DNA of 64,000 nucleotides from Candidatus Cloacimonadales bacterium. Its GTDB lineage: Bacteria; Cloacimonadota; Cloacimonadia; Cloacimonadales; JAFGVF01. A model generated the notes under the pieces. It saw nothing but the letters and a program-made list of their open reading frames with translations, made no database searches and was not told where the DNA came from. A program made the position numbers and the translations under genes. The stretch spans positions 2,880,001-2,944,000 of the forward strand of contig OY782781.1 of assembly GCA_963678315.1 (NCBI GenBank). The letters are read 5' to 3'. Within the stretch, counting starts at the first letter, position 1. Each line of letters begins with the position of its first letter. Below are positions 1 to 64,000 of this stretch, piece by piece.

Positions 1-963
1 AATAGATTCTCTAGCTGTTAAAATCATTCCTGTATAAGGAACTGCTAATCTGATAATAGCTACTAACTTTTTGAAATCATCATCAGAAACAGCATAAGGA
101 GGTTGCTCAGTAATGTCAGTATTATTAGCTGGTTCAATTCTTGGGAAGGAGATTGTATGAGGTCCTACATTATACTTCTCTTCTAAGTGAATAGTATGAT
201 AAAGCAAGCCCATCACTTCAAAACGCCAATCATATAAGCCCATTAAAGCACCGATACCTAAATCATCAATACCTGCTTCCATAGCTCTATCCAGACCATG
301 AAGTCTCCAAAGATAGTTTGATTTTGGTCCTCTTGGATGGAATTTTTTATATGATTCTTGGTGATAAGTTTCCATAAAGATTTGGTAAGTTCCAATACCT
401 GCTGACTTCACCACTTTATAACCTTCAACATCAAGTGGAGCAGCATTAATATTAACACGTCTAATCTCCCCTTTACCCTCTTTAGTTTCATAAGTTTTTA
501 GAACTGTGTCTCTAATAAACTCTGGAGAATACATTGGGTGCTCACCATAAACCATAATAAGTCTTTTATGACCTTTTGCTTCTAAAGCTCTAACTTCTTC
601 TTCTAATTGGTCCATTGTTAAAGTATCACGATGAGTCTCTTTATTAGAACATCTAAAGCCACAATATGCACAATCATTGATGCATTCATTACCAACATAC
701 AGAGGAGCAAAAAGAACTATTCTATTCCCATATATCTTCTCTTTAAGAGCTCTAGCACCTGCATAAATCTGTTCGATTAGTTCTTTATCGTTACAATTGA
801 TAAGAGTTGCTGTCTCTTCAGGACTAAGTCTATTTTTGTTTAAAGACTTATTGATAATTTCTTGAACTCGTTCTTTAGTAGGGTTTGCAGTTTTTTCTAA
901 TAAATCAAAGATTTCTTCTTCAGGGATGAAAGATTTTAAACCTTCTGTGTCAATTTTAACCAT
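1..963 (-). CDS. hydG: [FeFe]-hydrogenase H-cluster radical SAM maturase HydG (3' end runs off the window)
   Basis: Manual translation from ATG at 963: MVKIDTEG...YGNRIVLFAPLYVGNECINDCAYCGF (CxxxCxxC) ...GHKRLIMVYGEHP; GAGG RBS upstream. Not in the ORF track because no stop lies in the window. Confidence 0.9.
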   Translation of the reverse strand, partial: MVKIDTEGLKSFIPEEEIFDLLEKTANPTKERVQEIINKSLNKNRLSPEETATLINCNDKELIEQIYAGARALKEKIYGNRIVLFAPLYVGNECINDCAYCGFRCSNKETHRDTLTMDQLEEEVRALEAKGHKRLIMVYGEHPMYSPEFIRDTVLKTYETKEGKGEIRRVNINAAPLDVEGYKVVKSAGIGTYQIFMETYHQESYKKFHPRGPKSNYLWRLHGLDRAMEAGIDDLGIGALMGLYDWRFEVMGLLYHTIHLEEKYNVGPHTISFPRIEPANNTDITEQPPYAVSDDDFKKLVAIIRLAVPYTGMILTARESI

Positions 964-990
964 TGTTACCTCAATATTTATTTTTTTGTT

Positions 991-1239
991 TTATATTTTT
1001 AAGCTTGTAGATTTTACATTTACTGATGAAATCTGCCCTAACTTACCAGTAAAAGCACCTAATTCATCGTTAGTTAAGTTGATAATTACAAATATAATTG
1101 AAACATTTTTATCTGGGAATGGGTAACCAACTCGCAGAACTATTGAGTCAGCTAAGTTATGAAGAATAGATGAGACTTTGCTGAATGAGCTCTCCCTATC
1201 ATGTACAGTAATCGTAACAGTTCTAATACTTTTTTCCAT
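991..1239 (-). CDS. TM1266-family iron-only hydrogenase system putative regulator
   Basis: Small ACT-like protein (LRVGYP...LGAFTGKLGQISSVNVKS) directly upstream of hydG; likely start ATG 1239 rather than 1257. Confidence 0.8.
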   Translation of the reverse strand: MEKSIRTVTITVHDRESSFSKVSSILHNLADSIVLRVGYPFPDKNVSIIFVIINLTNDELGAFTGKLGQISSVNVKSTSLKI

Positions 1240-1436
1240 AAAAAAACTCCACCACAAGGGTGGAGCTAAAATTTATATAATAATCCTATTATAATCTTGG
1301 CTTATCTCCATCCCTTGAACTTAGTAATATTTACCTTAATCTCAGGATTTTGTAATTCTTTATAATCCAAGCAAGCAGATGTTATTCCTTTTACTTCGAT
1401 TTATTATTAAATTAATTTATTAAGTTTAAATGTCAA
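1240..1436 (-). promoter_or_regulatory. Promoter plus structured leader with terminator/antiterminator
   Basis: TTGACA at 1436-1431; hairpin CTCCACC-CTTGT-GGTGGAG plus T7 (1265-1240) abutting the ATG; alternative partner AAGGGATGGAG at 1316-1306. Confidence 0.6.
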
Positions 1437-1478
1437 TATTTATTTTATCGATTTCGATAATTATGAAGCTTTTACTAT

Positions 1479-2249
1479 CTACCAACCTGTTACTAGCAAC
1501 CTTTTGGCTGCATTAAGTCCACATTTCTGATATTTATGATAGGCTTGAGCTGCTCTAAGCCTAATTTCCTCATTAGTCTCACCAAGAATCCAGCCATCAA
1601 GAGCACTCTTTAATGTATATGCTTCTGGAGCCATATAACCTGTAGTCCATAACAGAGGGAAAGCACCAGTTTTTCTGAGATTCTCATTAAAATATATCTT
1701 ACTTTTACATGACAAGATAATAGTTTCAATATTGTTTGTTATGTTTTCATTCATATTACAATTTATTTGAAATTCCATTAATCCATCATGCCCAATATAA
1801 GCCACTAAATCTGACTTACCACCAAATGCTATATTAGTAGAATCTACAACAATAGATGTATCAAAATTCTTGTTTGAAGCATACATAAAATCGCTTATAG
1901 CCTCTTTAATATATCTTCCATCATAGGCATCTGCTAAAAGATAGGTTCCGCTATCCTTATGCTTAAAAACAATGCGTTCTAACACATGTTTCTTGGGATC
2001 TTTAATCGTTTGAAAAAGTTCCCATTCGTCACTTCTTTTGAAATAAGTTTTTACTCCATACAAAGCTCCCCAATACATGTTGTTCCTGGCATCTTGTCCA
2101 TTTCCAATCAATTCCGGGACTGGAATTATACCTTGATGAACATTGTCACAAAGTGCGACAAATACATGAATTTTACGGTATTCTCCAGCCTTAAGAATAG
2201 AAGGGACTAGAAGCAACATTACTATAACAAACCAAAACATTTTCTTCAT
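1479..2249 (-). CDS. Exported hypothetical protein
   Basis: 256 aa, signal peptide, GGAG RBS; no function recognised. Confidence 0.75.
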   Translation of the reverse strand: MKKMFWFVIVMLLLVPSILKAGEYRKIHVFVALCDNVHQGIIPVPELIGNGQDARNNMYWGALYGVKTYFKRSDEWELFQTIKDPKKHVLERIVFKHKDSGTYLLADAYDGRYIKEAISDFMYASNKNFDTSIVVDSTNIAFGGKSDLVAYIGHDGLMEFQINCNMNENITNNIETIILSCKSKIYFNENLRKTGAFPLLWTTGYMAPEAYTLKSALDGWILGETNEEIRLRAAQAYHKYQKCGLNAAKRLLVTGW

Positions 2250-2392
2250 AATATCTCCTAATACTACTTTTTTGTCATAATTTCTATGAAAACATTAGCA
2301 ACAATACTACATACATATTCAAACTCTTTTACTCTAAATTCCCTACAAATAAACAATATTTATGGTTAATTTTAGAAGCAAAAAGCTAATCT

Positions 2393-2782
2393 TTATTTCT
2401 TCTTTGTGCTATCAGGAATGTTAAAATAGCTAGCATCGAATCTATCACTACCTACCCACAAATCAATCTTAGTTCCGCTTTGAGTCCTAGTAACATCAGC
2501 ATGTTTAATTTGCCAGCCTATAAGATTAAGTCGGGCTGCTCCTAGCATATCAGCTCCACTCATGCTTCCGTAGTATTCAGCAAGTTCAGGCCGTGTACCA
2601 GTATTTAGTGCTTTAGTCATATCTTCAAGTTCTTCATCAGTACGTATGTTATTATCCACAACAGCCAGGTGCATTCCATCCTCTTCTTGATGAAGAGAAA
2701 TCACCATTCTACGTGGTTTTGATTCTAATATATAGTTAGATATTTCTCCAATAATATGGAGTAAGTATTCTTTACTTTGCAT
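2393..2782 (-). CDS. Hypothetical protein, possibly degenerate HATPase-like fold
   Basis: 129 aa, GGAG RBS, follows the DUF1576 gene; LAVVDN and SGTKIDLW are weakly reminiscent of HATPase. Confidence 0.6.
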   Translation of the reverse strand: MQSKEYLLHIIGEISNYILESKPRRMVISLHQEEDGMHLAVVDNNIRTDEELEDMTKALNTGTRPELAEYYGSMSGADMLGAARLNLIGWQIKHADVTRTQSGTKIDLWVGSDRFDASYFNIPDSTKKK

Positions 2783-2794
2783 AGTCTTATCTCC

Positions 2795-4042
2795 TTAAAT
2801 CTTTTTTGTTCCCTTAAACCATTGAATTATCGCCACAAAAAGTGTCGCTGTTAAACCACCAGCGAAACCATTATTATACAAATCTAAGCCACCGTGCCAG
2901 GCTGCACTTCGTTCTACAATGGATAAGTGAACAAAACCTGCTAATACACCTAAAACAGGTCCAAACTCTCCACTTATCGGAGCTAATGTTGTAACAAAAA
3001 GAAATGCTAAGACTGGTCCTGGAGCATTTAAATCTTTTCCATAAAGAAGGCTAGCTATAATTACGCCTAACATACAAGGCCAGACGTTTTTGAGGTGTTT
3101 ACCAAAAGTTGCAAAGCCAATGACAGTAAAAAGTCCGCCTATAACTGGACCATTCAAAGGTGCTTCGATTATTAATAGGTAAGCAGTTCCCAGGATGCCT
3201 AGTAGTCCTGCATTAACATAGGCTGCACCAGGTGACACTGAGTACATGAAATCAGTAGGTAGTCGACCAGATAATCTCATGATTTTTAGAAGGTTCCGTC
3301 CCAGTTTTTTACCATCCATTAATGCACCCCAGACAATTAACAACAAAGAAATAGCTGGAGTAAGAAGAATTAAAGCTAAATGAGCTTCAGTATTCCAGAT
3401 TACCTTAATTCCAATATCTTGTTTAGCTCCTACTAAGAAAGAAGCAAAGAACAAGGCTAAAAATCCACAGGTCAGACCAATGTTATAAAGGTTAAATCCT
3501 TCATGCATACGTAACATTGCCATACCTAAAGCAGGCAAGACGAAGCCAGCAATAATACCACACAAGATACCAAGTGCTATAGCTAAAGGTCCTGTAAAGC
3601 CTGATTCAAAGATTAAATAAGAAACTAAAGGACCTAATGCTGTTCCAAAGAGAGCAAAGAGTAAGTATGATGAAAAAGTCTTTCTACTTACCTTGCTGGC
3701 TATAAATACACCTACAACAATAGGTATTGTGTTCAAAGGTGTTTTACCAAAAAGACTGAATCCCACTACTGTGAAAAAAGCTGCGATGGTAGGTCCAGAT
3801 AGACTAACTTTACTCAATTTTATCAGTAGTAGAGTCAGAAAGCCCATTATTCCTGCATTTAGAAGTGCTCCACCGACTCCTCCAACGACAGTAAAATCAT
3901 TGATAAGCCTTGCTGCATGAGCTTGTAGACTTAGAAATCCTTTGATAGAAGGAATCAGACCATCCGAAGCAATCCCTAATATAGTAATTCCTAAAGCACA
4001 AATAATCATGAGCAAGTAGCTTTTCTTTTCATAAGCAAGCAT
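2795..4042 (-). CDS. DUF1576-type polytopic membrane protein
   Basis: Two-fold internal repeat (GFSLFGKT / GFATFGKH; GFNLYNIGLTCG / GLDLYNNGFAGG), many TM helices. Confidence 0.75.
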   Translation of the reverse strand: MLAYEKKSYLLMIICALGITILGIASDGLIPSIKGFLSLQAHAARLINDFTVVGGVGGALLNAGIMGFLTLLLIKLSKVSLSGPTIAAFFTVVGFSLFGKTPLNTIPIVVGVFIASKVSRKTFSSYLLFALFGTALGPLVSYLIFESGFTGPLAIALGILCGIIAGFVLPALGMAMLRMHEGFNLYNIGLTCGFLALFFASFLVGAKQDIGIKVIWNTEAHLALILLTPAISLLLIVWGALMDGKKLGRNLLKIMRLSGRLPTDFMYSVSPGAAYVNAGLLGILGTAYLLIIEAPLNGPVIGGLFTVIGFATFGKHLKNVWPCMLGVIIASLLYGKDLNAPGPVLAFLFVTTLAPISGEFGPVLGVLAGFVHLSIVERSAAWHGGLDLYNNGFAGGLTATLFVAIIQWFKGTKKI

Positions 4043-4282
4043 AATATTAAATATTCCTTTCTTTATACCATTTAATGCAATAAACTATACTGAAATACTG
4101 CATCAATTTGGTTAATGGTTACTATCATACTTACAAAAGTTATGGCTAAACCTAGATGATGTCAAGATTTATCAGTACATTTTTAGATACATTCAAATTC
4201 AATTAATTCATAGTTATCAAGTATATTATTCTTGACAAGTTATAAAAAGAGATGTCTTATTGCTTCAATTTTGGAGGTAAAT

Positions 4283-6727
4283 ATGAAGAAAGTGATTATT
4301 TTATTTGCTGTGTTGTTGATTATATATGGTTGTAAGGCACAAGCTAACTCAAAAAATCATGTTAACAGTTCAAATGAATCAGCTGAAGTAAAACTAAAAG
4401 AGAATGTTATTAGCTATATTGAGAAAGAAGTAGCTAAAACTGACTTCTCAAAAACAGGTGATGATTGGAATCAAGAGCAGATTAATTCAATAATGTATTA
4501 CAATACTTACCAAGGAAAATCTGTTATTAGCGGTGTTTTAAGAGATCAATTTGATAAAGCAATCCCACAAGTTAACCTAGAACTAGAGACTACTGATGGT
4601 TCATATCATTATGCCATGGGAAATTCAATTACAGCTGAAGACGGCACATTTAAATTCGAGAGTTTAACAGATAACACATACATGCTAAAAGTTTCTGGTA
4701 AATACATTAAAGACTTCGAAACAGAAAATATCGTAATTAAAAATGATAACAAAGCTCAATTAGAACTTTATGCAGAAAAGTATACTGATGATCCAAACAT
4801 AAAAAACACATTGCAAGGTCTAGTTAAATTAAAAGACGGAAAGCTTGCTGATGAATTTGAGATAGAAGTCCGTAATGTTTATGATGATAAAGAATACTCT
4901 GCAAAAACAAATAAGAAAGGTGTCTACTCCTTCGATGATATTGAGATGGGAAAATATTGTCTATCATTCGAACACCCAGCTAATTCAAGGGATTATCGTA
5001 TTGATATTGAAGTAAAAAGTGATATTGTTACTAAACATGACATTAATCTTGATAACTTAGATAATAGATATTATGAGTATGTAGTAGAAACTCTTTCAAA
5101 GACTTGTTCAATGATTAGTTCAAGTATTACACCAATGTCAACAAGTTCTGTTATGTCTATTGGAAATAATGCAATAGCGGGTGGAGCTATAGAGATGTAT
5201 TCCTCTGCTGAGAACATTGGTTTATCAGTTGGAGGAGCTAAGGACATTGATAACTTTAGACAGAATATTAAAAATAATTATATGCCTCAATCCACTGATT
5301 TAACCTATGAAGGCTTATTCTATGATTACTACTTTGATACTGATATAGAAGAGGAAGCAGAGCAACTCTTTGAGCCAAGTTATTCTTCTTCTACTTCCAT
5401 AAATCCTCTGACAAAGGAGAAAGAATATTATCTTAGCCTTGGATTGAATTCTAATATTAAAGAATCTGATTTTGAGAGAAAGAATCTTAACCTTACTGTA
5501 GTTATGGATATATCGGGTTCAATGACTTCATCTTTCAATAACTATTATTATGACAATAGAAGAAATTCTCATTATTCATACAATGAAGAAGATAAAAAGT
5601 ATGAAAACATGTCAAAGATGGAGATTGCTTGCAAGGTTCTAGCTAAAATGACAGAGCACTTAGGTCCTAAAGATAGACTAGCCATAGTCCTTTACAATAA
5701 TGGTTCAGCTTTAGCTAAGCCACTCAATCTAGTTGGAAAAACAGATATGAAAGCAATCAGACAACATATTCTCGCTTTGGAAGCAGATGGTGGTACTAAT
5801 ATGTATGCTGGTATGCAGACAGCTACTAACTTATATAAGGATTTGATCAAAGCTGATAAATCTAAATATGAAAATAGAATCATCTTCTTAACAGATGCTA
5901 TGCCTAATAGAAATATAACAGATGAACATACAATCTGGGGATACTTAAAAGCTAACGCTTCACAAGGATTATATACTTCATTCATCGGCGTAGGCGTTGA
6001 TTTCAATACTGAATTAGTTGAGTATATAACTAAAACTAAAGGAGCAAACTACTATTCTGTTCATAGCTATAGAGACTTCAATAAACGTCTCAATGAAGAA
6101 TTTGATTTTATGGTTACACCCTTAGTATTTGATTTATCCTTGGAATTTGAATCAGATAGCTTTGAAATTGAACAAGTTATCGGTTCTCCTGAAGCTAATA
6201 AGTCAACAGGTTCTATTATGTATGTCAACACTCTTTTCCCTTCTCAAAATGAAGGAGGAAAAAGTAAGGGTGGCTTAGTTCTTCTTAAACTTAAAAAGAA
6301 GAATGGTGATTCAGAGAAAATAAAACTTAAATGTAACTACAAAAATAGAGATGGTAAGTCATTCACTAATAATAAGAAGATAAATACTTTCTCAAACAAG
6401 AAAGGTAACCCACAAGGTATTAGGAAAGGAGTTCTTCTAGCTCGTTATGCAACAATGTTACAAGCATGGATTAAAGGAGAGAAAACTCTCGATGCTAACA
6501 ATGAAACTGAAGAAAATAAAGTTGATGATTGGTCTTATGGTCACAAGAAGACTAAACATCCAGGCTCTAAATGGGAAAGAAGATCACGTAGGTTATTAGT
6601 TGAAGACTACTATAAAGATAAATTTAAAAGTTTTAAACAACACCTCATCTCAGAGAATGATGTTATCAATGATAAGGATCTACAACAAGAAATAGAATTG
6701 TTAGACCTTCTTATCAAGAAAAACTAA
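4283..6727 (+). CDS. Lipoprotein with carboxypeptidase-regulatory-like Ig domains and a VWA domain
   Basis: Lipobox LIIYGC; MIDAS DISGS, GGTN, FLTD; start moved to ATG 4283 after a GGAGG RBS. Confidence 0.8.
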   Translation: MKKVIILFAVLLIIYGCKAQANSKNHVNSSNESAEVKLKENVISYIEKEVAKTDFSKTGDDWNQEQINSIMYYNTYQGKSVISGVLRDQFDKAIPQVNLELETTDGSYHYAMGNSITAEDGTFKFESLTDNTYMLKVSGKYIKDFETENIVIKNDNKAQLELYAEKYTDDPNIKNTLQGLVKLKDGKLADEFEIEVRNVYDDKEYSAKTNKKGVYSFDDIEMGKYCLSFEHPANSRDYRIDIEVKSDIVTKHDINLDNLDNRYYEYVVETLSKTCSMISSSITPMSTSSVMSIGNNAIAGGAIEMYSSAENIGLSVGGAKDIDNFRQNIKNNYMPQSTDLTYEGLFYDYYFDTDIEEEAEQLFEPSYSSSTSINPLTKEKEYYLSLGLNSNIKESDFERKNLNLTVVMDISGSMTSSFNNYYYDNRRNSHYSYNEEDKKYENMSKMEIACKVLAKMTEHLGPKDRLAIVLYNNGSALAKPLNLVGKTDMKAIRQHILALEADGGTNMYAGMQTATNLYKDLIKADKSKYENRIIFLTDAMPNRNITDEHTIWGYLKANASQGLYTSFIGVGVDFNTELVEYITKTKGANYYSVHSYRDFNKRLNEEFDFMVTPLVFDLSLEFESDSFEIEQVIGSPEANKSTGSIMYVNTLFPSQNEGGKSKGGLVLLKLKKKNGDSEKIKLKCNYKNRDGKSFTNNKKINTFSNKKGNPQGIRKGVLLARYATMLQAWIKGEKTLDANNETEENKVDDWSYGHKKTKHPGSKWERRSRRLLVEDYYKDKFKSFKQHLISENDVINDKDLQQEIELLDLLIKKN

Positions 6728-6742
6728 ATTAGTAATTAGTCT

Positions 6743-7109
6743 ATAAACTACCCTGAAAGGTTAAATTATACAAAGCCCATGATTTCAATCATGGGTTATT
6801 GTTAAAATATATTTTTTTAGTCCTGAAGGGACTTATATAATTAATTTTATATTAGAATGGCCTTACCTAGCTTTGAAAAGCTAGGCTTTGGAGAATTAAT
6901 CCTTTCAGGATAAGCTAGCATTTTGATAATACAATAAACTACCCTGAAAGGGTAAATTATACAAAGCCCATGATTTCAATCATGGGTTATTGTTAAAATA
7001 TATCTTTATAGTCCTGTAGGGACTTATAGAATTAATTTTATATTAGAAAGTACCTTCAGCACTTCCTCTAAAAATGTTATGACCTTACCTAGCTTTGAAA
7101 AGCTAGGCT
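6743..7109. repeat. Duplicated 115-bp REP-like palindrome cluster plus a second duplicated palindrome
   Basis: 6743-6857 is nearly identical to 6934-7048 (ccctgaaagg, agcccatgatttcaatcatgggtt, gtcctgaagggac); ccttacctagctttgaaaagctaggct at 6861-6887 and 7083-7109. Confidence 0.85.
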
Positions 7110-7419
7110 CTTGTCCAACAGATTTAACTAATCTAGATGATGCTTGTTGTAATTGTTCTTGCTGATTCTTACTTAAAATGTTATCCATATCAATCAAGCA
7201 ATATACAAGATCTGTACCATCATTCTTGATAAGTTCCTTGGCTTTCTTGAATATTTGCTTATAAGAGGAGTTTTGGGGTAGTTGCGGTTTAACTTTGAAG
7301 GAGTATCTCATGTAATTCTTCAAGCTAATAAAATACTCTTGTTCAGTAATTCCCTCACCAATAATTGCTATACTTGATCTCAGTTTTCTAGGAATCCTAC
7401 ACTTTCTTGCCATCATCAT
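7024..7419 (-). pseudogene. RloB/AbiLii-like protein, short, central motif missing
   Basis: IIGEGITEQEYF...VYCLIDMD TOPRIM-like start; the SNPCFExW segment expected in RloB is absent; 3' end runs into the repeat. Confidence 0.6.
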
Positions 7420-8707
7420 CTCCTAGAGCAACTAATGTTGAGCCAAGATTCGGAACAGCTCCTAACTTGCCTGATTTATATGCTTTCAAATAGCTCATAT
7501 TTTTTCTTAAATCAGAGAAATCTGCAAGTGAATATAAATCTGTTGAACCATCTCTTTGCTTATCAGTAAACCAAACAACATCTTTTCGTATCTCATCCGT
7601 ATCTGAAATAAAATCTATATTATGAGTAGTAACTATCAATTGAGACTCTGCTGAGTTTCGTAGGAAAGTATTTATGAAATGTCTTACTAAATCAGGATGT
7701 AGGCTTCCTTCTATTTCATCAATCGCCAATATATGATTTTCAATGATTAACTTACTGAGGATACCACCTAATTCAAAGTATCTTTTCGTACCATCTGATT
7801 CAGCTTCAAAGTTAAGGCTAAAGATTCCTTCTTTACCATGGTTATCAGTTTTGTGAATCATTATTAACTCTACTGTAGAAGGTTTACCATCATCTATTAC
7901 TTTTCTTTTAATATTAGCTGGAATAATGCTATTAACAATTACATCATTCAATTGATCACTAGCGGTATTTTCTTCTCTGTTGATAATTATATCACTTATA
8001 TTAAAGTCAGCTTTCTTCAAAAGATTTATGATATTCTTTTTATGGCTTGTATTCTCGTCAACACCTTGCATTGCCCAGCTTCTTAGGTCTGAGCTTTGTT
8101 TAACCATAGGCATTAAGAAATTTCTAAACCAATCAACAACATTCTGTAAAACAGGTGCCTTAACCTTAGTTACCTGCAAAGCTGATAATAAAGTCATTGT
8201 TTTTACTGTATTAGAATCTAAGGCATCTCTATCTTTCTTCACAAGCTTGACAGTCTTATGCGTGCCAAAATCAATCTTATCACCTCTTCTTTTGAATACT
8301 TCGACAGGTTGGCCCTTTGGATAGTAGTTGAGCTTTTCTTCTAGAATTTGCTCCTTATTCAAAATAAGAGAATAATGGTGTTTAACATTTCCAACAAAGA
8401 AGATAATTTCAAATTCACCTGGCATATCTCTTGTATCAGGATCAAATAAGAAAGGAGTAAAATCTGTATTTTCATCTAATCTTTTTGGATAGATTGTTTT
8501 TTGTTTTAGAAAGTCTAAAGCTCTAAGAATATTAGTCTTTCCTGAAGCATTTGAGCCAATCAGGACACCCAGCTTAAGTATTCTTGTTTTCTCATTAATC
8601 TTATAACAGTAATACTCTTCAAGTGTCTTATCTTTAGTAGCTTCAAAAGACAAAGTCATCTTCTCTTTATATGATAAGAAATTCTTTACAGAAAACTCTA
8701 ATAACAT
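7397..8707 (-). CDS. RloA/AbiLi-like AAA_21 ATPase
   Basis: MLLEFSVKNFLSY, GSNASGKTN, ESDGTKR, IDEIEGSLHP, QLIVTTH, YKSGKLGAVP; overlaps the rloB-like gene. Confidence 0.85.
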   Translation of the reverse strand: MLLEFSVKNFLSYKEKMTLSFEATKDKTLEEYYCYKINEKTRILKLGVLIGSNASGKTNILRALDFLKQKTIYPKRLDENTDFTPFLFDPDTRDMPGEFEIIFFVGNVKHHYSLILNKEQILEEKLNYYPKGQPVEVFKRRGDKIDFGTHKTVKLVKKDRDALDSNTVKTMTLLSALQVTKVKAPVLQNVVDWFRNFLMPMVKQSSDLRSWAMQGVDENTSHKKNIINLLKKADFNISDIIINREENTASDQLNDVIVNSIIPANIKRKVIDDGKPSTVELIMIHKTDNHGKEGIFSLNFEAESDGTKRYFELGGILSKLIIENHILAIDEIEGSLHPDLVRHFINTFLRNSAESQLIVTTHNIDFISDTDEIRKDVVWFTDKQRDGSTDLYSLADFSDLRKNMSYLKAYKSGKLGAVPNLGSTLVALGDDDGKKV

Positions 8708-8798
8708 ACTTTCTCCTAATTATTAGTTTGATTTATGTAGCTTTTCTACAAAATAAACAAATAAATAATGCTGTCAATAGATAATTTATTCACGCTGA

Positions 8799-9005
8799 GG
8801 ACAAGCTGGAAGCTTGTGCACCCATAATTTATTGGAGTGTAAGCATCCACCGATAGGTTGAACGTAGTTCATGCTTACGCAAAGATGGTCGCTGTATGAG
8901 TAGAATAATCACACCCTTACGGGCGTATGCCATACGCCCCTACATTAAGCAAAAACAAAGAGCTTTGGCTTTGTTAAGGCTCTCAGACCTTCTTCGGAAG
9001 GTCTT
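8799..9005. repeat. Cluster of short REP-like palindromes
   Basis: acaagctggaagcttgt; gtaagcat...atgcttac 8839-8878 (recurs at 54543 and 54956); GTAG-type gggcgtatgccatacgcccctac 8921-8943; agaccttcttcggaaggtct. Confidence 0.7.
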
Positions 9006-9026
9006 ATTTTTCTATCACAATTGGGG

Positions 9027-10067
9027 TTACATCTTCCTATAGATATATTCAATTGAAAACTTCTCTAAGCCATCCTTCCTCATTTTGTTAAGAGTATTTG
9101 AACCGATAACGCCATCAGCTGTTAAATCATTATCTCTTTGATATTGCATTAGGGCAGACTTCAACACAGAATCAAAAATGCAATCAATATCAGATGAATA
9201 ATAGCCCTTTTCTTTTAAGAATTCTTTTATTTTTTTAATGTTTTCAGACAAATCATCTACCTGTAAATATCGTCTATTAGTTACGACTGATAAAGGCATT
9301 TTATATTTATCGAATAGCTTTTCGCCAAAGGCAAGATTCTTCCAAAAGCTCCTTAATTTATCAGGAGAATATTTCTTATGATGCATATAGTTTTCGCTGT
9401 ATTCAGTAATTTCATTCTCGCTTTTATCGGCAGACCTAAAAGGGAAAATATGATATTGAATTTTACCGTATTTTGATGAATCATGGTGTCTAGAAAAGGC
9501 ATACACTGGAATAAAGTTCTTGTTTTGGAAAGAAACACAACCTATAGATACACAATTTCCATGGACACATATAGCACCACCGGTATTGCTAAAACCAGCT
9601 GTACTGGTATGTCTTTGATCAATTTGATTTGGATAATTCAGACAGATTCTAAAAGCTGAACCTTTTCCAACTTCTCCTGATTGACCTATATTATTGAGGT
9701 CCATCCACATAAACCAGTTACTACTATAATAGGCGAAATTACCATAATAAAATCCCTCAGGTGTTTTAGAATCTCCTTCTTTCAACTTAGGACCAGGCTC
9801 AAAGTCCATGGAACAAATAGGTAAAGTTAATATTAAAGACAAGCTATCTTGCTTTGCATCTTTAGACCATATTTCACACTCTCTCTCCTGCTTGAACACT
9901 CTAATAACTGTACAGTCAGGAGGATAGCTAATTTTCTTTTCAATATTAGGATGATTCTTTAAGGTTATAGAGTCCACAAGAGTCAAAATATCACTTGCTT
10001 TAGTGATGTTTTGAGAAAATAAACAAGCTGAATAAAACAAAGTGAACAATAAAATTATTTTTTTCAT
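9027..10067 (-). CDS. YkuD/L,D-transpeptidase-family protein with C-terminal peptidoglycan-binding domain
   Basis: GPKLKEGDSKTPEGFY, ICVHGNCVSIGC (His/Cys), YQRDNDLTADGVIGSNT; signal peptide. Confidence 0.85.
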   Translation of the reverse strand: MKKIILLFTLFYSACLFSQNITKASDILTLVDSITLKNHPNIEKKISYPPDCTVIRVFKQERECEIWSKDAKQDSLSLILTLPICSMDFEPGPKLKEGDSKTPEGFYYGNFAYYSSNWFMWMDLNNIGQSGEVGKGSAFRICLNYPNQIDQRHTSTAGFSNTGGAICVHGNCVSIGCVSFQNKNFIPVYAFSRHHDSSKYGKIQYHIFPFRSADKSENEITEYSENYMHHKKYSPDKLRSFWKNLAFGEKLFDKYKMPLSVVTNRRYLQVDDLSENIKKIKEFLKEKGYYSSDIDCIFDSVLKSALMQYQRDNDLTADGVIGSNTLNKMRKDGLEKFSIEYIYRKM

Positions 10068-10135
10068 AAGTCCTCGCTAAAAATCTTAGATTAGTTGATT
10101 AGTTTCTTTAAAAGCTGTTAACTCATTTACTATCC

Positions 10136-12166
10136 TTACTCATCTTTTTGTTCCACCTTCAAGTAGGTCACTTCGAATCTTTTGCATTTACGATATTCTT
10201 GCATTTTATTCTCTAGTGAGAAGGCATCGTTCATTTCATAGTGTTGGAATATATCGAGCCCTCTATCTAGTTTAATTTTCCAGCCATTATTGAGGACGAT
10301 TGATCTAGCGTGAATGGTATTAGTATCGTCATAATCCCAGGTGAAGAAGATACCTATGTTAGAGAAAGTTCCTCTAATTTTACCTAGGTAGTCATCTTGT
10401 TGGAAAGGTTTATGGTCATCTTCGCCAGTAACAAGGTGAATATATATTTCATCTGCTTCATTTTTAATTGAGGCTAGCATTTCGATAAATTCCATGAGGT
10501 TTCTAATTTGTGGAAAGTTTCTGATATAGGGGTCAGTTATCTCTATTTTACTAGCACCTTGCAGGTATTTTCCAAAGAGTTTATTGTAGGAGACACCTGT
10601 TTGATTTTCTTCAACAATAATTTCACCAGTTTCCAGTTGAACTTTAAATGTTTCTTTACATGGAGCTGCTACAGGAGCTTGAGCGAGTGTTTCATGCTCT
10701 TCCTCTTCAACAGGGAAATATTGTGGGTATGTTTTTTCTTCTAGGGTTTTAACAAATTTCCTGACATTATTATCTACATATTCAAATTTCACATTAGTAT
10801 AGGTTTTGTCGATTCTCATGAGGTGTTGCTTAACTCTTTTTCTTCCTTCCATGGCAAAGATGAGCAATTCTTCCATTTCATCCTTACTTGCCTGTTTGTG
10901 GGGGTAAAGAATCTTCATCAAGCCTGAGAAAGTTTTTTTAATAGCATCTTTATCTCTAGTAGAGAGAGAATCAGAGAGGGCGAAGTGTTCTTCATAGAGG
11001 TTGGTATAATCGCTATTACGAAGGAATCTAAGAATTTCCGCAAGATAATCAACCACAAAGCCGTAACCATTAGAGAATAGTTCAGAGCGAATAATATCTA
11101 CTTCCCAGCCAGGAATATAGAAGTGTAGTCTATCAAGGAAAGCAGAATCATAGTATTGTTCAGGTAGCTCATCAAAGAGGTCACCATGTTTGAGCATATA
11201 AGGTAGATTATGGCTAGTATTGCCTATAAATGCTAAAGAAGCTTCAGCTCCTAGAGTTTCAATACCTCGAGAGAAGGTCTTGTTTGCCATATAGTTTTTG
11301 AGAATATCTACCAGTGCTTTATTGGCTTTTTTCTTTCTGCCAGCAAATTCATCAAAAGCGATTACATCCCAGTAGCCCACAAGTCCTATTTTACCTGATG
11401 AGTTATTAACAAATAGTTTAGGAACAGTCACTTCCCCACCAGAGATTAGCATACCGTGAGGTGAAAACTCTGAATAGATATGGGATTTACCAGTACCTTT
11501 AGCACCTAGTTCTATCAGGTTATAATTTCTTTCGCAGAAAGGAATCATTCTGACTAAGGCTAAGAGTTTATTTCTTCTAGATAGTTTAGAAGGTTCAAAA
11601 CCAATACTTTGAATTAGGAGGTCTATCCATTCATCAGTAGAGAATTTTTCTCTTTTTTGCAGGTAGGATTCAAAGTCGAAGTTAGAAAGTTGGATAGGTT
11701 TCAGCTTTGCCATTTGCCAAGGAGAAACTCTTTTATCATCTTGGTGTGAATACTCCATATCGACCATACACCAGACTCCAGATACCAGAAGTTTAGGATG
11801 ATTCTTAACTGTTGCAGGGTCAACTATAACTCCTTTGATACCTAGATTAGAAAAAGAAGCTTCATAGCAATCATCTTTATCATTGAGGCTTACAGACACC
11901 TTATCTATTATTTTGTGTCTTCCTTTTTGTTCTATAATTGCTTTAATCAAGCCAGCTTCGTTTCTATGAACATAATGTTTACTTAATATTTCTTTTACTG
12001 TTTCAATCCCAGATTGAATATTATCTTCATCGTCAGAGGCACAGTATTGTCCAAGTAGATATTCTAATACATAGGTAGGAACTATGGCATTGCCTTTTAT
12101 CTTCTTAGCAAGATCTTTACGAACAACTAAGCCTTCAAAATTTTCATTTATCATTTTATCTAACAT
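10136..12166 (-). CDS. brxL: BREX BrxL, AAA+ core with a C-terminal MIT_C/PLD-like domain instead of Lon protease
   Basis: VPTYVLEYLLGQYC, GAKGTGKS, FDEFAG, AFLDRLH; C-terminus ITDPYIR...IHARSIVLNNGWKIKLDRGLDIF. Confidence 0.9.
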   Translation of the reverse strand: MLDKMINENFEGLVVRKDLAKKIKGNAIVPTYVLEYLLGQYCASDDEDNIQSGIETVKEILSKHYVHRNEAGLIKAIIEQKGRHKIIDKVSVSLNDKDDCYEASFSNLGIKGVIVDPATVKNHPKLLVSGVWCMVDMEYSHQDDKRVSPWQMAKLKPIQLSNFDFESYLQKREKFSTDEWIDLLIQSIGFEPSKLSRRNKLLALVRMIPFCERNYNLIELGAKGTGKSHIYSEFSPHGMLISGGEVTVPKLFVNNSSGKIGLVGYWDVIAFDEFAGRKKKANKALVDILKNYMANKTFSRGIETLGAEASLAFIGNTSHNLPYMLKHGDLFDELPEQYYDSAFLDRLHFYIPGWEVDIIRSELFSNGYGFVVDYLAEILRFLRNSDYTNLYEEHFALSDSLSTRDKDAIKKTFSGLMKILYPHKQASKDEMEELLIFAMEGRKRVKQHLMRIDKTYTNVKFEYVDNNVRKFVKTLEEKTYPQYFPVEEEEHETLAQAPVAAPCKETFKVQLETGEIIVEENQTGVSYNKLFGKYLQGASKIEITDPYIRNFPQIRNLMEFIEMLASIKNEADEIYIHLVTGEDDHKPFQQDDYLGKIRGTFSNIGIFFTWDYDDTNTIHARSIVLNNGWKIKLDRGLDIFQHYEMNDAFSLENKMQEYRKCKRFEVTYLKVEQKDE

Positions 12167-12174
12167 TTATTCTC

Positions 12175-14655
12175 CTAGAAATCTGCAAAGATAGATATCT
12201 TCAATAGGTATGGATAAGATTTATAGTCAACATACTTATTAGTGTCGCTCATCTTATTTTTTAGTTTCAAATATACAGTTTGATTGTTGTAGTCATTTGC
12301 TTTATCATTGAGGATTAATTTTACCTTAGTTTCCCTCTCTCTTGACAGTTGAGCATTAGAGTTAAAAGTCAATTCATGCACATCAGAGATAAGTTCATCT
12401 TGGTCTGAATAGAGTCCTAGAGTCAAGAACCTAGCTTTAATCTTTTCTGTAACAGCTTGGCTTTGGTAGATAGTTACACTTACCTGTCCTGTTGTTATTG
12501 AATTATTACTTTTTTGTAGAAGGTCAACTTCAACCTGAGAAACATCATCTTTACGACCTGGCTTGCTTATCCTAACAATAGGAATAATAAGCTCTTGTAG
12601 AGAAGCTCCCCCATGCACATACCTAGAACCAGAACCTTGCACTCTCAATTTATTGATAGATTTGGCTACTAGTATTTGCAAGCCTGAACCAATGTTAAGT
12701 TGTTCCGATGTAAACTTCATCATGTTTGGACTTTCCGGAAGTTTCTTGCCTATCACAAATCGTCTATTCTTGTTAATATCTTGACCCTTGATATCAATAT
12801 CCAAGAAGTCACTCTCATCAACTTTACTATCTTGATATAAGAAACCATGGTCTGCTGTTATCATGAAGTTAGTTATTCTATTTCCTCCACCAATCTTTTT
12901 GACTAGTCCTGTCAATTGCTCCAATGTCTTTTCTACAGCTTGAGGAAGTTGAGCTTCACTTACAAGCTTATCTCCTGTAGCATCTATGACATTATGATAG
13001 ATATAGATTAGTTTATGGTCTACACACAATTGTTTTATCTCATCTCCACTCTTGCTCATAATATCTTCATAGTTAAAGGCTATTGAATTCTCAACTTGAC
13101 TTTGAAGTATCTTGTTTCTATTATCTAAGCCGAGAGAAGACCTGCCATCTACTTCAACATTACTAAGGCTTTTGCTATCAAGGCATAGTTGTTCATGTGG
13201 TAGTAGGCTAGCCATACCCAGTTGCGTATAAGAAGGTAAGCTAGCAAGCATCATTTGTATATTGCCAATATATCTGTTTTCAGAAGTAATTCTAGTAAGT
13301 AATTCTTGCCCTACCTCATAACGCATAGCATCTGAAATAATCACCACTAATTTACTTGTTTTGAGTTTAGATTCTACAGCTAACTTATAGAAATCACTTT
13401 GTCTGATATATTCAGTCTTCTGCTCAATATCAAAGTATTCTTGCCACTTATTGTTTAGGTCTAAAAGGAAGTTATTGGAATATAGTCTTTCTATCTTCTC
13501 AAAAAGAGCAAGCAGACTAGAATTACTATTAGTCTTTTTAAAGTGATAAGAGAACTGCCTATAATCTTGGTCTATTTGATAGTAAGTAGTCATATACTTA
13601 GTCATCATATCAGCCATAGAATCAACTTGCAGGTCTAGCAAGCCTAATTTTTCTAAAAAGACAGCTCCTATCTGGATAGTCTTATAAACATTCTCGAAAT
13701 CACTATACCAGAAGCTAGATTGTCTTTTAGAAATAATATTTCCAAGATCTTTTTGATTTATGCTCTCATGCAGTATAGCATCTATCAGATAGCCTATAAT
13801 AGCCTTATCTATATCTTGATAGATATCTAATTTTTCTAGCTTATTAATATCAATCTTATGGACTTTTTCACTAATAGAATATTGCTTAGCAAAGTCTTGG
13901 GATAGCTTAATAAAGGCTTGTCTATTCTTTCGGTTGTCTTTAAAGTTATTAAAAAAGGCTATAGCTGTAATAAATAGCGAGTCTCTATCCTCTGTGCTAT
14001 TAGTCCACATATTATCGAAAAGTTCAGCTATAAAGTCTTTTATACTTGGTTTTTTACTTTCATAGCCATAAGATCTACGTGCAAAGTCCCATAATTCACT
14101 TTCCAGACTAGATTTAACAATTAAGTTATATTTACTGTACTTATCATAGCCATATTCTTTTATCAATTCTGTTAAGATAGAAGCTATATCAGCATTAGTA
14201 TTTGCACATATTGCTAGCATCTTAAGATGTATATCAGCTACTCCATCAGCAGGATCAACTATATTTTTCAGAGCCTGCCTTCGCTTGTCAGAATTCAAGA
14301 AGTATTCTCTTGATTTTAGTATTCCTTGCATCAACTGGTTATTATGAAATTCACTCAACATTAGACCTAACTTATCAGCAGAGAAAAGGCCTTCAGCTAA
14401 TTGCACATCTAAGAGCCAATTATCTTTATCTGCTTTTTGTTCATAAGGAAAGTATAATAAGAACTTATCTTTCGCCTTTTCCTTGAGAATCCTATATTTA
14501 ACCTGAAATTCATTATTATTTATCTCAATCTTGCTTACTTGTGAGATTTCCAGTTGATTAAAGAAATCAGTAAATTCCTGCTTGCCATCATACCAGAAGA
14601 TTATCCTAGTCTCTTTAAATCTATCTTCTAAATGTTTTTTTATCTTTTCATTCAT
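12175..14655 (-). CDS. pglZ: BREX PglZ phosphatase-fold protein
   Basis: RIIFWYD, ISDAMRYE, LPSYTQLGMASLLPH, TADHGF, YVHGGASLQE. Confidence 0.93.
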   Translation of the reverse strand: MNEKIKKHLEDRFKETRIIFWYDGKQEFTDFFNQLEISQVSKIEINNNEFQVKYRILKEKAKDKFLLYFPYEQKADKDNWLLDVQLAEGLFSADKLGLMLSEFHNNQLMQGILKSREYFLNSDKRRQALKNIVDPADGVADIHLKMLAICANTNADIASILTELIKEYGYDKYSKYNLIVKSSLESELWDFARRSYGYESKKPSIKDFIAELFDNMWTNSTEDRDSLFITAIAFFNNFKDNRKNRQAFIKLSQDFAKQYSISEKVHKIDINKLEKLDIYQDIDKAIIGYLIDAILHESINQKDLGNIISKRQSSFWYSDFENVYKTIQIGAVFLEKLGLLDLQVDSMADMMTKYMTTYYQIDQDYRQFSYHFKKTNSNSSLLALFEKIERLYSNNFLLDLNNKWQEYFDIEQKTEYIRQSDFYKLAVESKLKTSKLVVIISDAMRYEVGQELLTRITSENRYIGNIQMMLASLPSYTQLGMASLLPHEQLCLDSKSLSNVEVDGRSSLGLDNRNKILQSQVENSIAFNYEDIMSKSGDEIKQLCVDHKLIYIYHNVIDATGDKLVSEAQLPQAVEKTLEQLTGLVKKIGGGNRITNFMITADHGFLYQDSKVDESDFLDIDIKGQDINKNRRFVIGKKLPESPNMMKFTSEQLNIGSGLQILVAKSINKLRVQGSGSRYVHGGASLQELIIPIVRISKPGRKDDVSQVEVDLLQKSNNSITTGQVSVTIYQSQAVTEKIKARFLTLGLYSDQDELISDVHELTFNSNAQLSRERETKVKLILNDKANDYNNQTVYLKLKNKMSDTNKYVDYKSYPYLLKISIFADF

Positions 14656-17600
14656 TATTTATCCTTATCAGTAAGCCCTGTTACTTTTCTAAGTGCCTTG
14701 CCAAACTTATTGTAGTTAACTAGAACACCATCATCAAGATCTATCTCAAGATGCTTATTAGCTAGTGGAAAGAGAATATCCCGCTCATAATCATTAAGTT
14801 CGTTTATCAGCTTACTTAATTTATCAAGCTCTTTCATGGCTTTAGTCCTTTCTTGTGCCTTCACTTCTGGATTAAGAGATAAATCATTAAAGTGGTCTTT
14901 CTGCTTATCTAGCCTAGCTACATACTCACGCAGATAGTCATTCAAGACTACATTAGCCGTGTCTTTTGTGTATCTATGCATGTAGATTAAAGCAGAGAAT
15001 CCCTTATTAGGAGAAGAGAACAACCAATAAATTGGCCTCTTCTTATAGCGTTTGATATGGTCATTATAGAAGTCTTTTAACAGATACTTTTCTATATCCT
15101 TACCTAAAGACTCTTCCACAAAGGCTAAGTTCTCTGCAAAGCTCTCACTTCCAAAGGTAACCTTCAAAAAGTCTTTAAACCTCTCTACAATATCATCGCC
15201 AAACCACTGTCCTCCCAAGACTGGTATTACATTGGTCTCAGCTATTTCATAGCTTAAATTACTTATATTTGCCTCTTCCTTTGCCTGCTCTATGGTCTGT
15301 CCCTGATTTGCTATAAACAAGCCTTCTTTATCTAAAGTATATCTACCAAACATACAGCCTACAGCATAAGAGATAAACTGCTTCATAGCCTCAGCCTTAT
15401 CAAAGACTATAACCTTCTCTTGCCTTAACTCAGCCTCCTCTAAAGAAGACTTATCAATAACAATATCCTTTTCCCTAGCCTGGTCAAAAGTAAGAATAGA
15501 CTTCTCAGTCTTAAAAAGAGTTACATCTTCAAGTTCAACATACTTGTCCATCTCATCATTTAAATCATAGATATCTAAGAAGATCTGATTCAATTCCTCT
15601 TCATTGGCATGTAACTTAAAGAAAGACTCCCTAGACTGCTTTACCCATAAATTATATGCTTTTCTTAATTGATAATTGTTAATTGATAATTCTGAATTAT
15701 GAATTTGCTCTGCATTTCCATTTTTCTCTTTTAATTCTTCATTTTTCATTTGCAAAATAGGATTTTGCAAGAAGTCCCATGAGGTCTCTCTTGAGTCCCA
15801 TTCGGATTTGGAGATGCTAATTGTCTTTCTACTAATATTATCTAACTGATTAATTATGCTTTTGTTATACAGAATTTTCCAAGGAATAGATATAATATTA
15901 CCTAACTGAAAAGCTAAAGTGGGGTTAATAATTTTCAGTATTTTAAAACATAATTTACTACCAAGAAATGCAACTGTTAAGTTTACATCATTATTAGGAA
16001 AATAGCTCATACTATTAACATCAAATATGTTTCCAATATCACAATATCTAACACCGAAAGAAGAACTACTTAAAAGAGTCCAAGAAACTGATTCCCTAAA
16101 ATAATAATCTGGATTTCTTACTACAGATCTATCGAAGTTTCTTATTTCCCTCCCATCATCTTCCCAATTAACTAGGTATTCTTGATTACCATACCACTTT
16201 CGGAACTCACCACCCTTGTTATATGGGAACCACTTCAAGCCACTCTCTTGGGCTTCTTGTCTATTAGCCATGCCAAATCCAATTCTATCAATAGAGACTT
16301 CATTCCATAGCCTTAGGAACCTGTTGTTATCGCCAGTTTGTAGACCAACTTTAGCCTCCCCAACTTCCCCCAACTTAGGATTATTAGCAAATATATCTCT
16401 CACCTTATCAGACACCCAATAGGCTATAGGAGAGCCTGGTATTTTCTTAAAATCGCTTTGATTAGCTGTGTAGTAGTAGCCACAGTCAGGGTTAGAGATA
16501 GCCTCGAGGGTTTTAGGTGCTTGATTCTTTGCTCCCTTGAACTCAGATAGCTTGATATAAGAACCTTTGAAGGTATCATCTTTTGTATTTTCTAGGGTGA
16601 AAGTACATATTGGAACTGTTGCTCCGTCAAAACCTGAATATTCTAATTGTACTAAAGAGCTTATATTTGTATTATTTATTAGCTTATTTCTCATCTGTTC
16701 ATAAGAAGAAATAAACATCCAAACAAATGGAGTCATAAATCCAAGCTTTCCAGCCTTTTCTGTCATATTTACACATCTATATATGAAGGCTGAAAATAAA
16801 TCTGATTTAACTTCTTTATAGTTTTTTACAAGGTAACTTTTCAAGTCTTTATTAAGCCATTTATTACCCATATAAGGCGGGTTAGTCACCACGCAGTGGT
16901 ATTTTCTTTGGAGGAAGTCAATCTGTTTAAGAGCAACTTGTATTTTAGAGTAGTGATATTGGTAGTAAGCGTCTTGGTCAAGTTTAGCCATAGCCAATCT
17001 ATCTTTAAGCTTGTTTAGGTCACTTAGCTGAGGATTAATAAGAGAACCGTAAGTATCGGCAGATCTTAAGAGATTAAGAGTTTTTTGAAGATTAAGGCTA
17101 TCGTGTCCTAGTTTATCTGCTCCTACTTCATCTAGCATTTCACTAACTTGTATCTCTTCAAGCTGGCAGTTTTCCATGACAATAACATTAGGAATTAGCA
17201 CTTCTTTTCTAAAGTATCTATTGAAGTAGGCTCTAGCCTTCATAGTGAGGGCTAGGGAGGCAAGTTCGCCTGCTCTTTTATCTATATCAATAGCAAAAAG
17301 GTTTTTCTCTAAGATAAGTTTAGGGATTTCAGACTTATTATAGCCTTCTTCTTCATAGATTTTGGTTAGCAGGTCAAAGGCATAGACTAGGATATGGCCA
17401 GAACCACAGCAGGGGTCTATAAAAGTAATATCTTCTGGTGATTGAATTTTTAATTTATTATCATAAGATTCAGGCTTAATATAGTAAGGCATATCATTAA
17501 TTAGAGAAGACTTAGGGTGGTTTTCCATCCACAATCTACCTAGGGAATTTTCTACCATATACTGGACAATCCAATGAGGAGTAAAGAGCTGAGTAACTGC

Positions 17601-18275
17601 CGGAATTTCATCTGTTTTATAGGCTTTTTTCTTTGCCATTGCCTGGTCTTTCTTCTCAGATATATAGAACTGATAGAGCCAACCTATAAGCTCTACTTGC
17701 GAGCAATCTTGGTCGCTTAGGGTTTGCAGAGTCTTACTTATGAAAGAGTTTTCAGACAGAAGGTCTTCCGGAAGGAGAAGTTCTTGGTAATCAGTAATTC
17801 TTTCAAAGAGGAAAGGCATTAAGCTATGATAGTAATTACAAGCACAAGCTAGGAGAATTCTATAAGCTTCTTGTTGGGCATTATTACTCTTAATCTTACC
17901 TGTAAGCAGGTCAAGTATTCTTTCTTGTTTATCTAGGGGAGTTAATTCTTCATCAAAGTGTCCTTCTCTAGCATCGACTAAGATTTGGGCTTGCAGACTA
18001 TTGCCTTGAGGGCTTACTATTCCTACTTTGCTATAATTATTTGCATCCATAAAGCGAAGGGCTACTATCCTATTAAACCAGGTGTAGGCTACTCTTTCTA
18101 AGACTATAGCCAAAGATTCTTTTTTGATATCTTTATTAAGTTTTTCTATAGCTCCAGGGTTTTCTCTAGCCTCTATACTAGTTCCATTTGATATTATCTT
18201 ATATCTATTTTCTATTTGCTTGATTAGCTCTCTTCTGGCTTCTTGAGCATATTTCTTTAATTTATTTGTATTCAT
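14655..18275 (-). CDS. pglX: BREX adenine methyltransferase PglX
   Basis: AYTWFNR, TQLFTPHWIV, DPCCGSGHIL, NPPY, YKKRPIYW, IDLDDGVLVNY; likely start ATG 18275. Confidence 0.95.
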   Translation of the reverse strand: MNTNKLKKYAQEARRELIKQIENRYKIISNGTSIEARENPGAIEKLNKDIKKESLAIVLERVAYTWFNRIVALRFMDANNYSKVGIVSPQGNSLQAQILVDAREGHFDEELTPLDKQERILDLLTGKIKSNNAQQEAYRILLACACNYYHSLMPFLFERITDYQELLLPEDLLSENSFISKTLQTLSDQDCSQVELIGWLYQFYISEKKDQAMAKKKAYKTDEIPAVTQLFTPHWIVQYMVENSLGRLWMENHPKSSLINDMPYYIKPESYDNKLKIQSPEDITFIDPCCGSGHILVYAFDLLTKIYEEEGYNKSEIPKLILEKNLFAIDIDKRAGELASLALTMKARAYFNRYFRKEVLIPNVIVMENCQLEEIQVSEMLDEVGADKLGHDSLNLQKTLNLLRSADTYGSLINPQLSDLNKLKDRLAMAKLDQDAYYQYHYSKIQVALKQIDFLQRKYHCVVTNPPYMGNKWLNKDLKSYLVKNYKEVKSDLFSAFIYRCVNMTEKAGKLGFMTPFVWMFISSYEQMRNKLINNTNISSLVQLEYSGFDGATVPICTFTLENTKDDTFKGSYIKLSEFKGAKNQAPKTLEAISNPDCGYYYTANQSDFKKIPGSPIAYWVSDKVRDIFANNPKLGEVGEAKVGLQTGDNNRFLRLWNEVSIDRIGFGMANRQEAQESGLKWFPYNKGGEFRKWYGNQEYLVNWEDDGREIRNFDRSVVRNPDYYFRESVSWTLLSSSSFGVRYCDIGNIFDVNSMSYFPNNDVNLTVAFLGSKLCFKILKIINPTLAFQLGNIISIPWKILYNKSIINQLDNISRKTISISKSEWDSRETSWDFLQNPILQMKNEELKEKNGNAEQIHNSELSINNYQLRKAYNLWVKQSRESFFKLHANEEELNQIFLDIYDLNDEMDKYVELEDVTLFKTEKSILTFDQAREKDIVIDKSSLEEAELRQEKVIVFDKAEAMKQFISYAVGCMFGRYTLDKEGLFIANQGQTIEQAKEEANISNLSYEIAETNVIPVLGGQWFGDDIVERFKDFLKVTFGSESFAENLAFVEESLGKDIEKYLLKDFYNDHIKRYKKRPIYWLFSSPNKGFSALIYMHRYTKDTANVVLNDYLREYVARLDKQKDHFNDLSLNPEVKAQERTKAMKELDKLSKLINELNDYERDILFPLANKHLEIDLDDGVLVNYNKFGKALRKVTGLTDKDK

Positions 18276-18279
18276 AAGA

Positions 18280-21200
18280 TTAGTCCACCTCAATTATCTT
18301 GCCATCAGCAAGTTGTTTCTTATATTCTGCTTTTATTTTTGCAAGATATTCTTCTAAGTCTTCCTCTGTTTCTATAGTCATCTTCTTATAGTCTATTACT
18401 AGGCTCTTTGAAAAAACGCGATTTTTTCCAAGAGACCCATAAGGGTCAGGTGATAGAGACTTAGTATTTGATTGACTAGGAGGAGAAATCAATAGACTAA
18501 TCTCCCTGATAATTTGAGGGTAAGTCTTTTCTTCAAAAGTTCTTTTCATATCTCTAATCAGGGCAATTGATTTACTTGCCTTAATTCTTTCAATATTGTC
18601 TTTAAATTTTCCTAAAATATCATCTTTGCTATCTTGAGAAAGTTTTTCAAACTCTTCTTTTTCTTTTAGTTTATCTTCTAAAGCTTTGATTTCAGTAATA
18701 GCGTTATCTTGCTCTTGACTAAGAAGATTGTTAATAGTTGAATCAAGACTAGCAACATAGTCTTTTAAGAGCTTTATTTTATTGCCTTTAAGGCTCTTTT
18801 CATCTGAGATTATATCCTCTATATTCTTGATATAATCGCTAGTAACATAATTCAAATTTGAGTTAGATTCTGCTACTAAAGCTTTAGCTGAATCAAATAT
18901 CTCTCTTTGTCTATTAGCAGACATCATGAAGTTAAGAATTGGGTCTGTTTGCTCTAACTTAGTATCTAGCAGATTATCATAATTAGAATCAAGGGAAGTA
19001 AGAAACCACTCATAGGAGTTTTTAGCAACTTTAGAAAATTCTTCAATAGCTTGGTCTAGAATATTATTAAAGGGATATTTAGAGGATCTAGAGTTTTGAA
19101 GTTTTCTGATATAAGCAGTTAATCTAGTCTTAACATCATTGGCTAAGGCTCTAGCCTCATTATAAGTAGCTGGTTCTTCAAAGAAATCATTGTAGAAGTC
19201 ATTCAAGCGCTTGATTTGTGCTTTGCTATAATCTACTAAAGGATTAAGGACTATCTTATCATGATTAGAAGAGGAATTAAAGTTAAAGAAGATATCTTTA
19301 GATTCTAAGATTTGAGAGTTCTTATTGGCTTCCACTTTATCTAACTTATATAATTCTGCTACTAAGCATATAACTGCTGTGTAATCCCAGCCATAAGGCT
19401 TTTTAGTAAACTTATCAATAATAGATTTAAGAGTAGGTCGCATGCCAGAAGTCTTAGCTAGCTTAATTTCTCTTAATATTTCTTCTTGGGCTTCAGTAAG
19501 AACCCCTCTAGCTAATTCATTAATCTCTTCAGATAAAATATCTTGAATGTTGTTTATATGATAGTTTTTTGTTACCATTTTAAGATAAGGGTAAGTGCGT
19601 CTGATTAGTTCATGAAAAGCATTCTCAATAATATTTATAGGGCTAGCAGAGGAGACAGGCAATTCTTCCCCATTAATAAAGAGCTTTGACTGAGATATAA
19701 GGCTCTCTATTCTAGTTAGTATATTATCTCGCCTATCTCTATTTTGGTTAACTTTATCAGCTAGAATACGCTGAATATTAGTGGATTGGTTTTGAGAATT
19801 ATTCTGCCTAACATACTTCTCTGTCTGCTTAAATAACTTTAAGTCTTTAGTAATTCTACCATCATCAGCCAGCATGAGAATAAGTTCATCTAAATTCATG
19901 GAATGCATGAGAATAGTAGTTTCATCAGCATAGTATTCATACAAAGGACTGACAAGATGAATAGCTAATTCATATTCACGACCATAGAGCTTACCATCAA
20001 TCTTTTTAGAATATTGGTAATCACGTTTGTTATCAGGTAAGCGAATCTTATTCTTTTTTAAAATATCATCAAAGACAAGTTTATTGAATTCATCAACAAT
20101 TTCTTTAAGCTCAATTTCGGTATGTTTTATCTCTTCTTCAACATCTTTTTCATCATCGGTAAGATATTCATATTGGTCCTTGTTCTTCTGGATATAGGAT
20201 TGGTCTTCTAGGATATTTAAGGCTTCCTCAACCTGTAAACTTAGCTTATCCATATCTACATGAAGAGAATCAATCATAAGAACTACTAGGTTACGAATAG
20301 TAGCTTTAAATTCTTTGATATATTTGACTAAGAAGAGAGCTTTTAAGACTTTAACAGCAAAATCATTTTGCAGATGCCTTTCAGCTATATTGATAGATGA
20401 TTGAATCTTAGTTTTCAAGGAAGATCTAATACCTTCAAACATGAGGTCAAAGGAAGCTAAATTATTGATTTCAAAGTTGCAAATCTGGATAGCTACATTC
20501 TGGAAAACTCCCAGCATAGACCTTTCACCAACAGATGAGTGCTTTCCTTCAAAAGCATTATGACTAGATAGATTAGTAATAGCTGTTTGGAAAAGAGTGA
20601 ATTGATAAGGAATAAATGGATAGCTTCCTTGGAAATGCTGGCAATCTTTGAAGTTCTGATAATGCTTAGAACCATCTACAAAATCAAACATAGTTTTAAA
20701 GTTAAAATGATGTTGATTATAGATATCAGCCAGCATAGGAAGAGAAGATTCTTTCTTTTCTAGCAAACGCTTCTTGATAACTTCTTCTACATTAGCAGAA
20801 GTAAGCTTTAACCTATTCTTAAAACGACCCTGAATCTTAGTGAAGTCATTGCTCTGAGATTTGATATTATCGTTTTTACCCATATCTCCAAGAATGGATT
20901 CCATGTCTTCTTGAGCTGTCACAAATATCCAAGCTCTCCCTTTGCAGATAGTGTTTAAGGATTCGGCAACTGTCTGCAGATTGGTCATTAGCTTAACATT
21001 ATTGGCTATATACTGTCCCACTTCATCCACAAAGAAGTTAAGGCGGAAGTTCTTTTCCTGAGAGTCTATGTAGTCCTTTACATTATGGGCGAAATCTTCT
21101 ATGGAAAGACTGTAGTCGCTTCTATACTTATCAAGAATAGCTATGTGATTTTGTTGGGTAACAGCATTGTAAGCAGAATCAACTAAGTTAGCGTAACGCT

Positions 21201-21792
21201 TGCTTCTAACCTTGCCTTTATCCCAATCAACTTGCTTGTCTGAAGCCTCAAAGAAGGCTTCTTTAAACTTACTAAATAAACCCTCTCTATCTAAATCTCT
21301 TTCAAACTGAGCGATATAAGGTTGATTACCATAGTAGCCACAAGCTTGGTCAAAAACCTTAACAAAAACTGCTATCAAGGCTTCTGTCTCTGTTTTACTG
21401 ATAACATTAGCCTTCTGGTCTATGTTAAATAAAATGCTTTTAGATGGTATTCTGACTGCTCTTCCTATATTGCCAGAAAGAATGACATTATCACCACACT
21501 TGTTCATAAATATGTCAGCTGTTTTTTCATTGTCTATCTCATAATTCTCAAGTATGAGTGCCAGCATCTTGAGTAAATGAGATTTACCTGAGCCAAAGAA
21601 ACCTGATATCCAGACTCCATTAGCACCTTGATAATTAGAATAGGCATCTAATACTTCTTCTAAACGATCCTCAACTTCCTTAGTTATGACATATTCTTCT
21701 ATCTCTGTCTTGAGTGATTGTAGGTCATCAGCCTTAATTACACCCTCAATAGTTCTATCTAGAGCTTTCTTAAATATAGTGTTCAATTTCAT
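18280..21792 (-). CDS. brxC: BREX P-loop ATPase BrxC
   Basis: WISGFFGSGKSHLLK, FFVDEVGQYI, YPFIPYQF, PYGW. Confidence 0.95.
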   Translation of the reverse strand: MKLNTIFKKALDRTIEGVIKADDLQSLKTEIEEYVITKEVEDRLEEVLDAYSNYQGANGVWISGFFGSGKSHLLKMLALILENYEIDNEKTADIFMNKCGDNVILSGNIGRAVRIPSKSILFNIDQKANVISKTETEALIAVFVKVFDQACGYYGNQPYIAQFERDLDREGLFSKFKEAFFEASDKQVDWDKGKVRSKRYANLVDSAYNAVTQQNHIAILDKYRSDYSLSIEDFAHNVKDYIDSQEKNFRLNFFVDEVGQYIANNVKLMTNLQTVAESLNTICKGRAWIFVTAQEDMESILGDMGKNDNIKSQSNDFTKIQGRFKNRLKLTSANVEEVIKKRLLEKKESSLPMLADIYNQHHFNFKTMFDFVDGSKHYQNFKDCQHFQGSYPFIPYQFTLFQTAITNLSSHNAFEGKHSSVGERSMLGVFQNVAIQICNFEINNLASFDLMFEGIRSSLKTKIQSSINIAERHLQNDFAVKVLKALFLVKYIKEFKATIRNLVVLMIDSLHVDMDKLSLQVEEALNILEDQSYIQKNKDQYEYLTDDEKDVEEEIKHTEIELKEIVDEFNKLVFDDILKKNKIRLPDNKRDYQYSKKIDGKLYGREYELAIHLVSPLYEYYADETTILMHSMNLDELILMLADDGRITKDLKLFKQTEKYVRQNNSQNQSTNIQRILADKVNQNRDRRDNILTRIESLISQSKLFINGEELPVSSASPINIIENAFHELIRRTYPYLKMVTKNYHINNIQDILSEEINELARGVLTEAQEEILREIKLAKTSGMRPTLKSIIDKFTKKPYGWDYTAVICLVAELYKLDKVEANKNSQILESKDIFFNFNSSSNHDKIVLNPLVDYSKAQIKRLNDFYNDFFEEPATYNEARALANDVKTRLTAYIRKLQNSRSSKYPFNNILDQAIEEFSKVAKNSYEWFLTSLDSNYDNLLDTKLEQTDPILNFMMSANRQREIFDSAKALVAESNSNLNYVTSDYIKNIEDIISDEKSLKGNKIKLLKDYVASLDSTINNLLSQEQDNAITEIKALEDKLKEKEEFEKLSQDSKDDILGKFKDNIERIKASKSIALIRDMKRTFEEKTYPQIIREISLLISPPSQSNTKSLSPDPYGSLGKNRVFSKSLVIDYKKMTIETEEDLEEYLAKIKAEYKKQLADGKIIEVD

Positions 21793-21811
21793 CTTAAACC
21801 TCCTCCTATCC

Positions 21812-22402
21812 TTATGCTTTTACGTCTTCTATGTTAAATGCTCGGTAATATCTATCATCTGTTAGCCTTCCAAAAAGTTCAAGTACAGACCCCTTCTCCA
21901 ATGTGTGTGTGTATTTCCCCGGAAAAAACATGAGCATAGGCTTATTCTTAATAGTAGACTGTAGATTACTGAGAAAATTATGTGCCCTAATATAGGGAAA
22001 AACCTGACCTATGCCAGTAACAAAAATAATGTCATGCTGATGTGCAGATAATAAGTTCTTGATTTCAGGAATAACAAAATCCCCTACATCTAAGATGTTT
22101 TGAAGTTCTTCTTTAAGCTCATCCTTAGACATATTCTCTTCTTCTTCAATAATCCAGTCTAAGTCTCCTTCTCTAACAAGTAAATCTAAACAAATATCAT
22201 ATAAATCTAACTTTAAGACCTTAATATTCTTCTCATTTAACTTCTTGATTAAATTAGAAACATCCCTCATCATCTCATTAGTCTCTTGGGGTAAAAAAGG
22301 ACAAATAAAAAATGGTATCTCTTGTATGTATGTATCATTAGCTAAAAACTTCTTAGAGCTTGTAACAGCTAATAAATGGTCAAATCTTTCACGCTTATTC
22401 AT
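21812..22402 (-). CDS. brxB: BREX BrxB (DUF1788)
   Basis: GIGQVFPYIRAH, FFPGKY, YYRAFNI; position in operon. Confidence 0.9.
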   Translation of the reverse strand: MNKRERFDHLLAVTSSKKFLANDTYIQEIPFFICPFLPQETNEMMRDVSNLIKKLNEKNIKVLKLDLYDICLDLLVREGDLDWIIEEEENMSKDELKEELQNILDVGDFVIPEIKNLLSAHQHDIIFVTGIGQVFPYIRAHNFLSNLQSTIKNKPMLMFFPGKYTHTLEKGSVLELFGRLTDDRYYRAFNIEDVKA

Positions 22403-23006
22403 TAATCCACCTCTCTACTTCGCTTGTGGTTAAGGGGAATAGTTTTAGTAATTGTTTATCTTTTTGCATTATAAATTCTCCTAATCGAGGAGTTAAAATC
22501 ATAGGAATCAATTCTTCTTTATCTATGATTCCGACTTGTCTTAGCATCTTGAATAGTACAGACATTGCTTTCTTCTGGGTAGATGGGGCAATTTTAGCTA
22601 ATAGATCACTCTCCTCAGCCTTGTTTTCATAGAATCTGTTGTAATCAGTATAAGTTAACTTGTTATCTAACATAATAATCTTATTGGGGATGGTCTCACT
22701 GATAAACTCATATATAATACGATATTGTAAGCAGATAGCTATCCAGATCATTCCCAGCTGTGTCTCTCTATCTGAGGCAAGCAAATAGTCTAAATCTTCT
22801 GAAGTAAATTGGGCTATTCTCTGCTTTATTTCACTGAAGATACGCTTGCTAGCAGAAGGGGTCTTGTATTGTAATATATTTTCGGATAAAACATATTTGC
22901 GAGTATCATTCCAATTATGCTTTTCTAAGTATATCTCAACTACATCTATCGTTTCATTAAAAAGAAGCGAACCAGCTGTAAAAGATAATGAGTATTTCGT
23001 GTTCAA
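22395..23006 (-). CDS. brxA: BREX BrxA (DUF1819)
   Basis: YSLSFTAGSLL, ENILQ, STQKK...LFKMLRQVG; TTG start with GGAG RBS. Confidence 0.88.
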   Translation of the reverse strand: MNTKYSLSFTAGSLLFNETIDVVEIYLEKHNWNDTRKYVLSENILQYKTPSASKRIFSEIKQRIAQFTSEDLDYLLASDRETQLGMIWIAICLQYRIIYEFISETIPNKIIMLDNKLTYTDYNRFYENKAEESDLLAKIAPSTQKKAMSVLFKMLRQVGIIDKEELIPMILTPRLGEFIMQKDKQLLKLFPLTTSEVERWINE

Positions 23007-23086
23007 GCTATCTCCTTATATAGCATGTTAACAACATTGCCTATTTGCTATTTATGCTATTCATATACTAATTAAGCTGTTAAACA

Positions 23087-23146
23087 ATCATAGCAAGCTA
23101 TGATGATTAATTACGATATTAAATAATTGTAAATAAAATTAGTCAA
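23087..23146 (-). promoter_or_regulatory. Putative sigma70 promoter and palindromic operator upstream of brxA
   Basis: TTGACT (23146-23141), 17 bp, TTTAAT (23123-23118); perfect inverted repeat ATCATAGC-AA-GCTATGAT at 23087-23104. Confidence 0.45.
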
Positions 23147-23166
23147 TATTTTTCTGAAATAAATGA

Positions 23167-23274
23167 AAAAGTGTGCCTAATTCAACAAAAGTGTGCCTAA
23201 TTCAACAAAAGTGTGCCCATTATATTTATAGAAGGTCCTTTGATTGATATTTGAAAAGCCTATAGTGTGTTAAG
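23167..23274 (+). repeat. 20-bp tandem repeat (aaaagtgtgcctaattcaac x2.5) within a conserved non-coding element
   Basis: Homologous to 44776-44868 on the minus strand. Confidence 0.75.
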
Positions 23275-23387
23275 AGATTGTGTAGAGAGCTAAGGGGTCT
23301 CACAAATAAAGCACCTCTACTAAAAAAAAAAGACTTGACTTAACGGTGTTAATATTTATTTGTGATATAAAAATAAATGGAGGATAC

Positions 23388-23837
23388 ATGAAAAGATTTT
23401 GCTTTCTGATATGTTTGTTTTTAGTTTCAAATATCTTTGCTGAGACACTTACAATTGTCACAAGCAATGAAACATATAGCTTTGAGCTTACTGAAATTCA
23501 AAACATTACATTTTCTGGAACAGTTTCAGTAGAAGATATGACAACTATAGTCAATTCAGTACCTATTGAATTTCTAAGAAACTATCCAAACCCTTTCAAC
23601 CCTGAAACAACAATTTCTTTTGAGCTTAACTCTAAAGGTAAAACTAAGCTTGAGATCTTTAATATTAAGGGACAAAAAGTAAAAGAATTAGTTAATGAAA
23701 AACTTAGTGCTGGGCAACATAACATTGTCTGGAATGGAACAAATAACAATAACAAAAGAGTTGCCAGCGGAGTATATTTCTACTCTTTAACTCATAAAAA
23801 CAAATCAATAGCTAAAAAAATGATATTAATGAAATAG
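23388..23837 (+). CDS. Small secreted protein with FlgD-Ig/T9SS-type-A-like C-terminal domain
   Basis: Signal peptide, NYPNPFNPETTISF...SGVYFY...KKMILMK; start ATG 23388 after GGAGG. Confidence 0.85.
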   Translation: MKRFCFLICLFLVSNIFAETLTIVTSNETYSFELTEIQNITFSGTVSVEDMTTIVNSVPIEFLRNYPNPFNPETTISFELNSKGKTKLEIFNIKGQKVKELVNEKLSAGQHNIVWNGTNNNNKRVASGVYFYSLTHKNKSIAKKMILMK

Positions 23838-23846
23838 GAGAATATA

Positions 23847-24551
23847 ATGAAGAAAGTTTTAACAATATTTATGACAATTCTAATGGTTGCAAGCCTCTTT
23901 TCTGCAAACATGATAATAAATAAAACTGACGGAAGTTCAGTTGAAATCAATATCGACAATATAGAAAGTATTAATTTTACTGATGATCAAGCAACAAGTC
24001 TAGATCTTTTAATAGAATATATGACAGGTTCATTCTCAAGTGAAGCACAATCAGAAACATCAACAGACCCTTACCACGTAGATGTAAGATTGAAAATGGT
24101 AAGAATCTGGGATCATTTATCAACAGATAATGGCTACTGGATATATGTAGAGCAAGCTTATGCTGATCAATTAAGTTCTCCTTACAGACAACGTATTTAC
24201 AGAGTTTATGAAGAGAATGGTCAAATAGAAGATGAGATATATGCAATCCCAACACCATCTAGTTATGTTGGTTCATGGGAAACACCAGAAGATTTTGATG
24301 CAATCAGTCAAGATGATCTTACCCTTAAACCAGGTTGTGGCCTTGAGTTTAATTGGGACGGCGACCACTTCTCAGGTTCTACAAGCGGAACAGATTGTAC
24401 AGCTTCTATTCCTGGCGTATCATACATTACTTCAGAAACAACCCTCTTCCCTACTTATTTAACAAGTTGGGATTTAGGATACAATTCAGCTGGGACTATT
24501 GTTATGGGTCCTTATTCACCATATATCTTTGATAAAATCGAGAATTTCTAA
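23847..24551 (+). CDS. Secreted CpcT/CpeT (bilin lyase-like) family protein
   Basis: MTGSFSSEAQ, WIYVEQA, PYRQRIYR, GC..FSGST..C, SYITSE, SWDLGY...VMG. Confidence 0.75.
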   Translation: MKKVLTIFMTILMVASLFSANMIINKTDGSSVEINIDNIESINFTDDQATSLDLLIEYMTGSFSSEAQSETSTDPYHVDVRLKMVRIWDHLSTDNGYWIYVEQAYADQLSSPYRQRIYRVYEENGQIEDEIYAIPTPSSYVGSWETPEDFDAISQDDLTLKPGCGLEFNWDGDHFSGSTSGTDCTASIPGVSYITSETTLFPTYLTSWDLGYNSAGTIVMGPYSPYIFDKIENF

Positions 24552-24553
24552 AT

Positions 24554-25252
24554 TTGAATATACGTCTTTCATCCTTAGTTCTCTTTATATTTTTGATTAG
24601 TATTTTATCAGCAGATACTGATCCATTAAGTCTTACTTTAATAGCAAGAAAGATGGACAGATACACTTTTAAAGTAACTAATCAAACAGACATGCGAGTT
24701 GATATAGAGAGAATTGAGGGTGGCTGAGGTTTTAAAGTTATTGATAAGTTTATCAAGCCAATATTACCTAAGCAAAGTCAAGAAGTAAATGTAACAATTC
24801 CACAAAGCACATTTTGCATCTGGGATTCTTTGATAATGAACTTTCATATTAAGGATATCCCTGATGTCTTCTCTATAGATTTAATTGCTGAAAAGCTAGT
24901 AGAAGTTCCTGAAACAATAATTAATTTGGATAGTAGAACTATCACAGCTTCAGAATCATTTGATTTAATAAAGTATTATAGTGATGAATTGATTATAATT
25001 GATTTGAGAGAAGCTGAATTATTTAAACAAGGATCGATTGATAAGGCTATAAACCTTAGTAAGAAGACTCTTATAAAACAAGCAGATACTAAATTAGATA
25101 AGTCAAAGCATTATCTTATATTTGGGGATAAACTAACTGAAAATGAGCTTTCAAAAATAAGTAAACATTCAAATAAATACTATTATATGAAGTCCTCTCT
25201 TGATGAATGGTATCTAGCTGCCATGAGATACTACGAAAGAGTGATTAAGTAA
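24554..25252 (+). CDS. Probable selenoprotein: signal peptide, DUF1573-like Ig domain (Sec at TGA 24725-24727), rhodanese-like domain
   Basis: Open frame from TTG 24554 with one TGA, in frame with ORF 24830-25252: MNIRLSSLVLFIFLISILSA...FKVTNQTDMRVDIERIEGG*GFKV...ILPKQSQEVNVT; hairpin after the TGA; IIDLRE..F..GSIDKAINL rhodanese fold without catalytic Cys. Confidence 0.65.
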
Positions 25253-25270
25253 ACTTATTCAAAATATATA

Positions 25271-25298
25271 AGGAAGTCCCTAGCAATAGAGACTTCCT
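25271..25298. terminator. Hairpin between convergent genes
   Basis: aggaagtc-cctagcaataga-gacttcct. Confidence 0.55.
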
Positions 25299-25319
25299 CT
25301 TTAAATACAATTTATATTC

Positions 25320-26621
25320 TTAAGAACCTGCAATATCTACATTACATACTTTAATATATTTAGGTCCATAGTAAGATCCTTTTTGAATCATTTCTGAAGA
25401 AAAGTAAACTTCTGTCATAGCCTTGTCCATCATACCAGTTACTGAACCACCCTTTATTTGAAGCTTTTTTCCATCCTTAACTTGATAGCCAGATCTTATT
25501 TCTCCTGAGAAAGCACCAGTGATACCGCTCGGTGAGAAGGTGGAGAACCTTGATAAAACAAATGTGTTTTGACTTTTAAGCTCTTCAAAAGAATGATTAC
25601 CTGCAGGAACATGAATATTGCTAATGCTTCCTAAAGGCTTAATATTTAGATATGTTGCATACTGTATGTTAGCAGCAATATTAACTATCTTGCCATCTTG
25701 AATTATTGGGAATTTCTCTAATAGAAGTCCATAACTATCATACTTACCTGTAGCTAAGCCACCTTTCAAAGATGGATCAGAGATAATAGTTAACTTATCC
25801 CCTTTGACATCTTTAGCAATATGGTCATTCAAGGAGAATTTACCTGCTTTATTGTAAGCAGCATAACCTGAAGCTTGGAAAGCATAATAATCAAAGAATG
25901 AATTTAAAGCTTCTCCAGTGAAGATTACATCAAATTTACCACTCTCAGGTAATACAGCTATTAAGCTATTTCTTGCATGCTCTGCATATTCTTTTACTAG
26001 TTCACAAGTGTTCAAAAGGTCCAAGAACCTTTCATTTCTGATGAATGAACTTTCAACTTCATTTTCTCCTGAACCTGAAAGCATTACTGCTTCTAACATA
26101 ATATTTGTAGATTTATTATTGCTAGTTAAACCCTTAGAAGTAACAAAGGTGTTTTCTCTACAGGTAATGAATATTTCAGCAGAAGCAAGCTTAACTTGCT
26201 CTTCATTTGCTAAGCTAGTAATCAGTTGCTTAGATACTTCTTTGATAGCTGCTTTAGGGTTATCAAATACTGATTGGTCACAAGTATCATAGCATTCATC
26301 ATTTTCAGCTTTATCTGCTAGTGGATAGTATGGATTTAATGCTAAAGAAGCAGCAAAAACAGCATCTTTTATCAGAGATTCTACCTTTGCTAAGCTTGTA
26401 TTACTAGAGAAAGTCTGATAAGCCATTCCTCTCATTTTATTATCATTAAGCATCTTATCAACATAGACAATTACTGTATATCTTTCTTCATTAACTTCTC
26501 TTAGAGATTCTCTTGTGTCAGCAATGAAATATTCTTCAACACGTTTAATTATATTTTTAGAAATAGACCAATCTGAAATTCCATCTATTTCTTTTATTAA
26601 TTGTTTAATCTGATTTATCAT
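25320..26621 (-). CDS. pmbA: PmbA/TldE-family metallopeptidase partner
   Basis: Follows tldD; ITGAFSGEIRSGY, IKGGSVTG, YYGP; no HExxxH. Confidence 0.75.
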   Translation of the reverse strand: MINQIKQLIKEIDGISDWSISKNIIKRVEEYFIADTRESLREVNEERYTVIVYVDKMLNDNKMRGMAYQTFSSNTSLAKVESLIKDAVFAASLALNPYYPLADKAENDECYDTCDQSVFDNPKAAIKEVSKQLITSLANEEQVKLASAEIFITCRENTFVTSKGLTSNNKSTNIMLEAVMLSGSGENEVESSFIRNERFLDLLNTCELVKEYAEHARNSLIAVLPESGKFDVIFTGEALNSFFDYYAFQASGYAAYNKAGKFSLNDHIAKDVKGDKLTIISDPSLKGGLATGKYDSYGLLLEKFPIIQDGKIVNIAANIQYATYLNIKPLGSISNIHVPAGNHSFEELKSQNTFVLSRFSTFSPSGITGAFSGEIRSGYQVKDGKKLQIKGGSVTGMMDKAMTEVYFSSEMIQKGSYYGPKYIKVCNVDIAGS

Positions 26622-26634
26622 TTGTAACTCCTTA

Positions 26635-28017
26635 TTATGCTAATCTAGCTTTCAACTTCATAAAGGGACCACCATCAGATACTTTAACCCATTCTTTGTG
26701 GCCTTTACCACACATTCCACCACCAAAGAGTTCAATATCTTTGCCAATGCCAGTTATTGAGTTTAGAAGTTCAGGAACATAGCCTGTTACAATAACAGGT
26801 GTAAAGTAGTTATCAGTTAGCTTGCCATCTTTGATTTCTCTAGCATAGATTGCTTCTAATTGGATTCCCCAACCTTTAGGATCTTCCATACCATTTGTAG
26901 GATAATCAACTAAGAAACCATATTCTATGTCTTTTATCATATCTTCAAATGTATCATTTCCTGCTTCAAAGTAGGTGTTAGTCATTCTAGCATAGCTTTT
27001 GTGAGAATAACTTTGTCTTCTTCCATTCGGAGTTCTATCATAAGAAAGTTTAATAGCTGAATTCATATCAGTTAATCCAGATACTAGAATTCCATCTTTA
27101 ATGATTTGCGTATCTTTAGCTAATTGTCCTTCATTATCAAAGAAATAAGAACCAGATTCATTAGGATAAGCTGGAGAATCTACCATATTAACTATCTCAG
27201 AAGCAACTGATTTACCCATGTAATCTCTACCTTTAGCTCTCTTCTTTAAATACATGTCAGTTTCAGTACCATGACCAAATGCTTCATGAGCAAACATTCC
27301 AGACATAGCAGGTGAGAATATACAATCATAAGTCCCAGGTTTGATTCTTTCAGCATGAAGAAGTTTTTCACCATCTGCAATCAAGGTTTGAAGATCACTG
27401 TCAGTGAAATTAAATAATTCATAACCACCAAGCTTACTAAATGACTTCCATACTTGATTAGTCTTATCGCCATCTCTTAGAACAGCAAAACACATTGAAT
27501 CCCAGCGATTCAACTCTTGATAAAGAGTCTTGTTTCGATTAACAAATAATTCTTTTACCTTCTGATGCCCTATTCTAACAGCACCATTAACAATCTTATC
27601 ACTAATTTTAATTAACTTATCTTTCCACATCTCTGCAGATTTCAAAAGTTCTTCTAACTCAATTGTCTCAGGGTCTATCTTCATTTCAATAAAGAAATCC
27701 TTTTCAATCTTCTCACCTGGATCAATTTCCATGGTTTGCTTTTTACTAACTTCATAAGAGCTAAGTAATTTATTAACTACTTCATCAACTTTCTCTTGAG
27801 AAAGATCATCAAAAGATTCTTCTATAAAGTTCTCTCCATTATGAATAGTAAGAGTTATTCCTTTTTCAGGTTGAATAAAAGAAGCACCCTTTTCATGATT
27901 AGAAACAAATATGTTCCTACCACTTGTATCGCCAACAAAGGCTGACGCATAAGGGAACTTTTCTTCTAGTTTCTCTACAGCTGTTTTGAGAATTGGCTTC
28001 AATTGCTTGATGTCCAT
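26635..28017 (-). CDS. tldD: TldD metalloprotease
   Basis: FAHEAFGHGTETD, FDNEG, NGRRQSY, ARMTNTY, CGKG...VSDGGP. Confidence 0.9.
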   Translation of the reverse strand: MDIKQLKPILKTAVEKLEEKFPYASAFVGDTSGRNIFVSNHEKGASFIQPEKGITLTIHNGENFIEESFDDLSQEKVDEVVNKLLSSYEVSKKQTMEIDPGEKIEKDFFIEMKIDPETIELEELLKSAEMWKDKLIKISDKIVNGAVRIGHQKVKELFVNRNKTLYQELNRWDSMCFAVLRDGDKTNQVWKSFSKLGGYELFNFTDSDLQTLIADGEKLLHAERIKPGTYDCIFSPAMSGMFAHEAFGHGTETDMYLKKRAKGRDYMGKSVASEIVNMVDSPAYPNESGSYFFDNEGQLAKDTQIIKDGILVSGLTDMNSAIKLSYDRTPNGRRQSYSHKSYARMTNTYFEAGNDTFEDMIKDIEYGFLVDYPTNGMEDPKGWGIQLEAIYAREIKDGKLTDNYFTPVIVTGYVPELLNSITGIGKDIELFGGGMCGKGHKEWVKVSDGGPFMKLKARLA

Positions 28018-28171
28018 TTGGCCTCCATCATCTTAGTTTTGTTTGTCTACTTTTAAAGCTGTCTTATATTACTTGTCAAGGATGAAAAATGACTAAGCTA
28101 TTTCTGACATCCTTGCTTATTATTTAAAATCCCGCTTATAAATCACTATGTTCATATTTCTATAGTCTTCT

Positions 28172-29011
28172 TTATAACTCTATTTCCAACAAAGTAGGAG
28201 TATGATCTTGTCTTTCACCTGAATCAATCATTTCTGATTTTCTAACTTTATCAGCTAGACTCTCACTAACTAACCAATAGTCAATTCTCCAGCCAGAGTT
28301 ATTAATTTTACTTGTTTTAACCCTTTGAGCCCACCATGAATAAACATTTTCTATGCTACCATGCAGGTGTCTAAAAGTATCTATAAAACCTCTATTTAGA
28401 AGGTTGGTAAAGCCTTGACGTTCTTCATCTGTAAAGCCTGCGGATCTATGGTTACTTTGTGGATTAGCAAGATCTATTTCTTGATGAGCGACATTATAAT
28501 CTCCTGTTGCCAGTACAGGCTTATCTTTAGCAAGTTTTTCAAGATAATCAGCATATTTTTCATCCCAGACTTGCCTATCGGAGAGTCTTTTTAGTCCATC
28601 GCCAGCATTGGGAGTATATACTTGAGTTATATAGAAATCACCAAAGTCAAGGGTAATGATTCTTCCTTCATAATCCATAGTAGTAGGAGCACCAATACTA
28701 GGATTATCTGCAATAGGAGAATATTTTTCTTTGTATAAGAACATTGTTCCGGCATATCCCTTTTTGGCAGGTTCTTGGGAAGATCTCCATACAAAGTTAT
28801 ATCCTTTAAAAAGCTCTTCTATAATTTCTATATGTTTTTTACTAGGTCCATTAGCAGGTAATTTTGTTTCTTGTAAAGCTATGACATCTGCATCTTTAGC
28901 AAGAATAGTTTTTAGCACTTCTCTTGAAAGAAGAGCTCTATTAGAAGAGCTGGTTAATGCAGCATTTAATGAATCAATATTCCATGATATTAGTCTCAAA
29001 TCTTCCTCCAT
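28172..29011 (-). CDS. xth: Exodeoxyribonuclease III (AP endonuclease)
   Basis: ISWNID, LQETK, YTPNAG, GDYNVAH, GWRIDY, DHTP; true start may be TTG 28999. Confidence 0.92.
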   Translation of the reverse strand: MEEDLRLISWNIDSLNAALTSSSNRALLSREVLKTILAKDADVIALQETKLPANGPSKKHIEIIEELFKGYNFVWRSSQEPAKKGYAGTMFLYKEKYSPIADNPSIGAPTTMDYEGRIITLDFGDFYITQVYTPNAGDGLKRLSDRQVWDEKYADYLEKLAKDKPVLATGDYNVAHQEIDLANPQSNHRSAGFTDEERQGFTNLLNRGFIDTFRHLHGSIENVYSWWAQRVKTSKINNSGWRIDYWLVSESLADKVRKSEMIDSGERQDHTPTLLEIEL

Positions 29012-29243
29012 AAATAATGATACAGTATTATTTCATACTAGCTATATCAGTCAAGAAAGAAAGTCAAAGGATGGTAAATAAGGATAGGGGGGCAAAAATA
29101 GTTCTTGACTATTAGATTATAATTTTGATTTTGAAGAAGAAGGATATGATTTAGTGTAGGAAGCTGAATCAAAACAATTTATTTAATACTAATACTACTT
29201 GCACAAACTTGATTATTTATAATTAAAAATATAGGAGTTTTAC

Positions 29244-30134
29244 GTGAAAAAACTAATAATTGAAGGTTTGTCAAAAACGTATTCAAATGGGACACATGCA
29301 TTAAAAGATATCAATTTAGAGATATCAGAAGGTATGTTCGGACTACTAGGACCTAATGGTGCTGGTAAATCAACTTTAATGAGAACAATTTCGACACTAC
29401 AAGATGCTGACACAGGTATGATTGAATTTAATGGCATTAAGATTAGTCAGAACAAAGATGATATAAGAAAAAAACTTGGTTTCTTACCACAGAACTTTGG
29501 TTTTTATCCTAATCTATCAGCTCTTGACACATTAAACTACTTCGCAGTCTTAAAGGGTATATCAAAGGCATCTGAGAGAAAGAACTTAGTAGCTGAATGG
29601 CTGGATAAAGTCAATCTTTATGAATATCGTAAGAAAAAGGTAGGTGGATTCTCGGGCGGTATGAAGCAACGCTTAGGAATTGCTCAAGCTTTGATAGCCA
29701 ACCCTGAATTAGTAATTGTAGATGAACCTACTGCAGGACTTGATCCTAAAGAGAGAAATCACTTCCACAATATACTATCAGAAATAGGTGAAGACAAAAT
29801 AGTTATTCTATCAACCCATATCGTAGATGATGTTAGTGATCTTTGTACTGACATGGCTATTATCAATAGAGGGCAAGTAATACTACAAGGTTCACCAGAG
29901 AATGAAATTAAGAATCTACAAGGTAAGATTTGGCAAAGAGTTATTAATAAAGATGAGATTGGACGCTTCCATCAAGATTATAATGTTATATCAGCTAACC
30001 TTTTCATGGGCAAGCTCAAAGTTACTGTTAACTCAGAAGATGATTTAAGTAAAGATTTCCAGTTAAAGACTCCAGATTTAGAAGATGTTTACTTCACAAT
30101 GATTCCACAAGGTGAATTCAACGGAGGAAAGTAA
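29244..30134 (+). CDS. ABC transporter ATP-binding protein
   Basis: GPNGAGKST, FSGGMKQR, VDEPTAGLD, STH. Confidence 0.93.
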   Translation: MKKLIIEGLSKTYSNGTHALKDINLEISEGMFGLLGPNGAGKSTLMRTISTLQDADTGMIEFNGIKISQNKDDIRKKLGFLPQNFGFYPNLSALDTLNYFAVLKGISKASERKNLVAEWLDKVNLYEYRKKKVGGFSGGMKQRLGIAQALIANPELVIVDEPTAGLDPKERNHFHNILSEIGEDKIVILSTHIVDDVSDLCTDMAIINRGQVILQGSPENEIKNLQGKIWQRVINKDEIGRFHQDYNVISANLFMGKLKVTVNSEDDLSKDFQLKTPDLEDVYFTMIPQGEFNGGK

Positions 30135-33100
30135 TGTTTTTTAACTTATTAAAATACGAGTATAAGTATATGCTCAAGAAAAGTTCTACCTATGTGTACA
30201 CTTTTATCTTCATGGCTTTGGGATTCCTCATCATGAATATTTTAGCAGGTGCTTTCACAGGGGTTAGAATGTCTGTTCAATCTGGTAGTGAGGAACAAGT
30301 ATTTACAAATTCATCCATGATGATAATGATAATCTCTACAGCTCTTAATATGCTATTAATTCTTTTTGTTGGTGGCTATATGAGTGATATTCTTTTGAAG
30401 GATTATAACCACAATGCTTTCCAATTAGTTTATACTAAGCAAGTTAAGAAAATAGAATTATTTGCAAGCAGGTTATTTGTAGCAATAAGTGTCTTACTTA
30501 GTATGTTTTCTTTCATATCTATAGGTATGATTCTAGGTCGTTTTGCACCTTGGTTAGATGCTAAGCAATTCCAACCATTCAATGTGGCTTACTATCTGAG
30601 TCCATTCTTTAAGATATCAGCTCTCAATGTATTATATGCATCGTCGTTCTTCGCCCTAATAGCAATAATAACTAAGAAGAAGTTATATGTTAATCTATCA
30701 GCTGTCATACTATATATTGTATACTCTATAATTGTACCTTTTGCTTCTAGCTTAGAACTCAAGGAATTAGTAGCCATACTTGATCCATTCGCTATAACAA
30801 CCATGGAGATTATGACTGAGAATTGGTCTATTGCTCAAAGAAATACCGAGATAATGCCTTTAAACTCCTACCTTCTTTATAACAGATTATTGTGGCTAGC
30901 TATTGCAAGTGTAATTTATTTTATAGCCTACAAGAGCTACAAGTTTGCTTATCCATTGGATAGAAAAAAGAATAAAGAAAGTAAAGGAACTAATGAAAAA
31001 GCAAGATATAATAAAATTACCAATATATCTATTAAGTGGAATCTTGCTAATTACTTAACACAACTAAAACATTACTTCTTAATTGAATTCAAGATTTTAT
31101 ATAAGTCAGTTATGTTCAAGGTCATTCTTGTAATTTATACAATTTTCTTAGTAACAACACTTATGAATATGCAAATGATTTACGACACATCTGTCCATCC
31201 TGTAACCTATAAGATAGCTGAAGAGTTGATGAATGTACTAGAGATGTTCTCTCTTCTCTTCATAGCCATATTTGCGGGAGAATTACTCTGGAAATCAAGA
31301 GCTAACAAATGTGATATGTTTGAAGATGTTGCTCCTTTTAGTTCAGGAGTGAGAGTTATTTCTCATTTCTTAACTCTCCTAAGCTATATGGTTATTTATT
31401 GGCTTATTGGTTCAATTGCAGGTATGTCTTTCCAACTAGTTAATGGATTCACAGCAATAGAGCCTGGATTGTATCTGTCCTATGGAGGTCTTTGGCTTCT
31501 TCAGATTATGATAGTTATATGCGTGGCAATATTTATACATAATCTTGCACCAAACAGAATAGCAGGTATTTTCTTGTTTTTCGGTTTCTTTATTGCTAAA
31601 GGACAACTTTCGAATCTTGGGCTTGAACATCCACTTTGGCAGTTATTTAGCAATCAAAGGTTTATCTACTCCGATATGAATGCTTTTGGTTCATACCTAC
31701 CAAAACTCTTTACTTATAAGTTATATTGGGGGAGCTTTGCTTTTATTCTACTTCTTTTAGCATCAAAAATGTATAGAAGAGGAACAGCCCTAAGACTTAG
31801 AGATTACTTCAAGAATATTAAAGAGAACTGGAACACTCCACAAAGATTATTACTGATAGTTCTCTGCCTGGCATTTGTTTCTGGGGGGTCTATAATCTAT
31901 TATAACACAAATATATTAAATGATTACAGAACTATGGAAGAATCCCGCTTAGAAAATGTTAAATATGAAAACACTTATGCTTATCTTAAAAATCTAAAAC
32001 AAGCTAGAGTTACTGATGTAGACCTTAATGTGCAGTTTTACCCAGAAAAACTGGACGCTGGTGTATCTGGAACTTTAATCTTAAAAAATAAAACACAAGC
32101 ACCTATTGATTCATTGCTTTTTTATATTAATGAAAGCGATGATTTCACAAACTATACTATTGATAGAGAATTCCAAGAGTTGATTCATGATGATAATTAT
32201 GGTTTATATCTTGTAAAACTGTCTAATAGCTTAGAAGTTGGAGATTCCTTAACTTTTACTTTTGAAGATTATCATAAGCATAAGGGTTATGAAGTTGATA
32301 CTCATATATGTGAAAATGGCTCATTTGTTAATAGTAGTATGTTTATGCCTAGTTTCGGTTACTCAGACGCTTATGAATTAGGAAATAACGAACTTCGTAG
32401 GAAATATGGTCTTGCTCCCAAAGAAAGAATGGCTGAAACTGATGATCTTGAAGCAAGAGGAAACACTTATATTTCAAACGACTCTGATTGGGTTAACTTC
32501 AAGGCTACTGTTGGTACAACAGAAGATCAGATTGCTGTAGCTCCAGGATATCTTACAAAGACTTGGCTTGAAAATGGTAGAAAGCAGTTTTCATATGAAA
32601 TGGATATGCCGATACTCAAATTCTTTTCATTTGTTTCAGCTAGATACGAACTTGCAGAAGATAAATGGGTTTCAGATTCTGGTAAAGAAGTTAAACTAGA
32701 GATATATCATCATAAGGGTCACGATTACAACCATAATTCAATGTTCAAAGCTCTTAAAATGGGATTAAGTCACTATTCTAAGATCTATATGGAATACCCT
32801 CATAAACAAATGAGAATTCTTGAGTTTCCAAGATATGCAACTTTTGCTCAATCCTTCCCTAACACTGTACCTTACTCAGAAGGAATAGGCTTTATTGCTG
32901 ATGTTGAAGACCATGATGAACAAGATTATCCTTTCTTTGTAACAGCTCATGAATTAGCTCATCAATGGTGGGCTCATATAGTTATTGGAGCTAATGTACA
33001 AGGTGCTGTACTTATGAGTGAAGCTCTAGCCCAATACTCAGCATTATCTATTATGGAACAAGAATATGGTCAAGTTAAGATGGGAGACTTCCTTAAGCAT

Positions 33101-33748
33101 GAACTTTCTTCTTATATTAATGGGAGATCTTCTGAAGGCTCTAAAGAACAACCACTCTCCAAAGTAGAAAATCAGCAGTATATTCACTACAATAAAGGTT
33201 CTGTTGTGATGTTTGGTCTTAAAGGCTACATTGGTGAAGATAGAGTAAATGCAGCCCTCAAGGAAGTTGTGGATAAATATAAGTATCAAGAACCACCATA
33301 TATTAACTCTACAGAATTCTTGGAATGTATCTATAAACAAGTACCTGATTCTCTACAAAGCTTTGCTCATGAGCTATTCGAAGACATTGTCCTTTATAAC
33401 AACTCTATCAAAGATGTTCAAGTTACTGAAATTGGAGATAAGTTCAAAGTAGATATGACTTTTGAGTGCCACAAGGTCAGAGCCGATTCTATTGGTAATG
33501 AAACCGAGATAGCTATGGATGATTGGGTTGAAGTACTTGTCTTTAATGAGCAAGTAATTAACAGTAAGAAACAAAAGACTATTGCCAACCCGGATAATAG
33601 ATGGTTTAAGCTACAAAAGGGCGAAAACAGAGTATCAATTATAGTAGAAGATAAGCCTGTTGAAGCTGGAATTGACCCTTTCTTTAAACTACTCGATAAA
33701 ACTGTCTACAACAACAGAAAATTAATACACTCAATAAAAAAAGGATAA
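30134..33748 (+). CDS. ABC-2 permease fused to M1-family aminopeptidase
   Basis: Two TM bundles, then HELAHQWW-x-SEALAQY zinc motif and YNKG. Confidence 0.88.
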   Translation: MFFNLLKYEYKYMLKKSSTYVYTFIFMALGFLIMNILAGAFTGVRMSVQSGSEEQVFTNSSMMIMIISTALNMLLILFVGGYMSDILLKDYNHNAFQLVYTKQVKKIELFASRLFVAISVLLSMFSFISIGMILGRFAPWLDAKQFQPFNVAYYLSPFFKISALNVLYASSFFALIAIITKKKLYVNLSAVILYIVYSIIVPFASSLELKELVAILDPFAITTMEIMTENWSIAQRNTEIMPLNSYLLYNRLLWLAIASVIYFIAYKSYKFAYPLDRKKNKESKGTNEKARYNKITNISIKWNLANYLTQLKHYFLIEFKILYKSVMFKVILVIYTIFLVTTLMNMQMIYDTSVHPVTYKIAEELMNVLEMFSLLFIAIFAGELLWKSRANKCDMFEDVAPFSSGVRVISHFLTLLSYMVIYWLIGSIAGMSFQLVNGFTAIEPGLYLSYGGLWLLQIMIVICVAIFIHNLAPNRIAGIFLFFGFFIAKGQLSNLGLEHPLWQLFSNQRFIYSDMNAFGSYLPKLFTYKLYWGSFAFILLLLASKMYRRGTALRLRDYFKNIKENWNTPQRLLLIVLCLAFVSGGSIIYYNTNILNDYRTMEESRLENVKYENTYAYLKNLKQARVTDVDLNVQFYPEKLDAGVSGTLILKNKTQAPIDSLLFYINESDDFTNYTIDREFQELIHDDNYGLYLVKLSNSLEVGDSLTFTFEDYHKHKGYEVDTHICENGSFVNSSMFMPSFGYSDAYELGNNELRRKYGLAPKERMAETDDLEARGNTYISNDSDWVNFKATVGTTEDQIAVAPGYLTKTWLENGRKQFSYEMDMPILKFFSFVSARYELAEDKWVSDSGKEVKLEIYHHKGHDYNHNSMFKALKMGLSHYSKIYMEYPHKQMRILEFPRYATFAQSFPNTVPYSEGIGFIADVEDHDEQDYPFFVTAHELAHQWWAHIVIGANVQGAVLMSEALAQYSALSIMEQEYGQVKMGDFLKHELSSYINGRSSEGSKEQPLSKVENQQYIHYNKGSVVMFGLKGYIGEDRVNAALKEVVDKYKYQEPPYINSTEFLECIYKQVPDSLQSFAHELFEDIVLYNNSIKDVQVTEIGDKFKVDMTFECHKVRADSIGNETEIAMDDWVEVLVFNEQVINSKKQKTIANPDNRWFKLQKGENRVSIIVEDKPVEAGIDPFFKLLDKTVYNNRKLIHSIKKG

Positions 33749-33750
33749 AA

Positions 33751-34449
33751 ATGAAAAAGATTATAATCTCATTAATAATGCTAACTGCATTATTCTCATT
33801 ATATTGTAAAGAAATCAATGACCAATTGTGGCTGAAAGCAGTTCAACTTAAACGTAATGCAAAGAACTACTATGCTTCAAAAACTACTTTCCAGACTATC
33901 CAGAAAGATAAGAGAGGTAATGAAAAGGAAAAGAGTGTAGTAACTCTGAAATATATTGAACAAGATGGTAATATTATTACTAAATTTGTTGAAGGCTACC
34001 AAGATGGAAAAGCATTAACATCCGATGATAAAATGGTAGAAAGTTATATGCAGACACCTGCTAATATTGATGATGGTCAAGGTTTCTTCTTTACCAGAAC
34101 ATCTGACTCTTTCAAGTTAAAAAGGAAAGGTTCAGAAGTAATTAATGGTGACAACTATATAAAATTCTGGATTGAACTTGAAAAAGAAGAGGATGGTGAA
34201 GAAATAGATATAGAAGGATATATCTGGATTAATGAAGAAACTGGGGTTCCCTTGAAGAGTGTTCTTGATCTTGATCCTCATAAAATTATGGTCAAAAAAA
34301 TAACAATGACTAATCGCTATCAATTAGTTGACCAAAATAAATTATGCATTTACGATACAAGCTTGGATATTGTAGCAAGTATGGTCTTAAAGAAGTTCTA
34401 TATTACTCAAAGATCAAGCCACAGTGATTTTAAATTGCTTGGACAATAA
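33751..34449 (+). CDS. Exported hypothetical protein
   Basis: Signal peptide, beta-rich, 2 bp after the ABC-peptidase gene. Confidence 0.7.
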   Translation: MKKIIISLIMLTALFSLYCKEINDQLWLKAVQLKRNAKNYYASKTTFQTIQKDKRGNEKEKSVVTLKYIEQDGNIITKFVEGYQDGKALTSDDKMVESYMQTPANIDDGQGFFFTRTSDSFKLKRKGSEVINGDNYIKFWIELEKEEDGEEIDIEGYIWINEETGVPLKSVLDLDPHKIMVKKITMTNRYQLVDQNKLCIYDTSLDIVASMVLKKFYITQRSSHSDFKLLGQ

Positions 34450-34553
34450 TATATATATCATTCGCTGTAATTGTACATTGATTACAGCCAGTGCTATTAG
34501 ATGATATCAAAAGATCTCATCGTGTTTTCTCTTTTTTATTAATACAATAAAGC

Positions 34554-34588
34554 AAAAAAAAAGAGCCTTGGCAAAACCAAGGCTCTTC
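34554..34588 (-). terminator. Intrinsic terminator
   Basis: aagagccttgg-caaaa-ccaaggctctt preceded on + by an A-run (U-tract on minus). Confidence 0.8.
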
Positions 34589-34686
34589 TATAGGAACAAA
34601 AATCCTACAATAATATTATATTTTTATCATTTACCATACTTCTAAAAGTCCATTTACTAGGATTAAAGAAGCAGGTTCAGATGATA

Positions 34687-36186
34687 CTATTTCATTAAGA
34701 TCATTTTCTTAGTTCCACTATATTTTCCATTTGTCATTTTGTAGAAATATAATCCTGAAGAAACTTTATTATTGTTATTATCTCTACCATTCCAAACAAC
34801 TTTATGGTTTCCAAGTGTTTGAGGAGAATTAACTAAAGTATTAACCAATTGACCTTTAACATTATATATTTCAATTGATACATTTTCATTATAATTAACA
34901 TTATAAGAGATAGTTGTTTCAGGGTTAAATGGATTTGGATAGTTATCAATCAAGCCAATGTGAGAAGCTACATCTTCTAAATCTTCATTAGCAACAGGTT
35001 CTGATAATAGGTTAAAAGTAACTTCAACGTTAGACATTTGATGACCACCATCACCATAACTATCAGCAATATTAAGTATCCATTCACCAATAGGATCTTG
35101 ACCAACAAAATCATATAATGTGATATCTAGAGCTGTAGGGTTAGTATCAGAAGCGTTGAAGAGTGTTAAGACCTCTCCACTTGGTGATTGAAGTGTTAGT
35201 GAACCTTCAGATGGGTAGTCCACAGATGTCCATGTTCCTGTTAAATGAATAGAAACAATAGGATCTTGAACATAAATAAAGAATGAAGTCCAACCTAAAT
35301 CTGCAAAAGAATTACTAAATGGTGCAGTATTATTTGGGTAAGCTGCTTGAGCAGGACTATCATCAGCAGTATTAATTACTGCTTCAGTTTGATCTTCACT
35401 AGGAACAGCCATTACTGAGATAACATAGTCTAAGACTTCACCAGATGAAGAACCTTGGATTGAAACTGTGAATGAACCCATAGTAGCAGTAGTTTCAATA
35501 GTTAACTCTGTACCTGTAATTGTAGCAGAAATAGCTTCATCATCAGAAACTTCTGTTACAGTATATTCAACAGGGTCACCTAATGGATGATACATGAGAC
35601 CGTCTAGCTCGATATTTGTTGTTGAAGTAAGCTCAAGTACTTGAGCAGGAATTGATCCTGTATAATGAATATGTGAAAAAGTAGCAACTGCACCTGGCAC
35701 TGCTGCTTGGGCACTTGACCATTCGTTCTCACCATACATTAAGATATTACCAGCCCCGATAACTGCGAAGAATGGTACATAACCATTACCAAATGCAGAA
35801 TATTGAGCATCTAGTTCTGGTGCATAAGGAAGGTTAGTATGGCCTTGAGCACTCCAATCGTGTGCTGTTAATAAATAAACTTCATCTGCGTTTTGTTCTG
35901 GAAACCAAGTATTTAACTGCGGCGCCGCCGCAACACAACCTGATCAACCAGGTGAACCCCAGAAAAAGACAACAGCTTTTCCTGAGTTAGTTACTTGACT
36001 TAGTGATGTAGATTCACCATTTAAAGTCCATGTAAAATCATCAACAATCTCACCAACTCCATAAGCACGGGAGTTAATCACTACATCAGCATCCTTATAT
36101 TGCTTAGGACTGATAGGTGTAAATGATTGACCGATTAATGAAAATGTTGTTAAAATCACAAAAATGGTAATTACAAATTTTTTCAT
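34687..36186 (-). CDS. Probable secreted selenoprotein (499 aa): thioredoxin fold with UxxC, Ig-like and P-domain-like regions, FlgD/T9SS-like C-terminal domain
   Basis: ORFs 35944-36186 and 34687-35739 are in the same frame, separated only by TGA 35946-35944; readthrough gives VVFFWGSPG-U-SG-C-VAAAPQLN...YVPFFAVIG. Promoter TTGACA(36259)-17-TATATT and GGAG RBS upstream. Confidence 0.85.
35905..35943 (-). promoter_or_regulatory. SECIS-like hairpin
   Basis: UCAGGU...GUUGCGGC-GGC-GCCGCAGU...ACUUGG immediately 3' of UGA; GCG GCG GCG CCG codons are atypical for this AT-rich DNA. Confidence 0.75.
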
Positions 36187-36741
36187 GTAATCTCCTATTT
36201 AGTTATTCCTTAGATTTTCTAAGTTATCCTAATATAGAACTATTTGCATATAATGTCAATCTATTTTATCCTTCTTTTAACATTGATAAAATTGCTATCT
36301 AAACAATTAATTAACAATTATTTAAATAAATAGCATTAAAACAACTAGAGTTTTCCTAAAATAAAACAAAGAATAAAAAAGTTGGTGTTTAGCTTCTAAC
36401 TTTCACAAACAAAGTGGAAATGTTGCAGAAAAACAACAAAAACTTTATTAGTATTGAGACATACTAAATAAAACTTACATTCTAACATCTATAACTGTTT
36501 TTAGTGCCCAGTAATTTTGCAAATCACATATTCATGCTGAACAGCTTAGAATTAATAAATTAAAAAGCTGTTGAAGATTATTGTAGACCTAATTCAAATA
36601 TAGTGCCATATTATATCATAGCTAATCAACCTTATATCACATTTTTTTAGGATAACTCATAATTATACTTTACATCTTTGAGATCTCATTGTATACTAGT
36701 TATTAGATAAGACTGATTATAATAATATAAGGAGTTGAAAA

Positions 36742-39198
36742 GTGAAGAAAATAATTCTATGTATTCTATTTATAATTATTGGATTGCTGTATGCCCAAGG
36801 AACTATGCCTCAAGGACAAGGGACTGAAGAAAATCCTTTTTTAGTAACAAGTTTAGATAATCTTAGGTATATTTCTGAGCATGAAGATATGTGGCTAAAC
36901 AAGCACTATCTACAAACTAATGATATTGATGCATCTGATACTGAAAATTGGAATGATAGTACTGGTTTTGACGGATTTGGAGAACTTGAAGTATTTTATG
37001 ATGAGGAGGATGATGATGAAAGCTATCATGAATATCATTATTTTGATTCAACATATTCAGGAAATGGATTCACAATATTTAACTTATATTCACACAGATC
37101 AATGGCAAGTTTTATTTCATTGTTGGGAGAGAATGGAATTGTGGAAAATTTAAACTTTTCTTCTCCAGAGATTATTGGTAGCAACTATTCAGCCGTCATT
37201 GCTGCACATTGTAATGGTCTTGTAAGGAATTGTAATATAACTGATGCAAATGTTGTATGTATGAGAGTTGGATTTGTTACAGCCTTATTGAGTGGAGATG
37301 GAAAAATAATAAACTGTGATATTGAGGGAGAAATTGCTGGCTATAGCAATTATCCGGGTACTGGTATAATTGCAGGTTATGTTCACGATGGTCAGAGCAA
37401 CACAGGTCAAATGATAATAGATTGCAGTGCTAGAGTAATATTTGGAGATGACACAATTTCTAACCAACCATTTGTTAAAGGTCTCATTGGAAATGATAAG
37501 TATAAAACAGTAAAAAATTCCTATTATTGCATCGAGAACAATGATGAAACAAGTTCTAACTTTACTGGGTTTGGAGGCATAAGTGAAGAACTATTTCAAG
37601 AATGGCTAGATAATGGCAAAGAACTACAAATAAACAATTATCTGACTCATGATGGGGATGATTATATTATTGATAGCCCTAATGATTTCGAGTATGTCAG
37701 AGCTTTTTACGATACAACACTGACTTATAGTATCTCGAATGATTTAGATTTTTCACTATACCCTAATCTAAATATTCCATATACTCGATCTTCTTTCGAA
37801 GGTAATAATCACACCATTTGCAATATTACATTTGATTCAGATAACTTATATGTTGCACCAATAGGGATTTTTAGAGGAGAATATTTTCAGAATTTAAATG
37901 TTTCAGATGGTAATGTTATCGGGTATAAGTATGTATCACTCTTAATAGCAGATAATTATGGAAATGTTTCTAACTGTCATGTTACCGGAAATGTAACAGG
38001 TCAATATTTTGTAGGAGGTATGATTGGAAATTCTGTTAGGAGAATAAATACTTCAGTTTTGGATTGCTCTGCTAATGTTACCATAGTTGGAGAAAGCTGG
38101 GTTGGAGGATTATTAGGTTGTGGAGTTGCAACAAATTGTAACGCTTATTCTGTTATAGATGCTAGCAGTTTTGTTGGAGGTATGATAGGAGTTGGGTGCG
38201 CTATAAATTGTAACGTTGAAACAGAGCTAAGTGGTTCTTCTCGTATTGGGGGCTTATTGGGGGTTGGTTATGCTACTGCTTCATCATCAATAGGGACTAT
38301 TGAAGGTGTAGTAAATATCGGAGGGCTCATAGGATATGTCAACAATTATGAATCAGCAAGTACGAATATTTCAGAAGATATCGAAAGATTGGAAATCATG
38401 GAAAACAATTTTTCAAGCTGTGAAATATCAGGAGTCTCCGAAATTGGAGGATTATATGGTTATGTAAAAGGTATTTATGATATTATTATTAAAGATAGCT
38501 ATTCTATTGGTCAAATAAATATTTCATCAAGGTCATATTCTAGTAGTCAAATAAACTCAGGTGGATTTATAGGTGAAACTTTTCAAGATGATATTGAAAT
38601 AAGAGATTGTTACACTGCATCAGAAATAGTCTATCCTTTAAATGAAATTGAAGATATATCATCTATTTCAGCTTTTATCGGCAATTCAACAGAAGAAATT
38701 GATATTTATAATTGTTTCTGCAGCGAAGAAATTGCAGGAGTTCCTGCACACAACGGGGCTAATAATGTAACTATAGCTGAACTTCACAATATAAACACTT
38801 ATCTTGATGTAGGATGGGATTTTGCTAACACATGGACTATTGATAGTGAAGCAAATGGTGCTTATCCTTACTTAAGAATTCACCAAGCTACTCCAAACAT
38901 AGAAGAAGAAGTAGAACATATCCAAGTATCTAATATTCTAAAATCAGCTTATCCAAATCCTTTTAATCCAGAAACTACTATCGAATTTACAGTAAAAGAT
39001 GATGAGATGGCTTCCCTAAAAATATACAACATTAAAGGTCAGCTTGTGAAAAATTTTGATATATTTGAATCAGGTGAGCATAAAATTGTTTGGCAAGGTA
39101 CTAACAACAAAAATAAGAGAGTAGCTTCTGGTTTATATCTATACAAATTAGAATCTAAAAATTCATCTCAGATTAAAAAAGTACTAATGATTAAGTAA
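36742..39198 (+). CDS. Secreted GLUG-repeat protein with FlgD/T9SS-like C-terminal domain
   Basis: GQGTEENPF, YLQTNDIDAS, repeated VGGLLG/IGGLIG, GWDFANTW, AYPNPFNPETT. Confidence 0.85.
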   Translation: MKKIILCILFIIIGLLYAQGTMPQGQGTEENPFLVTSLDNLRYISEHEDMWLNKHYLQTNDIDASDTENWNDSTGFDGFGELEVFYDEEDDDESYHEYHYFDSTYSGNGFTIFNLYSHRSMASFISLLGENGIVENLNFSSPEIIGSNYSAVIAAHCNGLVRNCNITDANVVCMRVGFVTALLSGDGKIINCDIEGEIAGYSNYPGTGIIAGYVHDGQSNTGQMIIDCSARVIFGDDTISNQPFVKGLIGNDKYKTVKNSYYCIENNDETSSNFTGFGGISEELFQEWLDNGKELQINNYLTHDGDDYIIDSPNDFEYVRAFYDTTLTYSISNDLDFSLYPNLNIPYTRSSFEGNNHTICNITFDSDNLYVAPIGIFRGEYFQNLNVSDGNVIGYKYVSLLIADNYGNVSNCHVTGNVTGQYFVGGMIGNSVRRINTSVLDCSANVTIVGESWVGGLLGCGVATNCNAYSVIDASSFVGGMIGVGCAINCNVETELSGSSRIGGLLGVGYATASSSIGTIEGVVNIGGLIGYVNNYESASTNISEDIERLEIMENNFSSCEISGVSEIGGLYGYVKGIYDIIIKDSYSIGQINISSRSYSSSQINSGGFIGETFQDDIEIRDCYTASEIVYPLNEIEDISSISAFIGNSTEEIDIYNCFCSEEIAGVPAHNGANNVTIAELHNINTYLDVGWDFANTWTIDSEANGAYPYLRIHQATPNIEEEVEHIQVSNILKSAYPNPFNPETTIEFTVKDDEMASLKIYNIKGQLVKNFDIFESGEHKIVWQGTNNKNKRVASGLYLYKLESKNSSQIKKVLMIK

Positions 39199-39240
39199 AA
39201 TATAAGAATTAATGCCTTATATTAATCAAAATTAATAAGC

Positions 39241-39957
39241 CTAATAATTGACTTGCTCTGTAAGCTTTGCTTCATACTTCTTAGAAAAGAAGCCTGCAAT
39301 AGCGGCACCTAATATTGGAGCTAGCCAGAATAACCACAGCTGTTTTAAAGCCCATGTCCCCTGAAATACTGCTGTTCCTGTAGATCTTGCAGGGTTAACA
39401 GATGTACCAGTTACAGGCAAACCAACTAAAATTACTAGGGTTATTGTAATTCCAATGATGAAAGGAGCTATTTTCTTATTAGCTTTAGTGTTAGTGGAAC
39501 CAAAAATCACAAACAAGAACAATCCTGTAAGCAGAACTTCTGTAACAAATCCAGCTAATAGAGAAAAATTCTTGGGTGAGTTCACTCCATAGCCATTACA
39601 AGCAAAACCTGATTGTTCAGCATGAAAATTTGGAATACTTTGTGCGACTACATAGATACAAAATCCACCGACAATAGCACCAAGTACCTGCACCAAAATA
39701 TATGGTAACACTTCTTTTTTATGCATTCTCCCACCTACCCACATAGCAACAGTTACTGCTGGATTAAAATGAGCACCAGATATGTTTATGAAAGCTGTAA
39801 CAAGTAAGAAAACAGTTAAGACTGTTATTAAAGCAGTCCCATAATAGCCCAATCCTCCCTCAATAAATTGGGGTGCAAATAAACCACTTCCACAGGACGA
39901 AAAGACAAGAAATAATGTTCCAAAGAATTCAGCACTTAATCTATTAGACAGATTCAT
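39241..39957 (-). CDS. aqpZ: Aquaporin Z
   Basis: ISGAHFNPAVT, TSVNPARS, QLWLFWLAP; likely start 39957. Confidence 0.9.
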   Translation of the reverse strand: MNLSNRLSAEFFGTLFLVFSSCGSGLFAPQFIEGGLGYYGTALITVLTVFLLVTAFINISGAHFNPAVTVAMWVGGRMHKKEVLPYILVQVLGAIVGGFCIYVVAQSIPNFHAEQSGFACNGYGVNSPKNFSLLAGFVTEVLLTGLFLFVIFGSTNTKANKKIAPFIIGITITLVILVGLPVTGTSVNPARSTGTAVFQGTWALKQLWLFWLAPILGAAIAGFFSKKYEAKLTEQVNY

Positions 39958-40133
39958 TATATTCTCCAATGCAATATGTGATATAGCAATAATTTTGTAT
40001 TTGCGTAATTGGGCAAATAGTATTGTGTTAAATAATCTTAATAATTGTCTTAAGCTTATTAATTTTTCTAACTAAAAATGCAGTTTATATTTATATTTCC
40101 TTAGATAGTAAGTTTTCTGGGACAGCTATCGAA

Positions 40134-42389
40134 CTATATAAGACTAGATTGCTTATCGATAATACTAAACCCAAGGCTTTTGTATGCTTTCTTACGTTTA
40201 TTATACATTTTACTTAGTCTTTCAATATTGCCATCAACATAATCATAAACTTCGATAGATGTTTTATTCTCGTAAGTTCTAACTATTCTGCCAATATATT
40301 GATTAAGTGTTCCTTTCCAAGAAATGGGAAGAGCTAGAAATAGAGTATCAAGAATTGGTAAATCAAATCCTTCTCCTATATATTTACCAGTAGCTATTAT
40401 TATAAATTTATCATTAGAGCTAAGTGATGCTAGTTTATTCTTAGTCGTTTCTTTAGCCTTTGTCTTCATGTTGCCTTTGAGAACAATTATCTTGTCACAT
40501 ATTGGCGATAACTTCTCTTCAAGTATTTTTAGATGTGATACTCGCTCTGTTAATAAAAGAGGCTTTCTTCCTTTATCTAAAGCTTGAGCTATATCATTAC
40601 ATATTTTATTATTTCTATTAAAATCTTCTGACAAAATAGATAATTGCTTAGCTAAAGTAATATTTCCATCTACAGCATTTGAACCTGTTTCTATTTTATA
40701 AGCTATCATAGAATCAAATGATAGTTTAGTTGTAGATCTATATTTGATTTGACCACACTGCATGAAGACTATTGGATGATGTCCATCTTTTCTATTAGGT
40801 GTTGCAGACATTCCCAATATGTATTTAGCTTTTGACTTCTTTAAAATATTTTCAAAAGTGAAGGCAGCTATATGGTGGCATTCATCTATAATTATCTGTC
40901 CATATTGATCAATATTTTGAGCTGAAACATTCTTAAGAGTCTGGATCATAGCTATGTCAATTTGTAGTGTTTGGTTTGATTTTGTAGCACCTAGAGTGCC
41001 AATTTCGCATCCCGCAGTAAATATCTTTAATTTTTCTTTCCATTGGTTAAGAAGCTCAGTTCTGTGAACTAATATCAGTGTATTAACCTTTCTTTCGCAT
41101 ATTATTTTTGTAGCTAATACAGTTTTTCCAAAACCTGTAGAAGCGCACAAAACCGACATTTCATGCTTTATAAGTTCATTAAATGCCTGAACTTGTTTAG
41201 GAAACAACTTCCCTTGGAAACTACAATCAATCTTCTTTCCTTTGTTTCTCTGGTCATGAATTACATACCTTAACTTATTAGATACTATCGTCTCAATAAC
41301 TTTTTCATATAGTCCTGTAGGTAAACAAAGCATTTGGGGAAGGTTATTACCACATTGAATAAATCTTGGTATTTTATGAGTGGAACGCCTGGAAGCTTGT
41401 GCTATGTAAAACTCAGGATTAGAAAACACTGCTAGTTGAAGTAATTTATGATATAGATGCTTCGGTAACCCATTCTTACTAATATAAATTTGGTTTGAAA
41501 GAATAATACTAATCTTCTGTCTTTGATTAGTATCACATACTGGAATTATTATCTCCTTATTTCTGAGAATATCATCAACATCATTCTTAGTTAATCTATT
41601 TACAAGAGATAAATAAGCCCATTGGTCTTTAAATGGTTTAAATTCAGTATCAACAAATACAGAACCATTAAAGGATCTAGCTCTTTTTTGCAATGGGAGT
41701 GCTATCAAGTTACCAAAACCACCCTCTGGCAAGTAATCTTGATTTGGAAACATTCTATCATAAGATTCAAGATCTAGTAAATTACCGGTCTTCAGAGTCT
41801 CCGATATGATATGAGCACCTAATTTTCTTGCCAGTAAAGCTGTAATATCTTCTGAAAAGAAAATCCATAAGTGTGCACCTTTACCAGAACGTGATATTTC
41901 TATAGATGAAGGAATATTTAGTAGCATACAAGTTGAATAAACTGCTAATACATCTTTCTTCCAGTCTTTTTTATCAAAGTCAATTGCTAAGAATCTACAG
42001 CAATCATTATCCATTATTGGATATATTCCTACAACAATAACTCCTGAAAGATGATTATATATCACTCTATCACTTATTGGCTTGAAGTCTCTGTATTGGC
42101 AATTAACACATTTGATTTTGGGAAGACCACATTTAGGTTTTACCCATTTGTTATTACAGACTGGAGAATATCCAGATACACCTTTATTTTCCCATCTTTG
42201 AGCAAAAAAGTCTTCTCTACCTTTAAACAAAGAACGAAACAGTTTAATTTTATCTTCAGTTGAACTTAAATTATTAATTACCTTAGACTTTCTTGCAAGA
42301 ATTTCTTGGTTTTCAGAAAGACCTAACAATTTTCTAAGATATTTGTTTTCTTCTTCAAGTTGTTTGATTCTTTGTTTTAAGGAGTCCAT
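40134..42389 (-). CDS. AEP-primase-like (TOTE-type) domain fused to SF2 DEAD/DEAH helicase
   Basis: LFKGRED, FLAIDFD, SRSGKGAHLW, GFGNLIALPLQ; TGFGKT, DECHH, SATP, QYIGRIVR. Confidence 0.85.
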   Translation of the reverse strand: MDSLKQRIKQLEEENKYLRKLLGLSENQEILARKSKVINNLSSTEDKIKLFRSLFKGREDFFAQRWENKGVSGYSPVCNNKWVKPKCGLPKIKCVNCQYRDFKPISDRVIYNHLSGVIVVGIYPIMDNDCCRFLAIDFDKKDWKKDVLAVYSTCMLLNIPSSIEISRSGKGAHLWIFFSEDITALLARKLGAHIISETLKTGNLLDLESYDRMFPNQDYLPEGGFGNLIALPLQKRARSFNGSVFVDTEFKPFKDQWAYLSLVNRLTKNDVDDILRNKEIIIPVCDTNQRQKISIILSNQIYISKNGLPKHLYHKLLQLAVFSNPEFYIAQASRRSTHKIPRFIQCGNNLPQMLCLPTGLYEKVIETIVSNKLRYVIHDQRNKGKKIDCSFQGKLFPKQVQAFNELIKHEMSVLCASTGFGKTVLATKIICERKVNTLILVHRTELLNQWKEKLKIFTAGCEIGTLGATKSNQTLQIDIAMIQTLKNVSAQNIDQYGQIIIDECHHIAAFTFENILKKSKAKYILGMSATPNRKDGHHPIVFMQCGQIKYRSTTKLSFDSMIAYKIETGSNAVDGNITLAKQLSILSEDFNRNNKICNDIAQALDKGRKPLLLTERVSHLKILEEKLSPICDKIIVLKGNMKTKAKETTKNKLASLSSNDKFIIIATGKYIGEGFDLPILDTLFLALPISWKGTLNQYIGRIVRTYENKTSIEVYDYVDGNIERLSKMYNKRKKAYKSLGFSIIDKQSSLI

Positions 42390-42408
42390 AATATCTTCAT
42401 GTTAATGG

Positions 42409-43410
42409 TTACTCTTTCTTAGTTTTACGACTACCTATCTTAGCTTGTTTCTCAATAGAATTAATTGTTTCTAGATATTCTTTTTCAACACTTTCAAGAG
42501 TTTTGGCTTTATATTTTTTGTATTCTTCTTTAGCTTTTGATTTAGCTTGATTTGAGGATATTGAGTCTGAATTATTTAACACTTTACGACCAGTGGAAGA
42601 GAGTATGCTATCTAATTCTCTAACGAAATCAGACATAGTCATCGCTCTTTCTTCTATAGCATTAAGTTCAGCTAAATCGAAATATGCTGATACTAAATTA
42701 TTCAATACTTTCAGTTCCTGTATAGATAAATAATTTTTTGCAATCATTGCTTCTGCTTGGGTTGGTTGTTCTCCTCTGAAATTTGTAAGACCTACAAAAG
42801 GTTTATTACTATCAACTCGAAGATAAATTACTTCACTTGCCGTATTCCCATGAGCTGCAAAGTGTAGTTTGTTCTGAACAATTTTAAAAAAAATCATGCT
42901 TTCATCGCTTTTAGGATTATAATCAATAGCGGTAGCATAGAGTTCTAAAACTTGTCTATACATAACTTTTTCACTGCTTCTTATGTCTCTAATTCTTTCA
43001 AGTAATTCCTTCCAGTAATTACCACCACCAAAATTTTTTAATCGCTGGTCATCGATAGTAAAACCTTTAACAATATATTCTTTAATCCTAGTGGTTGCCC
43101 ATTGTCTAAAACGGGTACCCTGAATAGATTTAACCCTGTAACCAACTGAAATAATAACATCTAGATTATAATAATTAGTAGGTTTAGTAGAAAAATCGGA
43201 ATTTCCGATTTTTCTCATTGTATCATTTCTATCAAGCTCTTCTTCTTTATATATATTAAGTATGTGTTCATTAATTGTCGAACGGCTTTTTTCAAACAAC
43301 TCAGACATTTGTTCTATGGTCAACCAAACAGTTTCTTCTTCTAATCTAACCGAAATATTTGATTTTCCATCATCACTTCTGTATATTATTATTTCATTAT
43401 TTTTACTCAT
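42409..43410 (-). CDS. rhuM: RhuM-family DNA-binding protein
   Basis: ETVWLT, YNLDVIISVGYRVKS, FRQWAT, IRDIRSSEK, VQNKLH; likely start MSKN at 43410. Confidence 0.85.
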   Translation of the reverse strand: MSKNNEIIIYRSDDGKSNISVRLEEETVWLTIEQMSELFEKSRSTINEHILNIYKEEELDRNDTMRKIGNSDFSTKPTNYYNLDVIISVGYRVKSIQGTRFRQWATTRIKEYIVKGFTIDDQRLKNFGGGNYWKELLERIRDIRSSEKVMYRQVLELYATAIDYNPKSDESMIFFKIVQNKLHFAAHGNTASEVIYLRVDSNKPFVGLTNFRGEQPTQAEAMIAKNYLSIQELKVLNNLVSAYFDLAELNAIEERAMTMSDFVRELDSILSSTGRKVLNNSDSISSNQAKSKAKEEYKKYKAKTLESVEKEYLETINSIEKQAKIGSRKTKKE

Positions 43411-43480
43411 TATAAATCCTTTTAACATAAGCCTACATGTAAATTATATTATTTATCAAGCATTACATATTAATGTTAAT

Positions 43481-43521
43481 TGTCAAGAAATGAGAGAAAA
43501 ATCGGAATTTCCGATTATTCT
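43481..43521 (-). promoter_or_regulatory. TTGACA hexamer and 27-bp palindrome matching rhuM-internal 43189-43215
   Basis: AGAAAAATCGGAATTTCCGATTATTCT (43495-43521) vs AGAAAAATCGGAATTTCCGATTTTTCT (43189-43215); TTGACA at 43486-43481. Confidence 0.7.
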
Positions 43522-43631
43522 ATTTATAACTAAAATTGTTTTTCACTATGGTGGTCTGAAAGATTTAAGAATGATAAATGATATTCATCTTTAAACAGCA
43601 TAGTATAATGTGCTACTTGACTTGTAGTTAG

Positions 43632-43784
43632 GGGTCCTCTCTGAAATAACTTTACCTATATCTATATAGGCTAGTATCATTTCAGAGTTAACTGCACTAT
43701 AAGTCTTGTATTGTGATTTCTCAATCCCTTTTTAAGTTCAATGAAAGCATCTAAGCAATCTTGTTTAAGTGAGTTTTGATTCAT
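43632..43784 (-). pseudogene. Frameshifted N-terminal fragment of a DUF1016/YhcG-like protein
   Basis: MNQNSLKQDCLDAFIELKK / frameshift / IEKSQYKTYSAVNSEMILAYIDIGKVISE, then similarity is lost. Confidence 0.6.
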
Positions 43785-43796
43785 GAGGAATTACTG

Positions 43797-44642
43797 CTAA
43801 TCTTTGTCCTCTAACTCTTTTAATGTTAAACCATCTTTAGACTTCCACTCAGCCAATCCATTGGCTGTTCTACCTAAAACAAGAGATGCTGCTGTAGAAG
43901 CACTTGTAAATAGATAATCCTGAGTAATAATAAGTGAATTATTCTTTAATTCTAAAACTTCGTCTGTGATTAATCTTTCTCTAAATTTATTATGACTCTG
44001 TTTGAAAGAATTAACTACTGGAGATGAAAAAAATGAGTCTTTTAAAACAACAAAACCTTCTGAAGTAACTATGCCCTTTGCATTAGCACCGCGAGGACCT
44101 GAAAGATATAGGATATCTTTATTCTCAACTTTAACTTTTACTATTTCATCAAACACTTTATGTCCAAGTACTGGTACTATCATCAAGATGTTTCGGATAA
44201 ACTCTTCCATTTCGGCTTGATCAGCTTCTGATATTATAGGTATTCTAGGGTTCTGTATATTTACTACATTGTACCTTTTAGTGTATATCGCAATTTGAAT
44301 TAATCTATGTTCTAAATATCTTATATGAGCTTTGTTAAGATTTTCATCTTTACTAGTAAAAACAAGTACCTCATTCCAGAAATCCTTTCCTAAGTCGTGC
44401 TTAGTTAGTCTTGTATATATTTCTTCAGATTCGCCTATATATATAGAATTACTGTCATCATCGTCTTTGCCGAATAAGAAATATACTCCTGTTCCTTTTA
44501 GTTCAGGTCTATCATTACTTTCTTTTAATAAAACTCGTGGAATTTTAATTGCCTTGCCTGACCAATTAGATAATTCACAGGTCAATCTTCCATCAGAAGT
44601 ACCATCCATAAGATATAGCTTTATTGATTTTGGTGTTTTCAT
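43797..44642 (-). CDS. GIY-YIG nuclease with DUF4357-like C-terminal domain
   Basis: SNWSGKA, GVYFLFG..IYIGESE, LNKAHIRYLE, FTSASTAASLVLGRTANGLAEWK. Confidence 0.85.
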   Translation of the reverse strand: MKTPKSIKLYLMDGTSDGRLTCELSNWSGKAIKIPRVLLKESNDRPELKGTGVYFLFGKDDDDSNSIYIGESEEIYTRLTKHDLGKDFWNEVLVFTSKDENLNKAHIRYLEHRLIQIAIYTKRYNVVNIQNPRIPIISEADQAEMEEFIRNILMIVPVLGHKVFDEIVKVKVENKDILYLSGPRGANAKGIVTSEGFVVLKDSFFSSPVVNSFKQSHNKFRERLITDEVLELKNNSLIITQDYLFTSASTAASLVLGRTANGLAEWKSKDGLTLKELEDKD

Positions 44643-44775
44643 TAATCCTCCTACATTACTAAGAGTTGTCTATATTCAATATTGTCAAGAAGGGATATAT
44701 AAATATCTTCTTTTATTAAGCCCAAGATACATCAGAAGCTATCATAATCTTGCAAAACATGCTTATTACCAGAAA

Positions 44776-44868
44776 CTTAACACACTATTCCCTCTTCAAA
44801 TATCATAGAAGAATACTCCCCTCTATAAACATATAGGGCACACTTTATTTATGTTCAGCACACTTTTT
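44776..44868 (-). repeat. Inverted homologue of the 23167-23274 element
   Basis: Minus strand: aaaagtgtgc...aaagtgtgccc..tttataga...tgatatttgaa...atagtgtgttaag. Confidence 0.7.
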
Positions 44869-44928
44869 GAAAAAAGTTTAATTATTTAAATAAATTGGTA
44901 CAATTTTATAAGTATAAAATTTTTTTAG

Positions 44929-45036
44929 CTGATGAAGATAATTAATCACTCTTCTCAAGCTGTTACTCTTAGATATATTGGTATCACTAAAGAGCAGATT
45001 GATGATGTTTATATTAATCTGGATAAGATACTATGA
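44929..45036 (+). pseudogene. C-terminal remnant of a tyrosine recombinase
   Basis: LMKIINHSSQAVTLRYIGITKEQIDDVYINLDKIL*, with the HSS...T.RY catalytic segment, preceded by an in-frame TAG. Confidence 0.8.
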
Positions 45037-45042
45037 TTATTG

Positions 45043-45076
45043 AAGTTCATTTTCTCCCAAGTGAGAAAGTGAATTT
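45043..45076. terminator. Hairpin between convergent genes
   Basis: aagttcattttctc-ccaagt-gagaaagtgaattt. Confidence 0.5.
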
Positions 45077-45090
45077 TGTTTATTATTTTT

Positions 45091-48000
45091 CTATTCAGCA
45101 AGCTTATTTACTCGTTCTTTATATTGTTCTTTAAGCAATCTATCATGCTTATTATCAGATGGTAATGAATCTACAAACTCATTCAAATCAGATAGAAACT
45201 CCTCTCGAAGTTCTATTGATTCTTTAGTTTGTTCTGGTTTAAGTTCTAATGATTCATTTAGATTATAAATTGAAATCACATTATCAATATATGTAGGTAC
45301 TTCTCGTGGTAAAAATGTTTCCCAAGGTATTGATGTATCATTGTTAAGAATTTTAGTTAAACTATCACTATATAAACTGAAACAAGAACGACTAAACCTA
45401 TAGTTGTTGTATATAGGAACAAACCAGTAACAATATATATCAGTGGTATTATTATTCTGCAAATCATTTACAATATTCAAAATATCTTGAAAATTCATTA
45501 TTGGTTCACTTGGTGCATAAAACAGTACGATATTCTTTATATGTCCATATACAACAATCTTATTAAATAATTCTACTGACGGAGGTAAAGTTTCTTTAAT
45601 TTTTTGCAATATATTATTTTCTTTTTCAACCCTCATTTCTTTTATACAATCAATAGGGTTTCTAACTTTGATTGATGATTTTGTACTCCATAAATAATCA
45701 AGTAAATCATAAACATCTTGATAGTATTGAAGCTCTGTTTCGTTTATCTGACTAATATTGAAGAAATCAGTATTATCTTTAAAATAGTCATTGAAGAAAG
45801 AATGAACCTTAGATATGTGATTTATTGAATCATACAGGTTGTGCAAACACAATTTGTGTTCTTTATTAGTCCCTAATATAATAGTATTGAATTGTGTATA
45901 AAATTTGCTGATTGATGTTGCCCAATTATTCAAATCATCATTTGAAACCATTCTTTTAACATTGAATGATAATGATTTTATTATAGATATCTGATCTATT
46001 GTTTTTCCTCCAATATGAATCACTTGCGAGTAAAGTTTGTGCATTTTGGGCAATAAATGATCTAAATCATTAGGTTTAACTCCATTGAGATAAAATAATC
46101 TTAGTTCAGTCATTATATTAAAAGATGTTCTTCTAAAATCGTTCCAATACCCTTGTAAATCATAACTAGTTTTAGGTAAGAAAGGTATAATCATTTGTCT
46201 ATATAATTCTGAATAAATCATTGTAACAAAGCTTGGTTGCAGATTCTTAGGGGGGGTATGTTTTGTATTTTTACTAGCATTTGGCACTAAACCACCAATA
46301 TTTATTTCCTTTGGTCGACTATCATATCTATTATATCCAGGATATATCATGTATAGTTTTTCTAATTTTTTTGAAGCAATATTAAGATATTCCGTATCAC
46401 CTGCTAAAATAGGACAAAATTCAATAATGATTGAATCTTTGTTTTCAATAATGTTGTGGCAACTCAAATTATACTTCACTGAGTCTTGTAAGTTTTTTTG
46501 ATTTTGCTTTATGAATTTCAAATAAAGATCATAATTGTAATTAAATAAACCAAATGTAAAATAACAAAGTTCACTAAAATCGACCTTATCAATTTCAATT
46601 TCCTTAATTATAATTGAAAGTTCATTACTTAAATTACATTCAAATTTAACTAAATTTATCCAATATAAAAATATACCTATATCCTTAATATTTTTAAGAT
46701 GTGTCTTTATATCAATACTCTGCAAGAAATAAAGAATGTATTCATAACTATTCAAATCTTTACTGAATCGGCTAACAATATCTCGTAATTTTGGGTAGAA
46801 ACCCTTAACAGACTCATTAAGAGCTGATACAAATCCAAGGTTTTTGCCAATTAATGATAATTCATAAGATATTATCATTAATGAACCAAATCCTGTTAAG
46901 CTATATGCTTTATTAATTAAAGTAATGTTATTTGCAACATATTTACATACTGAAGCTGAGTAAAATGCTTTCAACACATTGATTACAGATGCTAAATCAA
47001 GGGTAGAAAAGAAACTTTTAGATTTATCGATAAAATTATTATACTCAATATCATAGTTAGTTAGAATATTATAGACTGTACTGTATATGTTTGATAATGA
47101 ACAATATGGTAGTATTTGATTCAAAGTATTAATAACGGGAATGTATTTATCGTGTAGTATTTCAACAAGATGTTTTGATCTAGTCTGATGTAGTCCGGTA
47201 AAATAATCTCCGTTCTCCATAATATATTCGTTGTTTAGAGTATTTAAGATTATTTGAGTATCTTCGTATAGTGGGATAAGTTTTACAATTTCATCTATAG
47301 GAATGTATATATCTAACATATGTGCAAGTGAAACTAACCTGATAATATTTTTCTTTGTTACTGAATAATTTCCATATGATAGTTCTCTAATTTGATCATT
47401 CAACCTATCTTTTAACAGGATTCCTTTTGTACTTAAGTATACATATTCAATTAATAATCTAGGTTTATCAAGCAACTCGAATGGTTGAAGATAAGACTTG
47501 AAACTTTTGCAAACTAGTCCTTTATCGTTTAACTTCTTAAAAACACTTTCAGCTTCCGAATCATCTAAGTAAACATCCACAACTTTAAACTCGAAATTGC
47601 TAATAGGTATATGATTCCAGTTTTCTTGCCTAATTGTTATCAAAAAATTAATATCTTTATCTTGGCACTGTGAGATAATTTTTGATTTATATCTAAAGCT
47701 TGCTTTAACATCATCAATAAGTATTAAAATTGGTAAACCTAATTTACAAATACTATTTAGATACCTGACAACACTTACTGCTTCATTTTCAGATTCAACA
47801 TTATTTATAATATATATTTGATTTTCGTTATAAAATTCCAAAGCATATTGATACATCAACGTTGTCTTTCCTTGTCCACTAGAAGCTCTAAGAAAAACAA
47901 CATCAGACTTATCATTAATGTCATTGAATTTATTGAATATGTAATTAATCCAATTTGATCTTTTTATCCCACATTTATCTTTTATATGGCTAGGTAATGT

Positions 48001-48759
48001 GTATTTTCCATTATAAAAATCATCTTCTTTTGACGTATTTGACCAATCTACTCTTGAAATAAGTCCTTCCCCATAAGCATTATATTCTTCAGAAGCAATA
48101 GTCTCTTGAGTATTGGTACAGATATTTGATATTATATCATAAGTAATATTACCACGATTTATAGAAACATTATAAAACTGAGCTAGTAATACATCATGAA
48201 TATATTTTGCAGTTTCTTCTAAGCAATTACATTCAGAAATTATCATTTCAACATTTTGCTGTTCTAATTCGTGTTTCGAGTGTATTTCTAGATTAATTTT
48301 AGAAAGTAGTTCATCTATTTCTTGATTGGATAAAGAGATAGTTGTATCGTCCACTATCTTCTTTTTTAATTTTTTCTTTTTCAGGAAATCTTTAACTGAT
48401 GTTGCAAATTTTTTATTTGTTATTACCTTAAAATCTCTAGTCTTATCTACAACATATATCTTTGCAAAACCAACTACAATTTCACTAAAGTCTGTCCAAT
48501 TGAGCTCACTCTTTCTATATTTTACTTGTATATAAGAAGAACTATTTTTACATTCTGAACCAACTTTATCTTTGATATTTTTTAATAGGTCTATATCTTC
48601 GATACCTTCTAATGTTAATACATCTTCTCTATTTGAAAATAATGAACATCCAAGATTTACAGAAAATAATATTTGATAGTAAAATCCATTTATGCTTACT
48701 GCTCCATGATATCTTTTACTTAATAATATTTCTAACCCAATATTAGCATAATCTTTCAT
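45091..48759 (-). CDS. Cap4-like PD-(D/E)xK nuclease fused to a STAND-like P-loop NTPase and long C-terminal region; candidate antiviral protein
   Basis: GFYYQ, LEGIEDID, YIQVK; Walker A ASSGQGKTT, Walker B ILIDD; very AT-rich; likely start ATG 48759. Confidence 0.7.
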   Translation of the reverse strand: MKDYANIGLEILLSKRYHGAVSINGFYYQILFSVNLGCSLFSNREDVLTLEGIEDIDLLKNIKDKVGSECKNSSSYIQVKYRKSELNWTDFSEIVVGFAKIYVVDKTRDFKVITNKKFATSVKDFLKKKKLKKKIVDDTTISLSNQEIDELLSKINLEIHSKHELEQQNVEMIISECNCLEETAKYIHDVLLAQFYNVSINRGNITYDIISNICTNTQETIASEEYNAYGEGLISRVDWSNTSKEDDFYNGKYTLPSHIKDKCGIKRSNWINYIFNKFNDINDKSDVVFLRASSGQGKTTLMYQYALEFYNENQIYIINNVESENEAVSVVRYLNSICKLGLPILILIDDVKASFRYKSKIISQCQDKDINFLITIRQENWNHIPISNFEFKVVDVYLDDSEAESVFKKLNDKGLVCKSFKSYLQPFELLDKPRLLIEYVYLSTKGILLKDRLNDQIRELSYGNYSVTKKNIIRLVSLAHMLDIYIPIDEIVKLIPLYEDTQIILNTLNNEYIMENGDYFTGLHQTRSKHLVEILHDKYIPVINTLNQILPYCSLSNIYSTVYNILTNYDIEYNNFIDKSKSFFSTLDLASVINVLKAFYSASVCKYVANNITLINKAYSLTGFGSLMIISYELSLIGKNLGFVSALNESVKGFYPKLRDIVSRFSKDLNSYEYILYFLQSIDIKTHLKNIKDIGIFLYWINLVKFECNLSNELSIIIKEIEIDKVDFSELCYFTFGLFNYNYDLYLKFIKQNQKNLQDSVKYNLSCHNIIENKDSIIIEFCPILAGDTEYLNIASKKLEKLYMIYPGYNRYDSRPKEINIGGLVPNASKNTKHTPPKNLQPSFVTMIYSELYRQMIIPFLPKTSYDLQGYWNDFRRTSFNIMTELRLFYLNGVKPNDLDHLLPKMHKLYSQVIHIGGKTIDQISIIKSLSFNVKRMVSNDDLNNWATSISKFYTQFNTIILGTNKEHKLCLHNLYDSINHISKVHSFFNDYFKDNTDFFNISQINETELQYYQDVYDLLDYLWSTKSSIKVRNPIDCIKEMRVEKENNILQKIKETLPPSVELFNKIVVYGHIKNIVLFYAPSEPIMNFQDILNIVNDLQNNNTTDIYCYWFVPIYNNYRFSRSCFSLYSDSLTKILNNDTSIPWETFLPREVPTYIDNVISIYNLNESLELKPEQTKESIELREEFLSDLNEFVDSLPSDNKHDRLLKEQYKERVNKLAE

Positions 48760-48775
48760 TCCTATAACCTCTCTC

Positions 48776-48853
48776 TTACCCCTCAAACGTCTCTCTCAAC
48801 ACTGCTTGCATCAAGTGTTCAAATGTCTCTTTATTAACTTTATTTTTCATCAT
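48776..48853 (-). pseudogene. C-terminal remnant of a type I restriction specificity subunit (HsdS-like)
   Basis: ...ETFEHLMQAVLRETFEG* resembles the L.Q.VL..AF.G terminus of HsdS. Confidence 0.55.
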
Positions 48854-49029
48854 TAAGTTAGGATAAATATATTGTGTGCAAGTTTCTCTTTCAGTTAGAT
48901 CTTTTTTTAACATCTAATCTCCTCTATGCAACCAAAATTACAAGTAATGTTACTAAATTTCATCAATCCATTATCAATTATTTAATTAGTCAAGTAAAAA
49001 AGCAATTTTTTAATACAGTGATTTGTACA

Positions 49030-49280
49030 TTATTAATGCAGACGAACAGACCACTTCTCAAAGGCAACACCTGAACCTGTCTTGAGGTACGTTCAAATTG
49101 ATGTGCTTTGTTCTCATCTGAAAAGGATGTATATGTTACTAGTTCCCAAGGTTTGTATTTCTTGGTGTGATATGATTTGCCGGAGTTGTGGGCTATTAAA
49201 CGTTGTTTTAAGTCTGAGGTTTTACCAGTATAATACCTTTCTGGAAAATTGATGCTTCTTATGATATAAACGTAATACAT
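49030..49280 (-). pseudogene. Small GIY-YIG endonuclease with a 1-nt frameshift near the C-terminus
   Basis: MYYVYIIRS...YYTGKTSDLKQRLIAHNSG..HTKKYKPWELV...AHQFER; the expected YLKTGSG continuation lies in another frame near 49090. End coordinate approximate. Confidence 0.75.
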
Positions 49281-49323
49281 GTGCCCTACTCTTGTATATT
49301 TTTTTTTCTTTCTTTCTTTCTTT

Positions 49324-50191
<868 letters not shown>

Positions 50192-50292
50192 ATTCATTTC
50201 AATCGGCAAACAGCTTGTTTGATATATTATTATTAAAAAAGCTTTAATGTCAAGTAATAATTAAGAATCAGTCTTAATTTCATAATATTTTA

Positions 50293-50784
50293 TTAACTTA
50301 CAATATCAACAATCTTCTGCGAAACGTCATTCAATGATAAAGAGGAAGAGTCTATCTTTATAGTATTCATTTGATAATAAGACTCCTGCCTTTTTATTGA
50401 GTCAGCAATTTCTATTTGACTTCTTCCATCCTTTTTAAGTCGCTTTTCAAGTACATCTAAGTCAGAGCAAACTAGTGATATCTTATAAGTTTTCACTCCC
50501 TTAAGATTAAGATTATCAGTTATTCTTTTCATGAGTTTTTCATGTCCTATAACCCAATTAAAGATAATATAGTGGAATTGTGAATTAGCTAGAAAGTTGT
50601 TTAGTACATGAAATATATTACTTTCTACCATTTCTTTATTTTTATCATTAACAAGAAAGGGATTCATCATCCAGCACCAGTCTCCATCAAGCCAAACAGA
50701 AGCATTCAATGATTGATAAAGTATTGATGCTACGCTTGTTTTACCACTTCCGGGGGCACCATTGATAATAATTAACTTCTTCAT
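50293..50784 (-). CDS. AAA/nucleotide-kinase-like P-loop protein
   Basis: INGAPGSGKTS, WLDGDWCW. Confidence 0.8.
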   Translation of the reverse strand: MKKLIIINGAPGSGKTSVASILYQSLNASVWLDGDWCWMMNPFLVNDKNKEMVESNIFHVLNNFLANSQFHYIIFNWVIGHEKLMKRITDNLNLKGVKTYKISLVCSDLDVLEKRLKKDGRSQIEIADSIKRQESYYQMNTIKIDSSSLSLNDVSQKIVDIVS

Positions 50785-50890
50785 ATTTACCTCATGCTAA
50801 TTAGATTAGCTGTCTGCTTTTTGTCTAGAACTTTAAGAAAATATTTGACTTTGAGTATAGTTTATGTATTTATTGGTTTATGGAGGATTT

Positions 50891-53800
50891 ATGGAAGTTA
50901 AAATAGTCCCTTACAATGATAAATACGCAAAAGCAGTAGCGGTAATGTGGAGCCAGAGTAGCCAAGGTTGGAACGGATCTGAAATGTCTTTTTCAGAAGA
51001 GTCTGTAATCAATGAAGAAAAGAAAGGGAAAGTTGCAACAAATCTTGCCCTTTCAGGAGATAAAGTAGTAGGTTATTGTAATTTAGAAAGCGGTAAATTC
51101 GCTGATGCATATTATATTGGGCTATTAAATGTTCTTCCTGAGATGCACGGTAAAAAGATTGGGAAAAGGCTAATTTTGAAGGCACTTGATAAAACAATTG
51201 AAGATGGTATTAAGAGGTTAGATCTTCATACTTGGAGTGGGAATACTTTAGCTGTCCCATTGTATAAGAAGACTGGTTTTCTATGGCGAGAATCGCCTCA
51301 AGGTGTCCATTTAGTAAATTATATACCATATCTATTAACCCATGACTTCTTCAAAGAATTTTTTGCTAAGCTTGATTGGTATAAAGATAGAAGTGATGAG
51401 ATAATTGTTGAGCCAGATGGTAGACTGATTGATAATTTTTATGTATATGAATATAGTTGGAAGAACAATCAAGAAGAGTTAACTATTATTATTGAAGACA
51501 ATGGAAAATCTATATGCGGAATAGAAACAAAAGATTATTCACTTTCAATAGCCTGTCCCAACAAAGATTTAACAATTGGTCAGGAGCATATTGCAGAAGT
51601 CACATTTACTCCAAAGCAGGATAAAAACTTCGATTTAATAATAGATGGTGTAAGTAATAAGTATGTTAACATGGATTTTCATACAAAGGATGTTACTAAT
51701 CAGAAGAAAACATTCCCACTAGCATTCTCATTGAATCCGCAAGATAATAGTTTTGTAGCTTTACCATCACTTCCTACGGTAGGATGCAATATTTCTATTA
51801 ATGCCAAGAGCATAGCTTTAGGTTTGGGAATTAATCCCATCTATGCAGTAGATTTAAAGTTTGAAAGTAAACAAGACTTCTTTATAAAAAACAGTCAAAC
51901 TGAAGTTTTACTTTGGTGCAAAAACAATTCTGATAAGGATATAGAGATAGAGATTGATTTATCTAGCCTTGAGTGCTATACAGGAAATAATCTTTCTATT
52001 TCTATCAATTCTCATAAAGAAGCAAGTCTCACCGTGCCTCTTACAATGACTCAATCTATGTCAGGCAAATATATAATACCTGTTAAGTTCATAGATACAG
52101 ATATTCGAGCTATGATTCCTATGGAAGTATGCCTGGTGCTTCATAATGAATCAAAGTTAAGTGAGTTTAAATCTTGCCTTTTTTATTCTTACAACAACAT
52201 CAATTATGTATTAACGAAGTCAGGAAACCGAATTTTAAGAGTTAATAATAATGATTGTTTTTCACATTTGAACTTACCTATCTTAGGAGATAATTATACA
52301 AATGAATTTATTAAAGATGGTTATGAAGGTGCTGAAGTAGATTCACATAATATGTCTGTAACAGAAACAATGTTCAGTAATATTTATCCAGGTCTTAGGA
52401 TTGTTAGAATTACAAGTTTTGATAGAAATCATGTTAATGTACGTTTATCGGCTTTTAACGATTCAGCAAAGCAAATATCTAATATAAAACTTGCTCAAGG
52501 AATTGGAGGTTATCCACGATATCAGCACACTTATAAAGATGGAATATATAATCGAGGAATTGACTATCCTGATTTAGATCCTAAAAATATAACAGAACCA
52601 TGGTTGCTCTATAAAAAAGACAATAGTTCTATCTTAATGCTCTTTTCTGAACATGATTCTTTTGAGATAATCGGCTGGCAATGGCATTTAAAAAAAGCTA
52701 TAGATAGCCTCTCTGCTAAGCAAGAATGCATCGTGTTTGATATTAATTATTACTTTGACTTAGTCTCTAATTATCAGCAAGTTAGAAGGAATTTCTTTAA
52801 TAAAGAAGGATTTTTAAAAGAATACAGTCTCTTTAACGTAAATACATCTGACAACAATCCAGTTTATGATATTGATAAGACCCAGAAACTAGAATTTAGT
52901 ATAGAAGCAGTGGATATAGGAAGAGCTAATGTAGAATGCAATGGTCATGAAATTGCAATCTCAAACAACAATTTTAAAGATAGCTTTGATGCACTAAAAG
53001 AAGTTGGTTTAAATACTTATATCTTAAATTTTAACCAGTCCAATTGCCAATTTACCTATAAAAAGTGTTTCTTAGCTTTTAAAGCGGGATCACCTATAAC
53101 TAAGAAAGAAGATGACAGTCTAATTGTTAGCAATGCTTTCATAGAGATCTCAAGTGATATCAAACATCATCCAGGAATATATTCACTAAAGATAGATAAT
53201 CAGGAGATCCTAGACATATCTTATCCAAATCCTAAACCTCACGGCTGGTACAATCCTTGGTATGGTGGAATTGCTCTTACAGATCAACACAATGGGGCAG
53301 GTAGACTTATGAAAGAAGCATCAAGTCAGAAATTTGTATCTGTAAATGACGATTTTGGTAATTTATGGGAAGGTATTAGACTATCAACAAAATATAGTCA
53401 GGCTGATGACTGGAAAGAAGATGTAACAATTAACCAGTTCTATTTACTGCTAGCAAATTCACCTGTAATGATTGCTTTTGCTCTTTTTGATTATTCTCAC
53501 AAGAAAATTGATTCTAACAAAAATTGGAATCTTGAAGTATTCCTTGGGGGGGCTGACTTAAAGAATTATTCTGTTATAGCTAAAGAAGATAATATTCAAT
53601 ATAGAAAAATCAACTGTGGTATTTCCCAGAATTCATTAGAATCTAGAGTTTTACAAGTAAAGAGAAAAGACTGTCATAGCTTCATCTTCTTTTCTTCTAA
53701 CCCTAATAAAGACTCTTATGCTGTAGGAGCTGACAGATTTTTGAATCTTACAAGTAGCAACTTCCTTAAGAGAAAGAAAATCTCTGATAAAAAAGTAATA

Positions 53801-53896
53801 TCCGATATTCAGTTCATGGTATTTACTGAAGATCTCCCTGAATCAGAGGAGTTACATAAAATTCGAGAGATTTCTTTTAACTCTTTATTGAAATGA
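50891..53896 (+). CDS. Large protein with N-terminal GNAT acetyltransferase domain
   Basis: LLNVLPEMHGKKIGKRL, LHTWSGNTLAVPLYKKTGF; start 50891 after GGAGG. Confidence 0.8.
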   Translation: MEVKIVPYNDKYAKAVAVMWSQSSQGWNGSEMSFSEESVINEEKKGKVATNLALSGDKVVGYCNLESGKFADAYYIGLLNVLPEMHGKKIGKRLILKALDKTIEDGIKRLDLHTWSGNTLAVPLYKKTGFLWRESPQGVHLVNYIPYLLTHDFFKEFFAKLDWYKDRSDEIIVEPDGRLIDNFYVYEYSWKNNQEELTIIIEDNGKSICGIETKDYSLSIACPNKDLTIGQEHIAEVTFTPKQDKNFDLIIDGVSNKYVNMDFHTKDVTNQKKTFPLAFSLNPQDNSFVALPSLPTVGCNISINAKSIALGLGINPIYAVDLKFESKQDFFIKNSQTEVLLWCKNNSDKDIEIEIDLSSLECYTGNNLSISINSHKEASLTVPLTMTQSMSGKYIIPVKFIDTDIRAMIPMEVCLVLHNESKLSEFKSCLFYSYNNINYVLTKSGNRILRVNNNDCFSHLNLPILGDNYTNEFIKDGYEGAEVDSHNMSVTETMFSNIYPGLRIVRITSFDRNHVNVRLSAFNDSAKQISNIKLAQGIGGYPRYQHTYKDGIYNRGIDYPDLDPKNITEPWLLYKKDNSSILMLFSEHDSFEIIGWQWHLKKAIDSLSAKQECIVFDINYYFDLVSNYQQVRRNFFNKEGFLKEYSLFNVNTSDNNPVYDIDKTQKLEFSIEAVDIGRANVECNGHEIAISNNNFKDSFDALKEVGLNTYILNFNQSNCQFTYKKCFLAFKAGSPITKKEDDSLIVSNAFIEISSDIKHHPGIYSLKIDNQEILDISYPNPKPHGWYNPWYGGIALTDQHNGAGRLMKEASSQKFVSVNDDFGNLWEGIRLSTKYSQADDWKEDVTINQFYLLLANSPVMIAFALFDYSHKKIDSNKNWNLEVFLGGADLKNYSVIAKEDNIQYRKINCGISQNSLESRVLQVKRKDCHSFIFFSSNPNKDSYAVGADRFLNLTSSNFLKRKKISDKKVISDIQFMVFTEDLPESEELHKIREISFNSLLK

Positions 53897-54099
53897 TGAA
53901 ATGATACACGTCCCAGAGTAACAACTTAGGAAAACATGTTCAGAGCCTTGAAAAATCAAGGCTCTTTGTTTTTGCTTTATTTCCCAAAATAAAATCTGCA
54001 ATAGACTAACTAAAGCATTAGTCGAAGAGACCTTTTTTCCAAACATCTCTACATCCTTACTTGCCTCATTGAAAAAAAGCCGATTTTTCAAGGAGACCC

Positions 54100-55140
54100 T
54101 TAAGGAAGGAGTTATGAGTGCGGAGTGAGGAGTTATGAATTAGGACAGGAGTCTCGGAGGGACGACATGGACATACTGGGATCGCTAGCCTCTGTGCTGG
54201 CTTCACTTAGAACATAGTGATAAGTGAGCCCATCAAGCTGATGGCCTTCCGACTTTGCAGGATAGCCGGCTATTCAAATACATAGAACACAGATAACACA
54301 GATTATACAGATAAAAAATGTTTAGATGTTTAGTTGTTAAGAGGTTTAATTGTTTAGGGTCTGGATTTGTGTAGCTTAGTGTTTTTTCGTGTCATTGTGT
54401 TAAATATGTTTTTAGTCCTGAAAGGACGACATTTATTAGCATGGGTCTTGCACCCCATGTAACATGATATAAAAGGTTTTAGTCCCAGAGGGACGACATA
54501 ATGAAAAATTAAAAGTGAATAATGAAAAATTATTGATGGACTGTAAGCATCCACCAATAGGTTGAAAATAGTTCATGCTTACACTAAGAGATGTTTTAAA
54601 ACATCTCCATAAATTCACATATCACTATGTACTAAGTGAAGCCATCAAGCTGATGGCGTTCCGACTTTGCAGGATAGTCGGCTATTCAAATACATAGAAC
54701 ACAGATAACACAGATTATACAGATAAAAAATGTTTAGATGTTTAGTTGTTAAGAGGTTTAATTGTTTAGGGTCTGGATTTGTGTAGCTTAGTGTTTTTTC
54801 GTGTCATTGTGTTAAATATGTTTTTAGTCCTGAAAGGACGACATTTATTAGCATGGGGTCTTGCACCCCATGTAACATGATATAAAAGGTTTTAGTCCCA
54901 GAGGGACGACATAATGAAAAATTAAAAGTGAATAATGAAAAATTATTGATGGACTGTAAGCATCCATCAACAGGTTGAACATAGTTCATGCTTACACTAA
55001 GAGATGTTTTAAAACATCTCCATAAATTCACATATCACTATGTACTAAGTGAAGCCATCAAGCTGATGGCGTTCCGACTTTGCAGGATACTCTCAAAGGA
55101 GTAAACAAAAAAGCCCATGAGTTCTATCGTGGTTTAAGTC
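54100..55140. repeat. 412/413-bp tandem duplication built from many different short palindromes and 7-9-mer repeats
   Basis: catcaagctg recurs at 54231, 54643 and 55056; sub-motifs shared with 6743-7048 and 8839-8878. Confidence 0.9.
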
Positions 55141-55157
55141 ATGTCAAAATAAACAGG

Positions 55158-55811
55158 TTAAAAGAGTCCAGGAATTGTAGCTTGTGAACAAGGTGAGAAT
55201 GATAGTCTATGGTGTTTTGTTATGCCATGCTTATCAATAGCTTGCATGTGTTCTTTAGTAGGATAGCCTTTATTCTTCTTCCAATTATAGACCGGATGTT
55301 TTTCATGGAGTTCAAGCATTATATTATCTCTAGTAACTTTTGCCAGCACTGAAGCAGCCGCGATTGAGAGATATTTGCTATCACCTTTAATGATAAATCT
55401 AGATTTACTAGCATTTCTAGGAGGAAGTTTATTGCCATCTATGAGACACAAGTCTGGATTAACTGACAAGGATTCGATAGCTCTATCCATTCCTTCCAGC
55501 GATGCCCATAAGATGTTAAGAGTGTCAATAGTTTCAGGGTCAATTAAGATTATTGAATAAGATTGAGCATATTTTTTAATCAAAGGAAAAAGCTTATTTC
55601 TTTTACTTTCGGAGAGTTTCTTAGAATCATTTAATGTTTCTACTAAGTATTTAATCTCTTCATTGTCGTTATTTTCAAGTATATCTAAATTAAATGATAC
55701 TGCAGCGCAGACAACAGGTCCGGCCAAAGGACCACGACCTGCTTCATCTGCTCCACAAACTATTTTATAATCTTTTAGTATCTTTAATTCATTATTTAGA
55801 AGTTCAGACAT
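55158..55811 (-). CDS. rnhB: Ribonuclease HII
   Basis: GADEAGRGPLAGPV, DSKKLS, IDGN, IAAASVLAKVTRD, NKGYPT. Confidence 0.96.
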   Translation of the reverse strand: MSELLNNELKILKDYKIVCGADEAGRGPLAGPVVCAAVSFNLDILENNDNEEIKYLVETLNDSKKLSESKRNKLFPLIKKYAQSYSIILIDPETIDTLNILWASLEGMDRAIESLSVNPDLCLIDGNKLPPRNASKSRFIIKGDSKYLSIAAASVLAKVTRDNIMLELHEKHPVYNWKKNKGYPTKEHMQAIDKHGITKHHRLSFSPCSQATIPGLF

Positions 55812-55813
55812 AA

Positions 55814-57517
55814 CTATTTAGCAATGAAATATATTCTAGAGAATCTTTCATCAAGATCTTCAGGGTAGTAGTTAATTAGATTCATGTTATCATTGTTGTT
55901 ATAGACAGCGATAAGCTCAAATCCTGCTTTATCTAGCAAGTCTCTGATTCTACGAACTGGATAAATTCTTTGATAATGTGTCTCTTGTATGTTCTTACAG
56001 AAAAATCTTTCTTTCTTATAAATATCTAAGAAAGACTTTTGCAGACTCTCATCTGGGTCCCAATCACTAGTATGCAGAACTTTGTAATCAGCATACTCTT
56101 CATAATTGATAAAGCCATCAAGGATTTCTTCACAATTATAGATTGTAGAAATATCGAATATAAAAAGCCCAGTTTTTGACATAGCTTTCTTAACATTCTT
56201 AAAACAAGTTAAAACATGGTCCTCACTTAGCAGATAATTTATACTGTCAAAGACGCATAAAGTTAGATCAATGTCTGCTACAGGTAATTCTTCTAACATA
56301 TTATGTCTAAATAGATTAAGTTCAGCTTCTTTCTTTTCTGCAATATGAAGCATTCCTTCTGATATATCACCAGCAAAAACCTCATTTTCAGGATTCACCA
56401 TTCTTTTAGCAATCTCACCAGTACCACAGGCAAGCTCATAAATTCTTTTTACTTTATGAGAAGAATATTGTGAAACCCAATTCTTAATCTTAGAAGTCCA
56501 CTTATCATAGCTAACATGAGCCATATAGTTATCATAGAAGTTACCAAACTCATTATAGGTCTTCTCTTGGATAACATCATCAACCAAGCGACTTTCCACC
56601 CAATGAATAGCAGACTTCATAGATGTGAAGTCAGCACTGTTATCTTTAGCGATATCAAAAGCTGTACCATGGTCTGCTGAAGCTCTATAGATTGGTAGTC
56701 CAAGAGTCACATTTACTCCTGCCCCATCAGCAAGCATTTTGAAGGGAATTAACCCCTGATCATGATAGGGGGATATTACAAAATCATAGTTATCTTTTGC
56801 ATAAGAGAAAAAAGTATCTGCCGGGAAAGGTCCTTCAAGGTCATGGCCATTAGCTTTAATTTTTCCCACTAGAGATTTGAACATCTCATCAGTTAGACCA
56901 AAGGCACCATCTTCACCTGCGTGAGGATTCTTACCTAGAAGAGCAAACTTAGGATTCTTTATAATCTTAGATACTTCTAGGCAGATAAGAGAAATCTTGT
57001 CATAGGCATACTTTTCATCTATTATCTCAGCCAATTGATGAAGTGGATAATGGGTCGTTAGAAGTCCAACTTTGATATCATTAGACCAGAAGGTCATCGC
57101 CACATCACTAGCATTTAAGATCTTTTCTAAGAACTCAGTATGACCTATAAAGTCTTTGTGACTTTCACGAATATACTTCTTTGAAAGTGGTGCTGTTACA
57201 ATAGCATCAAGCTTTCCATTCTTTGCATCATTGCTGCATCTTTCTAAAATACTATAAGCAAGCTTACCGCTCAATGTTGAGGGGCAACCGAGCTGAATTT
57301 CCTTATCATTAATGTCGATATGATATATTTTGCCTGATTCTACAGCTTGGTCAATATCTTCAATCTTAATTGCTTTATGACCATTTTGATTTTCGATATA
57401 TTTGCCATATACAACATAAGCTACATTATCTTGTAGCTTATGGTATTTTAAACTTTTAGCTGTAATTTCAGGACCAATACCAGCAGGATCGCCGGTAGTA
57501 ATCCCAATTCTTTTCAC
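55814..57517 (-). CDS. pdxA: PdxA-family dehydrogenase fused to a class I SAM methyltransferase
   Basis: GDPAGIGPE, NPHAGE, YHDQG, DHGTAFDIA, then YELACGTG and CVFDSINY. Confidence 0.85.
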   Translation of the reverse strand: MKRIGITTGDPAGIGPEITAKSLKYHKLQDNVAYVVYGKYIENQNGHKAIKIEDIDQAVESGKIYHIDINDKEIQLGCPSTLSGKLAYSILERCSNDAKNGKLDAIVTAPLSKKYIRESHKDFIGHTEFLEKILNASDVAMTFWSNDIKVGLLTTHYPLHQLAEIIDEKYAYDKISLICLEVSKIIKNPKFALLGKNPHAGEDGAFGLTDEMFKSLVGKIKANGHDLEGPFPADTFFSYAKDNYDFVISPYHDQGLIPFKMLADGAGVNVTLGLPIYRASADHGTAFDIAKDNSADFTSMKSAIHWVESRLVDDVIQEKTYNEFGNFYDNYMAHVSYDKWTSKIKNWVSQYSSHKVKRIYELACGTGEIAKRMVNPENEVFAGDISEGMLHIAEKKEAELNLFRHNMLEELPVADIDLTLCVFDSINYLLSEDHVLTCFKNVKKAMSKTGLFIFDISTIYNCEEILDGFINYEEYADYKVLHTSDWDPDESLQKSFLDIYKKERFFCKNIQETHYQRIYPVRRIRDLLDKAGFELIAVYNNNDNMNLINYYPEDLDERFSRIYFIAK

Positions 57518-58305
57518 TATTTATCACTCCTACCTGGTTTAGTAAGAGGAATTCCATCTTTGCATAGTGGACATTCTTCTGCTTCCCAAGAAACAGCATC
57601 AACAGTAAGTAATGCTTCGACAGGAGTTCCAAAATCGATAGTACCATTAGATCTATCAACTAATAGACCTATAGCTACACATTCCATGCCTTTATCTTCA
57701 AGAAGTTTTTTCACTTCAAAAATAGAACCACCTGTAGTTGTCACATCTTCAATAATAAGTGCTTTCATACCAGGCTTTACATCAAAACCAGAACGGAATG
57801 ACATTTCTCCATCCTTTCTTTGTGAGAAGGCAAATGGTTTGTTTAGCTGTTTAGCAACTTCATAACCAAGAACTATAGCCCCATAAGCAGGTCCAATTAC
57901 TATATCAGCATTGTAGTCAGCAAGTCTCTTTGCTAGCATATTACATAATATTGCAACTTTAGCTGGATTTTGGATTACTTTAATCTTTTCAAAATATTGG
58001 TTACTGTGTCTGCCAGAAGTTAAAAGGAAATGGCCATCTAATTTAGCGCCGATTTCAATAAAAATTCTTTCTGTAAGATAACTATCACTGATATCTTCGA
58101 GGAATTCTTTAGCATCTTCAAGTTCTTCTTTGATAACTTGCACTTCTAAGAACATAGTATCTCCACCAGCTACTCCTGGTAGGTTTGAAACCATGTATTC
58201 ATTCTTTAAATTTACAGTAAAATTGTTGTCTTCAAGTAGTTCTTTAACTAGTTCTGCTTCAAATATGTCTGTATAACTTCTAAGAGTAACGAAACTGTTT
58301 TCCAT
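57517..58305 (-). CDS. pyrE: Orotate phosphoribosyltransferase with N-terminal DUF2007-like domain
   Basis: GHFLLTSGRHS, IIEDVTTTGGS; N-terminal EAELVKELLEDN...VQV...EDAKEFL. Confidence 0.9.
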   Translation of the reverse strand: MENSFVTLRSYTDIFEAELVKELLEDNNFTVNLKNEYMVSNLPGVAGGDTMFLEVQVIKEELEDAKEFLEDISDSYLTERIFIEIGAKLDGHFLLTSGRHSNQYFEKIKVIQNPAKVAILCNMLAKRLADYNADIVIGPAYGAIVLGYEVAKQLNKPFAFSQRKDGEMSFRSGFDVKPGMKALIIEDVTTTGGSIFEVKKLLEDKGMECVAIGLLVDRSNGTIDFGTPVEALLTVDAVSWEAEECPLCKDGIPLTKPGRSDK

Positions 58306-58401
58306 TGTTCCTCCAATGATGTTAGGAATTTATATAAAGTCATGTTTTCTTGTTTATGTTATTAACTAGTGAATATTTTTAGTTATTGAGTAGCTAATAA
58401 G

Positions 58402-58423
58402 AAGGGGCTAATTTCTCAGCCCC
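58402..58423 (-). terminator. Hairpin downstream of the aminotransferase
   Basis: ggggct-aatttctc-agcccc. Confidence 0.45.
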
Positions 58424-58456
58424 ATACCTTCTATTTATAATCTAATTAACTTTGAC

Positions 58457-59653
58457 TTATCTGTCAAGCTTCTTATATTCTTCAAGTCCAGATTTAAAGA
58501 TAGCCATAGCCTTTCTGAGGTCTTCTTCTTTTAAAATATAAGCGAAACGAACTTCATTAAGTCCCATATTCTCAGTTGCATAGAAGCCTTGAGCTGGGGC
58601 AACCATAACTGTTTCATTATTAACAGAATATTCTTCTAACATCCACTGAACAAAATCTTCTGCATTAGCAATAGGTAACTTAGCAACAATATAGAAAGCA
58701 CCTTCTGGTTTAACACAAACTAATCCATCTATAGTTTGCAATTCTTCGAAGACAATATCTCTTCTCTTACAATATTCATCTTTGATATCATTGATATATT
58801 TATCATCCAAGTTAACACAAGCTTCACCTGCTTTTTGGTCAATAGTTGGAGGACATAATCTAGCTTGAGCAAGCTTAAGAACTGCTTTCATTAGGTCTTT
58901 ATTCTTGGAAACAAGGCAACCAATTCTAGCACCACAAGCACTATATCTTTTTGAAATAGAATCAACTAAGATTGCATGTTCTTCAAGGCCTTCGATTTCC
59001 ATTATTGAAGTAGCTTTGCCTCCATCATAAACAAACTCTCTATAAACTTCATCAGAGATAATATATAAATCATTTTCTTTAGCTAAATCAGCAACCATTT
59101 GCACAGTTTCTTTAGGATATACTTTACCAGTAGGATTACCAGGATTACAAATCATAATAGCCTTAGTTTTTGGACTGATTAATTTAGCTATTTCTTCTTT
59201 AGAAGGTAACTCAAATCCATTTTCAGCATAGGTTGTTATTGGTTTAAGAATAACACCTGCAGAAGTTGAAAAACCATTATAGTTAGTATAGAATGGTTCT
59301 GGAAGTAATATCTCATCACCAGGATTACATGTTGCCATCATAGCAAATACAAGTGCTTCAGAACCAGCAGTAGTAACAATAACTTCATCATCAGTAATTT
59401 TTATATCATGTTTGCCATAATATTTAACTAATGCTTTTCTATATGATGCCAAACCTTGTGAAGGTCCGTAAGCCAATACTTTATCACTAAAATTATGATA
59501 AACATCCATCATTTCTTTTGGAGTTTCAATATCAGGTTGACCGATATTTAAATGATAAACTTTAATACCTCTTGCCTTTGCACTATCAGAGAAAGGAAGA
59601 AACTTACGAATTGGAGAAGCTTGCATACTCTCCACACGTTGAGATAATTTCAT
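58457..59653 (-). CDS. PLP-dependent class I/II (aspartate-type) aminotransferase
   Basis: LNIGQPD, CNPGNPTG, SDEVY, SISKRYSACGARIG. Confidence 0.92.
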   Translation of the reverse strand: MKLSQRVESMQASPIRKFLPFSDSAKARGIKVYHLNIGQPDIETPKEMMDVYHNFSDKVLAYGPSQGLASYRKALVKYYGKHDIKITDDEVIVTTAGSEALVFAMMATCNPGDEILLPEPFYTNYNGFSTSAGVILKPITTYAENGFELPSKEEIAKLISPKTKAIMICNPGNPTGKVYPKETVQMVADLAKENDLYIISDEVYREFVYDGGKATSIMEIEGLEEHAILVDSISKRYSACGARIGCLVSKNKDLMKAVLKLAQARLCPPTIDQKAGEACVNLDDKYINDIKDEYCKRRDIVFEELQTIDGLVCVKPEGAFYIVAKLPIANAEDFVQWMLEEYSVNNETVMVAPAQGFYATENMGLNEVRFAYILKEEDLRKAMAIFKSGLEEYKKLDR

Positions 59654-59959
59654 ACTACACCTCGAACTAATATATTTTTTTGAGGTAAATATTATTTTTC
59701 AAGCTTTTATGGCAAGGAAATATTTTACTATTTTCCTCGAACTCTTAAACTCTTATTATTTAACAACTTAATCAACACAATAGGTTAAGACAATTAGACT
59801 TTAGTAATATGTCATAATTCCTAGAGATAAAAATGCAACACATGATAAACAAAAATAACTTAATAGTGTTAATGTGAATAGCTAATGAAAATCTTTGACA
59901 GGAAATTAATAAGATTAATCATGTCACATAGGAAAAAAAATATAATAGGAGATTTTATT

Positions 59960-61204
59960 ATGTCAGGAAAATTAAATCTAACTAAATCTATGAAGATGTA
60001 TGAAGAAGCTTTAGAGCTTGTTCCAGGTGCTGTAGCAGGTATTAGAAGACCTTACAACTTTGTTCCCGGTGAATACCCAATATTCTTTGACCATGCTAAA
60101 GGTGGTAAAGTATGGGATGTTGATGGTAATGAATATCTTGATTTCTTATGTGCTTATGGTCCTATCATTATTGGACATCGTGAAGAAGTTATTGATGAAG
60201 CAGTGATTGAACAAATTAGAACAAAAGGCTTCTGTTTCTCATTAACACAAGAAGTTCAAAATAAGCTTATCAGAAAATTACAAGAACATATTCCTTCATG
60301 CGAGATGGCTGCTTTACTTAAAACTGGTTCAGATTCAACAACTGCTGCTATTAGAGTAGCTAGAGCTTATACCGATAGGAAGAAAATCATTAGATGTGGT
60401 TATCACGGATGGCATGATTGGTGCTGTGAAGTGAAAGGTGGAATTCTTGAAAAGAACTATGAAGATACTTTAGAATTTACTTATAATCATCTTGATGAAT
60501 TAGAAGATTTAATGAAAAAGCACGGTGATGATGTAGCTGGTATTATTGTAACTCCAGTAGGTCATCCTCTAGGTCATGAAGTTGAAATGCCAAAAGCAGG
60601 CTTCTTAGAAGGTGTAAGAGATATTGCAACAAAACATGGTTCTGTTTTAATCTTTGATGAAATCAGATCAGGTTTTAGATGCTCTTTAGGTGGCGCTCAA
60701 AAATACTTTGGAGTTACTCCTGATTTATCTACATTCGGTAAAGCTATGGCTAACGGTTATGCAATTGCTGCTCTAGTAGGTAAAAAAGAGTTTATGAAAG
60801 TGTTAGCAGATAAAGCATTCTTATCATCTACTTACTTCCCAAATAGTGATTCACAAGTTGCTTCTTTAGCTACAATTAAGTTCTTAGAAGAAAACAATGT
60901 GCTTGATGTAATTCATGATAAAGGCCTTAGATTCGGACAAACTGTTAGTAAGATTGTTGAAGAATCAGGCTTACCAATTAACTTCTCTGGTTCTCCTTGG
61001 ATGCCTTTCTTAACATTCAGACCTGATGCTGATAAGATTTATAAAAAAGCTAGAGTTCAATTCTATTCTGAGCTAATCAGAAGAGGTGTTTTCTTACAAC
61101 CTTACCACCATGGTTATATTGCATTTAGACACACTGAAGAAGAATTAACTCATGCTGCGAATATGATAAAAGAAGCTCTTAACGAGATTAAATCTATATA
61201 CTAA
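59960..61204 (+). CDS. kat: Class III aminotransferase, probably 3-aminobutyryl-CoA aminotransferase Kat
   Basis: HemL-like fold (WDVDGNEYLD, FDEIRSGFR, FGKAMANG) immediately upstream of kce; start ATG 59960 after GGAG. Confidence 0.75.
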   Translation: MSGKLNLTKSMKMYEEALELVPGAVAGIRRPYNFVPGEYPIFFDHAKGGKVWDVDGNEYLDFLCAYGPIIIGHREEVIDEAVIEQIRTKGFCFSLTQEVQNKLIRKLQEHIPSCEMAALLKTGSDSTTAAIRVARAYTDRKKIIRCGYHGWHDWCCEVKGGILEKNYEDTLEFTYNHLDELEDLMKKHGDDVAGIIVTPVGHPLGHEVEMPKAGFLEGVRDIATKHGSVLIFDEIRSGFRCSLGGAQKYFGVTPDLSTFGKAMANGYAIAALVGKKEFMKVLADKAFLSSTYFPNSDSQVASLATIKFLEENNVLDVIHDKGLRFGQTVSKIVEESGLPINFSGSPWMPFLTFRPDADKIYKKARVQFYSELIRRGVFLQPYHHGYIAFRHTEEELTHAANMIKEALNEIKSIY

Positions 61205-61223
61205 AAAATAATATAATATGTGA

Positions 61224-62063
<840 letters not shown>

Positions 62064-62086
62064 GAATTCTATCTTAAAGATATATT

Positions 62087-62117
62087 AGAGATTGTTCAAT
62101 GAGCAATCTCTTTTTTT
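62087..62117 (+). terminator. Intrinsic terminator after kce
   Basis: agagattgttc-aat-gagcaatctct followed by a T-run. Confidence 0.85.
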
Positions 62118-62199
62118 GTGTATCAAATATAATATAATTCTTGCTTACTTTACACTGTTTTCTGAAAATGTCCAAACTAATCTAAACGAGAGGACTTTT

Positions 62200-63549
62200 G
62201 TGAATAAAAATAAATTGTTACAGAGTGAAAATATACCCCAGCTACTGCTTAAATTAACCATTCCTGCGACCATTGGAATGTTGGTTATGGCACTATATAA
62301 CATAGTAGATACTATTTTTATAGGTCGTTATATTGGACCTAAAGGAATAGCAGGCCTATCAATTGTTTTCCCAATTCAGTTAATTGTTATGGCATTTGGA
62401 CAACTTGTTGGTATGGGGGGAGCGTCAATAATATCTAGAGCATTTGGAGCTGAGGACTTTGAGAAAGCAAATCGTACTTTCGGCAATCAAGTAATTTCTA
62501 CTTTCTTCTTTTCAGCATTAGTTATTATCCCTGGGGTCATGTTCCCACAAGAGATATTAAAACTCTTTGGAGCAACCGATAGCATTTTACCATATTCACT
62601 AGATTACTATAGAATAGTTGTATTTAACGCATGGCTCTTCATGTTTGCTATGATGACCAACAACGTATTGAGGGCTGAAGGAAGAGCTAAGCTGGCAATG
62701 ACCAATATGATAATTTCGGCAGTTCTGAACATGATTTTAGATGCCGTTTTCATAGCTGGTTTAGGAATGGGTATTAAAGGAGCAGCCTTAGCAACAGTAA
62801 TAGCTCAAGGTATTGTTGTTCTTTATTTTATCTATCATTTCACTTTTGGACAAAGTTACTTCAAGATTAGATTAAAATATCTAATACCTAACTTCAAGCT
62901 ATTAAGAGAGATATATGCTATTGGATTATCAGCATTCTTTAGACAAGTCTCAGGTTCTTTGATCGTAGTGTTGATTAACAACAAACTTGCTTCTTTTGAT
63001 ACTCAAGGAATCTACATCGCTGTTTATGGAGTGATTAATAGACTTTGCTCGCTATTCTTCATGACAATGTTTGGTATTGCTCAAGGCTTACAACCTGTAC
63101 TTGGTTTTAACTATGGCGCTAAACGTCTTCATCTTGCTAAGAAATCAATCAGATTAGCCTTTACCTGGGCTACAGGAGTAGCATTAGTTAGTTTTGCACT
63201 CATAATGATTGTTCCTGAATCTTTGATTAGTATGTTTACTAAAGACCCTGAAGTTATTGCCAAAGGTACCTATGCAATGAGAAGAATCAACTTGTTATTC
63301 CCTCTCTTAGGTTTCCAGATTATTGGAGCAGTAATATTCCAATCTCTGGGTAAAGCTACTGAATCATTGATTTTAGCAATGTCTAGACAGGTAATATTCT
63401 TCTTACCAGCATTATATATACTATCTTATTATTTCCGCTTTGATGGAGTTTGGTATGCTTTTCCAGCAGCTGATATGATTTCAGTTCTTGTAACATTATT
63501 CTTTGTTAAAAAGGAATTGAATTCATGGAAGAAATTTCAAGTTAATTAA
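62200..63549 (+). CDS. MATE-family efflux transporter
   Basis: LYNIVDTIFIG, LRAEG, GIKGAALATV, QPVLGFNYGA; likely GTG start 62200 after GAGG. Confidence 0.92.
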   Translation: MNKNKLLQSENIPQLLLKLTIPATIGMLVMALYNIVDTIFIGRYIGPKGIAGLSIVFPIQLIVMAFGQLVGMGGASIISRAFGAEDFEKANRTFGNQVISTFFFSALVIIPGVMFPQEILKLFGATDSILPYSLDYYRIVVFNAWLFMFAMMTNNVLRAEGRAKLAMTNMIISAVLNMILDAVFIAGLGMGIKGAALATVIAQGIVVLYFIYHFTFGQSYFKIRLKYLIPNFKLLREIYAIGLSAFFRQVSGSLIVVLINNKLASFDTQGIYIAVYGVINRLCSLFFMTMFGIAQGLQPVLGFNYGAKRLHLAKKSIRLAFTWATGVALVSFALIMIVPESLISMFTKDPEVIAKGTYAMRRINLLFPLLGFQIIGAVIFQSLGKATESLILAMSRQVIFFLPALYILSYYFRFDGVWYAFPAADMISVLVTLFFVKKELNSWKKFQVN

Positions 63550-63711
63550 TGTGATTGAGTTAGACTTCTAACTGCCTTCTTACCCAAGCCCCTCCTGCAT
63601 AAAAAGCCGATTTAATGCTGGAGACCTTTAATCATTAAGTAAAAAAGAAGAGTAATAAATTACTCCTCCCATTTTGAAATTTGTTACTGGTTAAAATAAA
63701 ACTGTTGAATA

Positions 63712-64000
63712 TTAATTCATTATCTGAAGTTTATTATTTTCTTTAGCAGTCTTACTTAATTCAGCTACATAAGAGTGAACATACATTTGAGACTTACCAT
63801 CTATAAGGCAATCAAACATAAAGTCTTTTCTTTCATGTTGATTAAGATTAGTCCCTTGGCAACGTTCAGTAACAAGAATCAAGTGATGCCCAAATTCAGA
63901 TTTAATTGGTAAAGAAACTTCATTGAGGTTAATATCAAAAATAATATCATCTAGCTCTTTGATTAGGACATTCGGTATAACATAGCCCATATCGCCACAT
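63712..64000 (-). CDS. PpiC/parvulin-type peptidyl-prolyl isomerase, C-terminal part (5' end outside the window)
   Basis: GDMGYV...EVSLPIKSEFGHHLILV. Confidence 0.65.
   Translation of the reverse strand, partial: CGDMGYVIPNVLIKELDDIIFDINLNEVSLPIKSEFGHHLILVTERCQGTNLNQHERKDFMFDCLIDGKSQMYVHSYVAELSKTAKENNKLQIMN

Follow-up and report, generated by a model that had tools for sequence, protein, structure and literature searches.

A gene split by an in-frame TGA in a Cloacimonadota bacterium probably encodes a secreted, T9SS-sorted thioredoxin-like selenoprotein

Introduction

Gene calling with translation table 11 places two neighboring open reading frames, an 80-aa ORF (36186..35944) and a 350-aa ORF (35739..34687), in the same frame on the minus strand of the stretch of Candidatus Cloacimonadales DNA analyzed here (64,000 nucleotides of contig OY782781.1; hereafter, the window). 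The question raised by this locus is whether these are indeed two genes, or a single gene in which a TGA codon is read as selenocysteine (Sec), as the original prediction had it by describing a secreted, multidomain selenoprotein with a UxxC motif. UxxC selenoproteins of the TlpA/ResA/redoxin type are already a predicted kind, being listed in Table 1 of PMC13188914. Based on the results reported below, we consider it highly probable that the two "genes" are one, and that the product is a secreted, T9SS-sorted, thioredoxin-like selenoprotein acting as an extracytoplasmic thiol-disulfide oxidoreductase.

Results

A single TGA in an otherwise open frame

The elements of the locus that define the gene and its boundaries are the following:

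36186..34687, minus strand: whole predicted selenoprotein gene, 499 codons and a TAG stop, with one in-frame TGA
35946-35944, minus strand: UGA codon 81, predicted to be read as selenocysteine; TGA in 60 of 62 family copies
36231..36259, minus strand: sigma-70-like promoter candidate, with TTGACA and TATATT separated by 17 nt, some 45 nt ahead of the start codon
36192..36196, minus strand: Shine-Dalgarno-like AGGAG, seen in the sequence 5 nt before the ATG at 36186
34559..34589, minus strand: intrinsic-terminator-like hairpin with a 14-pair stem and a T run behind it, roughly 100 nt past the stop codon

As originally proposed, a single TGA (codon 81) stands between the two in-frame ORFs in a readthrough frame that is open for 499 codons, and the 68 intervening codons (82-149) are free of any stop. 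The readthrough product carries FFWGSPG-U-SG-C and, further on, GNGYVPFFAVIG. The promoter candidate matches 11 of 12 consensus positions, a resemblance that does not by itself imply use of the site, and the terminator-like hairpin is the sole one within positions 34300-36800. These two sites bracket both ORFs, and 36186..34687 is apparently a transcription unit of its own. The TGA itself is not a sequencing error, because it stands unchanged in the assemblies of three runs from three studies (X1, X2, and X8), even if the X2 assembly differs at 19 other places in this stretch.

A TGA conserved at the redox position almost throughout the family

To place the gene among its relatives, a six-frame search of 232 Cloacimonadota genomes was performed, which returned 62 copies of the family, the window's own included, in 53 genomes. 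Exactly one in-frame TGA is found in 60 of these copies, always at the first position of the U-x-x-C motif, while the remaining two carry CPFS (L073) and SPSS. Mean identity to 58 relatives is 48% over residues 42-80 and 46.5% over residues 82-149, so that the regions before and after the TGA are conserved to nearly the same degree. The prediction that homologues with Cys in place of Sec should exist was borne out by a profile search covering 1.84 billion proteins, where uninterrupted homologues carry CxxC in the UxxC column (FWGEDWCGGC in P0122, and WCGPC-type motifs in P0126-P0151), as well as by the genomic copy with CPFS mentioned above. The same search also returned N-terminal pieces of about 60 aa and pieces starting at profile position 71, which correspond to split gene calls. 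A word-based search with residues 40-175 found the window's own shortened product alone and was uninformative.

These findings weigh heavily on an alternative reading, namely that the TGA is a real stop and that the locus is either a broken gene or a pair of genes, one for a secreted peptide of 80 aa and the other for a protein of 350 aa initiated at the ATG at 35739. Such a reading matches the table 11 calls and fits the database entries, as P0002 is 350 aa long and P0003, P0006, P0013, and P0014 begin just past the motif. It is difficult to reconcile, however, with a single TGA in the same column of 60 of 62 copies from 53 genomes, as a chance break at the position of the catalytic Cys is not credible 60 times, nor with protein conservation that is nearly the same on either side of the TGA and across the 68 supposedly intergenic codons. 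Furthermore, the 350-aa product would possess a sorting domain without a signal peptide, and no Shine-Dalgarno motif was seen ahead of the ATG at 35739. We therefore regard a genuine stop as extremely improbable.

In the searches made here, the family appears to be confined to Cloacimonadota. The gene was found in none of the 11 further genomes from the family to which this organism belongs, so that it must be dispensable and may have been acquired recently by this organism. In a quick tree, the window's copy sits on a long branch (0.95), although this placement is weak.

A SECIS-type hairpin downstream of the UGA

In bacteria, the SECIS is a stem-loop with a G in its apical loop, which usually lies about 16-37 nt after the UGA. 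The following elements were identified at this locus:

35903..35945, minus strand: SECIS hairpin, with its conserved core at 35934-35916
35933-35927, 35926-35924, and 35923-35917, minus strand: 5' arm, GGC loop, and 3' arm of the core, respectively, from the predicted fold
35945-35938 with 35910-35903, minus strand: lower stem, in which GAUCAGGU pairs with ACUUGGUU, specific to the window's gene

The hairpin that the original prediction had described is present with its upper stem (UUGCGGC/GCCGCAG) and a GGC loop 17 nt after the UGA. The lower stem, on the contrary, folds in the window's gene but is not conserved elsewhere; with only 50% of cells paired across relatives, compared with 83% for the upper stem, it was rejected as a conserved part of the SECIS. 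Taken by itself, the hairpin is unexceptional (-20 kcal/mol, z = -1.0, with 32 of 200 shuffled sequences folding equally well), and its weight comes from comparison with relatives. In 59 aligned sequences, in fact, stem columns 22-29 are paired with 33-40 in 82% of cells, the loop is GGC in 57, and two-sided changes affect six of the eight stem pairs. The core hardly varies, whereas covariation is seen at the base of the hairpin. One pair, for instance, occurs as A-U in 21 sequences but is inverted to U-A in 18 others, and a C-G pair becomes A-U in four. The observed covariation score was reached by none of 500 shuffles, and all slid registers scored lower. Because RNAalifold, run on the 59-sequence alignment, predicted just four core pairs, all invariant, explicit pair counts were used for the longer stem.

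Codon usage adds to this picture. In a genome with 32.8% GC, where GCG accounts for 2.2% of Ala codons and CCG for 3.5% of Pro codons, the stretch AAAP is encoded here by GCG-GCG-GCG-CCG, the chance of which is about 4e-7, and the 9-mer GGCGGCGCC occurs only once in 2,988,751 bases, at the hairpin. With a hairpin at the right distance, compensatory changes, and an extreme codon bias, this is a SECIS-type element kept by selection against codon usage. A scan of positions 35800-36050 with Rfam (E <= 10) returned no SECIS family but only snoU18 and mir-551 at chance level, and the bacterial SECIS models in Rfam appear not to cover this type of hairpin. A similar hairpin, with a 7-bp stem and a GGU loop, is found in the selD gene of the same genome.

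Selenocysteine machinery and use of TGA in the genome

The genome encodes the Sec machinery on which the predicted selenoprotein would depend. selA (487 bits), selB (325 bits), and tRNA-Sec (61 bits) are adjacent to one another, and selD (357 bits) has an in-frame TGA of its own; all four score above curated cut-offs. General reassignment of TGA was also considered and rejected. TGA behaves as a normal stop elsewhere in this genome, as in the 90 TGA-ended frames of at least 300 codons the reading frame runs on beyond the TGA for a median of three codons before it closes, and for at least 100 codons in only one of them.

The same data bear on the possibility that the UGA is read through without selenocysteine, either by a near-cognate tRNA inserting Trp or Cys, or by general sense decoding of TGA. 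Nothing specific was found in favor of such decoding, and the ordinary use of TGA as a stop, its occurrence once per gene and at the redox Cys position, the presence of a SECIS-type hairpin selected against codon usage, and a complete selABCD set all speak against it, making this alternative, in our judgment, hardly likely at all. Insertion of Sec at codon 81, on the other hand, would account for the locus, and with favorable outcomes for Cys homologues, SECIS, and Sec machinery alike, the original prediction is overall supported and largely holds.

Domain organization and fold

Translated through codon 81, the protein shows the following regions:

36127..36186, minus strand: putative signal peptide, about residues 1-20 (MKK and a hydrophobic stretch), from the sequence pattern
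35671..36069, minus strand: TlpA/ResA-like domain of thioredoxin fold, about residues 40-172, which holds the U81-S-G-C84 redox motif and a conserved proline of cis-Pro type, P138
35401..35655, minus strand: Ig-like beta-sandwich, about residues 178-262 (AlphaFold strands 182-261, pLDDT 88-97)
35002..35304, minus strand: P-domain-like jelly roll, about residues 295-395, including GEWILNIADSYGDGG, from PF01483 and Foldseek
34690..34956, minus strand: T9SS type A C-terminal sorting domain, about residues 411-499 (PF18962, TIGR04183)

All 59 aligned relatives share a start composed of M-K/R-K and a hydrophobic stretch, and the AlphaFold model (overall pLDDT 85.8) has a helix at residues 2-18 followed by a low-confidence linker at 19-38. 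Confidence rises to 92-97 across the thioredoxin-fold domain, where a strand (71-76) precedes U81 at the N-terminus of helix 82-97, and P138 stands ahead of strand 139-143. Ten residues are invariant in the 59 sequences (F75, G77, U81, C84, A88, P89, W111, G135, P138, and G144). In a profile comparison against the PDB, 3hcz (E 6.4e-7) and 4nmu (ResA, E 9e-6) align their CxxC with the UxxC. Foldseek matches of domain size agree (4nmu, TMt 0.68; 3hdc, 0.66; 4hqz, which is Etrx2, 0.65); these alone were used, as the top-ranking hits for the whole protein, long beta-sandwich proteins of several domains whose TM is below 0.2, carry no meaning. Scores for the Pfam families Redoxin (PF08534, 21.9 versus 26.6 bits) and AhpC-TSA (PF00578, 20.6 versus 26 bits) remain below their gathering cut-offs, which makes any assignment to a subfamily of this fold tentative. 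With the PDB matches to ResA/TlpA-type chains, the domain belongs to the same fold class, but it is filed under neither Pfam family.

The weak resemblance to AhpC-TSA (E 4.6e-4 here; also seen in 16 of 51 relatives, where the best E is 1.2e-6) would be compatible with a peroxidase, and AhpE and Tpx are also among the Foldseek matches. The protein could be a true selenoprotein and yet serve as a peroxiredoxin-like enzyme that detoxifies peroxides at the envelope, or else bind or carry metal, sulfur, or selenium, instead of being a protein disulfide reductase; UxxC motifs are, after all, able to bind soft metals. The spacing of the motif, with U-x-x-C opening helix 1, and the proline of cis-Pro type, which never varies, nevertheless point to oxidoreductases of the TlpA/ResA type, the best matches by profile and by structure are proteins of that type, and peroxiredoxins have their peroxidatic Cys in a PxxxT/SxxC context. 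A peroxidase or carrier is accordingly unlikely, and the thioredoxin-fold domain would most likely have a reducing role.

In the remainder of the protein, no Pfam family scores above threshold in the Ig-like region. The P-domain-like region matches P_proprotein (PF01483) with E 4.1e-4 and 20.8 bits versus a cut-off of 21, as do 6 of 51 aligned relatives at E <= 1e-3 (best E 2e-5), and Foldseek pairs it with the furin chains 5jmo_B and 7o1u (E about 3e-5). The sorting domain noted at the outset clears its cut-offs (PF18962, 39.5 bits versus 27; TIGR04183, 39.3 bits versus 23). The architecture is indeed unusual, as had been claimed, but less exotic than it was made to appear, because the N-terminal domain is a shared module placed on varied passengers; those fused to it in the T9SS cargo of this phylum include beta-helix, PKD, fn3, dockerin, and P-domain-like regions. 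The idea that the thioredoxin domain might form disulfides in its own passenger was rejected for the window's member, since C84 is the only Cys of the protein. Residues 71 to 442 of the mature protein also include neither Lys nor Arg, and standard tryptic proteomics would for this reason have missed it.

Discussion

Taken together, these data allow us to propose how the protein might be made, exported, and used. A ribosome reaching the UGA at codon 81 would encounter the hairpin 17 nt downstream, which would recruit SelB with Sec-tRNA(Sec), and selenocysteine would be inserted in place of termination. The putative signal peptide would then export the 499-residue product, which in the periplasm is expected to fold into four modules (TlpA/ResA-like thioredoxin, Ig-like, P-domain-like, and C-terminal sorting), the last of which would pass the protein to the type IX secretion system, to be either released or anchored at the cell surface. 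Components of this system are encoded in the genome, with PorU at 573.6 bits (cut-off 420) and SprA at 517 bits summed (cut-off 200), and more than 40 further frames carry a T9SS sorting domain. Once exported, the protein may act as a redox enzyme, with U81-x-x-C84 cycling between selenolate/thiol and selenenylsulfide as an extracytoplasmic thiol-disulfide oxidoreductase; a final location at the cell surface, like the direction and substrate of the reaction, is inferred. We know of no reductant beyond the outer membrane, which counts against a redox role at the surface. Recharging could conceivably be provided in the periplasm by the DsbD-like protein (L097:5193-7292, with DsbD_TM and Thioredoxin_7) encoded in the genome, or beyond the cell by the sulfide or thiols present in the anoxic habitat.

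Proteins of the ResA/TlpA/Etrx type (4nmu, 3hcz, 3c71/1st9 ResA, and 4hqz Etrx2), which give the best profile and structure matches with their CxxC on the UxxC, likewise act outside the cytoplasm. They are, however, single-domain, membrane- or lipid-anchored, and Cys-based, and share 14-20% identity with the window's domain. ResA/TlpA-type proteins are kept reduced by membrane proteins of the CcdA/DsbD type. As to selenoproteins, the types described in Table 1 of PMC13188914 share with ours a thioredoxin fold, Sec in place of the first Cys of CxxC, the existence of Cys homologues, and a SECIS in the coding region directly downstream; what differs, as far as a comparison with the descriptions in that table allows, is that the domain studied here is the N-terminal module of long, T9SS-sorted multidomain proteins. 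None of the NCBIfam selenoprotein models matches the N-terminal 165 residues, and only StoA_CxxC appears up to E = 1, with 15.1 bits versus 210. The family would be a new, lineage-specific, modular, and T9SS-linked one. A parallel in export is HBP35 of Porphyromonas gingivalis, a T9SS cargo with a thioredoxin-like motif and a C-terminal sorting domain for which thioredoxin activity is reported (PMC2907840, PMC3120885). Going by the descriptions in these sources, HBP35 differs in having Cys instead of Sec, a link to hemin binding, and a host from another phylum.

The Omp28-related selenoprotein (NCBIfam NF045500), which corresponds to the "hypothetical protein GOS_C" of Table 1 in PMC13188914, is likewise a UxxC protein of outer-membrane or secreted type, but has a different N-terminal domain (VFTETWUPYCP) without a TlpA-type match and a far wider distribution (195 of 232 genomes). 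The same genome encodes a weak relative (L096:790-2661, 34.5 bits versus a cut-off of 200) that bears a T9SS sorting domain, and the Omp28-related family adjoins or lies near a member of the thioredoxin-like family described above in at least nine genomes. A third protein, with a CxxU motif, is possibly encoded in this genome as well. It is tempting to speculate, even though we regard the idea as rather doubtful, that the thioredoxin-like family, the Omp28-related UxxC proteins, and the possible CxxU protein make up a T9SS-exported set of selenocysteine redox proteins in Cloacimonadota, and thus an extracellular, selenium-based thiol-disulfide system. One use of such a system might be to unlock disulfide-bonded proteins so that proteases secreted by the same cell can attack them, at the expense of environmental sulfide or thiols, and the near-total lack of Lys and Arg could shield the redox proteins from those same proteases.

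Our results correct what is a systematic annotation error, as the gene is split here, and the database relatives that we inspected likewise exist as fragments beginning or ending at the TGA. Among these are NCBI records labeled only as "T9SS type A sorting domain-containing protein". In the open-access literature searched, no Cloacimonadota selenoproteins were reported, with work on tRNA-Sec the only related finding, and nothing relevant linked selenoproteins with type IX secretion. The present analysis would add a lineage-specific family to the prokaryotic selenoproteome, and suggests that some selenoproteins reach the outer membrane or are carried past it, which raises the question of how a selenolate enzyme stays reduced outside the cell. 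Relatives of this organism are common in anaerobic digesters, which suggests a demand for selenium linked to extracellular chemistry.

Gene structure and the identity of the TGA

Under table 11, the minus-strand gene is called as two ORFs, and the region reads as follows in window coordinates:

36259-36231 (-): promoter-like site upstream of the 80-aa ORF, 11 of 12 consensus matches
AGGAG (-), seen in the sequence 5 nt 5' of the ATG
36186..35944 (-): 80-aa ORF, ending in TGA
35739..34687 (-): 350-aa ORF, in the same frame
34589-34559 (-): terminator-like hairpin about 100 nt 3' of the TAG stop, the only one in the region

Reading of this strand bore out the original prediction of two in-frame ORFs and a single TGA, as the 68 codons that separate the ORFs contain no stop, and readthrough of the sole TGA (codon 81, 35946-35944, minus strand) leaves 499 codons open. 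The predicted FFWGSPG-U-SG-C motif is present around codon 81, within AVVFFWGSPG-U-SG-C-VAAAPQL, and GNGYVPFFAVIG lies downstream in frame. Because of the promoter-like site upstream and the terminator-like hairpin downstream, the two ORFs look like one transcription unit.

A sequencing slip as the origin of the TGA could be ruled out, since three runs, each from a separate study, gave assemblies in which the codon is unchanged, a point on which the original prediction could have failed: the assembly of X1, probably the source run, is identical throughout, 19 other positions differ in that of X2, and that of X8 also differs only elsewhere; in the X5 assembly the site is uncovered. General decoding of TGA as sense was likewise ruled out, because TGA is elsewhere an ordinary stop; of the 1222 frames in this genome with at least 300 codons, 90 end in TGA, and past those 90 stops the median open stretch is 3 codons, with 100 or more in one case. 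The Sec machinery, whose presence was a proposed check, is encoded in the same genome, with selB, selA and tRNA-Sec clustered on the minus strand (C1:2287845-2291246, 2.288-2.291 Mb) and selD at 0.726 Mb, all exceeding curated cut-offs. PMC5330540 describes a tRNA-Sec of "Cloacimonetes type", in which the acceptor/T stem is 7+5. That this is a true selenoprotein gene is, in our judgment, very likely.

Conservation, homologues and distribution

When the first 160 residues were used in a six-frame search of 232 Cloacimonadota genomes, 61 matches (the window's copy included) reached E 1e-16 or better, 59 of them with exactly one in-frame TGA, as has one weaker match (E 8e-6), for a total of 60 TGA copies. 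Eight more matches (E 2e-5 to 9e-4) are stop-free, cover the query only in part, and are taken as other thioredoxin-like proteins. In all 60 frames the TGA, never accompanied by a second, occupies the first position of U-x-x-C, the redox position, in the forms UGGC, UPGC, UPSC, USGC, UDGC, UGSC, UPAC, UGTC and UTPC, preceded by F/W-G; a regular expression caught 59 of these motifs, and the remaining one (locus L062, UGGC followed by EGSAP) was read directly. Of the two family copies without a stop, one with a 2266-codon frame (L073, G174:C145) carries CPFS, so that Sec is lost and the resolving Cys gone; the other (L069, G133:C160) carries SPSS and is probably redox-dead, because both redox residues are gone. 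Mean identity between the window's protein and 58 relatives is 48% over residues 42-80 and 46.5% over residues 82-149, and constraint is therefore about equal on both sides of the TGA.

A profile of 59 N-terminal domains, run against 1.84 billion representative proteins, returned 2341 matches at E <= 1e-3, of which 80 reached E <= 1e-10. These comprise uninterrupted proteins spanning the profile from end to end, short ones of about 60 aa ending at the motif, and others starting at profile position 71, directly after it; the last two kinds are split gene calls. Among 20 proteins read from the best 150 matches, 18 have Cys (CxxC) in the Sec column, the kind of homologue that the original prediction had named as a check, the closest being P0122 (523 aa, FWGEDWCGGC) and the others carrying WCGPC, WCVPC, TCGPC, GCEAC and similar motifs; P0123 is an SPSS form. 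The database entry for the window's own gene is the 350-aa piece (P0002), and NCBI records, P0003 ("T9SS type A sorting domain-containing protein") among them, begin directly after the motif.

Copies are found in 53 of the 232 genomes: 37/62 in f12, 13/21 in f17, 1/1 in f5 and 1/1 in f10, with weak partial matches only in the 8 genomes of f3 and no copy in the 11 other genomes of f1, the window's own family. A quick tree places the window's copy, with a long branch, inside a 27-row clade (SH-aLRT 99), 24 rows of which come from f12. This placement would fit acquisition from an f12-like lineage, with loss in f1 as the alternative.

The SECIS hairpin

In the window mRNA, a 7-bp stem (UUGCGGC/GCCGCAG) bears a GGC loop 17 nt downstream of the UGA; alone, this hairpin is an ordinary fold (z = -1.0). 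In the alignment of 59 copies, the core CGGC-GGC-GCCG is near-invariant, the closing pair has two exceptions (A-U and G-U), one C-G stem pair becomes A-U in 4 sequences, and the stem base alternates between A-U (21 sequences) and U-A (18). Pairing holds in 82% of stem cells, with double changes in 6 of 8 pairs, and the covariation was matched by none of 500 shuffles and exceeds that of every slid register. The predicted stem with its G-containing loop thus stood; the lower stem, paired in 50% of cells across relatives, falls outside the conserved element. Codon usage supplies the strongest single argument for a SECIS: in a genome of 32.8% GC, where GCG makes up 2.2% of Ala codons and CCG 3.5% of Pro codons, the Ala-Ala-Ala-Pro encoded by the hairpin is written GCG GCG GCG CCG (expected chance about 4e-7), and nowhere else in the 2,988,751 bases is the 9-mer GGCGGCGCC found. 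The genome's selD is itself a selenoprotein gene (SGUGAK), with a 7-bp stem and GGU loop after its UGA. No Rfam family matched the hairpin site. A hairpin at SECIS distance is shown to be under selection.

Fold, export and possible function

An AlphaFold2 model (51-row alignment, mean pLDDT 85.8) has the following parts:

Residues 2-18: helix, the putative signal peptide
Residues 19-38: disordered linker
Residues ~40-172: thioredoxin fold, U81 starting helix 82-97 and P138 preceding strand 139-143
Residues 178-262: beta-sandwich
Residues 295-395: second beta domain
Residues 411-499: sorting domain, also passing the Pfam cut-off

The fold is of TlpA/ResA type: the family profile matched 3hcz (E 6e-7) and 4nmu (E 9e-6) in the PDB, chains named thiol-disulfide isomerase or ResA whose CxxC aligns on UxxC, and Foldseek gave domain-sized matches to 4nmu, 3hdc, 3kcm and 4hqz (Etrx2) at target-relative TM 0.61-0.68, besides AhpE and Tpx. 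P138 is a cis-Pro-type proline. As to the proposed domain list, the sorting domain was upheld and the putative signal peptide helix and the beta-sandwich were modelled; the P-domain-like region is less clear-cut, with P_proprotein, like Redoxin and AhpC-TSA, slightly under its Pfam cut-off and Foldseek matching the third domain to furin. C84 is the only Cys, and the U-x-x-C motif therefore cannot act on the protein's own passenger. Passengers among 51 aligned relatives (13 of them database proteins without the N-terminal domain) include PKD (22 members), right-handed beta-helix (18), CarboxypepD_reg (10), P_proprotein (6), fn3 (4) and dockerin (2), and the Sec domain is thus an N-terminal module common to varied proteins.

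In the mature passenger, residues 71-442 (window 34861-35976) contain no Lys or Arg in 372 residues, and 48 Asp/Glu. Lys plus Arg average 9.9% in the genome's long frames, with a median of 3.9% in its 42 other sorting-domain frames and 0-3.7% among relatives; this absence may shield the protein from secreted proteases specific for Lys/Arg, or may reflect a charge rule for cargo.

The genome encodes the T9SS components PorU and SprA, with the sorting domain on more than 40 other frames, and a DsbD-like protein (DsbD_TM + Thioredoxin_7, 495193-497292) that could reduce the Sec domain in the periplasm. Sec would be inserted at the UGA in a SelB-dependent manner, and the product would be exported by the Sec translocon and then the T9SS, after which a selenolate/thiol to selenenylsulfide cycle might reduce or exchange disulfides of external or envelope substrates, with recharging by DsbD prior to export or, extracellularly, by sulfide and thiols. 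A role as thiol-disulfide oxidoreductase at the surface is, in our opinion, somewhat favored. Among T9SS cargo, the closest functional counterpart is HBP35 of P. gingivalis (PMC2907840).

The gene's neighbors in the window gave no functional hint:

29244-33748 (+): ABC ATPase, then a 1204-aa protein, multi-pass-membrane-like N-terminally, with a C-terminal M1 peptidase domain (E 3e-13)
Also: 232-aa protein, no family match
Other side: 818-aa T9SS cargo, divergently transcribed

Farther along, a TOTE conflict-system primase (AEP-TOTE, E 4e-93) fused to a ResIII/DEAD helicase (40134-43428, minus strand) adjoins a RhuM-family gene (E 3e-96); this stretch, at a distance of 4 kb from the selenoprotein gene's own position, suggests a defence or mobile patch.

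Other candidates and relation to known selenoproteins

The genome encodes, beyond the window, another secreted UxxC protein (L096:790-2661, C1:854290-856161; 623 aa, VFTETW-U-PYCP), which has a T9SS sorting domain and weakly matches NCBIfam NF045500, "Omp28-related selenoprotein" (34.5 bits, cut-off 200). Its relatives, in mixed one-TGA and Cys forms, occur in 195 of 232 genomes and, among 150 of 393 matches, lie no more than 8 kb from a member of the present family, on the same strand, in at least 9 genomes (G138, G214, G162, G167, G183, G176, G177, G220, G221). A candidate third selenoprotein (L097:623-2851, C1:490623-492851) is a 742-aa frame with one in-frame TGA (FCES-U-GL, CxxU), a signal peptide, Ig-like domains and a T9SS sorting domain. 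Other selenoprotein genes may lie among further frames that stay open for long on both sides of one TGA, examples being (codons before + after it):

Near 1480892: 119+674
Near 579482: 231+489
Near 344060: 175+418
Near 1079716: 343+114

A 2026 review (PMC13188914) lists predicted UxxC selenoproteins of TlpA-like (cd02966), Redoxin (PF08534) and Prx-like (PF00578) types, and this kind of selenoprotein is therefore already known. No report on Cloacimonadota selenoproteins was found in the open-access literature beyond the tRNA-Sec description (PMC5330540). No relevant report on selenoproteins tied to type IX secretion was found in the open-access literature, and no NCBIfam selenoprotein model matched the family. 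The original Cloacimonas genome paper may mention selenoproteins. The novelty lies in the family, which is confined to Cloacimonadota in the searches made, fused to T9SS cargo and split by gene callers; the gene is a real, conserved and mis-annotated selenoprotein gene, with a noteworthy predicted export route.
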